The notes: generated by a model from the sequence alone, not told the origin. A DNA stretch of 64,000 bases from Candidatus Marinacidobacterium sp. (GCA_965220965.1 OZ244852.1:256001-320000), one strand, 5' to 3'. Positions 1 to 64,000 are shown, numbered from the stretch's first letter. Numbers and translations are program-made.

Positions 1-2
1 AC

Positions 3-656
3 GACCGCACCCTGGCGCCGCTCGCGGCCGCTGCGGCGGGGGAGCAGCCGGTCCTGCTTCCGGCGAACCTCGACAAGGAAATTCGCCGGATGGTGGGGCT
101 CGCGGGAGAGATGGGTGTCCGGCCGGTCGTCTACGGCGGCCACGAAGCGGCGTCGGCGGCCGGGTTCCTCGCGGATGCCGGGGTTCCGATCCTGGTGGAT
201 CTGGACTGGCCGGACGCCGGTCCCGACCGCGACCCGGAGGCGGCCGTTCCGCTCCGGGAGCTACGCCTGCGTGACGAGGCGCCCGCCGGACCGGCGGCGC
301 TCGCCGCCGCCGGGGTCCGGTTCGCCTTCTACGGCGGAGAGGGTTCGGGTCGCGGTGGGCCGGGCCGGTCGGAGGGCGGGGGGCCGCTCGCGGCGGTCCG
401 GGCCGCGGTGGAGCGCGGACTCGACCCGGAGGCCGCGGTCGTCGCGCTGACGTCGGCGCCCGCCGAGATCTTCGGCGTGGCGGGCCGGGTCGGGACCCTC
501 GGACCCGGCAAGATCGCGAACCTCGTCATCGCGGACGGCGATCTGTTCGCCGGAGAGGGTGGGGTCGAGACGGTGTTCGTGGACGGCGTGATCCACCATG
601 TCGGCGAGGGAGACGAGGCCACCGACGCGGGAGATTCCCGGGGAGCCAACCGATGA
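3..656 (+). CDS. Amidohydrolase-family protein, C-terminal part (5' end outside window)
   Basis: The frame is open from position 3. It has the C-terminal signature ALTSAPAEIFGV..RVGTLGPGKIANLVI..GDLF...VETVFVDG. Confidence 0.8.
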   Translation, partial: DRTLAPLAAAAAGEQPVLLPANLDKEIRRMVGLAGEMGVRPVVYGGHEAASAAGFLADAGVPILVDLDWPDAGPDRDPEAAVPLRELRLRDEAPAGPAALAAAGVRFAFYGGEGSGRGGPGRSEGGGPLAAVRAAVERGLDPEAAVVALTSAPAEIFGVAGRVGTLGPGKIANLVIADGDLFAGEGGVETVFVDGVIHHVGEGDEATDAGDSRGANR

Positions 657-2014
657 AGCGCGCGCTGATCGCCGTACTGGCCCTTTCCCCCCTCCTGGTT
701 CCGGCATGGTCCGGCGCGCAGGACCTGGTCATCCGGGGCGGAACGGTGTTGACCATCACGAACGGCGTCGCCGAGGGGCCGATCGTGATCCGGGACGGAA
801 GGATCGCCGCCATCGGCGACCCGGCGGCGATCCCCGAGGGGGTCGAGGTCGTGGACGCGACCGGCATGTTCGTCATGCCCGGCATCGTGGACGCCCACTC
901 GCACATCGCCGCCGAGTCGATCAACGAGGGAACGGTGGCCGTCTCCTCGATGACCGGCACCGGGGATGTCGTGGACCCCTACGACATCAACATCTACCGC
1001 GAGCTCGCCGGCGGGGTCACGACTTCCAACATCCTCCACGGCAGCGCGAATCCCATCGGCGGTCTGAACGTCATCATCAAGCACCGCTGGGGCGCCACCG
1101 CGGACGAACTCGTGCTCGAGGGGGCGCCGCCCGGCATCAAGTTCGCGCTGGGAGAGAACCCCAAGCGCTCCCGAGGCATGCCGCCGGGAGTCGAGCAGCG
1201 CTACCCGGCGACCCGGATGGGCGTCCAGGATGTGATCCGGCAGGCGTTTCTCGAGGCGGAGGCCTATCGCGAGGCCCACGCCGCGCACCAGGCCGCGCTG
1301 GCGCGGGGTGAGCGGTCGATCCCGCCGCGCCGCGACCTGAAGCTCGAGCCGCTCGTCGAGGTCCTCGAAGGCGACCGGCTGGTTCACGCCCACTGCTATC
1401 GGCAGGACGAGATCCTCCAGTTGCTGCGGGTGGCCGAGGAGTTCGGCGTCCGGATCGCCACGCTCCAGCACGTTCTCGAGGGCTACAAGGTCGCGGACGA
1501 GATCGCCGCCCACGGCGCGGGCGCCTCGACGTTTTCGGACTGGTGGGCCTACAAGGTCGAGGCCTATGACGCGATCCCTCACAACGCCGCCCTCATGACG
1601 GAGCGCGGCATCCTGGTCTCGATCAACTCGGACAGCGCCGAGGAGGCCCGCCATCTGAATCAGGAGGCGGCCAAGACGGTGAAGTGGGGCGGGATGACCG
1701 AGGAGCAGGCGCTCGCGATGATCACGATCAACCCCGCGATCCAGCTCGGCATCGGGGACCGCATCGGCTCCATCGAGGTCGGCAAGGATGCGGACTTCGC
1801 GATCTTCGACCGGCATCCGCTGAGCACCTACGCGGTGAACCAGGTGACCATCGTGGACGGCGAGGTCCTGTTCACGCTCGACAAGGACCGCCAGATGCGC
1901 GAGAGCGCGGCGGCGGAGCGGGCGCGGCTCGAGGAGCGTCTCGGCGCGGCGGAAGCAACCGACGACGGACCACCCGGCAACCGGAACCGCGGCCCGGAAG
2001 GGGGCTCGCGATGA
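653..2014 (+). CDS. Secreted metal-dependent amidohydrolase (imidazolonepropionase-like family)
   Basis: Signal peptide; PGIVDAHSH (HxH), HAHCY, QHVLE, SINSD; GSIEVGKDAD. ATGA overlap with the upstream gene. Confidence 0.9.
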   Translation: MKRALIAVLALSPLLVPAWSGAQDLVIRGGTVLTITNGVAEGPIVIRDGRIAAIGDPAAIPEGVEVVDATGMFVMPGIVDAHSHIAAESINEGTVAVSSMTGTGDVVDPYDINIYRELAGGVTTSNILHGSANPIGGLNVIIKHRWGATADELVLEGAPPGIKFALGENPKRSRGMPPGVEQRYPATRMGVQDVIRQAFLEAEAYREAHAAHQAALARGERSIPPRRDLKLEPLVEVLEGDRLVHAHCYRQDEILQLLRVAEEFGVRIATLQHVLEGYKVADEIAAHGAGASTFSDWWAYKVEAYDAIPHNAALMTERGILVSINSDSAEEARHLNQEAAKTVKWGGMTEEQALAMITINPAIQLGIGDRIGSIEVGKDADFAIFDRHPLSTYAVNQVTIVDGEVLFTLDKDRQMRESAAAERARLEERLGAAEATDDGPPGNRNRGPEGGSR

Positions 2015-3339
2015 CCGGAGCACACCGCCGCGCCGCCGCTGTCGCGCTGTCCCTCCTCATCGCCGGGGCGGCCGCGGCGGCCCAGGAAGCCGGGGAAACC
2101 GTGGTGATCCGGGGCGGCCGGATCCACACGCTCGTTGAAGGGGCCGCCCCGATCGAATCGGCTTCGATCCTGATCCGGGACGGCCGGATCGTGGAGATCG
2201 GGGATGTGGAAGTTCCCGCCGGCGCGACCGTCGTGGACGCCGCCGGCCTCGATGTCTATCCCGGGATGATGGACTCGGTGAGCCAGTTGGGCCTCACCGA
2301 GATCGGCGCGATCAGCGCCACCGTGGACACCGTAGAGCTCGGGGAGATGAATCCGCACCTCCGCGCCGCGACCGCGGTGCATCCGGCGAGCGAACACCTG
2401 CCGGTGGCGCGGGCGAACGGGATCACGCACGCGGTTGTGGCCCCCGGTCGCCTCGGCGGGTTCGGCGGGGGCGGCTCCGGAATCAGCGGGCAGGCCTCGA
2501 TCGTCCATCTCGACGGCTGGACCGTGGAGGAGATGGACATCCGGGCGTCGGCGGGCATGGTGCTGAGCTGGCCCAGCCCCCGGGTCCGGCGGGGGGGATT
2601 CGGGTTCGGAGGCGGGGCGCCCGCTTCGTTCCGCGAGGCGAAGGAGGCCTATGACCGCGAGATCGTCGAGCTCGGCGAGGTTCTCGAGGCGGCGCGGCGC
2701 CACCTGGAGGCGGCGGACGCCGGCGCCGCCGGGCGCGATCTGCGCCTCGAGGCCCTCGGGCCGGTGATCGACGGCGACATGCCGCTCCTCGTCATCGCCC
2801 AGACGGCGCGCCAGATCCGGGATGCGGTGGCGTTCGCCGGGGAGCACGGTCTCGAGATGATCCTGCTCGGCGGCGCGGAGTCCTGGAAGGTCAAGGAGTT
2901 GCTGGCGGAGGAGGAGATCCCGGTGATCCTCGGACCCACGCAGCGGCTGCCGAGGGAGGAGGACCTCCCCTACGACCGGCCCTTCACCCTGCCCGGCGAA
3001 CTCCACGCCGCCGGGGTGACGGTGGCCTTCGCCACCTTCGGGTCGTCGAACTCCCGCCTGCTGCCCTACGAGGCCGGTCACGCGGTGGGCTACGGGCTCC
3101 CGCGCGAGGAAGCGGTTCGCGCGATCACGACCGTCCCTGCGCAACTGTTCGGGCTGGACGCCGACTTCGGGACGATCGAGGAGGGCAAGGTCGCCAACCT
3201 CATCGTCATCGACGGAGACCCCCTCGAAATCCGCGCGGAGGTTCGCCACGTCATCGTGAACGGCGCCGAGGCGCCCCTCGACAACCGCCATCAGCGGCTC
3301 TACGAGACCTACCGGAACCGTCCCCGACCCGAGCGATAG
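2011..3339 (+). CDS. Secreted amidohydrolase-fold protein lacking the HxH metal ligands
   Basis: ATG at 2011 overlaps the upstream stop. Signal peptide; PGMMDSVSQ in place of PGxxDxHxH; GTIEEGKVANL. Confidence 0.85.
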   Translation: MTGAHRRAAAVALSLLIAGAAAAAQEAGETVVIRGGRIHTLVEGAAPIESASILIRDGRIVEIGDVEVPAGATVVDAAGLDVYPGMMDSVSQLGLTEIGAISATVDTVELGEMNPHLRAATAVHPASEHLPVARANGITHAVVAPGRLGGFGGGGSGISGQASIVHLDGWTVEEMDIRASAGMVLSWPSPRVRRGGFGFGGGAPASFREAKEAYDREIVELGEVLEAARRHLEAADAGAAGRDLRLEALGPVIDGDMPLLVIAQTARQIRDAVAFAGEHGLEMILLGGAESWKVKELLAEEEIPVILGPTQRLPREEDLPYDRPFTLPGELHAAGVTVAFATFGSSNSRLLPYEAGHAVGYGLPREEAVRAITTVPAQLFGLDADFGTIEEGKVANLIVIDGDPLEIRAEVRHVIVNGAEAPLDNRHQRLYETYRNRPRPER

Positions 3340-3389
3340 CCGCTGTTAGACTGCGGCGGTCCCGTCGGCTCGGTACGCGTCCCGCTCTC

Positions 3390-4514
3390 ATGGTCCAGTC
3401 GTTGCGGCGCGCCGTGGGCCGCTGCCTGATCGCCTCCCTCCTGGCTCCGGCGGCGTCCGCCGGGATCGCCGCGGCGGAGGATGACGAGTCCCGGTTCCTG
3501 AGCCGCATCCGGCGGCTGACGGTCGAGGGGAAGCGCGCCGGCGAGGGGTATTTCTCGCCCGACGGGAAGGAGATCGTGTTCCAGTCGGAGCGCGAGCCCG
3601 GCAACCCGTTCTTCCAGATCTACTGGCTCTCGCTGGAGACTGGCGACAGCCGCCGCGTCTCCCCCGGCCACGGCAAGACGACCTGCGCGTTCATCTCAGG
3701 AAAGAACGGCGACATCCTCTTCGCCTCCACCCACCTCGACCCGCGCTCGCTCGAGCTCCAGCGCGAGGAGATCGCCTTCCGCGAGAGCGGCCAGGAGCGC
3801 CGCTACGAGTGGGACTACGACCCGGCGATGGACATCTTCGTCGAGCCGCGCTCCGGCGGCGAGCTGATCCGGCTGACCGACGCCCACGGCTACGACGCCG
3901 AGGCCAGCTATTCCCCGGACGGCGAGTGGATCGTCTTCACCTCGAACCGGCCCCGCTTCGAGCGCGAGCTCGACGGCCGGGAGGCCCGCCTCGCGGAGGT
4001 GGACCCGGCCTACTTCGCCGAGATCTACCGGATGCGCGCCGACGGGACCGGGCAGGAGCGGCTGACTGACGTCCCCGGCTACGACGGCGGCCCGTTCTAC
4101 TTCCCCGACGGCTCGGGGATCGTCTGGCGGCGGTTCTCGGAGGACGGCCTCACGGCCGACATCTGGACCATGAATCCGGACGGGTCCGAACCGCGCCAGG
4201 TGACGGACTTCGGCTCGATGAGCTGGGCGCCCTACGTCCACCCGTCGATGGAGTACATCCTCTTCGCCTCGAACAAGCTGGGCTTCTCCAACTTCGAGGT
4301 CTACATGGTGGATCTCGCCGGGGAGAAGGAGCCCGTCCGGATCACGACGGCGGACGGCTTCGACGGGCTTCCGGTCCCCACCCCGGACGGACGCGGCCTC
4401 GCCTGGACCTCCTCGCGACACGGCGGCGAGGGCGGACAGATCTATCTCGCGGACTGGGACCACGAGGCGGCCCTGACGGCGCTCCGCGCCGCGCCGCCGC
4501 GGCGAGGTCAGTAA
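3390..4514 (+). CDS. TolB-like PD40/WD40 beta-propeller protein, secreted
   Basis: Signal peptide and repeated PD40 motifs (YFSPDGKEIVFQS, SYSPDGEWIVFTS, FPDGSGIVW, PTPDGRGLAWTS). Confidence 0.85.
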   Translation: MVQSLRRAVGRCLIASLLAPAASAGIAAAEDDESRFLSRIRRLTVEGKRAGEGYFSPDGKEIVFQSEREPGNPFFQIYWLSLETGDSRRVSPGHGKTTCAFISGKNGDILFASTHLDPRSLELQREEIAFRESGQERRYEWDYDPAMDIFVEPRSGGELIRLTDAHGYDAEASYSPDGEWIVFTSNRPRFERELDGREARLAEVDPAYFAEIYRMRADGTGQERLTDVPGYDGGPFYFPDGSGIVWRRFSEDGLTADIWTMNPDGSEPRQVTDFGSMSWAPYVHPSMEYILFASNKLGFSNFEVYMVDLAGEKEPVRITTADGFDGLPVPTPDGRGLAWTSSRHGGEGGQIYLADWDHEAALTALRAAPPRRGQ

Positions 4515-5296
4515 TGCCCGCCAGCCAACTCGAGGCCCGCTCGGTCAGCTATCTGGAGCTCATCGGCAACGGTCGCTCCTTTTCGGTGCCGCCGGCCCAG
4601 CGCGACTACTCCTGGAACGTGGAGCAGTGGGGCGATCTGTGGAGCGACATTCTCAACCTGCGGGACAAGACGGACGACCGGCACTACATGGGAGCCCTCG
4701 TCGTGGAAGCCAAAGACGACCGGGACCTCCTGGTGATCGACGGACAGCAGCGGCTCGCGACTCTGGGCATCCTGACTCTGGCGGTCATCGGTCGTCTGAC
4801 GGAACTCGCTGAGGAAGGCGTGGATCCGGAGAACAACCGGTCCCGCGCCCAGATCCTGCGCGATGGGTTTGTTGCCCGGAAGCGCGCCGCATCGTTGACG
4901 GAGACCAGCCGACTCTCGCTGAATGAAACCGACAACGGCTTCTATCAGGACTATGTCGTCCAGCTCCGGACACCGGGCAATCGCAGGAGTCTGCCCACTT
5001 CCCACCGGCTGATCCACGACTGCTATCGGTTTTTCCGAAATCGACTCGCAGACTTCGAAGGGGTGTCAACCGACGGAGAGGCCCTGGGGGGCCTCATCGA
5101 GGAGGCGGTTGGGCGCCAGCTTCGCTTCACCCTGATCACCGTGGACGAAGGGGCCACCACGCACGCGATGTTCGAAGCGCTACGTGACACGGTGCGTCGG
5201 GGAATGGGCGCCCGGAGAGTCGACGCCGACTCTCGTGGTGTTTCGGCGGCGGTAGATGGCGCAGCGGGCCGTCACGATCTGGAGGGCCGACCTTGA
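4514..5296 (+). CDS. DUF262 (GmrS/ParB-like) domain protein, truncated with no C-terminal HNH domain; possibly a pseudogene
   Basis: VPPAQRDYSW and VIDGQQRLATL motifs. Similarity ends at MFEALRD, where FETLNxRG is expected. It has more A/T-ending codons than its neighbours. Confidence 0.8.
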   Translation: MPASQLEARSVSYLELIGNGRSFSVPPAQRDYSWNVEQWGDLWSDILNLRDKTDDRHYMGALVVEAKDDRDLLVIDGQQRLATLGILTLAVIGRLTELAEEGVDPENNRSRAQILRDGFVARKRAASLTETSRLSLNETDNGFYQDYVVQLRTPGNRRSLPTSHRLIHDCYRFFRNRLADFEGVSTDGEALGGLIEEAVGRQLRFTLITVDEGATTHAMFEALRDTVRRGMGARRVDADSRGVSAAVDGAAGRHDLEGRP

Positions 5297-7113
5297 CTGA
5301 AGCACGAAACCGGACCGCCGGCGACTGCCGGACACTCGTGACCGCGGCGGCGCTCCTGTCGTTGCTGGCCCTCACGCCGCTTCAGGTCTCGGCCCAGACC
5401 CCGGAAGAAGTGCGGGGCGATGTCCTGGCGCTCACCGCGCCCGGAACCGACGGACGGGCCGTTGGCACGCCGGGGGCGGCGCAGGCGCGGCGTTACCTGA
5501 TCGGCGAGCTGGCGGCGACCGCGGCGCGTCCGCTGCCGGGACGCGACCAGTTCGGGATCCCGTTCGCCTTCGTGGCCCGGGTCACCGATATCGGCTCGAT
5601 GCTGCGCGCCGGGGGCCACAAGCGCTTCGCCAGCGACCAGGTCCGGGCGTTCGCATTCTCGGAGACCGGGGAGGTCCGCGGCGAGCTCCACTTCGCCGGC
5701 TACGGGATCCGGCTTCCCGAGGGGACGGAACCCTCCTACGACAGCTACGCCGGCCAGGACGTGCGGGACAAGGTCGTCGTCGCGCTGCGCTACTTCCCTG
5801 ACGGCGCCGAGGGCGAGGAGCGGGCTGCGTTCCAGCGTCACTCGGGTCTGCGCGACAAGGTGATCGCCGCCCGGGAGGCGGGAGCGGCGGGCCTGGTCAT
5901 CGTCACCGGCCCCCTCTCCCCGAACCCGGGTGAGTTCGCGCCGGACGGCTTCGACATTGCGGCGCCGGGCGGACAGGGGCTGGTGGCGGTTTCGGTGGAT
6001 GGCGCCGCCGCCGAGGGACTGTTCGCCGGCAGCGGGCGGGATCTCGCCGATGTCCAGCGCGAGCTGGACGGTGGAAGTCTCGCGGATGGCGCGTTCCCGC
6101 TTCCCGGGTTCGCCACGCTGAGCGTCGATCTCGAGCGGGAGCGCGGAACCGGCGCCAACGTCGTGGGGATCCTCCCGGCTGCCGACGGAAGCTATGGGCC
6201 TCCCTGGATCGCCGTCGGGGCCCACTACGACCACCTGGGCTCGGGCGGCTCGGGATCGCTGAACCCGCACGGCTCGCCGGAGATCCACCCCGGCGCCGAC
6301 GACAACGCCTCGGGGACGGCCGCCGTCCTCGCCCTCGCCCGCCGGGTCTCGGAGACTCCGCTCGCCCGGCCGCTCCTCGTCGCCTTCTGGTCGGGAGAAG
6401 AGTCGGGCCTTCTCGGCTCGACGGCGTTCGTTCGGGACGAGATCGGCGCCTCGGACATCCTCGCCTACATCAACCTGGACATGGTGGGACGCCTCGAGGA
6501 GAACCGGCTCAGCGTTCAGGCGCTCGGCTCCTCGAGCATCTGGCCCGGCGTCGTGGAGCGGGCGAATGTCCCGGCCGGGTTCGACCTCGCGCTGAGCGAC
6601 GACCCCTACCTGCCGACCGACTCCTCGGCGTTCAACAGCGCGGGAGTCCCCACCCTGAACCTGTTCACCGGGACCCATCCGGATTACCACACCCCGGCCG
6701 ACACCGCTGACAAGCTGAACTACGAGGGGCTGGCGCGCGTCGGGCGGTTCGCCTGGCTCGTCGCCCGGCGGGTGGCGGACCTGGAGGACGCCCCGGACTT
6801 CGTTCGCGTCGAGCGCGACGCTGACCAGGTCCCGGCGCGCTCCTCGATGAGCGCCTACACCGGGACGATTCCCGAGTACGCCACCGAGATCGAGGGCCTT
6901 CTCCTCGGCGGCGTCATGGCGGGGGGCCCGGCCGAAGCGGCGGGGCTGCGCGCCGGCGACGTGATCGTGGAGTTCGCCGGGGCCGCGGTCGGCAACATCT
7001 ACGACTACATGAACGCGCTGGGAGGCGTCCGCATCGGCGTATCGATCGAGGTGGTCTACCTCCGCGACGGAGAGCGGTTCACCACGACGCTCACGCCGAC
7101 GGCCCGCCCCTGA
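5293..7113 (+). CDS. M28 family aminopeptidase with PA and C-terminal PDZ domains
   Basis: GAHYDHLG, GADDNASG, WSGEESGLLGS, NLDMVGR, HPDYHTPAD; PDZ GPAEAAGLRAGDVI; signal peptide. TTG start overlaps the upstream stop. Confidence 0.9.
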   Translation: MTEARNRTAGDCRTLVTAAALLSLLALTPLQVSAQTPEEVRGDVLALTAPGTDGRAVGTPGAAQARRYLIGELAATAARPLPGRDQFGIPFAFVARVTDIGSMLRAGGHKRFASDQVRAFAFSETGEVRGELHFAGYGIRLPEGTEPSYDSYAGQDVRDKVVVALRYFPDGAEGEERAAFQRHSGLRDKVIAAREAGAAGLVIVTGPLSPNPGEFAPDGFDIAAPGGQGLVAVSVDGAAAEGLFAGSGRDLADVQRELDGGSLADGAFPLPGFATLSVDLERERGTGANVVGILPAADGSYGPPWIAVGAHYDHLGSGGSGSLNPHGSPEIHPGADDNASGTAAVLALARRVSETPLARPLLVAFWSGEESGLLGSTAFVRDEIGASDILAYINLDMVGRLEENRLSVQALGSSSIWPGVVERANVPAGFDLALSDDPYLPTDSSAFNSAGVPTLNLFTGTHPDYHTPADTADKLNYEGLARVGRFAWLVARRVADLEDAPDFVRVERDADQVPARSSMSAYTGTIPEYATEIEGLLLGGVMAGGPAEAAGLRAGDVIVEFAGAAVGNIYDYMNALGGVRIGVSIEVVYLRDGERFTTTLTPTARP

Positions 7114-7123
7114 CTCTGACCCA

Positions 7124-8950
7124 TTGAAGAAGCGGCTCGCGGCCGTCCCCACCGAGCGCGTCCGCAACTTCTGCATCATCGCCCACGTGGACCACGGGAA
7201 GTCCACGCTCGCCGACCGGCTGATCCAGCGCTGCGGCGGCGTCAGCGACCGGGAGTTCCGCGACCAGCTTCTCGACTCGATGGACCTCGAGCGCGAGCGC
7301 GGGATCACGATCAAGTCGAACACCGTCTCGCTGTTCCACGAGGGAGCGGACGGCGAGACCTACCAGCTCAACCTCATCGACACCCCCGGCCATGTCGACT
7401 TCTCGCACGAGGTGCGGCGCTCGCTCATGTCGTGCGAGGGAGCCCTGCTGCTGGTCGACGCCGCCCAGGGAGTCGAGGCGCAGACCGTCGCGAACCACTT
7501 CGTGGCGATGGAGTACGACCTCGAAGTCGTGCCGGTCATCAACAAGGTGGACCTGCCGGCGGCGGATCCGGACCGCGTGCTCGAGGAAATCGACGAGGAG
7601 CTGGGGCTCGATCCGTTCTCGGCGCTGCTCGCCTCGGCCAAGAAGGGCGATGGTGTGGACGAGATCATCGCCGCCATCGTGGAGCGGATCCCTCCGCCCG
7701 GCGGCGACGCCGGGGCGCCGCTCCGGGCGCTGATCTTCGACGCGCAATACGACGCGTTTCGCGGGGTCGTGCTGCTGCTTCGGGTCGTGGACGGATCGGT
7801 CCGGCCCGGAGACCGGGTGCGGCTCATGCGCGGGGAGAGGGTCTACCAGGTGGAGGAAGTCGGGCGGCTCGGACTGAAGCGGGCGCCGGTGGACGCGCTC
7901 GGCGCCGGGGCGGTGGGCTACGCGATCTGCGGGATCCGCCGGATCCGGGAGATCACGATCGGCGACACGCTGACGGTCGCCGGGGACACCGGGGCCGAGC
8001 CGCTTCCCGGCTACCGGGAGGCCCGCCCGGTTGTGTTCAGCTCGGTCTATCCGATGTCCACCGACGACTACGGGGTGCTGGAGAGCGCCCTCGACAGGCT
8101 GGCGCTCAACGACCCGGCGCTCACCTTCGAGCGCGAGTCCTCGACCGCGCTCGGCTTCGGATTCCGCTGCGGGTTCCTCGGCCTGCTCCACCTCGACGTG
8201 GTCCAGGAGCGGCTCCAGCGCGAGCACGGCCTGTCGCTGCTGATCTCGGCGCCCAGCGTGCGCTACCACGTCACGACGAAGGACGGGGAGACCCGGGACG
8301 TGGAGAACCCCGCCTACTACCCCGATCCGGCGGTGATCGAGGGCGCCGAGGAGCCCTACATCCGGGCGACGATCCTGATCCCCGAGCGCTCGGTCGGCCC
8401 GGTCATGGAACTCCTCACCGAGCGCCGGGTGGCGCGCACCGGGATGAACTACCTGTCCGCCCGCCGGGTGGAAATCCACGCCGAACTCCCGCTCGCCGAG
8501 GTGCTGTTCGACTTCCACGACCGGCTCAAGACCGTGACCCGAGGCTACGGGAGCTACGACTACGAGCTGCTCGACTACCGGGCCACCCGCCTGGTCAAGG
8601 TGGACATCCTGGTGAACGGGGACCGGGTGGATGCGCTCAGCCAGCTCGTCCACGAGGAGAAGGCGCGTCCCCGGGCGCTCGCCTACTGCGAGCGGCTGGC
8701 CGAGGCCATCCCGATGCACAACTTCAAGATCGCGGTCCAGGGAGCGATCGGCGGCAAGATCATCGCCCGGACGAACATCCGGGCGCTCCGCAAGGACGTC
8801 ACCGCCAAGTGCTACGGGGGGGACATCACCCGCAAGCGGAAGCTGCTGGAGAAGCAGAAGGAAGGGAAGCGGCGGATGAAGCAGGTGGGCAACGTCCAGA
8901 TCCCGCAGTCAGCCTTCGTCGCCGTCCTGAAGTCGAGTCCCTCGGCGTGA
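7124..8950 (+). CDS. lepA: Translation elongation factor 4 (LepA)
   Basis: IIAHVDHGKSTLADR, RERGITIK, DTPGHVDF, NKVD, GFRCGFLGLLH, KCYGGDITRKRKLLEKQKEGK. Confidence 0.97.
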   Translation: MKKRLAAVPTERVRNFCIIAHVDHGKSTLADRLIQRCGGVSDREFRDQLLDSMDLERERGITIKSNTVSLFHEGADGETYQLNLIDTPGHVDFSHEVRRSLMSCEGALLLVDAAQGVEAQTVANHFVAMEYDLEVVPVINKVDLPAADPDRVLEEIDEELGLDPFSALLASAKKGDGVDEIIAAIVERIPPPGGDAGAPLRALIFDAQYDAFRGVVLLLRVVDGSVRPGDRVRLMRGERVYQVEEVGRLGLKRAPVDALGAGAVGYAICGIRRIREITIGDTLTVAGDTGAEPLPGYREARPVVFSSVYPMSTDDYGVLESALDRLALNDPALTFERESSTALGFGFRCGFLGLLHLDVVQERLQREHGLSLLISAPSVRYHVTTKDGETRDVENPAYYPDPAVIEGAEEPYIRATILIPERSVGPVMELLTERRVARTGMNYLSARRVEIHAELPLAEVLFDFHDRLKTVTRGYGSYDYELLDYRATRLVKVDILVNGDRVDALSQLVHEEKARPRALAYCERLAEAIPMHNFKIAVQGAIGGKIIARTNIRALRKDVTAKCYGGDITRKRKLLEKQKEGKRRMKQVGNVQIPQSAFVAVLKSSPSA

Positions 8951-10167
8951 GGCCGCCCCCGGAGCCCCAGGCGCCGGGGATCTACGTCCACGTCCCCTTC
9001 TGCCGCCGCGTCTGTCCCTACTGCGACTTTGCGGTGGCGCCGCTCGGACGCTCGGGCGCCCGCGGCGTCGAGTACTACCGGGAGGCGCTGCTCGCCGAGA
9101 TCGGACTGCGGGCGGGCCCGCTCGGGGCGGACAGCATCTACTTCGGAGGCGGGACGCCGTCGCTGCTCCCTCCCGACGGGCTGGAGGAAATCGTCTCGGC
9201 GCTCGTCGCATCCGGGCTCGCCGCTCCCGACGCCTTCGTGACGCTCGAGGCGAACCCGGAGGACCTCACCCACACGCCCGACCTCGCGCGGGCCTGGGCG
9301 GGCTCCGGGGTCTCGGGCGTGAGCCTCGGCGCCCAGTCGCTCGATGAGGACCGGCTCCGGTTTCTGGGTCGCCTCCACACCGCCGACGCCGTGCGAGACG
9401 CGTCGCGGCGCCTCGCCGAGGCTGCGATCCGCTGGATTTCGGTGGACCTCATCTACGGAACCGCCGGGCAGGGGCTCGAATCGCTCGAGAGGGAACTGCG
9501 GGCCGCCGCCGACCTCCCCGGCGTGACCCACCTGTCGGCTTACGAACTCACGGTGGAAGAGGGCACTCCCTTCGGGCGACGGGCGGCTCGCGGCGAGCGA
9601 CTGGCGGCCGAAGAGGGCGCGGGCGGCGCCGCCTTTCGCCGCGTTCACGAGACGCTGGAGGACTGTGGACTCCCGGCCTACGAGGCCTCCAACTTCGCCC
9701 GCTCGGAACGCCACCGGTCCAGGCACAACCCCAAGTACTGGACGGGGACCGCCTACCTGGGACTTGGTCCCTCGGCCCATTCCTTCGACCCGTCCCGGGC
9801 GGAGCGGAGCTGGAACGAGCGCGCGGTTGGCCCGTGGCGGGACGCGGTGGAGCGACGAAGTATCCCGGTGGCCGGCCGCGAGGTCCTGTCTCTCCGGGAG
9901 CGGGCGCTCGAGGCGGTCTTCCTCGGCCTCCGGACCGCGTGGGGGATCGACCTCGACGACTTCGCCGCCCGCTACGGCGCGGAGTCGGTCGCGGCGAACA
10001 GCGATCGGTTCCATCGCTGGGAAGCCGAGGGGCTCGCCAGGATGACCTCAGGCGCAGCCGAAGGCCGCCTCGCACTCACCCTCGCTGGGCTGGCGGTTGC
10101 CGACGCGCTGGCGCGCGAGGTGGACCTCGAGTCGGTGAACGCCGATCCGCGCGCCGCGGCCGCATGA
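8947..10167 (+). CDS. hemW: Radical SAM heme chaperone HemW (HemN-like)
   Basis: GTG at 8947 overlaps the lepA stop. IYVHVPFCRRVCPYCDF, YFGGGTPS, YEASNF, HNPKYW, YLGLGPSAHS. Confidence 0.88.
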   Translation: MRPPPEPQAPGIYVHVPFCRRVCPYCDFAVAPLGRSGARGVEYYREALLAEIGLRAGPLGADSIYFGGGTPSLLPPDGLEEIVSALVASGLAAPDAFVTLEANPEDLTHTPDLARAWAGSGVSGVSLGAQSLDEDRLRFLGRLHTADAVRDASRRLAEAAIRWISVDLIYGTAGQGLESLERELRAAADLPGVTHLSAYELTVEEGTPFGRRAARGERLAAEEGAGGAAFRRVHETLEDCGLPAYEASNFARSERHRSRHNPKYWTGTAYLGLGPSAHSFDPSRAERSWNERAVGPWRDAVERRSIPVAGREVLSLRERALEAVFLGLRTAWGIDLDDFAARYGAESVAANSDRFHRWEAEGLARMTSGAAEGRLALTLAGLAVADALAREVDLESVNADPRAAAA

Positions 10168-11510
10168 CCCCGGCCTCCGACACCAGGACCGCCGCCCGGA
10201 TGGCGCCGGTGGCGTCCGGCCCGCTCGGCTTCGGGCGGATGTTCCGGATGTGGCTCCCGATGGCCGCGACCTGGATCATGATGTCGATGGAGGGGCTGCT
10301 GGTCGCGGCGCTCGTGGGCCGGTTGCCCGACTCCACCGTGAACCTCGCCGCCTACGGGGTGGCGTTCGCCTTCGCGCTGATCGTCGAGTCCCCGATCATC
10401 ATGCTGCTGAGCGCCTCGACCGCGCTCTGTTCGGATCGCCAGGCGTTCCACGCGCTGCGCCGGTTCGGCGCCATCCTGAATCTCACCCTGACCGCGCTGA
10501 TGGTCGCGTGGGTTCTGTCGCCGCTGTATCCGTACGTGGCGACCGATCTCATGCGGCTCGATCCGGAGGTGGCCGAGCTGAGCCGCATCGCGATGCTCGT
10601 GCTCGTTCCGTGGCCCGCCGCCATCGGCTACCGCCGCTTCTACCAGGGGATCCTGATCCGCCAGGGCTACACCCGGCGGGTGGCCTACGGAACGGTCGTG
10701 CGCTTCGCCGGCATGGCGGTGACCGCGCTGGCCCTCTACAACGCCCCGATCCCCGGGGCGCTCGTCGGGGCGGCCGCTCTCTCGGTGGCGGTCGTGGTGG
10801 AGGCGATCTGCACCCGCTGGATGGTGGCCTCCGGGGTGCGGAAGGTCGTTCTGACGCCGCACGCGGGGGACCCGCTCACCACCCGGAAGATCCTCCACTT
10901 CTACATCCCGCTGCTCATCAGTTCCGTCATCGCGCTCGCGATCCATCCGCTCGTCAACCTGTTCCTTGGACACTCCCGGCTGGCGCTCGAATCGCTCGCC
11001 ACCTACCCGGTGGTCGCCGCGCTCTCGTTCGTGTTCCGCAGCATGGGGCTGTCGTTCCAGGAGGTCGCCATCGCCACGATGGACGGGACGCGCGCCCGGA
11101 TCCGCGAGCTGCTCCGCTTCGCGCTCGGACTCGGCCTCGTGGCGAGCGCGGCTCAGGGGCTCATCGCGTTCACGCCGCTGGCCGGCCTGTGGTTCGGCGG
11201 GGTGAACGGGCTCACCGGCGATCTGGTGGGTCTCTCCGTTGATGCGCTCGAAGTGCTCGTCGTGATGCCGCTCGCGTCCGTGTCGCTCGCGTTCTGCCGG
11301 GCGCTGCTGGTGTGGGCGGGGGAGACCCGGGCGATCACCTGGGCGGGGTTCCTCGAGACGGCGGCCGTGATCACGATCCTTTGGGTCCTCATCCAGCCGT
11401 GGGGGATGATCGGGGTCTTCGCGGCCTCCTGGGCGGTGCTGCTGTCGCGCTTCATCGACCTCCTCGCGCTCTGGGGCTGGTCCGTCCGGGTCGTGCGCCG
11501 GATGGCGTAG
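10164..11510 (+). CDS. MOP/MATE-superfamily polytopic membrane protein (ANKH-like)
   Basis: About 12 hydrophobic segments with internal two-fold symmetry (MWLPMAATW..NLAAYGVA / FYIPLLISS..SLATYPVV). ATGA overlap with hemW. Confidence 0.65.
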   Translation: MTPASDTRTAARMAPVASGPLGFGRMFRMWLPMAATWIMMSMEGLLVAALVGRLPDSTVNLAAYGVAFAFALIVESPIIMLLSASTALCSDRQAFHALRRFGAILNLTLTALMVAWVLSPLYPYVATDLMRLDPEVAELSRIAMLVLVPWPAAIGYRRFYQGILIRQGYTRRVAYGTVVRFAGMAVTALALYNAPIPGALVGAAALSVAVVVEAICTRWMVASGVRKVVLTPHAGDPLTTRKILHFYIPLLISSVIALAIHPLVNLFLGHSRLALESLATYPVVAALSFVFRSMGLSFQEVAIATMDGTRARIRELLRFALGLGLVASAAQGLIAFTPLAGLWFGGVNGLTGDLVGLSVDALEVLVVMPLASVSLAFCRALLVWAGETRAITWAGFLETAAVITILWVLIQPWGMIGVFAASWAVLLSRFIDLLALWGWSVRVVRRMA

Positions 11511-11520
11511 CCAGCGAGCT

Positions 11521-12618
11521 TCAGTCGGGCTGGTCGCCGCCAGGTCCGGGAGGCTCGCCGGGCAGGGGCTCCGCGAGCGAGACCTCGCGGCCGAGGCGCG
11601 AGGAGTGGCGGATCGCCTGGACCACGCGCAGCGAGCGCAGCGCCTCCTCCCCGGTGAGGACCGGGTCGCGGTCTTCGCGGACGGCGTCCGCCATGTCCTG
11701 GAGCTGGACCCGGTGGCGGGTCTGCGGGTAGGCCCAGGGATCGTCGGTGTCCACCCAGTCGGTCGTCTCCGGCAGGTTCGGGGGCCCGGGAGAACCGTCG
11801 ACCTCCCAGACCAGGAACCGGTCGTACTGGGCGTTCGCCACGACCGTCCCCCGCTCGCCGTGGATCTCCAGCCGGGAGAGCAGCGCCGGCCGCAGCGAGG
11901 TCGTGCTGGTCACCGTGCCGAGCGCCCCGTTCCCGAACCGGAGCAGCGCGACGGCGGTGTCTTCGACCTCGATCGCGTGGCGCTTCGTCGCCACCCGGCC
12001 GGTCACCGCCGCGACCGGGCCGACGAGGTGCTGGAGCAGGTCCACGATGTGGATCGACTGCGTCATCAGGCAGCCGCCCCCTTCGAGCGCCTCGGTCCCC
12101 CGCCAGGCGGCGCGGTCGTAGTAGGCGGCGGTCCGGCTGGACTTGTCGATTGCGTCGGCGAGGTAGATCTCCCCGAGGCCGCCGGAACCAAGCAGCCGGC
12201 CGAGTTCGCGGGCCACCCGCCCGAACCGCATCTGGAAGATGACGCCGAGGCGCACCCCGGCGGCCCGGCAGGCGGCGATCATCCGGTGGGCCGCCTCCAG
12301 GTTCGCTTCCAGCGGCTTCTCCACGAGGGAGTGCTTCCCCGCCTCGGCGGCGGCGATCGTCATCTCGGCGTGGCGCCCCGTCGGGGTGAGCACCGCCACG
12401 ACATCCACTTCGGGGTCCAGCACGAGCTCCCGGTAGTCGGTGGTCCACCGCCGGGCGCCGTGGGCCTCGGCGAAGGCGCGCGCCTGATCCGGATTCCGGG
12501 AGGCGACCGACACGAGCTCCGCCCCCTCGACGAAGCGCAGCTCGGAGGCGACGAACCCCCCGGACATGCCGGTCCCGATCAGCCCGAACCCAACGGGGCG
12601 GCGCGATCCGGTTCCCAC
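11521..12618 (-). CDS. Gfo/Idh/MocA family oxidoreductase
   Basis: GLIGTG, DPEVDVV..TP..H, AGKHSLVEKP, GGGCLMTQSIHIVD. Confidence 0.9.
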   Translation of the reverse strand: MGTGSRRPVGFGLIGTGMSGGFVASELRFVEGAELVSVASRNPDQARAFAEAHGARRWTTDYRELVLDPEVDVVAVLTPTGRHAEMTIAAAEAGKHSLVEKPLEANLEAAHRMIAACRAAGVRLGVIFQMRFGRVARELGRLLGSGGLGEIYLADAIDKSSRTAAYYDRAAWRGTEALEGGGCLMTQSIHIVDLLQHLVGPVAAVTGRVATKRHAIEVEDTAVALLRFGNGALGTVTSTTSLRPALLSRLEIHGERGTVVANAQYDRFLVWEVDGSPGPPNLPETTDWVDTDDPWAYPQTRHRVQLQDMADAVREDRDPVLTGEEALRSLRVVQAIRHSSRLGREVSLAEPLPGEPPGPGGDQPD

Positions 12619-12649
12619 GCCGCCACCGTATCAGCGGCGGCCGCTTCCC

Positions 12650-13999
12650 TCAGGCGGGGCGGGTGCGGCGGAAGACGGCGTAGGCGGCGAGGCCGAGCGC
12701 GAGGAAGCCGAGCGAGAACCAGACGCCGGAGCGGGGGCCGGTGAAGAAGAGGCCGATCCAGAGCGCGAGCGAGAGGAGCGCCGGGATCGGGTAAAGCCAC
12801 ATCCGGAACGGCTGCGGGATGTCCTTCCGGTAGCGGGCGAGGAGCAGAACGGCCACGCACTGCCACGCGAAGCGGAGCAGGATCTGGACCTGCATGAGCC
12901 AGTTCACCAGTTGGCCCAGGCTGAAGAAGCAGAACGGGATCGACGCAGCGATGAGCCAGAGCAGCGACACGTGGGGGAAGCCGCGGGTCGGGTGGACGCG
13001 CCCGAAGATCGCGAAGAACTGCCCGTCGCGGGCGGCGGCGTAGGGCATCCGGGAATACCCGAGCGCGAAGGCGAACACCGACGCCACCGCCACGATCAGG
13101 ATGAGGGCCGTGATCAGCGAACCGGCCATGGCGGCGAGCCCCGGATCGCTCACCGTGCGGGCGATGAAGATGGACGCGAGCGTCGTGCTCTGCGCCGCCT
13201 CTTCCCAGGGGATGGCCGCCAGCATGACGGTCGTCATGCCGATGTAGAGCAGCGCGACGACGAGGATCGAGACCAGGATCGAGCGGGGGATGGTCCGCGC
13301 CGGGTCCTTCACCTCCCCCGCGATGTTGCAGACCTGGTTGTAGCCCCCGAAGCTGTACATCGCGATCACCGAGGCCGCGCCGAGGGTCGTCCAGAAACCC
13401 GGTCCCCAGCCATCGGGGGGCGTGAGCGCGGGCGGCGCCGGGGAATGGAGCAGACCCGAGACGATCACCCACCCGGTCGTCGCGATCACCAGCGCCAGCA
13501 TCACCTTGGAGAGCCGCTCGACCGACTCGATGTTCCGGTAGAGCAGGAACAGCACGAGGAGACAGACGCCGGCGGCGGCGAGGTCGTGCCCCCATCCCGA
13601 CATGTCCGGCAGGTAGTAGCCGAGGTAGTCGGCGAAGCCCACCGCGCCGCCGGCGAGGGAGAGCGGCGCGACCAGCAGGATGTGGAACAGGAACAGGAAC
13701 GCCATCAGGCGTCCCAGCCCGAACGGGCGGAACGCCTCGCGGAGGTAGATGTACGGCCCCCCGGTTCCCGGCAGCGCCGCGCCGAGCTGCGCGTAGACCA
13801 GCCCGTCGGCGAGCGAGAGCAGCGCTCCGAGGAGCCACGCCCACACGATGTGCGGCCCGCCCATCGCGGCCACCATGAGCGGAATCGTCAGGAACGGTCC
13901 GATGCCGACCATCCCGATGATGTTCGTGGCGGAGGCCCCCAGCAGGCCCATCCGCCGCTCGAGCCCGTCGCCCGGAAGGCCGGTCCCCGACTGCGTCAT
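12650..13999 (-). CDS. APC-family amino acid permease
   Basis: GMVGIGPF, YAQLGAALPGTGGPYIYL, YSFGGY..AGEVKDP; about 12 TM segments. The start may instead be GTG 14017. Confidence 0.9.
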   Translation of the reverse strand: MTQSGTGLPGDGLERRMGLLGASATNIIGMVGIGPFLTIPLMVAAMGGPHIVWAWLLGALLSLADGLVYAQLGAALPGTGGPYIYLREAFRPFGLGRLMAFLFLFHILLVAPLSLAGGAVGFADYLGYYLPDMSGWGHDLAAAGVCLLVLFLLYRNIESVERLSKVMLALVIATTGWVIVSGLLHSPAPPALTPPDGWGPGFWTTLGAASVIAMYSFGGYNQVCNIAGEVKDPARTIPRSILVSILVVALLYIGMTTVMLAAIPWEEAAQSTTLASIFIARTVSDPGLAAMAGSLITALILIVAVASVFAFALGYSRMPYAAARDGQFFAIFGRVHPTRGFPHVSLLWLIAASIPFCFFSLGQLVNWLMQVQILLRFAWQCVAVLLLARYRKDIPQPFRMWLYPIPALLSLALWIGLFFTGPRSGVWFSLGFLALGLAAYAVFRRTRPA

Positions 14000-14076
14000 C
14001 GCCCCGGATGTTCTCACGGGCGGTCCCCGGCGCGATCCGGGAAGGCGCGCGCCCTTCGGCGGGAGCGCCGCCGCGA

Positions 14077-14739
14077 TCAGTCCCGGTCGGGCTGCGACAC
14101 GAGCCGCAGGTAGGGCTTCGGCGCCCGCCAGCCGTCGGGGTACTTCTTCCGGGCTTCGTCGTCGGAGACGGCCGGGACGATGATCACGTCGTCGCCGTCC
14201 TTCCAGTTCACCGGAGTGGCGACCTGGTGGGCGGCGGTGAGCTGCATCGAGTCGAGAACCCGGAGCACCTCGTCGAAGTTCCGTCCGGTCGTCATCGGGT
14301 AGGTCAGGGTCAGCCGGATCCGTTTGTCCGGCCCGATCACGAACACCGACCGGACCGTCATGTTCTCGGCCGCCGTGCGGTTCCCGCTCCCCAGCGCGTC
14401 CGGATGGATCATGTCGTAGAGCTTCGCCACCGCGAGGTCATCGTCCCCGATCAGCGGGTAGTCGACCCGGTGTCCCTGGGTCTCCTCGATATCGGACGCC
14501 CAGGCGGCGTGGTCTTCCACCGGGTCCACGCTGAGGCCGATGACCCGGCAGTTGCGCCGCTCGAACTCGGGGCGCAGTCCCGCCATGTAGCCGAGCTCGG
14601 TGGTGCAGACCGGGGTGAAGTCCTTGGGGTGCGAGAAGAGGATGGCCCAGCCGTCCCCGATCCACTCGTGGAAACGGATCGTTCCCTGCGTGGTGCGCGC
14701 GGTGAAGTCGGGCGCGATGTCGCCGATGCGGAGACTCAT
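14077..14739 (-). CDS. 1-Cys peroxiredoxin (Prx6 subfamily)
   Basis: FSHPKDFTPVCTTE, YPMTTGRNFDE, VATPVNW; ATG at 14739. Confidence 0.95.
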   Translation of the reverse strand: MSLRIGDIAPDFTARTTQGTIRFHEWIGDGWAILFSHPKDFTPVCTTELGYMAGLRPEFERRNCRVIGLSVDPVEDHAAWASDIEETQGHRVDYPLIGDDDLAVAKLYDMIHPDALGSGNRTAAENMTVRSVFVIGPDKRIRLTLTYPMTTGRNFDEVLRVLDSMQLTAAHQVATPVNWKDGDDVIIVPAVSDDEARKKYPDGWRAPKPYLRLVSQPDRD

Positions 14740-15518
14740 GCGGTCTGCTCCTGTCGGGGCGCCGCTCGCCGGCCTGCGACGCGCACCAGCTCGTCGAACA
14801 GCGCCTGGTCCACCCCGCCGTGGAGCCGCTCGGGGTGCCACTGGACGGCGTGGGCCCACCAGTCGGGGTCGGCGGCGCCGTTCCCGTTCCGGAACTCGAG
14901 GCCCTCGACGGTGCCGTCCGGCGCGCGGGCGACGACCGCCAGCCCGGCGCCGAGGCGGTCCACCGACTGGTGGTGGATGCTGTTCACGCTCCGTTCTCCG
15001 GCGCCGAGCGCGTCCGCGACCAGGCTGCCCGGGTCGATGATGACCGGATGGCGGAACGCCAGGGTGGCTTCCGGATCCTCGGGGATGCGGGGGTGGTTGG
15101 CCCTGCCGGAAATGTCCTGGTGGAGCGAGCCCCCGAGCGCCACGTTGAGCGCCTGGAGCCCGCGGCAGATCCCGAAGACCGGCAACCGCCGCGTCCGGGC
15201 GGCGAGCACCAGGGCGATGTCCCAGGAGTCTTCTTCGTGGTCGATGTCGGCGCTCACGCCCTCATCCTCACCGGTGTAGCACGAGGGCGAGATGTCGCCG
15301 CCCCCGGTCAGGACCAGACCGTCGAGGTGCGCGACGAGCTCGTCCGTCGCCGCGAGCGGCGCGGGGGGAAGCACGACCGGGATCCCGCCCGCCCGGCGGA
15401 CGGCGTCCACGTACTCCTCGGCGAGGGTGTAGAGCGATTCGTTTCCGAGGATCGTGTCGACCCGGCGCTTCCAGGTGGTGAGCCCGATGCGCGGTCGCGG
15501 CTGTGGCCCGTCGGTCAT
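14736..15518 (-). CDS. Gamma-glutamyl-gamma-aminobutyrate hydrolase family (peptidase C26, PuuD-like)
   Basis: DGLVLTGGGDI, FGICRGLQ (catalytic Cys), VNSIHHQ, VQWHPE. Confidence 0.88.
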   Translation of the reverse strand: MTDGPQPRPRIGLTTWKRRVDTILGNESLYTLAEEYVDAVRRAGGIPVVLPPAPLAATDELVAHLDGLVLTGGGDISPSCYTGEDEGVSADIDHEEDSWDIALVLAARTRRLPVFGICRGLQALNVALGGSLHQDISGRANHPRIPEDPEATLAFRHPVIIDPGSLVADALGAGERSVNSIHHQSVDRLGAGLAVVARAPDGTVEGLEFRNGNGAADPDWWAHAVQWHPERLHGGVDQALFDELVRVAGRRAAPRQEQTA

Positions 15519-15522
15519 CGTC

Positions 15523-16254
15523 TCAGCGCCGCGGGGGGCGGATCCCCCGGAACTCCCAGTCTCCTCCGAGGGCGGTGGAGCGAACTTCCTCCGACGCGGT
15601 GGGCTGGGCGCCATGGCCGCCGGGAACCGGGTTCCCCTCGGTCACCGGGTTCACCAGCCGGCCGAGGCCCTCGACCTCGACGACCACTTCGTCCCCCGGC
15701 GCCACCGGCCGCGAGCCGGCGGGCGTTCCGGTGAACACCAGGTCCCCGGGAAGAAGCGTGTGAGTGCGCGAGAGATCGGCCACCAGGTAGTGCGGATCCC
15801 ACTCCATCTCGTTGGTGTTGCCTGCCTGCCGGACCTCGCCGTTCACCAGTGTCCGGAGCGTCTTCCCCCGGAAGTCCCAGTCGCTCACGCAGGCGTCGAG
15901 CACCGGGCAGAGCGTGTCGGAACCCTTGACCCGGAGCATCGAGCCGGCGTCGGTGTCCCGGAAGTCGTGGAGACCGAAGTCGTTGCCCACCGTGTATCCG
16001 GCGATGAACCGCCCGGCGTCCCCGGGCTCGACCCCCCGGCACGCAGCCCCGATAACCGCCACGATCTCCCCCTCGAAGTTGAGGAAGCGGCATCCCCGCG
16101 GGCGGATCACCGGGTCGCCGCTACCGGTCAGCGCGCTGGGGGGTTTCATGAAATACGTAGGGGCCGGGGGGAGCCGCGCGCCGAACTCCTCGACGCGGCT
16201 GCGGTAGTTGAGATGGACGCAGAGGATCTTGCTCGGGGTTCCGAACGCGGGCAT
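15523..16254 (-). CDS. Fumarylacetoacetate hydrolase family protein
   Basis: KILCVHLNY, FMKPPSAL, FEGEI, GYTVGNDF, TLLPGDLVFTGTP; ATG at 16254. Confidence 0.9.
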   Translation of the reverse strand: MPAFGTPSKILCVHLNYRSRVEEFGARLPPAPTYFMKPPSALTGSGDPVIRPRGCRFLNFEGEIVAVIGAACRGVEPGDAGRFIAGYTVGNDFGLHDFRDTDAGSMLRVKGSDTLCPVLDACVSDWDFRGKTLRTLVNGEVRQAGNTNEMEWDPHYLVADLSRTHTLLPGDLVFTGTPAGSRPVAPGDEVVVEVEGLGRLVNPVTEGNPVPGGHGAQPTASEEVRSTALGGDWEFRGIRPPRR

Positions 16255-16306
16255 TGAGCGGTGCGCCGAAGCCCCGGTCCCGGGGCGTCCGGGCGCAGCG
16301 CAACTC

Positions 16307-16320
16307 AGGGAGGTTAGCAG
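16307..16320 (-). promoter_or_regulatory. Putative extended -10 promoter element (CTGCTAACCTCCCT) upstream of the FAH operon
   Basis: TGn-TAACCT about 55 bp upstream of the start. An identical 14-mer lies upstream of ku at 41373-41386. Confidence 0.45.
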
Positions 16321-16377
16321 GGAGTTCGATGCTCTCCGGCGCCGGATCGCGGTCGAGTCGTACCATCCGGATCCACC

Positions 16378-17637
16378 GTGGAATCCCCGGCCTCCGGCGG
16401 ACCCTGGTCCGCGATCGTCTCGCACGACACCTATCTCGAGGGCGTCCCCTGGGACCTCTTCGCCCGGATGCGCGCCGCCGGGAGCCCGGTGTGGGTGGAC
16501 GAGCCCGAAGGTTCCGGGTTCTGGGCGCTGACGCGCCATCACCAGGTGTTCCACGCCGGGTCGACGCCCCGGCATTTCTCCTGCGCCCGCGGCATCCGCC
16601 TGGAGGAACTCGACGACGAGGAGCTCGAGGCCCGGCGCACGATGATGGAGTACGACGGCGCCGATCACGCTCGGCTCCGGCGGCTGGTGGGCGCCGGGTT
16701 TTCCAGAAAGTCGATCGCCGAGCGGGAGGCGGCGGTCCGGGGGCTCGCCGTCCAGGTCGTGGAGCGCGCGCTCGAGGCGCGCGAGTTCGACTTTGTTTCC
16801 GCCGTCGCCCGCGAACTGCCGATCCGCATGCTCTGCCGGATGCTCGGCGTCTCCGAGGAGGACGCCGACGACCTCGTCGAGTGGGGCGACGCCCTCATCT
16901 CGAACGCCGACCCGGAGCTGTCGCTCGCGGTCGTGGATCAGGTCGACACCGAGGCGTTCCGGCTCCTGCCCTTCCGGAGCCCGGCGGCGGTGGCGGTATT
17001 CGACTACGCGAGCCGGATCCGCGCCGAGCGCCTTCGTCGGCCACGCCCGGACATCCTCTCGGGGATGCTCCACGCCGACGCCGGCGGCTCGCCCCTCACC
17101 GAGCTCGAGTTCCAGAACTTTTTCCTGCTGCTCATCGTGGCGGGGAACGAGACGACGCGCCACACGCTCTCGCTCGGTCTGCTGGCGCTTCTCGAACACC
17201 CCGAGGCGTTCCGCGACATGGTGAGCGACTCCGGGGAGCGCGAGTTCTCCGAATCGGCCACCGAAGAGATCCTGCGCTGGACCTCGGTGACGATGCACTT
17301 CCGGCGGACGCTCACCTGCGACCTCGACTACGAAGGGGCGCCGATGCGGGCGGGGGACAAGGCGGTCCTCTGGTACATCGCCGCGAACCGGGACGGCGCC
17401 GCCTTCCCGGAACCCGACCGGTTCGATCTGCGTCGGGATCCGAATCCCCACCTGGCCTTCGGGGCCGGGCGCCACTTCTGCCTCGGGGCCTGGCTCGCCC
17501 GGCTCGAGATCCGGGTCACGCTCGAGGAGCTCTTCCGCCGCATCCGGGGCGCGGAACTCACCGGGGCGCCCGACCGGCTGCGCTCCAATTTCATCCACGG
17601 GCTGAAGCGGCTCCCGGTCCGCCTCGAGCTTCGCTGA
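16378..17637 (+). CDS. Cytochrome P450 (CYP124/125/142-like by appearance)
   Basis: I-helix AGNETT, ExxR (EEILR), heme motif FGAGRHFCLG. Confidence 0.93.
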   Translation: MESPASGGPWSAIVSHDTYLEGVPWDLFARMRAAGSPVWVDEPEGSGFWALTRHHQVFHAGSTPRHFSCARGIRLEELDDEELEARRTMMEYDGADHARLRRLVGAGFSRKSIAEREAAVRGLAVQVVERALEAREFDFVSAVARELPIRMLCRMLGVSEEDADDLVEWGDALISNADPELSLAVVDQVDTEAFRLLPFRSPAAVAVFDYASRIRAERLRRPRPDILSGMLHADAGGSPLTELEFQNFFLLLIVAGNETTRHTLSLGLLALLEHPEAFRDMVSDSGEREFSESATEEILRWTSVTMHFRRTLTCDLDYEGAPMRAGDKAVLWYIAANRDGAAFPEPDRFDLRRDPNPHLAFGAGRHFCLGAWLARLEIRVTLEELFRRIRGAELTGAPDRLRSNFIHGLKRLPVRLELR

Positions 17638-17672
17638 CGCCTGACGACCCCCCCCATCAGCCGGAGGTTCCC

Positions 17673-19772
17673 ATGCGCCAACCCCTGATCCATCGAACGC
17701 TCCGCGCCGCGGCCTTCCTCTCCGGTTTCCTGCTCGCCGGAGCGGCGGCCGCCGCCCAGGCGCCCTTCACCATGGCCGACGCGCTTTCGGCGCCGTTCCC
17801 GACCTCGCTGGTCGCCGCGCCCGACGGAAGCCGGGTGGCCTGGGTGTTCGACGAACGGGGCGCCCGGAACGTCTGGACCGCCGAGGCGCCGGACTTCAGC
17901 GGCCAGCGTCGGACCTCGTTCGAGGGGGACGCCGGGACCACGATCAGCGCGCTGGCGTTTTCCCGCGATGGGCGCCGACTCGCCTTCATCCGGGGGGACG
18001 GGCCGAACCGGGCGGGCGAACTGCCGAACCCCACCCATGATCCCGGCGGCGTGGAGCGGGCGCTGTGGATCCTCGACGGCGACGCGGCGCCCCGGCGGCT
18101 CACGGAACCGGCCTCGGCGCCTCTGTTCACCGCGGCCGGAGACGCCGTGCTGTTCCTGCGCGGCGGCAAGGTTCACCGCATCGGCCTCGAACCGGACGCC
18201 GAGCCGGAACAACTGATCGACGGCCGGGGATCCTTCGGAAGCCTGCGGCTCTCGCCGGACGGCGACCGGCTCGCGCTCGTGTCATCGCGGGGAGCGCACT
18301 CGTTCGTGGGGGTCTACGACTTCGAAGCGGAGTCCCTCCACTATCTGGATCCGGCGGTGGACCGCGATGGTTCGCCGGCGTTCTCCCCCGACGGCTCCGC
18401 GGTCGCCTTCCTCCGCCAGCCGCCGGTCCTCGAGCCCTACCTGTTCGTCCCTCGCCGGGAAGGCCCGCCCTGGAGCATCCGGGTGGTGGAGCTCGGCGAG
18501 AACGGTCCGGGCAAGGCGCGCGAGATCTTCCGGGCCGCTCCGGGCCCGGGGAGCGTGTTCTCCGGCACGGCGTCGGCGGACCAGTTGTTCTGGACCGCGG
18601 ACGAAAGGGTCCTCTTTCCCTGGGAGCAGAGCGGCTACCGCCACTTCTACGCAGTGAATGCGTCCGGCGGGGACCCGGAGGCCCTCGCTTCCGGAGCGTT
18701 CGAGGTGGAGTACGCCGTGTCGGACGGCGCGGGCGGCCTGATCGCCGCCACCAACCAGGGCGACATCGACCGCCGCCACCTGTGGCGGCTGGCGCCCGGC
18801 GTCGCGCCCGAGGCGCTGACCTCAGGGCGGGGGATCGAGACGCTCCCGGTCGCGGTGGCCGGCGGCGCCGCCTGGCTGGGCGGCGACGGCCGCCGCCCGC
18901 TCCAGCCGATCGTGCGGGTGGGAGACGGGCCCGAGCGCCCGATGGCACCGGAGGCGTTCCCGGCCGACTTTCCTCTCGACCACATGGTCGAGCCGGAAGC
19001 CGTGGTCTTCCACGCGGCGGACGGCATGGAAATCCACGGCCAGTTGTTCCGGCCGCCGGGAGGGGCGGCGGAGCCGGGGCCGGGGGTCCTGTTCCTCCAC
19101 GGCGGGTCGCGCCGCCAGATGCTGCTCGGCTGGCACTACATGGGCTACTACTCGAACTGCTACGCCTTCCACCAGTACCTGGCGAACCAGGGCTTCACCG
19201 TGCTCTCGGTCAACTTCCGCAGCGGCACCGGCTACGGGATGGAGTTCCGGGAGGCGCTGAACTACGGAGCGAGCGGGGCCGCCGAACACCAGGACGTGCT
19301 CGGCGCCGGACGTTTCCTCGCCGACCTGCCCGGAGTGGACCCGGAGCGGATCGGGCTCTGGGGCGGTTCCTACGGCGGGTATCTGACCGCGATGGGGCTG
19401 TCGCGGGCATCCGATCTGTTCGCCGCCGGGGTGGACATCCACGGCGTCCACGACTGGAACCGCACGATCCAGGGGTTCCTCCCGAGCTACGAGCCGGAGA
19501 ACTTTCCCGAGCAGGCCCGCCTGGCCTTCGAGTCCTCACCGCTCGCCTCGGTGGATGGCTGGCGCTCGCCGGTGCTGCTGATCCACGGCGATGACGACCG
19601 GAATGTCCCGTTCAACGAAACGGTCGAGCTGGTCGAGGAACTCCGTAAGCGCGGGGTCGAGCACGAGCTGCTCGTGTTCCCGGACGAGGTGCACGGCTTC
19701 CTGCGCCGCGCGAGCTGGGTCGAACTCTTCGAACGAAGCGCCGACTTCCTCAGTCGCCACCTGGAGCGCTGA
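17673..19772 (+). CDS. S9 family peptidase (dipeptidyl/acylaminoacyl peptidase), secreted
   Basis: Signal peptide, propeller SPDG repeats, GGSYGG nucleophile, HGDDDRNV, DEVHGF. GGAGG RBS before ATG 17673. Confidence 0.92.
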   Translation: MRQPLIHRTLRAAAFLSGFLLAGAAAAAQAPFTMADALSAPFPTSLVAAPDGSRVAWVFDERGARNVWTAEAPDFSGQRRTSFEGDAGTTISALAFSRDGRRLAFIRGDGPNRAGELPNPTHDPGGVERALWILDGDAAPRRLTEPASAPLFTAAGDAVLFLRGGKVHRIGLEPDAEPEQLIDGRGSFGSLRLSPDGDRLALVSSRGAHSFVGVYDFEAESLHYLDPAVDRDGSPAFSPDGSAVAFLRQPPVLEPYLFVPRREGPPWSIRVVELGENGPGKAREIFRAAPGPGSVFSGTASADQLFWTADERVLFPWEQSGYRHFYAVNASGGDPEALASGAFEVEYAVSDGAGGLIAATNQGDIDRRHLWRLAPGVAPEALTSGRGIETLPVAVAGGAAWLGGDGRRPLQPIVRVGDGPERPMAPEAFPADFPLDHMVEPEAVVFHAADGMEIHGQLFRPPGGAAEPGPGVLFLHGGSRRQMLLGWHYMGYYSNCYAFHQYLANQGFTVLSVNFRSGTGYGMEFREALNYGASGAAEHQDVLGAGRFLADLPGVDPERIGLWGGSYGGYLTAMGLSRASDLFAAGVDIHGVHDWNRTIQGFLPSYEPENFPEQARLAFESSPLASVDGWRSPVLLIHGDDDRNVPFNETVELVEELRKRGVEHELLVFPDEVHGFLRRASWVELFERSADFLSRHLER

Positions 19773-20994
19773 GGCTGGGCTCGTCGGGTGCGAGCGCGGC
19801 CTCGATCTCCCGCCGCGCGCCAGCGTCGGATTCCACCTCGAGGCGGGCCCTCAGCGACGCCCGGGCGCGCCTCGGGCTCAGACGGGCGAGCGCCCAGGCG
19901 GCGTGCCCCCGGACGAGCGGCTCCTCGTGGTCGAGCGCGGCCGTCAGCGCCCGGAAAGCCCCCGGGCCCCCGGTGTTGCCGAGCGCCACGGCCACGTTCC
20001 GGAGGAAGCCGGCGTAGCCCGCCCGCCGGACCGCGCTACGGCGGGTCCGCTCCCGGAAGTCCTCGCGGGAGAGCGCGAGGAGCTCGATGAGCGTCTCTTC
20101 GTGGAGGCCGCCGGGCGTCGGGGCGAGCCGGGGCTCTTCCGCCTTCCCGGCGAAGCGGTTCCAGGGGCAGACGTCCTGGCAGTCGTCGCACCCGAAGATC
20201 CGGTCGCCGATGGCCTCCCGGAATTCCAGCGGGATCGGGCCGCGGAGCTCGATCGTGAGGTAGGAGATGCATCGGCGGCTGTCCACCACGTAGGGCGCCA
20301 CGATGGCGTCCGTCGGGCAGGCGGTCATGCACCGCGTGCAGGAGCCGCAGCGGTCCGGGTGGGCGTCGTCGGGGGGCAACGCGACCGGCAGGAGGAGCTC
20401 TCCGAGGAAGAACCAGGAGCTTCCCCGGGTGGCGATGACGTTCGAGTGCTTCCCGGTCCAGCCGATCCCGGCGCGCTCGGCGTAGGCCTTCTCAAGGAGC
20501 GGGCCGTGGTCGACAAGGACGGGGATCCGGCGGCGGGCGCCCCGGGAGCGAGGCGCGAGCAGTCCGCGCTCTTCGCCGACCTCCTCCGCCCAGCGCGCCA
20601 GCGCCCGCAGCTTCGCCTCCACGACCCGGTGGTAGTCCTCGCCGCGGGCGTACTGCGAGACGACGCCGCCGCCCCCGGGCGCGGTCGCCGCCTCGCCGGC
20701 GTAGTAGTTCAGCGCGCAGACCACGACCGTCCGGTCGGAACCGGCGCGGTCGTCCTCCCCGGAGCAACGCTCCGGGGACCGGGACATCCACCCCATCTCC
20801 CCGTGCCGCCCGTCCGCGAGCCACTCGCGGAAGCGCCTGCCGGCGAGCGGCAGGCGCGAAGGCGCGAAGCCCACCGCGCTGAACCCGAGCCTGAACCCCT
20901 CCTCGCGCAGCGCCTCCCGGAAAGCGCGCCGCGTCGCTTCGTCGGGAGGGACCGAGGCTTCCGTTGGGAGCGAGTCCCGGGTCCGGACGGACAT
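19750..20994 (-). CDS. queG: Epoxyqueuosine reductase QueG with C-terminal HEAT repeat
   Basis: SQYARGEDYH, AGIGWTGK, CGSCTRCMTACPT, CISYLTIE, GCDDCQDVCPWN. Confidence 0.93.
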   Translation of the reverse strand: MSVRTRDSLPTEASVPPDEATRRAFREALREEGFRLGFSAVGFAPSRLPLAGRRFREWLADGRHGEMGWMSRSPERCSGEDDRAGSDRTVVVCALNYYAGEAATAPGGGGVVSQYARGEDYHRVVEAKLRALARWAEEVGEERGLLAPRSRGARRRIPVLVDHGPLLEKAYAERAGIGWTGKHSNVIATRGSSWFFLGELLLPVALPPDDAHPDRCGSCTRCMTACPTDAIVAPYVVDSRRCISYLTIELRGPIPLEFREAIGDRIFGCDDCQDVCPWNRFAGKAEEPRLAPTPGGLHEETLIELLALSREDFRERTRRSAVRRAGYAGFLRNVAVALGNTGGPGAFRALTAALDHEEPLVRGHAAWALARLSPRRARASLRARLEVESDAGARREIEAALAPDEPSLSAPGGD

Positions 20995-21026
20995 GGGGAC
21001 GCGGCGAGCGCCGGTCTCCCGTCCCG

Positions 21027-21836
21027 TTACTTCAACAGGATGAACCGGCGATGGAGCGGCTGGACCGGACGGGCGTTCATCGGGTAGAGGGCCCGGAAGG
21101 CGTCGACCTGCGCCTGAGAGACGGCGATGGAGTCCGTCATCACGACCCAGCTCACGACTTCCGAACACGGCGGCGTGGTCAGCGAGCCGGCGTAGCGGAA
21201 ATAACCGCGTCCTTCGGGGAGGAAGGCGTTCAGGTCGATGCCGGTGAGCGGAGCAGGCGCCTCGTCGACGCCGGGGATGGCGTCCCAGACCGCCTGCAGA
21301 GCGGGATGGGCGTCGCCGGCATCCAGAAAGACGCCGATGACCGCGAGGTCTCCCTCTTCGGCCTGGTGGACGAAGTGGACCTCCAGGGGAAAGGCCGCGC
21401 TTTCGACGGTGTGCTCGCTGGGGGCGTGGAAGTGGAACTGGACGAGCGAGAACCGCCGCCCCTCGAGCGTGATCGAGCTTCCGGCCGACATGTTGACCTG
21501 GATCGTGTGTCCGTTGTCGATGACCTCGCCGTCGGTGGGCGCCCACTCGATGTCGAGCCCGCCGCCGCCGGCTGGAATCGCGCCCGTCAGGTCGATCGGG
21601 GACTGCTGGACGCCGGCGTCACAGATCGCGAACGAGGGGTGGAGGGCGCCCCACCGGTCCGGACCGATGTCCCCCTCGTAGCCCCAGTGAACCTCGGCGC
21701 TCTCGGCCTCCTCGGTGTGTTCCGCATCCATGGATTCCCCCTCGGCCGGGTCCGGCCCATCCGCCTGGCACGCTATCTGAGCGCCCGCCAGGCAGACGAT
21801 GGCGAGGCCCATCCGGATCGAGTGATGGTCTGTCAT
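21027..21836 (-). CDS. Alpha-carbonic anhydrase, probable lipoprotein
   Basis: HWGY, QSPID, QFHFHAPSEH, EVHFVH, GSLTTPPCSE; lipobox-like QIAC. GGAGGAG RBS before ATG 21836. Confidence 0.95.
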   Translation of the reverse strand: MTDHHSIRMGLAIVCLAGAQIACQADGPDPAEGESMDAEHTEEAESAEVHWGYEGDIGPDRWGALHPSFAICDAGVQQSPIDLTGAIPAGGGGLDIEWAPTDGEVIDNGHTIQVNMSAGSSITLEGRRFSLVQFHFHAPSEHTVESAAFPLEVHFVHQAEEGDLAVIGVFLDAGDAHPALQAVWDAIPGVDEAPAPLTGIDLNAFLPEGRGYFRYAGSLTTPPCSEVVSWVVMTDSIAVSQAQVDAFRALYPMNARPVQPLHRRFILLK

Positions 21837-21880
21837 GTTGCTCCTCCGCACACTGTGTCGACGGCCCGGCGCGCCGTTAT

Positions 21881-21994
21881 TCCGACGGCCTCACCGCGAC
21901 CCCCTCCTGGACGCTGTCGCCCGGGTAGACGATAACCCGGTCCTCCGCTTCGAGTCCCTCGAGCACCTGCGCTTCCCGCTGGTTGCGCTCGCCG
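21881..21994. repeat. 114-bp direct repeat, copy A (orphan duplicate of the 3' end of the HlyD/MFP gene)
   Basis: Matches 23005-23118 at 111/114 nt. On the minus strand it reads GERNQREAQVLEGLEAEDRVIVYPGDSVQEGVAVRPSE, followed by TAA. Confidence 0.95.
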
Positions 21995-22000
21995 CGCAAC

Positions 22001-22291
22001 TCACTCGGCCTGCTCCAGTCGCTGGCGCAACGCCTCCGCTTCCAGCTCCAGCTCTTCGAGGATACGCGGAAGGATCTTCTGTTCCCGCTCGATCCTCAGA
22101 CTCGTGCCCACGCCGGTCGCCGAGAAGAACTGCTGCTGGTTCGTTCGCGCGCATTCCGGACACATCGCGACAAGGACCGCCAGGATGAGAAACGGAACGA
22201 GCGCGCCGGCGATCACCCAGTACTGACCCCCTCGCCGATAGCCGTCAAGAATGCGGCGCGCCAGACCGCGGGCCGCTTCGATCCGCCTCAT
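22001..22291 (-). CDS. Orphan bitopic membrane protein with coiled coil (96 aa), paralog of 22288-22905
   Basis: ATG 22291 overlaps the upstream TGA (ATGA). Shares ARRxxxGYRRxGxxW-TM-TSLRxExE with its neighbour. Confidence 0.65.
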   Translation of the reverse strand: MRRIEAARGLARRILDGYRRGGQYWVIAGALVPFLILAVLVAMCPECARTNQQQFFSATGVGTSLRIEREQKILPRILEELELEAEALRQRLEQAE

Positions 22292-22905
22292 GGCGTGAAG
22301 TCCGGCTCCGTCGGCGGAGCCCAGCCCATGCAGACCGCAACACACTCGGTCTGCCACTCGCCGTCCGGCCACAGCAGAACGGATCCGCCAGCCAGAACAC
22401 CTGCGTGGGGCCACAGCGTGCTCAACAACGTCGCGCCGGCCAGAACACCGGCCAGGGGGTACTTGACCTGCCGCCTTCGGGTGTCGCATCCCTTGCTGCA
22501 CCACGAATACTGGAGACCCGTATCCCCGATTGGCTCATAACGGATCGAAGCCTGTGGGTCAGAGTCGATTCCGGGAGCGCTGACAGATGGAGCGCTCGCC
22601 CCGTCCCACTGCGGTGGGCCCGGTGAGACTTCGGATGCAACGCCTGCGATCACTGCTCGCTCCCGAAGTTCCTCGATTTCGCGGGACAGGGATTCGACCC
22701 TGCGCCAGTCTTCCCGCCATTCGTCCTCCATACGAAGCGACGTGTTCATGGACAGGATCTGTCCCACAAAGCCACTGGCGAAGAACGATGTGAAGACCAG
22801 GCCCACTACCAGGAAATACGCGGTCGCCATCCAGGGTCGGCCAGACCGCCGATAGCCTGCGGCCATGCGCCTGGCGACCTGCCGCAATGAGAACCTATGG
22901 TTCAT
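22288..22905 (-). CDS. Orphan bitopic membrane protein with coiled coil and Cys-containing C-terminal region (205 aa)
   Basis: Basic N-terminus, one TM segment, coiled coil, Pro/Ser linker, two CxxxC pairs; paralogous to the downstream ORF. Confidence 0.65.
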   Translation of the reverse strand: MNHRFSLRQVARRMAAGYRRSGRPWMATAYFLVVGLVFTSFFASGFVGQILSMNTSLRMEDEWREDWRRVESLSREIEELRERAVIAGVASEVSPGPPQWDGASAPSVSAPGIDSDPQASIRYEPIGDTGLQYSWCSKGCDTRRRQVKYPLAGVLAGATLLSTLWPHAGVLAGGSVLLWPDGEWQTECVAVCMGWAPPTEPDFTP

Positions 22906-22997
22906 GGAATGTTGACGACGGTCTCGTCAGGAACGCAGCCAAGGCGATTCCACCGACAGTATTCCGTGTTTGGCGCTCGCCCCGGTGAAGGCCTCGT

Positions 22998-24227
22998 TCA
23001 CGGCTCCGACGGCCTCACTGCGACCCCCTCCTGGACGCTGTCGCCCGGGTAGACGATAACCCGGTCCTCCGCTTCGAGTCCCTCGAGCACCTGCGCCTCC
23101 TGCTGGTTGCGCTCGCCGATGCTGACGGTCCGCTCGCTCGCCTGACCGTCTGCGAGCACAAAGACGGCCCAGTCTTCCCCGCGGCGGAAGAGCGCGCCCA
23201 CCGGGACCTTGAGAGCGTCGTCGGTCTCCCAGACGACGACCCGGGTCTCCACCCGGTAGCCGTCGCCCAGACGGCTGCGCGCCTCGAACGGCTCCTCGAG
23301 CGCGATGACCACGTTGACGCGCTGCTCCTCGACGCCGAGCGCCGAGATCTTCGTGAACCCGTGGGGCTCCACCCGCAGGACGCGACCCTCGAGCGGCCGG
23401 TCGCCGCCCCAGCGATCCACCAGCGCGCGCTGGCCGGCGCGCATCCGCACGGCGTCGTTCGAGAGATAGTCGGTCACGACTTCGAGCTCCCGGGGATCTC
23501 CCACCTCGAGCAGGGGCTCGCCGGCGGGGACCACGGCTTCGCTCTCGCGCAGCCGCCGCAGCACGACGCCGTCGACCGGCGAGAAGATCCGGAGTTCCTC
23601 CGGATTCTGGCCGGGCGCGCTGTCGCGGGGACCGGTAACGCGGGCCGGATGGAACCGAAGCAGCCGGGCGCGCGCCGCGGCGAGGCGGCCCCGGGCGTCG
23701 CGGGCCGCGAATTCCGCCGCCTCGAGGGCCTCCTGCCGGGTGTCGAGCGCGAGCCGCGCGGCGTCCAGCCGGTCCGCCGAAACCACCCCGTCCTCACGGA
23801 GGCGGGTGAGACGGTCCAGCGTCGCCTGGGCGTGCGCCCGTTCGGCGGCCGCCTGCTCGTGCAGCGCTTCCGCCTGACCCACCGCGGCCTCCGCCGCCTC
23901 GACGGCGGCCTCCGATTCGGCGCGCCGGCGCGGATCCAGCGGGATCGGCGCGGCCGGCAGGAAGGCGGCGAGGATCGTTTCCCCGGCGAGCACCGGGTCG
24001 CCGGGTTCGAACTCGATGCGGAGAACCCGTCCGGCGACCGGCGCCGAGACCAGGAACCGGTCCCGGACCCGCGTTTCTCCCTCATCGTCGAGCGTGACCT
24101 CGAGCGGGCCTCGGACCACCGGCGCGAGCTCCACCGGAACCGGGCGCGGGCGGGAGGCGAGGGCGATGAGCGCCACGAGGATGAGTCCCCCGAGGCCCCA
24201 GACCACGAGCCGCCTTCGGTTCTTCAT
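22998..24227 (-). CDS. HlyD/MFP-family efflux periplasmic adaptor subunit
   Basis: N-terminal anchor, VSAPVAGRV, helical hairpin, IFSPVDGVV, KISALGVEEQRVNV. Confidence 0.92.
   Translation of the reverse strand: MKNRRRLVVWGLGGLILVALIALASRPRPVPVELAPVVRGPLEVTLDDEGETRVRDRFLVSAPVAGRVLRIEFEPGDPVLAGETILAAFLPAAPIPLDPRRRAESEAAVEAAEAAVGQAEALHEQAAAERAHAQATLDRLTRLREDGVVSADRLDAARLALDTRQEALEAAEFAARDARGRLAAARARLLRFHPARVTGPRDSAPGQNPEELRIFSPVDGVVLRRLRESEAVVPAGEPLLEVGDPRELEVVTDYLSNDAVRMRAGQRALVDRWGGDRPLEGRVLRVEPHGFTKISALGVEEQRVNVVIALEEPFEARSRLGDGYRVETRVVVWETDDALKVPVGALFRRGEDWAVFVLADGQASERTVSIGERNQQEAQVLEGLEAEDRVIVYPGDSVQEGVAVRPSEP
23005..23118. repeat. 114-bp direct repeat, copy B (within the 3' end of the intact MFP gene)
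   Basis: 111/114 identical to 21881-21994. Confidence 0.95.
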
Positions 24228-24251
24228 TCGGTCTTCATCCTTCCCCGGTGA

Positions 24252-26618
24252 TTATTCCCGCGTCTTCAGGACTTCCACCAGGTCGAGACGGCGCAGCCGG
24301 TGGCGCACCAGGATGGCGGAGAGCGCGGTGGCGACCGCCACCGCGGCGGCCGACAGCGCGAAAGTGGCTGGCTCGGCCACCAGCGGCATGCGGAAGAGCT
24401 CCGTCTCGTAGGCGGCCAGCATTCCGGCGAGCATCGAGTAGCCGAGCGCCAGGCCGACCGGGATGGCGACCGCGGTCAGGACTCCCAGCTCGCCGAAGAG
24501 CACGACCCCGATCTCGGCGCGGGTGAAGCCCATGACCCGCATGCTCGCCAGTTCGCGGCTTCGCTCCGAAAGCGAGATCCGCGCCGTGTTGTAGATCACC
24601 CCGAAGGCGATCACCAGCGCGAAGAGGAGGTTGATCGCCATCGTGTTGCTCATGTTCTCGGCCACGAAGGTCTCGAAGTTCTCGATCATCGCGTGCTGAA
24701 GGGCAACGGCGGCGACGACCGGCATCGCCTTGAGAGCGGCGTAGACCGACTCCCGCTCCAGTGGATCGATCCCGAGCGCCGCCCCGGTGAGGTTCGCCGA
24801 GTCCTGGAGGAAGCGCTGGAGATCCTCCGTCTCCATGTAGGCGGAAACGCCCATCAGGTCGTCCACCAGTCCGCCGACGATCATGTCGCGCTCCGGGCGG
24901 GTTCCCTGGAGCGCCTCGACGCGGATCGTGTCGCCCGGCCGCACTCCGAGCGTCTCGGCGAGCATCCGGGAAAGGATCAGCCCACCGCCGTCGAGTTCGA
25001 CCGGCCGCGAGTCCACCCCGACGACGCGCATGAGCCGGGCGTCGGGTCGGGTCGCCTGGATCGCCACCTGCCGGCTGCGATTCCCGTGACGGAGCCGCGC
25101 GGGCGCGCCCCCGGTGGGCTCCACTTCGAGGATCCCCGGGAGCGCCGCCAGCTCGTAGGCGGCGGCCTGGCCCTCCGGCTCCACGAAGGTGACGGTGAGG
25201 TCCTGCCGCTGGACCACATCGAACTGGATCCGCATCAACTCCTCGATGGAGTCGAGGGAAGCGCCGGCGAGAACCATGATCGCGCCGGAAAACGCGATCC
25301 CGACGATGGACATCACCGCGCGGCCGGGACGCCGGGAGAGGTTCCGCAGGACCATCCGCGCCGGCTGGCTCAGCCACCGCCGCAGGCCCAGCCGTTCGAG
25401 CCACGACACGCGAAACGCCTCGGGCGCCGCCGGGCGCATCGCCTCCGCGGGAGGGAGCCGCACCACGCTGCGCACCGCGGTGGCCGCGCCCAGGGCGGCC
25501 GCCCCGCCGCAGGCGAGGAGGGCCGCCGAGATGTGCGCCCAGTTCCAGTCCGGGACGAGCGCCGGGAACCGGTAGTAGTCCATGTAGAGACCGAGCATCG
25601 CCGAGCTCAGGAGCGCTCCGAGGGCGATCCCGAGCGCGCCCCCGGCGACCGAGACGAGGATGGCCCAGTGCGCGAAGTGGGCGCCGAGGCGCGCGCTGGA
25701 GTAACCGATCGCCTTGAGAACGGCGATCTGCTCGCGCTGGACGGCGACCAGCCGCCGCAACACCACGTTCAGCAGGAATGCGGCGATCCCCAGGAAGATC
25801 ATCGGCAGAAGCAGCGCCATGCCGCGAAGCCCGGTGAGCTCGTTCTGGAGGTACCAGTTGGAGACCTGCTGCGCGCGGGGAATCGCGCCGAGGCCGCCGT
25901 AGGGCTCGAGGAGACGGTCCAGTTCGGTGATGGCCGGGCCGGCGGGCGCGCCCTCGGCGAGGGACAGCAGGATGTCGTTGAAGCCGCCCTCCATGTCGAA
26001 TGCGGTGGCGATGTGCTCCCGCGTCATCCAGAAGATCCCGAAGCGACGGGGATCGGGAATCAGGTCCCCGCCTCCGATCGCGTAGACGAACTCGGGCGAC
26101 AGGGCGGTCCCGACGATTTCGAGCCGCTGTCGCCGGCCGTTCAGCACCGCGAAGACGGCGTCGCCCGGCTCGAGGCCGTGCGCCGCCGCGAAGCGTTCGT
26201 TGACGAGGGTCTCCTCGGCCCGCTCCGGGTCGGGCCAGCGTCCCGAACGGAGCGTCAGGTCGTTCAGCGCCGGCCGGCCGCGGTCCGGGATCGAGATGAG
26301 CCTGCCGTTCACCGGTTCGCTGACTCCGGGCACGTCGAGCGTGACGCCGGCGACCACGCGGGTGGCGACGCGGTCCACGCCCGGGAGTCGGGCGAGTTCC
26401 GGAGTCACCCACCGGGGGACCCGCTTGGCCGACGCGAAGACATCGGCGAACGCCGCCCGCGCGTAGTAGCTGTCGCGGGTCCGCTCCAGCGTGTCGAAGC
26501 AGGTGAGCGACGCGACCAGCAGCGCGATGCCGGCGGCGACCACGACCGAGATGGCGAGCGCCATCGAGCGCATCCGCCAGAGGTCGCGGAACAGCTTGCG
26601 GTCGAGCGCCGGGATCAT
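24252..26618 (-). CDS. ABC transporter permease (MacB/FtsX-like, duplicated halves)
   Basis: LDRKLFRDLWR; two FtsX motifs (QREQIAVLKAIGYS, ERSRELASMRVMGFT). Confidence 0.92.
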   Translation of the reverse strand: MIPALDRKLFRDLWRMRSMALAISVVVAAGIALLVASLTCFDTLERTRDSYYARAAFADVFASAKRVPRWVTPELARLPGVDRVATRVVAGVTLDVPGVSEPVNGRLISIPDRGRPALNDLTLRSGRWPDPERAEETLVNERFAAAHGLEPGDAVFAVLNGRRQRLEIVGTALSPEFVYAIGGGDLIPDPRRFGIFWMTREHIATAFDMEGGFNDILLSLAEGAPAGPAITELDRLLEPYGGLGAIPRAQQVSNWYLQNELTGLRGMALLLPMIFLGIAAFLLNVVLRRLVAVQREQIAVLKAIGYSSARLGAHFAHWAILVSVAGGALGIALGALLSSAMLGLYMDYYRFPALVPDWNWAHISAALLACGGAAALGAATAVRSVVRLPPAEAMRPAAPEAFRVSWLERLGLRRWLSQPARMVLRNLSRRPGRAVMSIVGIAFSGAIMVLAGASLDSIEELMRIQFDVVQRQDLTVTFVEPEGQAAAYELAALPGILEVEPTGGAPARLRHGNRSRQVAIQATRPDARLMRVVGVDSRPVELDGGGLILSRMLAETLGVRPGDTIRVEALQGTRPERDMIVGGLVDDLMGVSAYMETEDLQRFLQDSANLTGAALGIDPLERESVYAALKAMPVVAAVALQHAMIENFETFVAENMSNTMAINLLFALVIAFGVIYNTARISLSERSRELASMRVMGFTRAEIGVVLFGELGVLTAVAIPVGLALGYSMLAGMLAAYETELFRMPLVAEPATFALSAAAVAVATALSAILVRHRLRRLDLVEVLKTRE

Positions 26619-26664
26619 GTCGACAACCGTGGCGCGCCCTCGCGCGCGGCGGAAAGGCGCCGGG

Positions 26665-27405
26665 TCACCACTGGACCGAGGAGGTCGCGGCGCGCGTGGC
26701 GTTGCGCCGCTCCCGGGAGATGCGGCCGTCGGCGAGCGAGACGACCCGGTCGGCGATCGCCGAGATCGCTTCGTTGTGGGTGATGATCGCGGTCGTCGCT
26801 CCGTATTCCCGGTTCACGCGCGCGATCGCCTCGAGCACCTGGACGCCGGTCGTCACGTCGAGCGCGCCGGTCGGTTCGTCGCACAGGAGGATATCCGGCC
26901 GTTTCGCGATCGCGCGGGCGATGGCCACCCGCTGCTGTTCGCCTCCGGACATCTGCGAGGGGAAGTGGTCGGCGCGGGGCCCCAGGCCGACGATGTCGAG
27001 CGCCTCCCCGGCGGGCAGGGGGTCGTCGGAGATTTCGGTCACCAGCTCGACGTTCTCGCGGGCGGTGAGCGAGGGGATCAGGTTGTAGAACTGGAAAACG
27101 AAGCCCACCCGGCGGCGCCGGTAGCGCGTCAGCGCGGTCTCGTCGGCCTCGGTCAGATCCCGTCCCCGGTAGAACACCTTTCCGGCGGTCGGGACGTCCA
27201 GTCCGCCGAGGATGTTCAGCAGGGTGGACTTGCCGCTTCCCGACGGGCCGAGGAGCACGACGAACTCGCCGTCCCGGAAATCGAAGCTCACGCCCCGGAG
27301 CGCGTGCACCTCGACCTCGCCCATCTGGTAGACCTTGGTCACTTCCCGCATCGAAACCGCGGGTTCACCGTTCCGGGAGGCGCGGCCGTCCGGGGACCCG
27401 CTCAT
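26665..27405 (-). CDS. ABC transporter ATP-binding protein (LolD/MacB-like)
   Basis: [37 protein letters not shown]. Confidence 0.95.
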
Positions 27406-27406
27406 T

Positions 27407-28621
27407 TCAGGGTTGGCCGGCCGAAGGACCGGGCGCCGCCGCTTCGCTGTCGCCGAGCCGCCGCATCAGGCAGTCGGCGAACAGCGGCGCGGTGAAGGCG
27501 GTGTCTCCGTGCGCCGGACTCCAGATCATCCCCTTGTTGATGAGTGTCTTGCGGGTTGGCCCGAGCGCGGTCACCGGTCTGCCGAGGACCCGGGCGATCG
27601 CCCCGGAACGATGCGGTCCCTCGCCCAGACTGGCCATCGCCTGCAGATACTTGCGCTCGGAAGGCGTCAACCGCCCCATCCGCACCCGGAAGAACCCTTC
27701 ATCGAGAGCCGCCCTTGCTGCTGTCGACGCCCGCTCCACATCCTCGACGGAGATCGGCGGTCCGCTGGCGACATCCCACGCGTGTTTGCCCCATTCCTGC
27801 AGAAAGTACGGGTACCCGCGGGTTTCTTCAAAGATCCTCTGGACAGCGGCGTCGCTGATCGCGACCCCCTGAGCCCAGGCGGGCCTGCGAACGGCTCGCT
27901 CCGTCGCCGCGCGGTCGAGGGGCCCGACGAAGGCGAAGTCGAACAGCCGCTCGGCGCAGGACTTCGCCCGCGCCGTCCTCCCCACGAGCTCGGGGAGACC
28001 CGCCCCCACCAGCGCCACCGGGCTCTCCTCCTGGGAGGTCCGGTGGAGCGCGACAACCAGCGCCGCCAGTTCATCCTCGCGGACGTGCTGGAGCTCGTCC
28101 ACGAACAGCGCGAGCGCGGTCCCGGCCTTGTGGGCGGCGGCGCCGGCGGCGAGAAGCAGCGCGGTGAGGTCCTGCTCCAGATCCCCGTTGTCCGCGAGCC
28201 CCGGCTCCGGGTTCGCGTCGTCCGCAATGTGGATGTCCTGGTACTGCGCCTTCAGGCCGCGGGCGAACCCCGCCAGACCGCGCAGGGCGCGCCGGGCGAG
28301 ATCCCGGGTCTTCTGGCTCCGGGACAGCTTCAGCAGAACTTCGCGGAGCGGCGGGCCCAGAAGGGCCGGGAGGGAGCGCCCTTCGGAGGCCTCCAGAAAG
28401 AGTGTGGAGAGCCCCGCGGACTCCGCGTCGTTCCGCATCCGGATGAGCAGGACGGTCTTGCCGACGCCTCGGAGACCAGCCATGAGGACGCTCCGGGCGG
28501 GGCGTCCGACCCGGGTCCGGTGGAGCGCGACCCGGACCCGCTCGCGCAGGTCGTCCCGCCCGGCCAGCTCCGGTGGCGGCGTTCCCGCGCCTGGGGAGAA
28601 CGGGTTGTTGATCGGATCCAC
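27407..28621 (-). CDS. AAA_16-type ATP-binding protein with C-terminal winged helix
   Basis: [14 protein letters not shown], Walker A GLRGVGKT, Walker B LFVDELQ, GYPYFLQ, and a wHTH-like tail. Start is GTG 28621 or 28633. Confidence 0.85.
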
Positions 28622-28638
28622 GCTGCGGTCCACCCGTC

Positions 28639-28701
28639 ATTTATGCAGATCTTATCCAGGTTTATCGATACCCAATAAACCGTCCAAAGGAATCCATAAA
28701 T
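28639..28701. promoter_or_regulatory. AT-rich symmetric operator-like site upstream of the AAA-wHTH gene
   Basis: ATTTATG/CATAAAT and GGTTTAT/ATAAACC inverted pairs share centre 28670. Confidence 0.55.
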
Positions 28702-28747
28702 CGCCTTGGCGCGGGTCGGAGGACGCCGTTCAGGCGCACTCGCCTGC

Positions 28748-29938
<1,191 letters not shown>

Positions 29939-29982
29939 GGGCGTCCTCCGGGAGGCCGGACTCTACCCGAGGCTCTTGGCGA

Positions 29983-32589
29983 TCAGGCGGCGAGCGCCGG
30001 CGCCGGGGCCGGCGCCAGGCGCACGCGCCCGTCGGGGGTGGCCTCCAGCCGGAGCGCGCGCCCCGGACCGGCGTCGCCCGAGAGCAGCAGCCGGGCCGCC
30101 GGAGTCTCGACCCGCTGCTGCAGCACCCGACGAACCTCGCGGGCGCCGGAAGCGGGCGCGTAGCTCTCCGCAGCGAGGATGCGCACCGCCTCGTCGGTGG
30201 CCTCGAGTGCGATGGACCGCTCCCGGAGACGCGTCTCGAGCCGTTCGAGCTGGAGCCGGACGATCGCCTCGATCTCCTCGCGGGTGAGGCTGCGGAAGAC
30301 GACCGTCTCGTCGATCCGGTTCAGGAACTCCGGCCGGAAGGAGCGCCGCAGTTCGCTCAGCACCCGCCGACGGACCTCCTCCCAGGAGGAGCCCCGCTCG
30401 GTGAGGTCGAGGATGTCGCGGCTGCCCACGTTCGAGGTCAGGATGAGGACGGTGTTCCGGAAGCTCACGACCCGTCCGTGCGAGTCCGTGAGGCGGCCGT
30501 CGTCGAGCACCTGGAGGAGCACGGTGTGGACCTCGGGATGCGCCTTCTCGATTTCGTCCAGAAGCACGACCCGGTAGGGGCGGCGGCGCACCGCTTCGGT
30601 GAGCTGGCCGCCCTCCTCGAAGCCGATGTAGCCCGGAGGCGCGCCGGTGAGGCGCGAGACCGAGTGCTTCTCGGTGTACTCGCTCATGTCGAGCCGGACG
30701 AGCGCGCCTTCGTCGTCGAGGAGTTCGGCGGCGAGGGCCCGCGCGAGTTCGGTCTTGCCGACGCCGGTGGGGCCGGCGAACAGGAAGGCCCCGAGGGGTC
30801 GGTCCGGGTCCTGGACGCCGGCGCGGGCCCGCACGACTGCGTCCGCCACCGCCCGCACCGCATCGTCCTGTCCCACGACCCGCCGGTGGAGCAGCTCGTC
30901 CAACTGGAGCAGCTTGTTGCGCTCGCCTTCCAGAAGGCGTTCCACCGGGATCCCGGTCCACCGGGCGACCACCGCGGCGACATCGCCTTCGGAGACCTCT
31001 TCGCGGAGCAGCCGCCCGTCCTGGGCGCCGAGACGGGCTTCCGCCTCGCGAAGCTCGTCGCGGAGCGCGGTGATCGTTCCGAAGCGGAGCTCGGCGGCTC
31101 GCGTCAGGTCGCCCTCGCGTTCCGCCCGCTCCATGGCCGTTCCCGCTTCCTCGATCCGTTCGCGCAGCGACCGGACCTCGCTCAGCCGGTCCTTCTCTCC
31201 CTGCCACCGGGTCCGCAGCGCCCTCGCCGCTTCCTCGCGGTCGGCGACGGTCCGCTCGAGCGATTCGAGCCGGCTGCGGGAGTCGGCGTCCTCTTCCTTC
31301 TTGAGCGCTTCGCACTCGATCCGGAGCGACAGCAGCTCGCGCTCCACCTGGTCCAGCTCGGTGGGGACGCTGTCGATCTCCGTCCTCAGGCGGGCGGCCG
31401 CCTCGTCCACCAGGTCGATGGCCTTGTCCGGCAGGAACCGGCCCTGGATGTAGCGCCGCGACAGGGCGGCGGCGGCGCGCAGCGCGGCGTCCTGGATCCG
31501 GACGCCGTGGTGGATCTCGTAACGTTCCTTGAGTCCGCGCAGGATCGTGACGGTGTCGGCCGCGTTCGGCTCGTTCACCGTCACTGTCTGGAAGCGGCGC
31601 TCCAGCGCGGCGTCCTTCTCGATGTGCATCCGGTACTCGTCGAGGGTCGTGGCGCCGATGCAGTGGAGGTCGCCGCGCGCGAGCGCCGGCTTCAGCAGGT
31701 TCGAGGCGTCCATTGCGCCGTCGGTCTTTCCGGCGCCGACGACGGTGTGGAGCTCATCGATGAAGAGCAGGATCCGGCCCTCCGATTCCGTGACCGCGGC
31801 GAGCACCGCCTTGAGCCGCTCCTCGAACTCGCCCCGGTACTTCGCTCCGGCGATCAGCGCCCCCATGTCGAGCGCCACGAGCTGGCGGTCGCGCAGCCCT
31901 TCGGGGACGTCGCCCTTCACGATCCGGACGGCGAGGCCCTCCGCGATGGCCGTCTTGCCGACGCCGGGCTCGCCGATGAGGACCGGGTTGTTCTTCGTGC
32001 GCCGCGAGAGGATCTGGATCACCCGGCGAATCTCGTCGTCCCGGCCGATGACCGGGTCCAGCCGATCCTCCCTCGCCAGGCCGGTCAGGTCGCGCCCGTA
32101 CTTCTCCAGCGGTTCGTACGCGCTCTCCGGGGTCGGGCTGGTGACGCGAGCGCCGCCGCGGACCGCGGCGGCCGCGTCCTCGAGCGCCTTCCGCTCCACT
32201 CCCGCCTCGGCGAGCAGCCGGGCGGCGCCCGACGGCGTGGAGACGAGCGCCGCGAGCAGGTGTTCGACGCTGACGTACTCGTCGCCCTGCTTCCTGGACT
32301 CGTCGGCGGCGACGCGCAGGACCCGGGCCAGACCGGAGGACGGAGGTGGTTCGTCGGTCGGGTGGCGCACCACCGGCAGCTCGCGGACGGCGCGCTCGAC
32401 GCGCTGCTTCAGTCGCGCCGGATCCTGGTTGAGGCGGCTCAGCAGCCTCGGCGCCAGCCCGTCGGGAGCGTCCTCCAGAAGCGCAAGAAGCAGGTGCTCC
32501 GGGGTGACCTCGGAGTTGCGGTTCGTGACGGCGCGCCGGGTCGCGCGGTCGAGGGCGGCGGAGGAACGTTCGGTTGCCTGGATGGACAT
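29983..32589 (-). CDS. clpB: ATP-dependent chaperone ClpB
   Basis: Two NBDs ([16 protein letters not shown]), LDPVIGRD, a long M-domain coiled coil, [13 protein letters not shown]; ATG 32589 with GGGAG RBS. Confidence 0.95.
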
Positions 32590-32604
32590 GGATGCAGTCT
32601 CCCG

Positions 32605-32679
32605 ACTCAAGGAGTCTGCGTGAGACTATAGCAGATATGAAGGCAATCCGGCAGGAAACCTTATAGAGCGTTACTCAAC
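32605..32679 (-). promoter_or_regulatory. clpB promoter: extended -10 TGcTATAGT flanked by two TTGAGT (HAIR-like) half-sites
   Basis: -10 at 32625-32633; CTTGAGT at 32605-32611 and GTTGAGT at 32673-32679. The partner half-sites are poor. Confidence 0.45.
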
Positions 32680-32802
32680 TCACCTCGGACGCGGCCGCCG
32701 ACCAAACTCCCGACGGCCGCCACGGAGCGAGTCGGGCGTCAGCGACCGCGCGTGGCGCCCGGAGCCGCCGGGCCCGGGAGGCGCCGGCGACGAGCCGGCC
32801 CG

Positions 32803-33300
32803 CTACTTCGATGGTCCGGCGTCGTACTCCTCGGCGCGGTGCATGTCGAAGGGACAGTGCGCCGGGTTGGCCGGGAAGCGGCGGAACTCGGCGTGGCACC
32901 GGTAGCAGACGGTGACGCTGCCGATGCGCCAGTAGACGAGCAGGTCGAGCACCGCGACCGAGGCGAACACCGCGAACGCGCCGGGGAAGTCCCAGATCGC
33001 ATAGGCGACCGTCGAGAGCACGACCGCCGAGAGAACGACGGCGCACCCGATCTGCTGGGGGAGGTCCTTCCGGGTGTAGAGCTCGCGATTCCCGCACTGA
33101 AGGCACGCGTCGAGCGCCCCCGTGGGCGGCCAGGCGTCGCCGACCGGCGCCGCTCCACCGAGGGGAGGGTTCGCATGGCCGCAATGCCGGCACCGGTCGT
33201 CGCCCGGCGCGAAGGGGGGATCCCAGGTCGAATACCGGTCGCAGGCGTCGCAATAGAAGCCCACTTCCGGGCCCCGGCGCTGGCGCCCTCGGGCGCTCAC
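32803..33300 (-). CDS. Hypothetical membrane protein with four CxxC motifs around a hydrophobic hairpin
   Basis: CDAC, CRHC, CLQC, two hydrophobic segments, then CYRCH. Overlaps the upstream stop. Confidence 0.7.
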   Translation of the reverse strand: MSARGRQRRGPEVGFYCDACDRYSTWDPPFAPGDDRCRHCGHANPPLGGAAPVGDAWPPTGALDACLQCGNRELYTRKDLPQQIGCAVVLSAVVLSTVAYAIWDFPGAFAVFASVAVLDLLVYWRIGSVTVCYRCHAEFRRFPANPAHCPFDMHRAEEYDAGPSK

Positions 33301-34580
33301 GAACAGCGGGCCTCGATCGCGTTCAGCGCGACGGAGATCTCCTCACGGGTGTTGAAGAAATGGACCGAGAGGCGGAAGTCCCGCTCGTCGCGCACCGGAG
33401 ACGCCAGGATGCCTTCTTCCCCCAGATCCCGGTAGAGCGCCAACGCGTCGCATCCCTCGGGAAGTCGGACGACGACGATGCCCGAGGCGTCCTCCGCGGT
33501 TTCGGGCGAGGCGAGGCTCAGCGTCGGGCTGCGTCGCGCCGCCTCGGCGGCGAAGCCGGCGAGCTCTTCGACCCGCGCCAGGACCCGGTCGAGTCCGAGA
33601 TCCTCCAGCCAGGCCACCGCCCGGCCGAAACCGTGGAAGTCGGCGAGCGCCCGGGTCCCGAACTCGAAGCGGGCGGCGCTTGGCAGCAGCTCGTAGCCCC
33701 CCTGGTAGTCCATCGCCGCGTGGCTGTGGGCGCCGGCCCAGCTCAGCAGGACTTCGTCGAGGATCTCCCGGCGGACGAACAGCGCTCCGGTTCCCTTGGG
33801 GCCGAGAAGCCACTTGTGGCCGCAGGTCGAATAGGCGTCGCACCCGAGGGCGGCGAAGTCGGTCGGGACCAGGCCGGGCCCCTGCGCCCCGTCGAGGTGG
33901 AACCTCACGCCGCGCGCGCGCAGGAGCTCGGCGAGCCGGGCGCAGTCGCCGGTCCGCAGACGCCGTCCGTTGTTGCGGGACACGTGGCTCACGCTGACCA
34001 TGCGCGTCCGCGATGTCAGTTCGCGGCGCACCTCGTCGACGAAGTCGGTTCCCGGGCTCAGATCGATTTCGCGGATCGCGATCCCGAGGCGGTCGCGGAG
34101 CACGTACCAGGGGATCACGTTGGCCGGATGCTCGGTGTTCGAGATGATGACTTCGTCCCCGGCTCTCCAGTCGAGGCTCCAGGCGACGATGGAGATGCCC
34201 TCCGAGGTGCTGTGGGTCAGCGCCACCTCTTCCGGACGGGCGCCGAAAACGCGGGCCAGTTGCGCCCGAAGGTCGGGCTCGATCCGACCCATCGGACCCG
34301 AGATCGAAGGATGCGCGGGACTCCGGTTCTGGAACTCGAGCCGCTCGGCGACGGCCTCGATCACGCCTCGCGGCGAAGGGCCGATCCCGCCGGTCTGGAA
34401 GAACGGGCTCGCGGACGCCGGGATCTGATCGCGGGCGTCGCGGACCCAGTCCGGCGCCCCCGGCGCTGCGGATGCGTCCTGCGGTCCGGCGGCGGCCAGA
34501 CGACCGACCGGAATCAGGGGGAGCGCGGCCGCCGACCGGACGCCCGCGCCGAGGAATGCGCGCCGGGTGAAGTTCATCAC
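33297..34580 (-). CDS. Class V PLP-dependent enzyme with Tat signal (cystine lyase/isopenicillin-N epimerase-like)
   Basis: FTRRAFL Tat motif, STSEGI, EHPAN, DGAQ, GHKWLLGP, RFEFGT; no desulfurase Cys loop. Confidence 0.85.
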   Translation of the reverse strand: MMNFTRRAFLGAGVRSAAALPLIPVGRLAAAGPQDASAAPGAPDWVRDARDQIPASASPFFQTGGIGPSPRGVIEAVAERLEFQNRSPAHPSISGPMGRIEPDLRAQLARVFGARPEEVALTHSTSEGISIVAWSLDWRAGDEVIISNTEHPANVIPWYVLRDRLGIAIREIDLSPGTDFVDEVRRELTSRTRMVSVSHVSRNNGRRLRTGDCARLAELLRARGVRFHLDGAQGPGLVPTDFAALGCDAYSTCGHKWLLGPKGTGALFVRREILDEVLLSWAGAHSHAAMDYQGGYELLPSAARFEFGTRALADFHGFGRAVAWLEDLGLDRVLARVEELAGFAAEAARRSPTLSLASPETAEDASGIVVVRLPEGCDALALYRDLGEEGILASPVRDERDFRLSVHFFNTREEISVALNAIEARCS

Positions 34581-35384
34581 CTAGAGGATCGCATGACCGC
34601 TGATCCTTTCGAGGAACACGGCGGTCAGCTCGCCGAACAGGACGAGGATGAGCGCGACATACAGGAGTCCGGTCGCCGACTGGGTGGACCGGATCCGGAC
34701 GGTGGAGCGGATGAGCACCGCCAGCGCGAACGGCGCCGCCAGCCCGGTCAGCGCCCGGAACGAAAAGAAGAGCGCGGTGGTGGAGTAGATCAGGTCACCG
34801 ACCGACGCGATGCCGAGCGCCGCCACCCCGCCGGTGAGGAGCGCGACCGTCGTCACCAGCACCCGCAGTCCGGCGGCGCCGAGGTAGAGCCGGGCGCCCG
34901 AGGCCAGGGGAGCGATCGAAAGGCCGGTGTCCACCAGATACCAGTGTCCAAGGACCATCGTTGCGGTGACCGAGCCCAGCAGCATCGCCGCCGACGCCTC
35001 CGCCGCCACCTCGCGGAGCGGGTTATCTCCGGAACCGGTGAGCAGCGGCGAGATCGCGCCCACCAGGCCCAGCAACATCGCAGCGGCCGCCAGCCCCCGC
35101 GAAGGCCCTCGGGCGGCCGTCGTCGGTGACTCGCCCCGCGGCTTTGCGGACCGGCGTTCGACGACGCCGAGAACGACCGTGAGGACCGCCAGTCCCGCCC
35201 ACGCCATCCACTCCGGCTGGCCCCACGCGAGGACGAGGGACAGCGCGAAGGCGCCGGCTGCGCTCGAGACCAGAAACCGGAAGAACGCTGGCGGAACGCG
35301 GTGACGCCACGCCAGCGCTCCGCCGGCGAACAGGAGCCCGGCGCCCAGCCGCACCGCGACCGCGGCGGCGATGGCGCCGATCAC
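34581..35384 (-). CDS. Hypothetical polytopic membrane protein (GHWYL motif)
   Basis: About 8 hydrophobic segments; MVLGHWYLV, STQSATGLLY. Abuts the downstream gene. Confidence 0.7.
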   Translation of the reverse strand: MIGAIAAAVAVRLGAGLLFAGGALAWRHRVPPAFFRFLVSSAAGAFALSLVLAWGQPEWMAWAGLAVLTVVLGVVERRSAKPRGESPTTAARGPSRGLAAAAMLLGLVGAISPLLTGSGDNPLREVAAEASAAMLLGSVTATMVLGHWYLVDTGLSIAPLASGARLYLGAAGLRVLVTTVALLTGGVAALGIASVGDLIYSTTALFFSFRALTGLAAPFALAVLIRSTVRIRSTQSATGLLYVALILVLFGELTAVFLERISGHAIL

Positions 35385-35471
35385 CGGAAGGCCGGCCGCG
35401 GGGCAGGGAACGCCGGGCGCCGGTTCACGGGAGGGGCGCCGCGCCTGGCGAGAATCCGCCCGGGCCGGCGA

Positions 35472-35795
35472 TCAGACCTGGAAGGACTCTCCGCAGCCGC
35501 AGGCCGAGACCGCGTTCGGGTTGTTGAAGCGGAACCCGGCGCCCATGATGTCCTCCACATAGTCGATCTCGGTTCCGTTCAGATAGGGGAGGCTCCGCTC
35601 GTCCACGAGCATGCGGACACCGTTCTGCTCGATGACCTGGTCTCCGTCACGCGACTCGTCGTCGAGCGCCAGTTGGTACTGGAACCCGGAGCAGCCCCCG
35701 CCGACCACCCGGACACGCAGCAGGGCTTCGGGGCGGTCGTGCTTTCCCAGGAACTCGGCGACCTTTGTCGCCGCGACCTCGGTCAGCGTCAGCAT
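35472..35795 (-). CDS. A-type Fe-S carrier (IscA/ErpA/HesB family)
   Basis: GGGCSGFQY and FNNPNAVSACGCGESF; AGGAGG RBS before ATG 35795. Confidence 0.93.
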   Translation of the reverse strand: MLTLTEVAATKVAEFLGKHDRPEALLRVRVVGGGCSGFQYQLALDDESRDGDQVIEQNGVRMLVDERSLPYLNGTEIDYVEDIMGAGFRFNNPNAVSACGCGESFQV

Positions 35796-35922
35796 GGCGT
35801 CGTTCCTCCTTGCGGCCCCGGACCCACGAAACGGGCCCCGAAACCGCCAGTAGGGGATTTTAGCGGTCCGTTGATGGCGGAGAGTAGGATTCCCCGCTTC
35901 CGCCGGCGCGCTCCCCCGGCTG

Positions 35923-36786
35923 GTGTCTCCCCTGATCGACCTGCACACCCACTCCACCGAATCCGACGGGGTCTTCCCGCCCGCGCGGGTCGTGAAGGAG
36001 GCGGTCTCCGACGGCGTCACGGTCCTCGCCCTGACCGACCACGACACGCTCGCCGGGCTCCCGGACGCCCACCGGGAGGCGGTTCGCCACGGCATCGAAT
36101 TCGTGCCCGGCGTCGAAGTGAGTTGCGCCGAGGGGCCGGAATCGGTCCACCTGCTGGGACTCTTCGTCGACCCGGAGGATCGCGGGCTCAACGAGCTCTT
36201 CCGGGAAGTGGCGGAAAGCCGACGCCGTCGCATCCGGGCCACCTGTGAACGCCTCGCCGAGGCCGGCGTCCCGATCTCGTTCGAGGATGTGGCCGCGATG
36301 TCGTCCGGCGCCTCGCTTGGCCGGCCCCACGTGGCGGACGCCCTCGTCGAGAAGGGCGTCGTCCGGACTCGCAAGGAGGCGTTTGACCGCTACCTGGGCG
36401 ACGGCGGCGTGGGCCACGTCAGCTACGCGTGGAAGATCGGCGTGACCGACGCGGCGAAGATGATCCACGCGGCCGGCGGCGTCACCTCGATCGCACACCC
36501 CAGGTATCTCCACGACCTCGACGCTCTGCCGGAGATGGTCCGGGCGGCGGGAGTGACGGCGCTCGAGGCCTATCACGCCGACCAGCAGGGGGCCGATCGC
36601 GATCGCTTCGAACGGATGGCCGACGAGATCGGCGTGCTCGTCACCGGCGGTTCCGACTTTCACCAGCGCAAGGCCGGAGGCGGTCCCACGCACCGGTTCG
36701 GCTCCGCGCTCTCGCGGGCCCAGTACGAGGCGCTGCGGGAGGCGGCGCGGGGCCGCCAGACCACCGGACCGGACGACCGGCGCTGA
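35923..36786 (+). CDS. PHP domain phosphoesterase (YciV/TrpH-like)
   Basis: DLHTHS, LTDHDT, PGVE, HLLG, GRPH, IAHP, GGSDFH. Confidence 0.92.
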   Translation: MSPLIDLHTHSTESDGVFPPARVVKEAVSDGVTVLALTDHDTLAGLPDAHREAVRHGIEFVPGVEVSCAEGPESVHLLGLFVDPEDRGLNELFREVAESRRRRIRATCERLAEAGVPISFEDVAAMSSGASLGRPHVADALVEKGVVRTRKEAFDRYLGDGGVGHVSYAWKIGVTDAAKMIHAAGGVTSIAHPRYLHDLDALPEMVRAAGVTALEAYHADQQGADRDRFERMADEIGVLVTGGSDFHQRKAGGGPTHRFGSALSRAQYEALREAARGRQTTGPDDRR

Positions 36787-36807
36787 TCTCCGGGGTGGGC
36801 GCCGGGC

Positions 36808-37206
36808 TTATCCGCCCGCGCCATCCACCTCCGGAATCCTCACCAGGACGTTCCCGGCGTCCACCCGGGCCGGGAACGCGGCCACCCGGGAGTGCGGGTT
36901 CGCCGGCGACCGCCCGGTTTCCAGGTCGAATTGCCACAGGTGCCACGGACACGAGACGACGCCATCCCGGACCTGACCGAGGTGAAGCGGTCCTCCCCGG
37001 TGAGGGCAGGTCTCGCTGAGCGCCTTCGGGACTCCTTCGTTCCAGAAGACCGCGACCCGCCGTTCGTCGACATCGACCGCCAGCGCTCCCGCCTCGGACA
37101 GCTCTTTCGCGCCGCACACGCGGCGCTCCCCGCCCTCCGTCGAGGCCGGACGTGGATCGATGCGGGGCGCATCGTCCGGCGGCCGCCTCTCGGTGGATCG
37201 GCTCAT
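36808..37206 (-). CDS. Rieske [2Fe-2S] ferredoxin (NirD-like fold)
   Basis: CPHRGGPL and CPWHLWQFD; ATGA overlap with the upstream gene. Confidence 0.88.
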   Translation of the reverse strand: MSRSTERRPPDDAPRIDPRPASTEGGERRVCGAKELSEAGALAVDVDERRVAVFWNEGVPKALSETCPHRGGPLHLGQVRDGVVSCPWHLWQFDLETGRSPANPHSRVAAFPARVDAGNVLVRIPEVDGAGG

Positions 37207-38249
37207 CCGGGAACCTCCACCGCTTCCAGGCGGAGTCCTTCCCCATCGGAGCCGGCGTCCAGGACCTCCCCGCCCGCCGCCCTCACGGCGGCGCACACCG
37301 CGGACCGGTGGGTCGGCGGAACGGCCGCCACCAGAGTGCCCCCGCCGCCGGCGCCGCAGGCCTTGACCGCCGAAGCTCCCGCCTCGCGGAGCGAGGCCTC
37401 GAACCGGTCCAGTCCCGGAGTCGAGACCGCCGGCGCAAGCGACCGACGGGCGCTCCATTCCTCGTCGAGGACCCCGGTAACCCGGTCCCAGTCCCGGGCG
37501 CGCACCGCCTCGCGCATCGCTCCGGCGGCCTCCGCGATCCGCTGAATCCCGCGCGCGGCTTCCGGCTCGCCGGCAAGGATCCGCTCCAGGACCTTCCGGT
37601 TCGGTTCCGCGGAGGAATGGGCTTCTCCGGTGTAGGCAAGGACGAACCGCTCGCGCAGGGGATCGAGGTCTTCTTCCGACCACGGCAGGGGTTCGGAGCG
37701 CGTCGCCGGGCTATCCCAGTGATGGGCGTGCGCTCCGCCGAGGGCGGCGGCCCATTGATCCTGGGCGCCGGTGGCCGCCCGCAGGATCCGGACTTCGGTG
37801 TCCATCACGATCCGGACCAGATCGGCGGTCGACCACCCGGCGTCGAAGACCCGGTTCAGCGCCCCCGCGATGGCCATGCCGAGCGCCGAGGAACCCCCGA
37901 GCCCCGATCCCGGCGGGGCGCTCGTCTCGAAACGCACCTCGACCGGAACGTCCCGCGAGAAGAAGGCGGCGAGCTGGCCGGCCAGCGCGGTGAAGGCGTG
38001 GTGAAACAGGAATTCCGGATCGCTCGCGGTGATGTCAACGCCTCGCTGGGGGTTGACGACGCGCCATTCCGGCGCGAGCGACACGGTGGCGCGCGCCCGG
38101 AGACTGATCGCCACGTTGACGGTGACGGCGCGGGGGACCAGCAGCCCGACCGGCCAGATGTCGAGCGTGCCGCCGGCCAGATCCACCCGCGTCGGCGCCG
38201 AACAGGTGGCGGGCGATGTCAGAACGAGATTCCCAGGGCGGTCATCCAC
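37203..38249 (-). CDS. GHMP-family sugar kinase (HddA-like)
   Basis: APTRVDLAGGTLD, PPGSGLGGSSA, TGAQDQ, KACGAGGGG. Confidence 0.88.
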   Translation of the reverse strand: MDDRPGNLVLTSPATCSAPTRVDLAGGTLDIWPVGLLVPRAVTVNVAISLRARATVSLAPEWRVVNPQRGVDITASDPEFLFHHAFTALAGQLAAFFSRDVPVEVRFETSAPPGSGLGGSSALGMAIAGALNRVFDAGWSTADLVRIVMDTEVRILRAATGAQDQWAAALGGAHAHHWDSPATRSEPLPWSEEDLDPLRERFVLAYTGEAHSSAEPNRKVLERILAGEPEAARGIQRIAEAAGAMREAVRARDWDRVTGVLDEEWSARRSLAPAVSTPGLDRFEASLREAGASAVKACGAGGGGTLVAAVPPTHRSAVCAAVRAAGGEVLDAGSDGEGLRLEAVEVPG

Positions 38250-38704
38250 TGGTTCACCGGCTCGTCGGCGAAGTCTCGTTGGTACTGAGTCTCCAGCCGG
38301 AGCCGTCCGACCTGAATTCCGAGCAGCGCCAGCCCGGACACCTGGGGCGCGCTCTCCGCGCCGCCCCCGAACCGGCTGGCGAGGCCGGCCCCTCCGCCCA
38401 CGTACACCCGGAATCCGGGCGTCGGGAGCATTCCGACCTTGGCGTAGGCATAGCCCCGGGCGGGGAAGCGGCGCCCGACACCTTCTTCGTCAACCCCGAT
38501 GGAGGGCCGGAAACCGGGCCCGGTCTGACCCATGAACCCGACGCTCACCGGGACGGCCAGGAACTCGATTTCGTAGCCGCCCCCCAGCATCCACTCCTCG
38601 CCGCCCTGGTCAACGCCGGTCCACGACCCGATCAGCGCGAAGGGCTGCGCCTCGGCGGGGGCCGCGAAGAGGGCCGCCGGAATCACCAGCATCAAGGCCC
38701 GCAT
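38219..38704 (-). CDS. Probable small outer-membrane beta-barrel protein
   Basis: Signal peptide (AEA), amphipathic strands, YVGGGAG, C-terminal LGISF. The start is uncertain (38704 or 38767). Confidence 0.6.
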   Translation of the reverse strand: MRALMLVIPAALFAAPAEAQPFALIGSWTGVDQGGEEWMLGGGYEIEFLAVPVSVGFMGQTGPGFRPSIGVDEEGVGRRFPARGYAYAKVGMLPTPGFRVYVGGGAGLASRFGGGAESAPQVSGLALLGIQVGRLRLETQYQRDFADEPVNQWMTALGISF

Positions 38705-38845
38705 GAGAGCTGGCGCCGAACGTGAAGAGAACGCAGCCCTCCTCCGTGCGTTTCGTCCAATTGCCACCCGACCGACTCCCTTCGCGCGCTCCGCCGGACG
38801 CTGTGTGCGCCCCCGCGCCTGCGCGGCTTGATCCGGGGTAGTGTA

Positions 38846-38861
38846 AGCAAGGGTAGTACCT
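38846..38861 (-). promoter_or_regulatory. Putative sigma-54 (-24/-12) promoter
   Basis: Minus strand aGGTAC-taccc-TTGCT has exact GG-N10-GC spacing and lies upstream of the OMP-GHMP-Rieske run. Confidence 0.5.
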
Positions 38862-38902
38862 CAGGACTCGAGGTTCATTGCGCCCGACGAGAGCCCCCCG
38901 CG

Positions 38903-39496
38903 ATGACCCCCGCCGAGGATCTGCGCGAACGGATCGCCACCCGTTTGGCCCGGCGGTCGCCTCGCCGGGTGGATCCGGCGCTTCGCGCCGCCGCGGTGCT
39001 CGCCCTGCTCGTGGACGGCTCCGGGGGGCCCCGCCTGGTGCTGACCCGGCGCTCGAACCGACTGCGGCGCCAACCCGGGGACATCGCGTTTCCCGGCGGC
39101 ATGGTGGAGCCGGGGGAGAGCGCCGAGGGCGCGGCGCTACGCGAAAGCCGCGAGGAAATCGGGCTGGATCCGTCCCGGCTGCGGATCCTGGGTCGGCTGG
39201 ATGAGCGGCGCACCTACCACGGGTTCCGGCTCAGCCCGTTCGTGGCCTGGGCGACGGAGTCTCCGGAGCGACCGCTTCGCCTCGCTCCCGGCCCGGAGGT
39301 GGACCTGGTGTTCCGGACGCCGTGGGCCGATCTCGCCGGAGGCGCCCACGAAACGACCGAGGTCCAGCCGCTCGCGCTCGCGTCCGACGGAACGCGGATC
39401 GGTCCGCGGGTTATCTACCGCTACGCGTGGCGGGGCCACGACATCTGGGGCCTGACCGCGCGCATCATCCGGGATCTGCTGGACGTGGCCCACTGA
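38903..39496 (+). CDS. Nudix hydrolase, CoA pyrophosphatase subfamily
   Basis: LTRRS..LRRQPGDIAFPGG, Nudix box AALRESREEIG, IWGLTA. Confidence 0.9.
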   Translation: MTPAEDLRERIATRLARRSPRRVDPALRAAAVLALLVDGSGGPRLVLTRRSNRLRRQPGDIAFPGGMVEPGESAEGAALRESREEIGLDPSRLRILGRLDERRTYHGFRLSPFVAWATESPERPLRLAPGPEVDLVFRTPWADLAGGAHETTEVQPLALASDGTRIGPRVIYRYAWRGHDIWGLTARIIRDLLDVAH

Positions 39497-40415
39497 CCGG
39501 GATCCGGCAGGTCCGCGGATCCTTCTCCACGAATCCGACGAAGACCGGGTGGCGCAGATGCCCCGCCGGGGTCAGCTCGAGATACTCGACTTCGACGACC
39601 AGCAGCGGCCGCACGAAGCGGATCACGCCGTCACCGGAGGCGTCGAATCCTTCCGGCTGCGGCGCCTCGAGGCCCCGGAGCGCGTCGCCAAGCTGCTTTC
39701 GGGTCGGTTCATCGAGTCCGCTCCCCACGTTCCCGAGCCACACCGGTCCGCCCGGTCCGTAGGCCCCGACGACGAGGGACCGCACCGGGGCGTCCCCGGT
39801 CCGGTGCAGGGTCCCGAAGACGACGCACGAAGCCGTCGGCCGCAGCTTGATCTTGAGCCAGTCGTCGCTTCGTTCGCCGATCCGGTAGGGGCTGTCGAGC
39901 CGCTTGGCGACCATGCCCTCGAGCTGTCGGTTGCGCATCTCCTCGAAGAACCGCAGTCCGGCGCCGACGACGAGCGAATTGGGAAAGACGAGGCCCTCGC
40001 GGTCGGGGAGCAACCGGTCGAGGGCCGCCCGGCGCGTCGCGAGCGGTTGGTTCACGAGGCTCTCGCCGTCCCGACAGAGAACGTCGAAGGCGACGAACCA
40101 TGCGGGCGTCCGGGCGCGCGCCCGGCGAATGGCGCCCGGATCCCGGAGCCGGTTCCGCTCCATGACGAGAGGAAAACTGGCGCGCTCCCCGTCGAGCACC
40201 ACGATCTCGCCGTCCACCACGCCGGAACCGGGCAGCGCCCGGAACGCTTTGACGAGCTCGGGGAATTGAGGCGTCTGATCGCGGAGACTCCGCGCCTGGA
40301 GTCGCACGGTCGGACCGAAGTACGCGAGGGAGCGAAGCCCGTCCCACTTCGCGTCAAAGAGGTGGTCCGTCGAGTCGAACGGGGAAGCGCAGGTTCCGGC
40401 GAGCATCGGGCGCAC
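39465..40415 (-). CDS. ATP-dependent DNA ligase (LigD/LigC ligase domain only)
   Basis: KWDGLR, VDGEIV, FDVL, EGMVAK..SPY..G.RSDDWLKIK, GNVGSG, LRHPVF. Confidence 0.92.
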   Translation of the reverse strand: MRPMLAGTCASPFDSTDHLFDAKWDGLRSLAYFGPTVRLQARSLRDQTPQFPELVKAFRALPGSGVVDGEIVVLDGERASFPLVMERNRLRDPGAIRRARARTPAWFVAFDVLCRDGESLVNQPLATRRAALDRLLPDREGLVFPNSLVVGAGLRFFEEMRNRQLEGMVAKRLDSPYRIGERSDDWLKIKLRPTASCVVFGTLHRTGDAPVRSLVVGAYGPGGPVWLGNVGSGLDEPTRKQLGDALRGLEAPQPEGFDASGDGVIRFVRPLLVVEVEYLELTPAGHLRHPVFVGFVEKDPRTCRIPVSGPRPADPG

Positions 40416-40495
40416 GCCGCGCTCGATCCAGCCCGCGGGAAAGGCTGCGGCCGGTCGGTTGGGGGGCCCGCCGGTCGCGCCGCCCTGCAGGTCGC

Positions 40496-41317
40496 TCAGT
40501 TCGGTCGCGCGTCTTCCTGGGCGGCGCCGAGGCCGCCGAGCCCCTCGCCCTCGATCCGGGCGAGACTCGACTTGAGCGCATCCATCAGGTTGACGACGCG
40601 GCGCGGCTCCACCGCCGGCGCGGTCACCAGCTCCTCGCCCTTGCTCTTCGCCTCCACGATTTCGAGGAAGCGCTTGCGGTAGCCGTCCTCGAAGGCGGAG
40701 AGGTCGAGCGGCTTCGCATACGCGTCGAGGAGCTGACGGGCCATCGCCGCCTCCGCCGCCCCCGGTTCCTTCGCGGCCGGCAGGTCGTCGATGTCCGCGA
40801 TTTCGCGCACTTCGTCCCGGTAGTGCAGGTACGACATGAGGAACACGGCTTCACCGGGCCGGATCGCGACGATCCTCTCCTTGCCGCCGAGAACGACCTG
40901 CGCGATCGCCACCCGGTTCGCCGCCTTCATCGCGGCGAGCAGCGTGTGGAAGGGACCCGACGCGACTTCGCCGCCGGGAGCCAGGTAGAAGGAGCCGTGG
41001 TAGTAGAGGGGGTCGATCTCGGACTCCTCGACGAACTGCACGATGTCCAGAGTGCGGAGCGAGGGAAGCTGCAACCGGCTCAGGTCGTCGTCCCGGATCA
41101 GTACGTACTGATCCTTGCCATACTCGTAGCCCTTCACGATCTCTCCGCGCTGCACCTCGCGGTCGCAGGTCGGACAGCGTCGTTGCTGGCGGATGCGCGA
41201 CCCGCACTCCTCGTGCAACTGGTTCATGGAGACGGCCTTCACGCGCGCCGCCGGGTAGGCGCGGACCGGGACGAGGACGAGGGCGAGCTTCAGGTTGCCC
41301 TGCCAGGTGGGTCGCAT
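40496..41317 (-). CDS. ku: Non-homologous end joining protein Ku
   Basis: MRPTWQG.L...LV.VPV..YPA, IVKGYEY.K..YV, FVEESEIDPLYY, VVNLMDALKSSL. Confidence 0.95.
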   Translation of the reverse strand: MRPTWQGNLKLALVLVPVRAYPAARVKAVSMNQLHEECGSRIRQQRRCPTCDREVQRGEIVKGYEYGKDQYVLIRDDDLSRLQLPSLRTLDIVQFVEESEIDPLYYHGSFYLAPGGEVASGPFHTLLAAMKAANRVAIAQVVLGGKERIVAIRPGEAVFLMSYLHYRDEVREIADIDDLPAAKEPGAAEAAMARQLLDAYAKPLDLSAFEDGYRKRFLEIVEAKSKGEELVTAPAVEPRRVVNLMDALKSSLARIEGEGLGGLGAAQEDARPN

Positions 41318-41696
41318 GCGGCCGCTCCCGAACCGGGACGGCGCCCGGCGGCGGTCTCCCGCCAGAGAGGTGAGGGAGGTTAGCAGCCGATGCGCCGCGT
41401 CCACGAGAGCGCTCCGGGAGCTGTCCCGTCCGCCTGCGTCGCGCCCGCCACGATGGGATAGACTTTTCGTCGTTCGTTCATCGTCGGCGATCCAACGGGT
41501 GGCGGCCTTCGCGTCCCCGTTCCGGATCCCGGTCGACCAGTTTCCGAACCGGCGTCGCGCCAGGGTTCTTCATCCCGCGGACGTCTTCGTTCCATTCCGG
41601 AGGAGCCTGGCCGGAAACCGTCCGGCTCCAACGTTTTCGAACCGGCGTCGACGCACGGAGCGTCGCGGGCGGGCGGTACCTTCCCCCTACTGACCG

Positions 41697-43562
41697 ATGT
41701 CCAACAGTTCGGCGCTCGCCGAGGCGGCAAGCGCCTCCGCAGGCCCTGAGACCGGCCGGATCGTCAACGATCTGACGATCCAGGTAGCCACGATCAACGG
41801 CTCCGGAAGCCAGTCCTCCAACCTCGTCCTCCTCCGGTCGCTGTTCCGGATGGGTATCCCGGTGGGGGGGAAGAACCTCTTCCCTTCGAACATCGCCGGG
41901 TTGCCCACCTGGTTCACGATCCGCGCGAACCACTCCGGGTGGGTGGCCCGCAAGCGGCGCGTCGACTTCCTCGTGGCGCTGAACCCGCAGACCGCCGCGC
42001 GCGATGTCCGGGCGCTCGAGCCCGGGAGCGCAGTGGTCTACGAGGAGTCAATGCGGCTCGAGCGCCAGCGCGACGATCTCGTCTTCTATCCGGTTCCGTT
42101 CCAGACGCTGGCCGGCGAGGTGACCCGGGAAACGCGGCTGCGGAAGCTGCTCGCCAACATGATCTATGTGGGCGTGCTCGGCGAGCTCCTCTCGATCCGC
42201 CAGGAGTCCATCGACGCCGCCATCGACGCCCAGTTCCGGCGCAAGAAAGCGGCCGTCGAGCTGAACCGCCGCGCGGTGCGGATCGGCGCCCGCTACGCGC
42301 GGGACACGCTGGAGAAACGCGATCCCTACGCGGTCGCCCCGATGAACGAGAACGAGGGCAAGATCCTGATCGACGGGAACGCAGCCGCGGCGCTCGGGGC
42401 GATGTTCGGGGGCGCCAGCGTCGCCACCTGGTACCCGATCACGCCTTCGTCCAGCCTGGTGGAGCAACTCGAGAAGTTCCTCCGCCAGCACCGGAAGGAC
42501 GCTGACGGCAAGGCGACCTACGCGGTGGTCCAGGCGGAGGACGAACTGGCTGCGGTGGGCATGGCGCTGGCGGCCGGCTGGGCCGGCGCCAGGGCGATGA
42601 CCGCCACCTCGGGCCCGGGAATCTCCCTCATGTCCGAGTTCGTCGGGCTCGGCTACTACGCGGAGATTCCGGCGGTCATCTGGAACATCCAGCGGGTGGG
42701 ACCCTCGACCGGGCTCCCCACGCGGACCGCCCAGGGCGACCTGATCTCGACCTACACGCTGTCCCACGGGGACACGAAGCACGTCTGCCTGCTTCCCGCT
42801 TCGACGGCGGAGTGCTTCGAGTTCGGCTGGAAGGCGTTCGACTTCGCCGAACGGCTCCAGACGCCGGTGTTCGTTCTCTCCGATCTGGACCTCGGCATGA
42901 ACATCTGGGCCACGGATCCCTTCGAGTATCCCGAGGGTCCGATGGATCGGGGCAAGGTCCTGACGAAAGAGGACCTGGAGCGGCTCGGATCCTTCCAGCG
43001 CTACGCCGACGTGGACGGGGACGGAATCCCCTGGCGGACGCTGCCCGGCGTCGAGCACCCGGCGGCGGCCTATTTCACCCGGGGCAGCGGCCACGACGAG
43101 AGCGCGGAATACACCGAGAGCGAGGAGGCCTATGTCCGGGTCATGGCCCGCCTCGACCGCAAGTTCGAAACGGCCCGGACGCTCGTGCCGCCTCCGGTGA
43201 TCCAGGCCACCGAGCCGCCGAGCGCCATCGGCATCATCGGCTTCGGGAGTTCCGATCCGCCGATCGAAGAGGCCCGGGTGATCCTGCGCGAGGAGGCGGG
43301 GATCGAGGTGGACTACCTCCGGCTGCGCGCGCTGCCGCTGTCTCCCGATGTGCTCGACTTCATCACCTCCCGGCGCCTGGTCGTTGTGCTCGACCAGAAC
43401 CGGGACGGCCAGCTCCTCCAGTTGCTGCGCGCCGAATTCGGGGATCGCGTTCCGTCGGGCGTCTTGCGGAGTCTCCGCCACTTCAACGGGCTTCCGGTGG
43501 ACGCCCGGACGATCGTCGACGCCATCGCCGCGATGGAGATGGGCGCCGCGCCGCTTTCCTGA
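41697..43562 (+). CDS. 2-oxoacid:ferredoxin oxidoreductase, alpha subunit (with fused gamma domain)
   Basis: NGSGSQS, FPSNIAGLPTW, WYPITPSS, QAEDELAA, TATSGPG, QRVGPSTGLPTRT. Confidence 0.95.
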   Translation: MSNSSALAEAASASAGPETGRIVNDLTIQVATINGSGSQSSNLVLLRSLFRMGIPVGGKNLFPSNIAGLPTWFTIRANHSGWVARKRRVDFLVALNPQTAARDVRALEPGSAVVYEESMRLERQRDDLVFYPVPFQTLAGEVTRETRLRKLLANMIYVGVLGELLSIRQESIDAAIDAQFRRKKAAVELNRRAVRIGARYARDTLEKRDPYAVAPMNENEGKILIDGNAAAALGAMFGGASVATWYPITPSSSLVEQLEKFLRQHRKDADGKATYAVVQAEDELAAVGMALAAGWAGARAMTATSGPGISLMSEFVGLGYYAEIPAVIWNIQRVGPSTGLPTRTAQGDLISTYTLSHGDTKHVCLLPASTAECFEFGWKAFDFAERLQTPVFVLSDLDLGMNIWATDPFEYPEGPMDRGKVLTKEDLERLGSFQRYADVDGDGIPWRTLPGVEHPAAAYFTRGSGHDESAEYTESEEAYVRVMARLDRKFETARTLVPPPVIQATEPPSAIGIIGFGSSDPPIEEARVILREEAGIEVDYLRLRALPLSPDVLDFITSRRLVVVLDQNRDGQLLQLLRAEFGDRVPSGVLRSLRHFNGLPVDARTIVDAIAAMEMGAAPLS

Positions 43563-43611
43563 CAGGATCCTCCTTCCGGGAACGACCCCGCACGACCCGC
43601 CCGACCACGAC

Positions 43612-44658
43612 ATGCCCGACCCTGCACCGACCGCCAGAAAACCCCGCGAGAACCGCCTTGGCCTGCGCGCCGGGGACTACCGGGGGAAGCCTTCGACGCT
43701 GTGCAAGGGGTGTGGCCACGACGCCATCTCGAGCCAGTTGATCCGGGCCTTCTACGAGTCCGACATCGAGCCGCACCGGGTCGCCAAGCTGTCCGGGATC
43801 GGGTGCTCCTCGAAGACGCCCGCCTACTTCCTCGGGCGAAGCCACGGTTTCAACTCGGTCCACGGGCGCATGCCCTCGGTGGCCACCGGGACGATGCTCG
43901 CGAACCGCGAGCTCATCGCGGTGGGCGTCTCCGGGGACGGGGACACCGCCTCCATCGGGATCGGCCAGTTCGTCCACCTGGTGCGCCGCAATCTGCCCCT
44001 CATCTACATCGTCGAGAACAACGGGGTCTACGGACTGACCAAGGGACAGTTCTCCGCGACCGCCGACGAGAACGCGAAGCTGCGCTCGGGCGAAGTGAAC
44101 CGCCTCCCGAACATCGACCTCTGCTCCATGGCGGTCGAACTGGGGGCGACCTACGTGGCGCGCTCCTTCGCCGGCGACCCGAAACAGCTCGTCGCGCTCC
44201 TGCGAGGCGCGCTCGCTCACAATGGCATCGCCTTCCTGGACATCCTCAGCCCCTGCGTGACCTTCAACAACCACACCGGGTCGACCAAGAGCTACACCTG
44301 GGGGAAGGACAACGAGGAGCCGATCCACCTCGTCGACTTCATTCCCGAGTACGCGCAGATCGAGGTGGACTACGAGGAGGGCGCCACCCAGGACGTGCAG
44401 CTCCACGACGGCTCCTGGATCCGCCTGAACAAGCTGGACGCCGACTATGACCCGACGAATCGTCGGGCGGCCCGCGAGTTGCTCCTCGACGCCCAGGAGA
44501 ACAACCGGTTCGTGACCGGCCTGCTCTACCTGGATCCCGAGAAGCCGACCTTCCTCGACACGCTCGAAATGACGGATACGCCGCTGGCGATGCTCGACGA
44601 GGCCAGCCTGCGCCCGCCGCGCGAAGCGCTCGACGAGGCCATCGCCGCCTACCGCTGA
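43612..44658 (+). CDS. 2-oxoacid:ferredoxin oxidoreductase, beta subunit
   Basis: CKGCGH, SGIGCSS, VHGR, TPP motif GDGD...NNGVYGLTKGQ, SPCVTFN. Confidence 0.95.
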   Translation: MPDPAPTARKPRENRLGLRAGDYRGKPSTLCKGCGHDAISSQLIRAFYESDIEPHRVAKLSGIGCSSKTPAYFLGRSHGFNSVHGRMPSVATGTMLANRELIAVGVSGDGDTASIGIGQFVHLVRRNLPLIYIVENNGVYGLTKGQFSATADENAKLRSGEVNRLPNIDLCSMAVELGATYVARSFAGDPKQLVALLRGALAHNGIAFLDILSPCVTFNNHTGSTKSYTWGKDNEEPIHLVDFIPEYAQIEVDYEEGATQDVQLHDGSWIRLNKLDADYDPTNRRAARELLLDAQENNRFVTGLLYLDPEKPTFLDTLEMTDTPLAMLDEASLRPPREALDEAIAAYR

Positions 44659-44736
44659 CCGGGGGGCCGCGCCCCGCGGCGCGCGGCCGCGGCGAAGCGG
44701 TATCTTCTGTCCTCACGCGCTTCCGGGAGGACTGCG

Positions 44737-46779
44737 ATGACCCATCCTGTGTTCTTCGGCTCGTCGGGATCCTTCCGGCGGTTCGCCGCCTTCGCGGCTC
44801 TCGCCGCCCTGACGGCTCTTCCGGCGGCTGGCCAGTCCCGGAACTTCACGATCGCCGACGCGCTGGGGGTGGCCTCGGTGTCGGATCCGCAGCTCTCGCC
44901 CGATGCGGAGCAGGTCGCCTACGTGGTCTCCCGGATCGACCTCGAGGAGAACGCGTCCTCCAGCCGCATTCATGTGGTTCCCTTTGCCGGCGGCGCCTCG
45001 CGACCGCTGACCCGCCCCGGGCGCTCCGCTTCCCATCCGCGGTACTCGCCCGACGGGACCCGGCTCGCCTTTCTGGCCGCCGGCGAGGGAGATCGCACCC
45101 GGATCTGGATCCTGCCGCTCGCGGGCGGCGAGGCCCGGGAGCTGAGTTCGCTCCCCGGAGGCGCGTCATCGTTCGTGTGGGCCCCGGATGGGAGTTCGCT
45201 CGCCGTCGTGTCGATGGAGCCGGATCCGGATGCCGGAAAGGACGACGCCCAGCCAAGGCCGCTGGTGATCGATCGGCTTCAGTTCAAGCGCGACGGGCGC
45301 GGCTACCTCGACGACCGGCGGCAGCGGATCTGGCTGGTGGACGCCGGGACCGGCGCCCATCGGCAGCTCACCCACGGACCCTGGGACGCCCGATCGCCGG
45401 CGTTTTCCCCGGACTCCTCCGAGGTCGCCTTCGTGAGCGTGCGGCCGGAAGGAGGCGGCGATCCGGACGCCACCGACAACTCGGACATCTTCGTGGTCCC
45501 CGTCGAGGCCGACGCCGAAACGGAACCCGTCCGGCTGACGTCGAACCCCGGTCCGGACCGGTCCCCGGTCTTCAGCCCGGATGGGAACTGGTTGCTCCAC
45601 ACCGGCAACCGGAAGCCCGAACTCATCTGGTACGCCGGGGAACGGCTGTTCGCCATGGACCGGAACACCGACGAGATCACCGTGGTGGCGGCGGAGCTCG
45701 ACCGGAACCTGGGGTCACCCCGGTTCGGGGGCGACTCCGACCGGGTCTTCGCCCTCCTCGAGGACGAGGGGAACCGGCACCTCGCGACATTCGACATCGC
45801 GGAGGACGCGGCGCCGAACCGGATCGTTGCGGGCGAGCGGACGCTGCGCCAGTTCTCGGTCCGCGGGGCGCGGGCCGCGTTCACCGCGGCGACGCCGGAC
45901 CGGCCCGCCGAACTGTTCGCGTGGGACGGGACCGGAGAGCCCCGCCGGCTGACCGGGCACAACGACGGCCTTCTCGCCGAGGTCCGACTCGGCGAGGTCG
46001 AACGGATCACCTTCCCGAGCTCGGACGGAACATCGATCCAGGGCTTCGTCACGAAGCCGCCCGACTTCCAGCCAGGCAGGCGCTACCCGACGATCCTGTG
46101 GATCCACGGCGGCCCCGTCTCCCAGTTCTCCACCGCGTTCCAGAGCACCTGGCAGGTCTTCGCGGCGAACGGCTACGTCGTGGTCGCCGCGAACCCGCGC
46201 GGCTCCTCGGGGCGGGGAGAGGACTTCTCCGCCGCCATCTGGGCGGACTGGGGAAACCTGGACTACGAGGATGTGAACGCCGCGGTGGACCACGTGATCG
46301 ATCTCGGCTACGCCGATCCCGATCGTCTGGGCGTGGGCGGCTGGAGTTACGGCGGCATCCTGACGAACTACGTCATCACGAAGACGACCCGGTTCCACGC
46401 CGCGGTGAGCGGCTCCAGCGAGACGGACTACCGGGCGGCCTACGGGAACGACCACTACCAGCTCGAATGGGAACTCGAGCTGGGCCTCCCGTGGGAGAAC
46501 CCGGACCTCTACGAACGCCTGTCGCCGATCGCCCGGGTCCACCACGTGACCACGCCGACGCTCGTCCTCTGCGGCGAAAAGGACTGGAACGTCCCGCTGA
46601 GCCAGTCGGAGAACCTCTACCAGAGCCTCCGGCGGCTGGGAGTTCCGACGCAGCTCATCATCTATCCGGGGCAGAGCCACGGCATCCGGTTGCCCAGCTT
46701 CCAGAAGGACCGATACGAGCGGTACGTCGCCTGGTTCGACCGCTTCCTCAAGGCCTCGCCGGAGACCGACGACCGGTAG
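44737..46779 (+). CDS. S9 family peptidase, secreted
   Basis: Signal peptide, SPDG propeller repeats, IHGGP, GWSYGG, EKDWNVP, QSHG. Confidence 0.93.
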   Translation: MTHPVFFGSSGSFRRFAAFAALAALTALPAAGQSRNFTIADALGVASVSDPQLSPDAEQVAYVVSRIDLEENASSSRIHVVPFAGGASRPLTRPGRSASHPRYSPDGTRLAFLAAGEGDRTRIWILPLAGGEARELSSLPGGASSFVWAPDGSSLAVVSMEPDPDAGKDDAQPRPLVIDRLQFKRDGRGYLDDRRQRIWLVDAGTGAHRQLTHGPWDARSPAFSPDSSEVAFVSVRPEGGGDPDATDNSDIFVVPVEADAETEPVRLTSNPGPDRSPVFSPDGNWLLHTGNRKPELIWYAGERLFAMDRNTDEITVVAAELDRNLGSPRFGGDSDRVFALLEDEGNRHLATFDIAEDAAPNRIVAGERTLRQFSVRGARAAFTAATPDRPAELFAWDGTGEPRRLTGHNDGLLAEVRLGEVERITFPSSDGTSIQGFVTKPPDFQPGRRYPTILWIHGGPVSQFSTAFQSTWQVFAANGYVVVAANPRGSSGRGEDFSAAIWADWGNLDYEDVNAAVDHVIDLGYADPDRLGVGGWSYGGILTNYVITKTTRFHAAVSGSSETDYRAAYGNDHYQLEWELELGLPWENPDLYERLSPIARVHHVTTPTLVLCGEKDWNVPLSQSENLYQSLRRLGVPTQLIIYPGQSHGIRLPSFQKDRYERYVAWFDRFLKASPETDDR

Positions 46780-46810
46780 GACAACAGCGGCCGTTCGTGG
46801 TTGCGGCCTC

Positions 46811-46837
46811 GCCGCCCCGCTCGCGAAGCGGGGCGGC
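46811..46837. terminator. GC-rich hairpin between convergent genes (terminator or REP-like)
   Basis: GCCGCCCCGCT-cgcga-AGCGGGGCGGC; no U-tract. Confidence 0.45.
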
Positions 46838-46864
46838 TCCGTGGGCGCCTCGCCGCCCCGCGGG

Positions 46865-49183
46865 TCAGAACCGGTAGCGGATCTGGCCGATGACCTGGCG
46901 CTTCAGGATATCTCCGAAGATGTGCTGCTGGATCTCCTGGTTCAGGAGGTTGACCACCCGCAGCGATGGCCGGATCCGGCCCTCCATCAGGTTCAGCGTC
47001 ATCGACGCGTTGACCATCGTGTAGGGCTCGGTCCAGCCGATGAACCAGAGCACATCGGTGAACAGCGCCCGGTCCGAGTAGTTCACCGAAGCGCCGATCT
47101 CGACGGGGTCGAAGTTGGCGTCGATTCCGGCGTTCACCCGGTGCGCCGCCGGGATGGCGATCTCCTCGATGTCATCCGCGCTGTACCCCTCGGTCACCGG
47201 CTCGGCCTGCCAGGAGTAGTTGAGATAGCCGCGGTACCGGCCCCGGCGCGCGTTCAGGCCCAGTTCCACGCCGGTGTTGCGGATGAGCTCCCGGTTCACG
47301 TAGGTCAGCGTGCGGGGCAGTTGCACATCGGCCAGCGCGGCCAGCAGCTCGATCAGCGCTCCCGGGCTCCGGCCAACCGCCTCGACGGCGGGAGGCAGGG
47401 TTCCGGGGGGCAGCGCCGCGCCCACTTCGGCGATGAACTGCGAGCTCTCGGTCGCCGCTTCGATCCAGCCAGCCGGCGGATCGGCGCCGGACCAGAACGT
47501 CTCATCGGTGAAGTCGATGCTGCCCCGGGTGTCATTGCGGTACCAGGCGGCGGTGGCCCCGAGCCAGTCGGTAAGCGCTCCCGACCATCCCACCTCGTAC
47601 GCCGTCAGGCGTTCGGGCGCCAGCACATCGCTGCCCTGCGCGGTGAAGGGGAGGCGGTACTGGATCGGCGCCGGAAGGGCGGAATCGGGTAGCCGGAGCG
47701 TGGGGAAGAAGCTGCGGAAAGCCGGCCGGAGATCGATCTCGATCTCGGTGGAGACCGGGACGCTCAGGAAGGTGTTCGACAGCGACGGCGCCCGGAACGC
47801 CCGGTTGTAGCTGACCCGGAACGACTGCCTGGGCGTCGGCTTGAAGATGACCGTCGTTCGCGGCGAGAACTCGAACTCGTCCAGCGTGCTGATCCGGTCG
47901 GCGCGGGCGCCCACGATCCAGCGCAGCCGGTCGCTCAGGAAGATCTCGTCGTGGACGAAGAACCCCTGCTCGTTCCGGCCGTCCCCAAGCGGGGCCAGCC
48001 CGAAGTCCAGGCGGACGAGCCGGATGTTGCCGCCGTAGCTCAGAACGTTGCGGGTCCCGAGGAAGCGGGTGTCCTTCAGGCTGATGTCGAAGGTCTCGGT
48101 GTTCAGGTGCGAGTTGATGACCTCGCCGGCGGGGTCCTGGGTCAGCATGGCGTCGAACGTGGCGCGCGTGCTGTTCACGAAAGCGCCGATCTCCATGTTC
48201 CCGCGCAGGTACTGGGCCCTTCCGTAGGACATGGCGGTCCCGGGCTGGATCTCGAAGGGGCCGAGCCCGCTGTGGAGCATTCCCGAGCTTCCGGCGTAAC
48301 CGCCGGTGAGGCGGAAGGCGCTGGTCCGGTCCGGCGCATCCCAGTCGAGGCGGAAGTCCACCTTCGGGTTCCGCGCATCGAGGGGTTCGACCCCCGGGTA
48401 GACGACGCCGTCCGAGTTGGGGATCTCACCCACCGGACGGGCGAGCGGATCGTAGGCGGCGTAGCCGACCCTCAGCCGGAACGCCAGCGTGTCGCTCAGC
48501 ACCTGGGAGTGGGTGAGGCTCGTGGTGAGGTTCGTGCCCGGATCCAGCGACTGCCCGGTCACGTTGCGGTCGAACGTCCCGAACCGGAAATCGAGCGTCG
48601 TGCCGGGGTTGTCGCGGGGGGAGCGGGTGATCAGGTTGACGACGCCGCTCATGGCGTTCGCTCCCCACACCGCGGACGCCGGTCCGTTGACCACTTCCAC
48701 CCGCTCGAGGTCGTCCATGCCCACCGAGATCAGGTCCCAGGCCACGAACCCGAAGAAGTCCTGATAGACCGAACGGCCGTCCACCAGCACGAGCTGCGAG
48801 GTGGCGAGCGTTCCGGAGGATCCCCGACTCGTGACGCTCAGGTCCCGGTTGGACATCTGCGTCACGTTCACCCCGGGCGCCTGCCGGATCAGATCGCCGA
48901 TGGAGTCGGAGGCCTGGCTCTGGATCAGGTCGGCGTCGATGACGGCCACCGCCGCCGGAGCGTTCACGATTTCCTGCTCGAGGCGCGAGGCGGAGACCAC
49001 GACGGTCTCGGCGAACCGGAGGTCCTCCAGTTCGGAGGCCTCCTCCGTCTCCTGGGAGGCCTCCGACTCCTCGCTTTCCTGGGGAGGGTCCTCGGCCGCC
49101 TGTTCCTGGGACATGGCCGCGGGAGCCCCGAGGAGGAGCGTCATGGCGAGCGCGGCCGCCGGAAGATGCTTGGTGTCCTTCAT
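46865..49183 (-). CDS. TonB-dependent receptor
   Basis: Signal peptide, TonB box ETVVVSA, plug LVLVDGR...ERVEVVNGPASAVWG..AMSGVVNLIT, C-terminal YRF. Confidence 0.95.
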   Translation of the reverse strand: MKDTKHLPAAALAMTLLLGAPAAMSQEQAAEDPPQESEESEASQETEEASELEDLRFAETVVVSASRLEQEIVNAPAAVAVIDADLIQSQASDSIGDLIRQAPGVNVTQMSNRDLSVTSRGSSGTLATSQLVLVDGRSVYQDFFGFVAWDLISVGMDDLERVEVVNGPASAVWGANAMSGVVNLITRSPRDNPGTTLDFRFGTFDRNVTGQSLDPGTNLTTSLTHSQVLSDTLAFRLRVGYAAYDPLARPVGEIPNSDGVVYPGVEPLDARNPKVDFRLDWDAPDRTSAFRLTGGYAGSSGMLHSGLGPFEIQPGTAMSYGRAQYLRGNMEIGAFVNSTRATFDAMLTQDPAGEVINSHLNTETFDISLKDTRFLGTRNVLSYGGNIRLVRLDFGLAPLGDGRNEQGFFVHDEIFLSDRLRWIVGARADRISTLDEFEFSPRTTVIFKPTPRQSFRVSYNRAFRAPSLSNTFLSVPVSTEIEIDLRPAFRSFFPTLRLPDSALPAPIQYRLPFTAQGSDVLAPERLTAYEVGWSGALTDWLGATAAWYRNDTRGSIDFTDETFWSGADPPAGWIEAATESSQFIAEVGAALPPGTLPPAVEAVGRSPGALIELLAALADVQLPRTLTYVNRELIRNTGVELGLNARRGRYRGYLNYSWQAEPVTEGYSADDIEEIAIPAAHRVNAGIDANFDPVEIGASVNYSDRALFTDVLWFIGWTEPYTMVNASMTLNLMEGRIRPSLRVVNLLNQEIQQHIFGDILKRQVIGQIRYRF

Positions 49184-49296
49184 GAGTCCTCTCCCCCGGG
49201 GGGGACATTTCGGCGGCTATCCTACCCGGGCGCTCCGGGAGGGGTGAGACCGGGCGCGCGCAGCCCGTTCGCATCCCGTCCCGGCTGGTTCCCGGC

Positions 49297-50712
49297 ATGC
49301 CATCCGTCACGCAGTCCCAGGTTCTGGAGGCCCTGTCCGCGGTCCCGAACCCGGACTTCGACGGGTCGAGCATCGTCGACCTCGGACAGGTGGCCGAGGT
49401 GCGGGTCTGCGCTCCCATCGTCAGCGTGGCGGTGAATCTGCCCAACGTGGCCACCGGCGCCGGCGAGGCGATCCGGCGCGCCGCGCGCGAGGCTCTGCTG
49501 GGTCTGCCCGGGATCGAGCGGGCGGAGGTGTCTCTCCGGGCGACCGTCCCGGTCTCGCCGGCGCCGCGGGTCGGGGGACCGGCGCCGCAGCGGGGGCCGG
49601 GCCCGTCGCCCTCGACGCCGAGCAGGCCCGAGGGGGTCCGGAACGTCATCGCGGTGGCCTCCGGCAAGGGCGGGGTCGGCAAGAGCACGGTCTCGGCGAA
49701 CCTGGCCGCGGCCCTCGCCGCCGACGGCGCGCGGGTGGGGCTCCTGGACGCCGATGTCTACGGGCCGTCGCAGACCACCATGTTCGGGCGCGACGACCGC
49801 CCGCAGACCGACGACAAACGGCGCCTGCTCCCGCTGGAGGCGCACGGCGTCCGGTTCATCTCGATGGGCATGCTCTCCTCGAGGGAGACGCCGGTGATCT
49901 GGCGGGGTCCGATGGCTTCCCGGCTCGTCCAGCAGTTCTTCTCCGGCGTCGTCTGGGGCGAGCTGGACTACCTGCTCGTGGACCTGCCTCCCGGAACCGG
50001 AGATGTCCAGCTCACGATCGCGCAGACCGCGGCGCTGGCGGGCGCCGTCATCGTGACGACGCCGCAGGCGGTGGCGCGCACGATCGCGGAGAAGGGCCTG
50101 CGGATGTTCCAGCCGGTCCAGGTGCCGGTGCTCGGCGTCGTGGAGAACATGAGCGGGTTCGCCTGCCCCCGTTGCGGGGATGTCACCGACATCTTCTCGC
50201 AGGGCGGGGGGGAGAGCGTGGCGCGGGACCTCGGCCTGGATTTTCTGGGCCGCATCCCGATCGATCCCCGAATCGTGACCGCGGGGGACGAGGGGGTCCC
50301 GAGCGTGGTGCGCGAACCCGAGAGTCCGGCGGCCGCGGCCTTCCGGGACATCGCCGGTCGGGTGTCGCTCGCGGTGGCGAGGGGCAACGACGGGGTGGCG
50401 GGAGGGCTCGCCGCGTCGATCGATGCAGGCGACGGCGCGATCGTGGTCCGGTGGGCGGATGGCGAGACCGATCATCTCGACTTCGAGCTTCTGAGGAACC
50501 ACTGCCCCTGCGCCACCTGCGTGGACGAGTGGAGCGGCAAGCGCCGCTCGCTGACGCTGCTGCTGCCGTCCAATTTCGGTCCGAGTCGCCTCGTCCCGGT
50601 CGGGAACTACGGCGTCCAGATCCACTGGAACGACGGCCACGAGACGGGGATCTACAGCCACCAGCTTCTCCGGCGGCTGGCGCGCCAGAGTTCGGCGGCG
50701 GCGTCCGCCTGA
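49297..50712 (+). CDS. Mrp/ApbC/NBP35 Fe-S carrier ATPase with N-terminal DUF59-like and C-terminal DUF971 domains
   Basis: SGKGGVGKST, DADVYGPS, DLPPGTGD, ENMS..CPRC; C-terminal LRNHCPCATC...VGNYGVQIHWNDGHETGIYS. Confidence 0.92.
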   Translation: MPSVTQSQVLEALSAVPNPDFDGSSIVDLGQVAEVRVCAPIVSVAVNLPNVATGAGEAIRRAAREALLGLPGIERAEVSLRATVPVSPAPRVGGPAPQRGPGPSPSTPSRPEGVRNVIAVASGKGGVGKSTVSANLAAALAADGARVGLLDADVYGPSQTTMFGRDDRPQTDDKRRLLPLEAHGVRFISMGMLSSRETPVIWRGPMASRLVQQFFSGVVWGELDYLLVDLPPGTGDVQLTIAQTAALAGAVIVTTPQAVARTIAEKGLRMFQPVQVPVLGVVENMSGFACPRCGDVTDIFSQGGGESVARDLGLDFLGRIPIDPRIVTAGDEGVPSVVREPESPAAAAFRDIAGRVSLAVARGNDGVAGGLAASIDAGDGAIVVRWADGETDHLDFELLRNHCPCATCVDEWSGKRRSLTLLLPSNFGPSRLVPVGNYGVQIHWNDGHETGIYSHQLLRRLARQSSAAASA

Positions 50713-50737
50713 AGCCGAAGGCTCCCGCCGGTCCAAC

Positions 50738-52927
50738 TCAGCTCGCGGCCGCGGACTCCCCGGCGCCCGGGCTCGTCCGGTGCACCTCGATGACGCCGCG
50801 GACCCCCTGCAGCAGTCGGGAGATCGCGCCGACCTCCTTCGCGTTGTGCACGGCCACGGTGATCCGGATGTTCCCGCGGTCCGCATCGTCGGCCATCCCC
50901 TCGAGCGACCGGATGTCGGTGTCGGTCTCCGCGATCACCTTCGTCAGGTCCGCGAGGATCCCCTTCCGATTCTCGACCCGGACGGTGAAGCCGGCGTCGT
51001 ATCGGGCGCCGCTGGTGGAGCCCCAGGAGACCGGAACCCGGCGTTCGGGATCCCTTCCGAGGTCCGTGAGCTGCGGACAGCGCGCCGCGTGGACCGACAC
51101 TCCCTTGCCCTGGGTGATGTAGCCCGCGATCTCCTCTCCCGGGAGCGGGGAGCAGCAGCGCGCCCGGTGGACCAGGATGTCGTTCTGGCCGCTGACCAGG
51201 ATGTCACGGGACTGGCGCCCGATGATCCGGCGGACCGTCCCGGCGATTCCCTGTCCGCTGGCCTCCGCCCCGGACGCCTCGCGCAGCTCCTCGACCGGGA
51301 AGATGTCCCTGAGCAGCCTGGAGGGCGGGGTCTTGCCATAGCCGGCGACCGCGTAGAGGTCTTCCAGCGTCGAAGCCCCGTGCCGCTTCAGGGCGTCGGG
51401 GAGGCCGGGCGCTCCGCGTAGCCGCCGCAGGCTGAACCCGTGCGTGCGGGCTTCCTTCTCGATGAGCTTGCGGCCGATTTCGATGCTCTTCTTCTTGGCC
51501 TCGGCGTTGAGCCGCGCCCGGATCTTGCTCTTCGCGCGGTTCGTCCGGGCGAACTTGAGCCAGTCCTCGTTCGGCAGGTGGTTCTTGCGGGTGAGGATCT
51601 CGCAGATGTCGCCGTTCCGGAGCTCCTGACGGAGCGGCGTCATCACCCCGTTCACCCGCGACCCGACACAACCGTGCCCGACTTCGGTGTGAATCGCGTA
51701 GGCGAAGTCGATCGCGGTCGCGCCGCGCGGCAGGGTCTTCACTTCGCCGCGGGGCGTGAAGCAGTGGACCTCGTCGGGGTAGAGGTCGATCTTGAGACTG
51801 CTCAGGAACTCGTTGGGATCCTTGAGTTCCTTGTGCCGCTCGAAGATCTGGCGCAGCCACGCGAACCGCTCCACGTCCTCCGGGGCGAAGCGCCCGCCCG
51901 ACTTGTAGCTCCAGTGCGCGGCGATCCCCTCTTCGGCCACCCGATGCATGTCCCGGGTCCGGATCTGGACTTCGAAGTGCGTGCCCGAGTCCGTCATCAG
52001 GCTGGTGTGAAGCGACTGGTAGCCGTTGGCGCGCGGCATCGCGATGAAGTCCTTGATGCGGCCGGGAATCGGCTTCCAGGCATTATGGATGACGCCCAGG
52101 GCGGTGTAGCAGTGGGGCACCGTGTCGGTGACCAGGCGCAGCGCGATGAAGTCGTACATCTGGTCCAGCTCGATGCTCTGCCGCCGCATCTTGCGGTAGA
52201 TCGAGTAGATGCTCTTGGTTCGGCCCGAGAGGTCGCCCGGGATCCGCTCGGCGGAGAGCTCCTTGCGGAGCGTGCGGCTGATGTCCCGGATGAACTCGTC
52301 CGACCAGCGCTTCTTCGCCTTCACCCGCGACTCGAGCACCCGATAGGTCTGCGGCTCCAGATGGCGCAGCGAGAGATCCTGCAGTTCGGCTTCGATGCGC
52401 CCGATTCCGAGGCGGCCGGCGATCGGGGCGTAGACATCCAGCGTCTCGGTGGCGATCCGCTGCCGTTTCTCCTCGCGCAGGTGGTCCAGCGTCCGCATGT
52501 TGTGGAGCCGGTCGGCCAGCTTCACGAGGATGACCCGGGTGTCCTCGGTCATCGCGATGACCATCTTCCGGATGTTTTCCGCCTGGTTCGCCTCGGCGGA
52601 GCGGAAGTCGACCTTCCCGAGCTTGGTGAGGCCGTCGATGACCCGCCGCACATCCTTCCCGAAGAGGCGTTCGATCTCGTCGGCGCCGACCTCGGTGTCC
52701 TCCACGACATCGTGCAGGAGGCCGCACGCCACGGAGACCGGGTCGAGCTGAAGGTCGGCGAGGATGCCCGCGACCTCGAGGGGGTGAGTCAGGTAGGGCT
52801 CGCCCGAGCGTCGCACCTGACCCCCATGCGCCTGGGCGGCCACCACGTAGGCGCGCCGCAGCAGGTCAAAGTCGGCGTCCGGGTGGTAGGAACGGATCCG
52901 TTCCCAGATCGTCTCAAACCGGATCAT
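50738..52927 (-). CDS. Bifunctional (p)ppGpp synthetase/hydrolase Rel (RelA/SpoT family)
   Basis: HD domain LHDVVED, KLADRLHNMRT, RIKD, YQSLHT, EVQIRT, plus TGS, ZFD (CCSP) and ACT domains; ATG 52927. Confidence 0.95.
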   Translation of the reverse strand: MIRFETIWERIRSYHPDADFDLLRRAYVVAAQAHGGQVRRSGEPYLTHPLEVAGILADLQLDPVSVACGLLHDVVEDTEVGADEIERLFGKDVRRVIDGLTKLGKVDFRSAEANQAENIRKMVIAMTEDTRVILVKLADRLHNMRTLDHLREEKRQRIATETLDVYAPIAGRLGIGRIEAELQDLSLRHLEPQTYRVLESRVKAKKRWSDEFIRDISRTLRKELSAERIPGDLSGRTKSIYSIYRKMRRQSIELDQMYDFIALRLVTDTVPHCYTALGVIHNAWKPIPGRIKDFIAMPRANGYQSLHTSLMTDSGTHFEVQIRTRDMHRVAEEGIAAHWSYKSGGRFAPEDVERFAWLRQIFERHKELKDPNEFLSSLKIDLYPDEVHCFTPRGEVKTLPRGATAIDFAYAIHTEVGHGCVGSRVNGVMTPLRQELRNGDICEILTRKNHLPNEDWLKFARTNRAKSKIRARLNAEAKKKSIEIGRKLIEKEARTHGFSLRRLRGAPGLPDALKRHGASTLEDLYAVAGYGKTPPSRLLRDIFPVEELREASGAEASGQGIAGTVRRIIGRQSRDILVSGQNDILVHRARCCSPLPGEEIAGYITQGKGVSVHAARCPQLTDLGRDPERRVPVSWGSTSGARYDAGFTVRVENRKGILADLTKVIAETDTDIRSLEGMADDADRGNIRITVAVHNAKEVGAISRLLQGVRGVIEVHRTSPGAGESAAAS

Positions 52928-53027
52928 CGTCAGTGGCGCGTCCGGGCTCTTCGCCGGGGAGATCACCCCGGACCGCCCTGAGGCGACCGGGCCCGACGTC
53001 TCACCGAGGACGCCGGAACGCAAAGGA

Positions 53028-53064
53028 CCCCGCCAACCGCCGCCGAAGCGAGCGGCCGACGGGG
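53028..53064 (-). terminator. Probable terminator hairpin after the TPR gene
   Basis: Minus strand CCCCGtcggccgctcgc-TTCG-gcggcggttggCGGGG followed by tccttt. Confidence 0.35.
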
Positions 53065-53107
53065 CCCTGGATGGAAGTTGCGCGGTTGGAGGGAGAGGGT
53101 CGCCCCC

Positions 53108-54193
53108 TTACGGCTGCTCGCCGGTTGCGGCGGCTTCGGCGGCGGCTGCGGCCGCTTCCGCGGCGGCGGCCTGCTGGGCCTCACGAAGCGCCAGCGCCCG
53201 CGAGCGATACTCGTCCGCCTCGGCGGTCAGCGCCGACGCGTTGCGCGGATCCAGCTTGGCCTTCTCGCGGAGGAGGAGGTTCTTGTAGACGAGCGCGTCA
53301 ACGTACTCGTCGTTGATCACGAGCGCCTGGTCGAGCTGCTCCATGCCGAGGTCCACGAACTCGCGGCGATCCGATTCCGTGAGGTCCGGGTCGCGGTAGA
53401 CCTTGTCCCAGTAGTAGGTCGCGATCAGGTAGTAGCCCTCGGGGTTGTCGGGGTTCACATCGCGGGCCCGCGCGAGCCATTCCATGGTCTCGTCGAACCG
53501 GCCGTACTTGTTCAGGAGGTTCGCGACCTGGCGGTAACCGATCGGGTCGTCCGGGTTCAGCTCCACCGGCTTTTCGTAGGCGGCGACCGCCTTGTCGAGC
53601 AGCGGGTTCTCCTCCGGGTCGTGGTAGCGCTCGTACACGTCGGCGAGCGCGTAGTACCGCTCCGGCGCGTCCGGGTCCATGTCGATGAGCCGGTTGAAGT
53701 AGTGCTCGGCCATCTCGAGGTCGTCGAGGTGGTCGCGGTGGATCCCGGCGAGCTGTTCGACCGAGTAGCGCTCGTAGAGGCCTACGACCTCCTTGGTCTC
53801 CGGGGTCTGATCAGGGTCGTTCAGGATGGCCTCGACGACGCGCAGGGTGTCCTCGTAGCCGTCGAGCGCGGCGTCCAGATGCGCCTCGTTCTCCTCGTCC
53901 ATGTCGCCCGGCCGGTAGAGAAGATGGTGGCTGCTGGCGCTGAAGAAGCGGAGCGTCGTCTGGACGATCATGTGCTCTTCAGGCGCGTTCGCGGCCGCCT
54001 CGGCGTAGTGGCCGATGGCCTCCTCGTACTCCTTCTTGCCGTAGGCCTCGTTCGCCTTCTGGAAGGCTCGCATCGCCTGCAGCATGTTGATGTAGTTCCC
54101 GACGTATCCGCAGCCCACCGAGCCGGCCGTGAATGCGCCCAGAACCAGCGCCGCCAAGGCGGCGCGCAGAAGGGATTTCCTCTTCGCGGTCAT
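53108..54193 (-). CDS. Tetratricopeptide repeat protein, probable lipoprotein
   Basis: Lipobox-like SVGC and several TPR-like units (LIDMDPD, VELNPDD, RDVNPDN). Confidence 0.8.
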   Translation of the reverse strand: MTAKRKSLLRAALAALVLGAFTAGSVGCGYVGNYINMLQAMRAFQKANEAYGKKEYEEAIGHYAEAAANAPEEHMIVQTTLRFFSASSHHLLYRPGDMDEENEAHLDAALDGYEDTLRVVEAILNDPDQTPETKEVVGLYERYSVEQLAGIHRDHLDDLEMAEHYFNRLIDMDPDAPERYYALADVYERYHDPEENPLLDKAVAAYEKPVELNPDDPIGYRQVANLLNKYGRFDETMEWLARARDVNPDNPEGYYLIATYYWDKVYRDPDLTESDRREFVDLGMEQLDQALVINDEYVDALVYKNLLLREKAKLDPRNASALTAEADEYRSRALALREAQQAAAAEAAAAAAEAAATGEQP

Positions 54194-54216
54194 GATGTCC
54201 GTGGCCTCCTCCCCGT

Positions 54217-54621
54217 TCATTCGGGGACGATCCCGACGCGCTCGACGCCATTCCCCTTGGCGATGTCGAGGATGGCGACGACGTCCCCGTAGTTCAGGAA
54301 GCCGTCGGCCTTGAGGAAGATCGTCTTGTCAGCGCGGGTCTCGAAGATGTCGCGGATCCGGAGCGGAAGCTCCTCGCGCGCAACGACCTGCTTGTTGATC
54401 GTGACCTGACCCTGCCCGTCCACGTTCAGGACGAGCTGGTTCGGGTCCGGCTCCGCCTCGACGACCTCGTCCTGGCTCTCCGGCATCTCCACGTCGTGGC
54501 CCTGCTGCGTGAGCGGGGTGACGACCATGAAGATGATGAGCAGCACGAGCAGCACATCGATCAGCGGGGTGATGTTGATGTCCGAGGTGACTCCGCCGGA
54601 CGCAAAGCCTGACATTCCCAT
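54217..54621 (-). CDS. ExbD/TolR family protein
   Basis: INITPLIDVLLVLLIIFMV, FLKAD...YGDVV. Confidence 0.95.
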   Translation of the reverse strand: MGMSGFASGGVTSDINITPLIDVLLVLLIIFMVVTPLTQQGHDVEMPESQDEVVEAEPDPNQLVLNVDGQGQVTINKQVVAREELPLRIRDIFETRADKTIFLKADGFLNYGDVVAILDIAKGNGVERVGIVPE

Positions 54622-54660
54622 GATGGGTTCTCCTGGGTCTTCCCGGTGGTCCGCCGCGGG

Positions 54661-55074
54661 CTATTCGGTGGCCCGGTCGGTGATCAGGCCGATCTCGTCG
54701 GCGCCGCCGTCACGGCACAGTTCCATGATGTACAGGACTTCGTGGTACTGCAGTCGTTCGTCGGCCTTCAGGTAGAGCAGCCGCTCGGTCTTGCCTTCGA
54801 ACTTGGCGGCGAGCGCCGTCGGAAGGTCCTGCTGGGTCGTGGAGATCAGGTCGAGGTAGATCTCGCCGTTCTCCCGGACCGCGACGTTGACGACATCATC
54901 GCTGTCGGCGTGGTCCTGGCCGTACTCGGCGACCGGGAGCTTCACATCGACTCCCTTCTGCAGCAGCGGGGTCACCACCATGAAGATGATGAGCAGCACC
55001 AGCATGACGTCCGCGAGCGGCGTCACGTTGATGTTCGCGTTGACATCCTTGCTGCCAAGGCCTGCCATTCCCAT
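54661..55074 (-). CDS. ExbD/TolR family protein
   Basis: INVTPLADVMLVLLIIFMV, YLKAD. Confidence 0.95.
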   Translation of the reverse strand: MGMAGLGSKDVNANINVTPLADVMLVLLIIFMVVTPLLQKGVDVKLPVAEYGQDHADSDDVVNVAVRENGEIYLDLISTTQQDLPTALAAKFEGKTERLLYLKADERLQYHEVLYIMELCRDGGADEIGLITDRATE

Positions 55075-55183
55075 GTCGGATCCCTCCTTCAGTTGGAGTG
55101 GCCGGCGACCGCCTCCCGGAGGACGGGAGGCGGTTCAGCGACCATGGAAGTGTGGTTGGGGGTTGGGTTTCGGTGCCGGCGGA

Positions 55184-55855
55184 TCAGGAACGGCGCGACA
55201 TGTAGTCGAGAAGTTCCGAGGCTCCGTTGTCCATTTCGATGCCGAAGCCGTCGGCGCGGTTCGTCAGGTAGTTGAACGCCCACACCGCCGGGATGGCGAC
55301 GAAGAGACCGAAGGCGGTCGCGATGAGCGCCTCGGCGATTCCGGCGGAGACGGCGCCGATACCACCGGAGCCGGTCAGCGCCATGCCGCGGAAAGCGGTG
55401 ATGATGCCGAGCACCGTCCCGAGGAGGCCCACGAAAGGAGCCGTCGCGCCGACGGTGGCCAGCCCGGAGAGGTTCCGGCGGAGATCCATCATGTTGATGG
55501 CGGTGGCCCGCTGGATGGCGCGGTTGGCGGACTGGATGGTCTCCGGGTCCGCGCTTCCGCCCTCGGCGGCCTGGTACTGGACTTCCTGAAGGCCGGCGAG
55601 CAGCACCTTGGCGAGGTGGCTGTTCTTGACGCTCTTGTCCTGGCTGACCTTGATCGCGCTGTCGATGTTCCCGTCCTTGAGGGCCTTGGCGACCTTCGGC
55701 GAGTAGCTGCGCGACTGGCTCTTGGCCTTCGTGTAGGTGAGATAGCGCTCGACCATGACCGCGAGCGAATACACGGACATGACGGCCATCACGCCGTTGA
55801 TGAACTTGGCCGCGAAGCCCATGTGGCTCCAGATCTCGAGCAGATCGAAAGACAT
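55184..55855 (-). CDS. MotA/TolQ/ExbB proton channel protein
   Basis: LATVGATAPFVGLLGTVLGI, GIAEALIATAFGLFVAIPA. Confidence 0.95.
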   Translation of the reverse strand: MSFDLLEIWSHMGFAAKFINGVMAVMSVYSLAVMVERYLTYTKAKSQSRSYSPKVAKALKDGNIDSAIKVSQDKSVKNSHLAKVLLAGLQEVQYQAAEGGSADPETIQSANRAIQRATAINMMDLRRNLSGLATVGATAPFVGLLGTVLGIITAFRGMALTGSGGIGAVSAGIAEALIATAFGLFVAIPAVWAFNYLTNRADGFGIEMDNGASELLDYMSRRS

Positions 55856-55992
55856 TTCCGTGGTCCTCCTGGGATTCGTGGAAATTCGAGAAACGCCGCC
55901 GCGCCCGGGTCAACTGGGCCCAGGCGACGGCGGATCAGGAAATAGGGGAGTTGGTTCCGTTCGTCGCGTGGGCCTCAGCTGATCGCGCTTCG

Positions 55993-56709
55993 TCAGCCCA
56001 GGTTGAAGGTCACCGTGACGGACATCACGATCGGCACCGGCACGCCGTTGAGCAGCGTCGGCTGGTATCTCCACTGGCGCACCGCGTCCATCGCGGCCTG
56101 GTCCAGAAGCGGGATCGAGCGCAGCACCGAGATGTTCGTCACGTTGCCGTTCGGGTCGATGATCGCTTCCAGGATGACGACGCCCGAGACCCGCGCCTGT
56201 TTGGCGATCTCGGGATAGATGGGCTGGACGTAGTTGATCCGCGTCGGTTCGCGGATCTCGCCGCCCACCCGGACAGGAGCCGCCTTGGGCGGCGGAGGCG
56301 GGGGCCCGGAGGGCAGTCCACCGACGATGCCGCCGATGATCCCGCCCGGAACTCCGCCCTCGACGCCGCCAGGGACGCCGAAGTCGACGCCGGCGCTGTC
56401 GCCGATGTCATCGGGAATGTCCACCGGAGCCACGAACTGCGGGGTCGTGTTGAGGACCGGCTTGGGCGCCGACGGGCGACGGGCCGCCTTCGGCGGCGGC
56501 GGTGGCGGCGGCGGGGGCGGCGGCGGCGGGGCCGACGCCATGAAGGTCATGATGCCGTCCGGAGTCGGAAGGTTGACCGCGAGGATCGGGATCACGATGA
56601 AGATGATCGCGAGTCCCGCCTGCAGCGCGAACGAAAACGCGAAGGCCCCGGCGGAGCGCAGCGCGTTGTCGTCCTGCGAGGAGACATTGAATGTCACGTT
56701 TCTGGCCAT
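55993..56709 (-). CDS. Energy transducer TonB
   Basis: TM segment, poly-Pro linker, GGVEGGVPGG, TonB_C (YPEIAKQARVSGVV, QWRYQP). Confidence 0.92.
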   Translation of the reverse strand: MARNVTFNVSSQDDNALRSAGAFAFSFALQAGLAIIFIVIPILAVNLPTPDGIMTFMASAPPPPPPPPPPPPPKAARRPSAPKPVLNTTPQFVAPVDIPDDIGDSAGVDFGVPGGVEGGVPGGIIGGIVGGLPSGPPPPPPKAAPVRVGGEIREPTRINYVQPIYPEIAKQARVSGVVILEAIIDPNGNVTNISVLRSIPLLDQAAMDAVRQWRYQPTLLNGVPVPIVMSVTVTFNLG

Positions 56710-56872
56710 GCGGACCTCCTGATTCCCGGTGTCCCGTCCCCGACTCGGGTCGGGTCGTCACCCCCTGTTCCGGAAGGGAAAACGCGCCGCCCGCCGCCCC
56801 GCGACACCGACCCTTGAGAACGGTGCAAAATCAGGACGCCGAGGGGCCCGCCGGACCATCGGGAAGAGAGAG

Positions 56873-56902
56873 AAAGTAGCACTCCACGCCCCCGGATGTC
56901 AA
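56873..56902 (-). promoter_or_regulatory. Sigma-70 promoter for the tonB-exbB-exbD-exbD-TPR operon
   Basis: Minus strand TTGACA-18 nt-TACTTT with an extended TG. Confidence 0.65.
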
Positions 56903-56965
56903 CCGGAACAACCCGGAGTCGGGCGCGTCGGGCGCCGGGCGCCGACTCGGCGGAGCGGATGCCGC

Positions 56966-57754
56966 CTAGCGGAGGGAAAACCGCACCGTGAGGTCGCTGA
57001 GGGCCGCCACCGGACGCCCGTTCCGCTGCGCCGGCCGGAAGCGCCAGCCGGATTCGACGACCCGGACCGCTTCCTCGTCGAGGCCGGGAACGGAGCGGAT
57101 GACGCGCAGGACCTCGACCGCGCCGCGCTCGGTGATGAGCGCCCGGAGGACCACCCGACCCCGGATCCCGTCCCGCAGCGCGGCGCGCGGAAACTGCGGA
57201 CTGGGCATCGAGATGGGCGTCGGGGGCGTATCCGGCGGCGGCAGGACGGGGTCCGCTTCGGCCCGGGAAGCGCCGATCCGGCCGCCGGCGACGCCGCCCG
57301 CGAGGCCGCCGACAACGCCCTCGGCGCGTCCGAAGGGGAGCCCGTCGAACAGTCCCTCCGGGAGGCCGTCGGGCGCTCCGAAGGAGGCGCCGGCGTCGGC
57401 CGCCGCCTCGGCGGCGGCCTGAAGCGCCGCGGTCGGGACCGGTTCGGGGGGAGGCAGGAAGACCTGCGGCCGCCTCCGGGGGGCGGCGGCCGTCTCGGGA
57501 CGCCGGGGGGCGTCCGGTTCACCCACGGGCAGCGCCGCCGCCGGCGGGGCGAAGAAGCGCACGGTGTGGGCCGCTTCCGGTCCGGTGGGGATGCCCGCCC
57601 GGTCGAGGCTCGCGGACGCATGGAGCAACCCCAGGACGGCCGCTCCGTGGAGCACCAGGACGACCGGCAGCGACACGCGCAGTCCGCCGGCGGCGGCCGG
57701 AAAGTCCTTCGACGGCCGCAGGAGCATTCGGCGCGCAGGGGGTCCGGCGGACAC
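56966..57754 (-). CDS. Second TonB-family protein
   Basis: TM segment with His (VLVLHGA), Pro/Ala linker, TonB_C (PQFPRAA...GRVVL, WRFRPA). Confidence 0.85.
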   Translation of the reverse strand: MSAGPPARRMLLRPSKDFPAAAGGLRVSLPVVLVLHGAAVLGLLHASASLDRAGIPTGPEAAHTVRFFAPPAAALPVGEPDAPRRPETAAAPRRRPQVFLPPPEPVPTAALQAAAEAAADAGASFGAPDGLPEGLFDGLPFGRAEGVVGGLAGGVAGGRIGASRAEADPVLPPPDTPPTPISMPSPQFPRAALRDGIRGRVVLRALITERGAVEVLRVIRSVPGLDEEAVRVVESGWRFRPAQRNGRPVAALSDLTVRFSLR

Positions 57755-57767
57755 GATCGTTGGTCTA

Positions 57768-57949
57768 GCAACCTGTTGACAAAGTCACGCGGCGTTCGAG
57801 CGGCGATGCATCCCGCCCGAACCGCGCCCCTTCGGGGCGCTCATCGTTCCGTTTCGCTCGGAATATTCCCGATATTCCTCGCTCACGCGCCTTGTCGGCC
57901 GGGCGCCTCACCGCTCTCGGCGCTGCACGGGACTTCATCAACAGGCTGC
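57768..57949. mobile_element. MITE-like element, 182 bp, with 19-bp imperfect terminal inverted repeats
   Basis: GCAACCTGTTGACAAAGTC ... GACTTCATCAACAGGCTGC (16/19 match), internal hairpins, no convincing ORF. Confidence 0.65.
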
Positions 57950-58011
57950 CCGCCCGCCAGTCTACCGGGGGACCCCCGGCGCTGCCGGAAGGCGGGCGGG
58001 TTCGGGCCCGA

Positions 58012-58983
58012 TCAGACTCTGGCGGGTTTCGCCGCGGGGTGCTGTTCCTCGGCGCTCGCCTTCGCGCTCCGACGGAACCGATGCCACCAGAGCACGATGG
58101 GCGACGCGATCGCGATGGAGGACCACGTTCCCACCAGGACTCCGGCCACGAGCACGAACGAGAAGGCGCGGAGCACCTCGCCGCCCCAGATGAGCAGCGC
58201 TCCGACCGCGATCAGGGTCAGCCCCGAGGTGAGCACGGTGCGCCGCAGGGTCTGGTTGATCGAGAGGTTGATGATCTCGCGGAGCTCGATCCGTCGATGG
58301 ATGTGGCGGTTCTCGCGGACGCGGTCGAAGATCACGATCGTGTCGTTCACCGAGTACCCCACAAGCGCGAGGAACGCCGCGATCACGTTCAGGCTGAGCT
58401 CGTGGTCGAACAGCGACACCAGCGCCAGCGTCACGCCGACATCATGCAGGACGGCCACGGTGGCCCCGACCCCGTAGACGGGTTCGAAGCGGAACCCGAT
58501 GTAGATCAGCATCGCGAACAGCGCGAGGAGCGCTGCGTTGCGCGCGCGCCGCCGCAAGTCCTCTCCGACCTGCGGGCCCACGACTTCGGTGCTGGCGGAA
58601 ACCAGCGGGGTCCCCGCCGACCCGGCGCGGAGCGACGTCAGGATGCGGTTCGCGCTCGCGTCGATGCCGCTCGCGGCTTCGCCGGGCTCTCCCTCCTCCT
58701 TCTCGACCCGGATCATCACCTGGTTCAGGGAGGGATCGTCGTAGCGCTGGATCACCGCATCTCCGAACCCCAGCCCGGAGACGGCCTCCCGGACGGCCTC
58801 GATCTCGGGGGATTCGGCGAACTTGGCGACCACCAGGGTCCCTTCGGAGAAGTCGATTCCGTAGCGGAGTCCGCCCTGGCGCACGGTATCCACCACGCCG
58901 GCGGCGAAGACGGCGAGCGACACGCCGGCGAACCACCAGCGGTACTTCAGCCAGTCGATGCGGGTGTCGCGGAGGATGTCCAT
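58012..58983 (-). CDS. secF: Protein translocase subunit SecF
   Basis: YGIDFSEG, VGPQVG, GYSVNDTIVIFDRVREN, SINQTLRRT. Confidence 0.96.
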   Translation of the reverse strand: MDILRDTRIDWLKYRWWFAGVSLAVFAAGVVDTVRQGGLRYGIDFSEGTLVVAKFAESPEIEAVREAVSGLGFGDAVIQRYDDPSLNQVMIRVEKEEGEPGEAASGIDASANRILTSLRAGSAGTPLVSASTEVVGPQVGEDLRRRARNAALLALFAMLIYIGFRFEPVYGVGATVAVLHDVGVTLALVSLFDHELSLNVIAAFLALVGYSVNDTIVIFDRVRENRHIHRRIELREIINLSINQTLRRTVLTSGLTLIAVGALLIWGGEVLRAFSFVLVAGVLVGTWSSIAIASPIVLWWHRFRRSAKASAEEQHPAAKPARV

Positions 58984-58993
58984 GGCGGCGAAC

Positions 58994-60532
58994 TCAGATG
59001 CTCAGCGCGCTCACCTGGCGTCGCCCGCCAAGGACCCAGTCGAAGAGGAAGCGGGAGACGAACATGGCGGTGAAGACGTTGCTGATCAGCCCGATGCTCA
59101 GCGTCACGGCGAAACCCTGGACCGGTCCGGTCCCGAACTGGAACAGGATGGCCGCCGCCACCAGCGAGGTCATGTTGGCGTCCACGATCGTCAGGAAGAC
59201 GCGGGAGAACCCGACCGAGACGGCGGTGCGCGGCGGCTTGCCGGAACGCATCTCCTCCTTGATTCGCTCGAAGATGAGCACGTTCGCGTCGACCCCCATC
59301 CCGATCGTCAGGATGACCCCGGCGATGCCCGGCAGGGTCAGGGTGGCGGCGAAATACGCCATCGCCCCCATGAGGATCAGGAGGTTCATGACGAGGGCGA
59401 TCACCGCGTTCACGCCCGAGAGCCGGTAGTAGAAGAGGATGAAGAGGAGAACGCCCGCGAGTCCCGCCAGCGAGGCGGTGACCCCGCTCCGGATGGAATC
59501 GGCGCCCAGCGACGGGCCGACGGTGCGCTGCTCCTGGTATTCGAGCGAGGCGGGCAGCGCTCCCGCCCGCAGAACGAGCGCCAGGTCGAGCGCCTCCTCC
59601 ACCGTGAAGTTCCCGACGATCTGCCCCTGGTCGTAGATCGCGCTCTGGATCACCGGAGCGGAGACGACGTCCCCGTCGAGGACGATGGCCATCTGGCGTC
59701 CCACGTTGGCGCCGGTGAAGTCGCGCATCCGGGACGCGCCGTCGGCGTGGAGGCTGAACTCCACGTTGGGCAGGTTCGTCTGGAAGTCGATGCCCTGGCG
59801 CGCGTTGCGGAGGTCGCGCCCGGTGATCGCGGCTACGCGGTTCACCTGGTACCAGCCGGTGGCCCCGGTGGGCAGCGTGGTGGTGATGTTCTGAAGCGAA
59901 CTGTTCAGCGGGGGCAGCAGGGCCTCGTCGAGCACCGGCCCCGCCTGGACCAGGCGGAGTTCGAGCTGGGCGGTGGCCTGGATGATCTCCTTGGCCCGCT
60001 CCACGTCCTCGTAGCCGGGAAGCTGCACCAGGATCTGGTCGCCGGTGGCGCCGTGCGTCGTGATGACCGGCTCCGCCACTCCCAGTTCGTCAACCCGTCG
60101 GCGGATGGTCTCCATCGCCTGCACGACGGTCTGGTCCCGGAGCACGAGCTCCTCGGAGGAGCGCAGCCGCAGCGACCAGTCATCGCCCCCCACGGTCTGG
60201 AGATCCCACGCCGGCCAACTGAAGGCCACGATGTCGGAGACCTCCGAGCGGCGGGACCCGTCGAGGTCGAGGATCGTCAGGTCTCCGAACCCGTTCACCT
60301 CGATGTCCGAGAAATCGATCGCCTCGTTGTCGAGCCGCTCGGCGAGCTGCTCCGCGGTCTCGTCGGTCATCACCCGGACCGCGTCGTCGGTCTCCACCCG
60401 GAGCACCAGGTGGATTCCCCCCTGGAGGTCCAGTCCGAGGACCAGCTTTTCTCCCGGCGGGTTTACGACCAGGACGAGTCCCGCGACCAGCGCGAGAAGG
60501 AAGATCGCCTTCAGGCGGAGGTTCCGCTTCAC
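58994..60532 (-). CDS. secD: Protein translocase subunit SecD
   Basis: LGLDLQGG, RVDELGVAEP, LRAGALP, VGPSLG, GMGVDANVLIFERI. Confidence 0.96.
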   Translation of the reverse strand: MKRNLRLKAIFLLALVAGLVLVVNPPGEKLVLGLDLQGGIHLVLRVETDDAVRVMTDETAEQLAERLDNEAIDFSDIEVNGFGDLTILDLDGSRRSEVSDIVAFSWPAWDLQTVGGDDWSLRLRSSEELVLRDQTVVQAMETIRRRVDELGVAEPVITTHGATGDQILVQLPGYEDVERAKEIIQATAQLELRLVQAGPVLDEALLPPLNSSLQNITTTLPTGATGWYQVNRVAAITGRDLRNARQGIDFQTNLPNVEFSLHADGASRMRDFTGANVGRQMAIVLDGDVVSAPVIQSAIYDQGQIVGNFTVEEALDLALVLRAGALPASLEYQEQRTVGPSLGADSIRSGVTASLAGLAGVLLFILFYYRLSGVNAVIALVMNLLILMGAMAYFAATLTLPGIAGVILTIGMGVDANVLIFERIKEEMRSGKPPRTAVSVGFSRVFLTIVDANMTSLVAAAILFQFGTGPVQGFAVTLSIGLISNVFTAMFVSRFLFDWVLGGRRQVSALSI

Positions 60533-60581
60533 CGTCGGCTCGCCGCGTTCCCGGGTTCTGGCAAGAAGTGAGGCCGGAGGC

Positions 60582-60884
60582 TCAGGTCTTCTTCTCGATG
60601 ACGCGGGCGACCGCGTTCCTGTCGAGCTGGAGCCTGACCGAGTCCGAGACCCGCAACTGGATCACGTCTCCCTGGAGTCCGGTGATCACGCCGTGGATGC
60701 CGCCGTTGGTGACGACCCTGGCGCCTCGATCCAGGCTCTTCAGCATGGCTTCGGTCTCCCGCTGGCGCTTGCGCATGGGCCGGAACACGATCAGATAGAA
60801 GATCCCGAAGATGACCGCGAACAGCAGCAACTGCATGCCGAAGGCGCCGCCGCCCGGGCTGGCCTGAAGAAGGGACGGGAACAT
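60582..60884 (-). CDS. yajC: Preprotein translocase subunit YajC
   Basis: FYLIVFRPMRKRQ, VVTNGGIHG; lies between tgt and secD. Confidence 0.93.
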   Translation of the reverse strand: MFPSLLQASPGGGAFGMQLLLFAVIFGIFYLIVFRPMRKRQRETEAMLKSLDRGARVVTNGGIHGVITGLQGDVIQLRVSDSVRLQLDRNAVARVIEKKT

Positions 60885-61063
60885 GCGGAGAGAGGGGCCT
60901 TTCTGGCGGTCCGCCCACCCGGGCGGGATGCGAAAAGCCCGGCTTCCCCTCGGCGGGAGAGCCGGGCGCGCGGAACGCCGCAGAATACCACGCGCCGGTC
61001 GCCCGGTCCGTAGAACCCGCGCGGATCAGCCCGGGCCGCGCTTCCGTCCGGGGCCGCGCCGTC

Positions 61064-62230
61064 TCAGCCGGAAACACGGTCCGGTTCTTCCGGGTTCGTG
61101 GTCCTCCAGCGGGAGCGATTCGCCGCATGGAACGAGGCGAACCGGTCCTCGCGGATGGCGTCGCGCAGCTCGGCCATCAATCGGGCGTAGAACGTCAGGT
61201 TGTGGGCGCTCAGCAGGGTGGCGGCGATCCGTTCCCGGGCCCTCAGCAGATGGTGGAGCCACGCCCGGCAGTACGAGGCGCAGGCCGGGCAGGGGCAGTC
61301 GGGGTCGAGGACGCGATCGTCGTCCCGGAACCGGGCCCGGGAGAGATTCAGCCTCCCCGCCCGCGTGAACACGATGCCCCGGCGCGCCAGCCGGGTCGGA
61401 AGGACGCTGTCGAACAGGTCCACGCCGAGGGCCGCCGATTCGATCAGGTCGGCCGGGAGACCGGCCCCCATGAGGTAGCGGGGACGCTCCGGCGGGAGCG
61501 CTTCGGCGGTGACTCCGGTGACGCTCCGCGTCGCGTCTCCGGCTTCCCCCATGAGCAGCCCGCCCACGCCGAACCCGTCGAAGCCCTCTCCCGCCGGTCC
61601 GAACGCCGCGAGCGCCCGCGCGTTCGCTTCCCGGGCGGTGGCGGACACCCCTCCCTGGACGATGCCGAAGAGAAGCTGGCCCGTTTCCGGGGATCCGGCT
61701 CTTCGGTGGACGGTGAGCGCGCGCTCCGCCCACCGCAGGCTCCGCGCGGCCGCCCGCTCCACCGCCTCCTCCGGCGCCGGGAGGCTGAGGCACTCGTCGA
61801 GGACCATCGCGATGTCCGATCCGAGATCCCGCTGCACTTCGATCACGCTCTCCGGAGTGAGCTCGTGGAGCGAGCCGTCCCGATGGGAGCGGAGGCGGAC
61901 CCCGGTCTCCGACACGTCGCGCAGCGAGCTCAGGCTGGCGATCTGGTAGCCCCCGCTGTCGGTGAGGATCGGCCGGTCCCAGTCCATGAGCCGGTGGAGG
62001 CCGCCGAGCCGCGCCACCCGCCGGTGGCCCGGCTGAAGCATGAGATGCCAGGCGTTCGCGAGCAGCACCCGGGTTCCGGCCTGGCGCGCCTCCCGGGTGG
62101 TGAGCCCCCGAAGCGCCCCCGATGTCGCCACCGGCATGAACTCGGGCGTGTCGATCGGACCGTGGGCGGTCGTCAGCCGGCCCAGACGGGCGCCGCCGCT
62201 CCGCGCCCGGACGCTGAAGGCCGGGGTCAA
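61064..62230 (-). CDS. tgt: tRNA-guanine transglycosylase Tgt
   Basis: TPEFMPV, LTDSGGYQ, LDEC, GIVQGG, PRYLMG, DLFD, Zn site CPCPAC...HN; tgt-yajC-secDF synteny. Confidence 0.92.
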   Translation of the reverse strand: MTPAFSVRARSGGARLGRLTTAHGPIDTPEFMPVATSGALRGLTTREARQAGTRVLLANAWHLMLQPGHRRVARLGGLHRLMDWDRPILTDSGGYQIASLSSLRDVSETGVRLRSHRDGSLHELTPESVIEVQRDLGSDIAMVLDECLSLPAPEEAVERAAARSLRWAERALTVHRRAGSPETGQLLFGIVQGGVSATAREANARALAAFGPAGEGFDGFGVGGLLMGEAGDATRSVTGVTAEALPPERPRYLMGAGLPADLIESAALGVDLFDSVLPTRLARRGIVFTRAGRLNLSRARFRDDDRVLDPDCPCPACASYCRAWLHHLLRARERIAATLLSAHNLTFYARLMAELRDAIREDRFASFHAANRSRWRTTNPEEPDRVSG

Positions 62231-63108
62231 GACCGGGGGACCGGGACGAACAGGAAGCGGTCGAGGGCGGCGGCGACTCCCTGGTCATCGTTGCTCCCGG
62301 TCGTTTCGAATCCCAGCCCGCGAAGGCCGGCCTCGGCGTTCGCCATCAGGACGCCCGTCCCGGCGGCCCGGAGCATGGAGAGGTCGTTCCAGTTGTCTCC
62401 GATCGCCAGGGTGGAGGCCATCGGGACGCCGGCCGCGGCCGCCACCGATCGGAGCGCTGCGCCCTTGGAGGCTTCCGCGCCGAGGACATCCACCAGCGCC
62501 AGGTTCGTCGCGGCGTACTCGGTGCGCTCGAGGCTCGCCGCGGCGCCGAGGACCTCCCGCAGCTCCGCCTCGGCTTCCCGGCATGGCCCGGGACTGCCGG
62601 CGAGAACCAGATGAACGGGGTCTTCGGCGAACCGCGGCGCCGGGTCGAGCCGAGGCGCCGGTCGAATGGTGGAGAGGTAGCGGCGAACGCGCGGAGAGCC
62701 GGGGTCGCTGGCGCTGATGCGCACGCCCCCGTCACGGTCGCTGATCACGAGCGTGAGCGAACGCCGCCGGCTGATCGCCGCCGTCGTCTCGGCGACCGCT
62801 TTCGGCAACAGGATCTCGGTCAGCGTGGCGTCCCCGCGTCGCACCAGCGCGCCGCCGTGCCCGGCGCGGAAGATCGAAGCGGGAAGCTGGCGAGTGAGGT
62901 CTTCCAGTTCGGCGAACCGCCGCCCGGTGATCACCGCCACCGCGACGCCGGCTTCCTGCGCGCGGAGGAGCGCGTCGAGGTCGCGCGCCGCGATCCGCTT
63001 CACCGAATCCAGAAGCGTGCCGTCGAGGTCCACCGCCACCAGGCCGATTCCGTGCGGCCCGATTCCGGAACGAACGGGCGGCTCAGGCGCCGGCGGCGCG
63101 GTCTCCAT
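62227..63108 (-). CDS. Cof-like HAD hydrolase (subfamily IIB)
   Basis: VDLDGTLL, ITGR, SKGAAL, AIGDNWNDLSML, MANA, SNDDQGVA. Confidence 0.9.
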   Translation of the reverse strand: METAPPAPEPPVRSGIGPHGIGLVAVDLDGTLLDSVKRIAARDLDALLRAQEAGVAVAVITGRRFAELEDLTRQLPASIFRAGHGGALVRRGDATLTEILLPKAVAETTAAISRRRSLTLVISDRDGGVRISASDPGSPRVRRYLSTIRPAPRLDPAPRFAEDPVHLVLAGSPGPCREAEAELREVLGAAASLERTEYAATNLALVDVLGAEASKGAALRSVAAAAGVPMASTLAIGDNWNDLSMLRAAGTGVLMANAEAGLRGLGFETTGSNDDQGVAAALDRFLFVPVPRS

Positions 63109-63125
63109 CCCCGCGGGGCGGCCGA

Positions 63126-63998
63126 TCACGGTCCGGGAGGGGTGACCCCGTCCCAGACCCGCACCCGGCGGATGCGATCGCCGGGTTCGATCCGCTCCAG
63201 CACCTCGAAACCGCTGCGCACATGCCCGAAGAGGGTCGCGCGGCCGTTCTGCGCCGGCGTCGGGAGCAGGGTGATGAAGAAACCGGCGCCCCCGGTGTCC
63301 TTGCCGGCCTCGACCATGCCGAGACCGCCGCGCATGAAGGTGCGTTCGTTGATTTCGGAGCGGATCGCCTCTCCGGGCGACGCGCGGCGGTCGCCGGCTT
63401 CGACCACGAAGCCGGGGAGCGGTCGGGACCAGGGCTGTCCCTCGTAGAAGCCGGAGCGCGCCAGCCGCATGAAGCGCCAGACCGTCCGCGGCGCGTCGGC
63501 GATGAACAGCTCCACCTCGATTTCTCCCCGGTTCGTGTCGATCCAGGCGACCGGCGTGAACGGGGGGCGCAGCATCGCGTCGTAGTCGGCGTCTTCGAGA
63601 GTCCCGGCCGGCGCCGGGGGGGCGGGGGGCGTCTCGCCCGCTTGCCGCAGGAAGCGATGCGCCTCGCGGCGAACGGCCCAGACCGGATCGCCGAGCGCCG
63701 TCCGCGCGAAGGCGACGGCCTCGGATCCATCCCCCCGCGCCAGCGCCTCGAGCGCCGCCAGCCGGAACCACGGGGCGGGGCTCCCGTCCGCCTCCGCGGC
63801 GCGGCGGATTTCGGTCAGCCGGGCGCCGAGCCGACCGAGCGCCTCCGCGGCCGCGGCGCGCGCGAACGGATCGGGGTCCTCGAGGCGCTCCGCCAGGGCG
63901 GCCTCCACTTCCGGATCGACGCCGCCTCCGGAGCTCGCAAGCGCGGCTTCCATGCGGCCGACGGCTTCGATCGCGGCGGTGCGGACCTCCGGATCGGC
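63126..63998 (-). CDS. HEAT-repeat protein with C-terminal cyclophilin-like domain (5' end outside window)
   Basis: HEAT repeats (LEDPDPFARAAAAEAL, LGDPVWAVR), then TNRGEIEVEL..APRTV..F..LA..GFY...GKDTGG..FFIT. Confidence 0.85.
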   Translation of the reverse strand, partial: ADPEVRTAAIEAVGRMEAALASSGGGVDPEVEAALAERLEDPDPFARAAAAEALGRLGARLTEIRRAAEADGSPAPWFRLAALEALARGDGSEAVAFARTALGDPVWAVRREAHRFLRQAGETPPAPPAPAGTLEDADYDAMLRPPFTPVAWIDTNRGEIEVELFIADAPRTVWRFMRLARSGFYEGQPWSRPLPGFVVEAGDRRASPGEAIRSEINERTFMRGGLGMVEAGKDTGGAGFFITLLPTPAQNGRATLFGHVRSGFEVLERIEPGDRIRRVRVWDGVTPPGP

Positions 63999-64000
63999 GT

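Follow-up and report, generated by a model that had tools for sequence, protein, structure and literature searches.

Two kinds of described element offer the closest comparison for a small cargo islet lodged at the end of a gene. CIMEs are presented, in the part of the source used here, as integrase-less cargo left between the attL and attR sites of a site-specific element (PMC5704250), and tycheposon-type islands, in the part of their description that we draw on, as integrated elements that lie between a complete and a partial copy of the target tRNA gene, at which degenerate, stacked remnants accumulate (bioRxiv 10.1101/2020.12.28.424599). In a stretch of 64,000 nucleotides from Candidatus Marinacidobacterium sp. 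(the window; GCA_965220965.1 OZ244852.1:256001-320000), we examined two small adjoining genes, ORF A and ORF B (C1:278001-278905 on the source assembly), which lie on an insert at the 3' end of an exporter adaptor gene, among the following features:

26665..27405, minus strand: ABC ATPase of the LolD/DevA/MacB type
24252..26618, minus strand: FtsX-type ABC permease, 788 aa (FtsX E 2.8e-25, two stretches)
22998..24227, minus strand: HlyD-type periplasmic adaptor (membrane fusion protein), the insertion target (HlyD_3 E 1.8e-13)
23005..23118: repeat copy R1, made up of the final 114 nt of the intact hlyD-type gene, whose frame ends ...VRPSEP* after R1
21995..23004: insert, 1010 nt, comprising ORF A, ORF B and a 92-nt leader, with GC below that of the flanks
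22291-22905 (22288..22905 with the stop), minus strand: ORF A, 205 aa, stop codon TGA at 22290-22288
22386-22410 and 22434-22458: tandem repeat D7 in ORF A, from the repeat listing
22004-22291 (22001..22291 with the stop), minus strand: ORF B, 96 aa, ATG at 22291-22289, stop codon at 22003-22001
21881..21994: repeat copy R2, the displaced remnant of the hlyD 3' end, ending ...VRPSE* with its own TAA
21027..21836, minus strand: alpha-carbonic anhydrase (CA) gene (Carb_anhydrase E 2.9e-40), with its own Shine-Dalgarno sequence
19750..20994, minus strand: queG, tRNA epoxyqueuosine reductase (TIGR00276, 352.5 bits, cut-off 200)

By analogy, the insert resembles an integrase-less islet flanked by att-like repeats of the CIME kind: it is short, sits at the 3' end of a protein-coding gene between direct repeats of 114 nt (97% identical), one of which (R1) is the end of hlyD itself, and holds cargo only, ORF A and ORF B, with no integration or transfer genes inside. 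It differs from a CIME in that no integrase-bearing relative element, empty site or circular form was found here, and in that the repeat is long at 114 nt. The likeness to tycheposon-type islands lies in the partial copy of the target gene downstream of the new cargo and in a stacked arrangement (A/B insert, hlyD remnant, CA gene), but the target here is a protein-coding gene, no tyrosine recombinase is nearby and the lineage is a different one.

The encoded proteins have known counterparts in outline. Like FtsB (DivIC, PF04977) and FtsL (PF04999), they are predicted to be bitopic with the N-terminus inside and the C-terminus outside, to carry a juxtamembrane coiled coil and to be encoded by adjacent small genes; unlike them, they have no family match and no conservation in relatives, and the genome has a DivIC-family gene of its own elsewhere. 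Rz-type phage i-spanins are anchored by an N-terminal TM segment and have a periplasmic coiled coil and outer cysteines, features that are likewise predicted for ORF A and ORF B. In contrast to i-spanin genes, however, the pair has no lysis cassette or phage genes near it and no match among phage records, and PHROGs gives a hit at only E 0.017, for ORF B.

ORF A and ORF B as an overlapping paralogous pair

The first-pass annotation had described a 205-aa and a 96-aa ORF in translational overlap, the second starting at ATG 22291, and had called the longer start of the second in the ORF track false. Direct reading of the sequence confirms the ATGA junction, in which the stop codon of ORF A falls exactly on the start codon of ORF B. 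The ORF list holds ORF B only as a GTG-started frame of 167 aa (22001-22504), whose extra 71 codons have a GC content by codon position of 0.82/0.63/0.61, a non-coding pattern, while the 96-aa part has 0.72/0.45/0.79; the public protein collection contains the 96-aa form, without a name, and not the 167-aa form. On both grounds the 167-aa reading is unlikely to be right, and we prefer the 96-aa form, as the first-pass annotation did. ORF A appears to have been skipped by gene callers, since an exact look-up of its protein in the public collection found nothing and an exhaustive profile search of 1.84 billion representatives returned no form of it, only ORF B. No Shine-Dalgarno sequence was seen upstream of ORF A (for comparison, GGAGG precedes the neighbouring CA gene and AAGGAG the hlyD gene of the congener G001), and its last 115 codons show a weak coding pattern (GC by position 0.64/0.61/0.73).

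That the two proteins share an N-terminal motif and a second block after the TM segment also withstood scrutiny: every identity given for them (R8, A11-R13, G17-R20, G22, W25 and the TSLR...LR.R block) is present in the alignment of ORF A with ORF B, and BLASTP relates the two at E 6e-6 (28.9 bits). None of 2000 full shuffles (27.8 +/- 4.5, max 60) attained their Smith-Waterman score of 89, nor did any of 2000 shuffles that kept the tail, TM and C-terminal zones apart (33.0 +/- 6.9, max 70). When the whole 3.25-Mb genome was searched in six-frame translation, the sole non-self match of each ORF was the other (E 8.4e-4 and 2.9e-3).

The likeness resides in the proteins rather than in the DNA that encodes them. 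Over the 77 aligned codons the residue is the same in 32, and 14 of these 32 use different codons, including identities across codon families (TCG/AGT for serine, AGG/CGC and CGT/AGG for arginine, CTT/TTG for leucine). Nucleotide identity at codon positions 1, 2 and 3 is 0.52, 0.58 and 0.39, with a pS of 0.61 and a pN of 0.465, in an alignment that was made on the protein and so favours positions 1 and 2, and at synonymous sites that are near saturation. In a simulation of neutral decay, in which the codons of ORF B were decayed to the observed DNA identity of 49.8% (n=5000), the simulants kept 17.3 +/- 2.8 identical residues (max 28) and none reached the observed 32, while 4255 of the 5000 had acquired a stop codon. 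The protein-level conservation that the first-pass annotation had read from these diverged copies is thus upheld, and ORF A and ORF B are probably genuine genes. Judged from their sequences, they are diverged paralogs that were kept as proteins over a long past; because the alignment is protein-based and the synonymous sites nearly saturated, the comparison speaks of past selection and says nothing of present selection.

Judged from hydropathy, charge and sequence, ORF A opens with a basic N-terminal tail of net charge +7 (residues 1-24), which leads into a TM segment (about 26-52) and a coiled-coil-like helix (about 55-86); beyond these lie a linker rich in proline, serine and alanine and some 85 C-terminal residues that include two CxxxC pairs and a tandem repeat of 16 residues. 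ORF B has a basic tail of net charge +5 (residues 1-24), a TM segment (about 25-43), a CPEC motif on the predicted outer face of the membrane and a helix of about 30 residues that reaches the C-terminus. In the helix after the TM segment, hydrophobic residues recur at a spacing of about three to four over some four heptads, as read from the sequences. Run without an alignment, AF2 gave ORF A helices at 7-20 and 24-86 with a pLDDT of 60-80, within an overall pLDDT of 55; the C-terminal part stood at 35-56, with nothing reliable past residue 88. Each protein has a single hydrophobic peak followed by a net-negative stretch, and by the positive-inside rule, which is well established, the basic tails and these net-negative stretches predict that both proteins have their N-terminus inside and their C-terminus outside. 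The proposed architecture (basic tail, single TM segment, outer coiled coil) therefore stands at the level of prediction. A complex prediction of residues 1-100 of ORF A with ORF B, made without control runs, scored 0.03 against a mark of 0.34 and counts neither for nor against pairing.

Searches for relatives of the pair

Like the first-pass annotation, which recognised no family, we found none: no match to either protein in Pfam, NCBIfam, PHROGs or PADLOC was stronger than E 0.017, and neither profile nor sequence searches returned a confident known family. PADLOC, which covers anti-phage defence families, yielded 0 matches for either protein; PHROGs yielded none for ORF A and, for ORF B, only the unnamed phrog_20468 (E 0.017); the best match among PDB sequences was at E 0.61; and the ESM Atlas gave no usable match for ORF A or ORF B. 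A word-indexed search of 5.8 billion clusters produced 904 candidates for ORF A, none at E <= 0.01, and for ORF B only itself. The first-pass annotation had suggested a profile of the two N-terminal regions, with dispersed paralogs or tandem arrays counting in favour of a family; exhaustive HMMER with an A+B profile against the 1.84 billion representatives returned ORF B alone.

Searches at the DNA level were equally empty. Pattern and tblastn scans of genome, metagenome and viral contigs gave 157, 220 and 82 pattern stretches, respectively, of which 0 were confirmed, and plasmid and phage records contained no match by DNA comparison or tblastn. Among 54 other genomes of the order (a set that takes in the unpublished G033, on which no claim rests) there was no credible match to ORF A, the best (E 0.0011) covering residues 81-174 inside a 1038-aa frame. 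The motif A-R-R-x3-G-Y-R-R-x-G-x2-W, back-translated and scanned through 401 genomes of the phylum including this one (G000), matched G000 twice and G289 once. The G289 match lies antisense within a 577-aa open frame and was therefore set aside as chance, which leaves no credible motif match in the 400 other genomes. Rfam gave one sub-threshold match, which lies outside the insert.

By our arithmetic, the 28.9 bits that relate ORF A to ORF B would correspond, in searches as large as these, to an E value far above 1. The negative results thus rule out close relatives, and do not extend to a family as divergent as ORF A is from ORF B. What is new is the context: the pair lies on an insert of about 1 kb at the end of hlyD.

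The insert at the 3' end of the hlyD-type gene

ORF A lies 92 nt downstream of the hlyD-type gene (TIGR01730, 107.2 bits, cut-off 94.9) and runs in the same direction. The congeners G001 and G002 have the same order of ATPase, permease, hlyD and queG with neither ORF between hlyD and queG; the distance from the hlyD stop to the queG start is 3 nt in G001, about 0.33 kb in G002 and 2003 nt in this genome. Both congeners, and the other genomes of the family that matched, have the exporter operon (74-79% DNA identity) without the pair. Among 40 relatives, 17 have an ortholog of hlyD (74-77% DNA identity), and each of these 17 alignments starts at the gene's 3' end or within it, at window positions 23007-23042 in 16 of them and at 23419 in G008. 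None of the 40 has a match to window positions 21870-22978, and one 34-nt match (E 4e-4) overlaps 22979-23012.

R1 and R2 are direct repeats with a spacing of 1124 nt; their three mismatches, which read A/G, G/A and A/G in the coding strand, are distributed to either side of an identical core of 77 nt. R2 starts 7 nt past the stop codon of ORF B, and a hairpin with a 7-bp stem (21982-22000) straddles the junction between ORF B and R2. The GC content is 0.60-0.65 in the windows of 22350-23099 against 0.69-0.78 in the flanks, and GC3 is 0.73 in ORF A and 0.79 in ORF B against 0.88-0.92 in resident genes. The genome has no second copy of the insert. No further coding content was detected in the insert, as 12 additional frames gave no Pfam match at E <= 0.01, the sole weaker match being to SPATA6 (E 0.014, 15.9 bits against a cut-off of 27).

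Two public sequencing runs from different studies contain all sampled words of the insert. In both, the insert forms one unitig of 1107 nt at the depth of its flanks (99.8 against 87-109 in one, 5.3 against 4.3-4.4 in the other), and the 77-nt repeat core forms a separate unitig at double depth (200.1 and 11); a third public run holds identical pieces at low depth. An assembly artefact was ruled out on the strength of this flank-depth unitig and double-depth core in two runs. No joint that skips the insert is listed across the three runs and no single record spans the whole stretch; taken alone, the unitig graph would fit just as well an empty site accompanied by a 1124-nt circle in the same number of copies, the integrated form being that of the 2-contig assembly only. 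The exact 39-nt repeat core, used as a probe for an empty site in a close strain, had 0 matches in metagenome contigs and 0 in genome contigs, and no integrase, empty site or circular junction was seen in the insert frames, the neighbouring genes or the public runs. A diversity-generating retroelement (DGR), with variable and template repeats (VR/TR) at a gene 3' end, was also considered and rejected, as neither the insert frames nor the neighbouring genes contain an RT domain and the mismatches are not adenine-specific.

The interval between hlyD and queG has taken in other DNA as well. For the CA gene, the nearest DNA relatives (73%) belong to other families of the order (two in G040, one each in G039 and G036), and genomes of the same family have a CA copy at 64-68% at a different locus; in G040 there are neighbouring ORFs that, going by reading, we take to be Vsr- and HNH-like. 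On these comparisons, the CA gene is a second, separate acquisition between the hlyD remnant and queG. In G002, an element of about 270 nt, with terminal inverted repeats of 25 nt, occupies the gap between hlyD and queG. The A/B insert, the CA gene and the G002 element together mark the hlyD-queG junction as a repeated landing place for DNA.

Arrival of the pair, its possible role and other 3'-end duplications

We favour, with moderate confidence, the reading that the pair is acquired cargo, namely tandem, anciently duplicated genes for small single-pass inner-membrane proteins that recombined into the end of hlyD. It builds on the paralogy of the two genes, their protein-level conservation, the insertion, the absence of the pair from both congeners and the lack of detectable relatives. 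An ancient duplication would have produced the tandem genes for two small single-pass inner-membrane proteins, each with its basic N-terminus in the cytoplasm and its coiled-coil-like helix outside, where the Cys-containing C-terminal region of ORF A would also lie. About 1 kb of lower-GC DNA would then have brought the pair into this lineage as cargo and recombined into the extreme end of the hlyD-type adaptor gene, rebuilding the 3' end of hlyD and displacing the old end 1124 nt downstream, where it would persist as the 114-nt remnant. Because no promoter-like or terminator-like site was found within 20800-24400, the pair would be expressed by read-through from the exporter operon, with ORF B translated by coupling to ORF A, and the two proteins may pair through their TM segments and juxtamembrane helices. 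As to function, we can offer a guess, by analogy with what mobile elements often bring along and with rather little confidence, that they have a protective or exclusion role at the level of the envelope, the outer domain of ORF A being the working part and ORF B a short partner.

Three routes of arrival are equally compatible with the structure. A site-specific element that targets the hlyD 3' end and supplies a replacement end may have been reduced since to the cargo between attL and attR; a circle with 114 nt of homology may have integrated by a Campbell-type single crossover; or the DNA may have come from a close relative that already had the pair downstream of hlyD, by homology-anchored illegitimate recombination, a known mechanism. 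The mismatches that flank the 77-nt core are the pattern that any crossover between partners of 97% similarity would leave.

Against acquisition of working genes stands the possibility that the pair is a decaying remnant, selected in a donor lineage and a silent or functionless passenger here, which we judge unlikely but deserving of serious weight. ORF A lacks a Shine-Dalgarno sequence and has not been recorded as a called gene, GC3 falls below that of resident genes, the C-terminal half of ORF A has a weak coding pattern, the pair has no promoter-like site of its own, and R2 shows that the locus tolerates junk; yet both frames (205 and 96 codons) are intact and the ATGA junction is kept, most neutral simulants had gained a stop codon at the divergence of ORF A from ORF B, and the position of the insert within an operon, upstream of the housekeeping gene queG, makes transcription probable. 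Very much harder to sustain is the idea that GC-rich DNA produced the open frames by chance and that their likeness is compositional: long spurious ORFs are common at this GC content, and TM and coiled-coil segments are compositionally biased, but no zone-preserving shuffle reached the observed score, the proteins agree in serine, arginine and leucine residues even where the codons belong to different families, and the 12 other frames of the insert have no Pfam match at E <= 0.01. The shuffle and simulation controls rule this explanation out.

The first-pass annotation had proposed that the pair might be an accessory or substrate of the upstream MacB-type exporter, which we now consider improbable. 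The pair is co-directional with the ATPase-permease-HlyD genes and close behind hlyD, with no terminator-like site between, and if it came from a close relative by homology-anchored recombination, the 97% repeat would imply that it lay 3' of hlyD in the donor too. Since the congeners keep the synteny from exporter to queG without the pair, however, the pair is not a conserved part of the exporter: the operon is conserved in the congeners and the other same-family matches without the insert, none of the 17 relatives (of 40) with the hlyD ortholog has the pair, it was not found in the 54 other genomes of the order or in the motif scan of 400 other genomes of the phylum, and its different base composition points to a different origin. 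The architectural comparison with FtsB/FtsL-type heterodimers in the first-pass annotation fares differently in its parts. The predicted basic tail, single TM segment, outer coiled coil and adjacent small genes do fit, whereas family membership and conservation in relatives do not, and the chance that the pair is an actual divisome heterodimer is minute. Neither protein matches DivIC or FtsL at E <= 1; a six-frame DivIC search of the genome gave four matches, the pair's locus not among them, of which the one over the cut-off (48.5 bits) lies far away at C1:1570959-1571177; and a gene absent from both congeners cannot be a core division component. The FtsL profile (PF04999) had no match in ORF A, ORF B or anywhere in the genome, but the model is a weak one, which exceeded its cut-off in a single genome out of 14 controls. 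The pair may form an undescribed envelope module of two proteins, as the first-pass annotation also suggested, though this is unproven. In annotation, the pair should be labelled neither as an exporter part nor as FtsB/FtsL-like.

If the acquired pair is expressed, it represents a protein family without detectable relatives in some 15 billion predicted proteins, lying beside the scar of its arrival, and would be a clean case for the origin of orphan membrane genes and for their entry into operons without breakage; the insertion rebuilt the end of the adaptor gene and left the downstream housekeeping gene queG in place.

A self-comparison of the genome revealed two further duplications of a gene 3' end across short inserts. 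One is a repeat of exactly 114 nt (95.6% identical, spacing 433), found where a gene with the C-terminus ...SVDPSPFRP ends; on the 319 nt inserted there is a small ORF on the opposite strand without a Pfam match. Neither this insert nor the remnant is matched in five relatives, which have variable DNA at that site too. The other is a 122-nt repeat (85%, spacing 1434) at the end of a multi-AAA ATPase gene, followed by an ATGA-overlapping 414-aa ORF of no family, in DNA with a GC content of 0.62-0.66, and then by a PD-(D/E)XK-like gene; it sits within a variable island. By eye, no junction sequence shared among the three duplications was seen.

The three duplications, which flank lower-GC or unmatched inserts and of which two are exactly 114 nt long, could reflect one defined, undescribed insertion mechanism rather than accidents, but three cases, two of equal length, are too few to claim a mechanism. 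With low probability, ORF A and ORF B would be a new two-protein inner-membrane module on a miniature integrase-less cassette that enters gene 3' ends and duplicates about 114-122 nt of its target; such a module could combine a longer protein, its Cys-containing domain outside, with a short partner, joined through TM segment and coiled coil. What most deserves to be followed up is the recurrence of such 3'-end duplications in this genome, and it may be the better lead.

3'-end duplications at other loci of the genome

The genome that carries the hlyD insert (G000, contig C1) contains a second duplication of a gene's 3'-terminal 114 nt, equal in length to the hlyD duplication, at locus L032, and a third gene-end duplication at locus L033, downstream of a gene for a multi-AAA ATPase.

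L032:1574-1687 / L032:2007-2120 (G000 C1:2821873-2821986 / 2822306-2822419): direct repeat of a gene's 3'-terminal 114 nt
L033:2141-2262 / L033:3575-3695 (G000 C1:2595140-2595261 / 2596574-2596694): 3'-end duplication of 122 nt

The L032 copies are 95.6% identical at a spacing of 433, the remnant copy retains the reading frame and has its own stop codon, and the 319-nt insert between them holds one small ORF on the opposite strand, with no match in Pfam. At L033, the copies (85% identical) bracket an ATGA-coupled ORF of 414 aa that lies in DNA of lower GC and belongs to no family. A PD-(D/E)XK-like gene comes next, and the entire region has no match in either congener (G001 or G002).

Outside the window, direct repeats of 110 nt (91%; G000 C1:949142-949249 / 950464-950572) flank a 392-aa ORF and contain many internal palindromes. 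These repeats are of another type than the 3'-end duplications.

The hlyD-queG junction

An alpha-carbonic anhydrase gene is inserted between hlyD and queG, and the hlyD-queG gap of congener G002 (locus L027) contains a short element.

21027-21836, minus strand: alpha-carbonic anhydrase gene
L027:396-664: element of ~270 nt

Because the G002 element occupies the same junction, we regard the junction as a repeated landing place. With terminal inverted repeats of 25 nt and nested perfect inverted repeats of 21-22 nt, the element is MITE-like. The anhydrase gene encodes a lipoprotein-like signal, and its nearest DNA relatives (73%) belong to other families within the order; one such genome (G040) has two inverted copies. 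Genomes of the same family have a copy at 64-68%, sited elsewhere.

Small repeats in the orphan-pair insert

Two further features were found in the insert or at its edge.

21982-22000: hairpin (stem 7 bp, loop 5 nt) across the junction of insert and hlyD remnant (R2)
22386-22410 / 22434-22458: 25-nt direct repeat within ORF A

The equivalent position in the intact hlyD copy is without the palindrome. The C-terminal region of the ORF A product contains a tandem repeat of 16 residues (P-x-AGVLAG...), encoded by the two 25-nt copies (84%, spacing 48).
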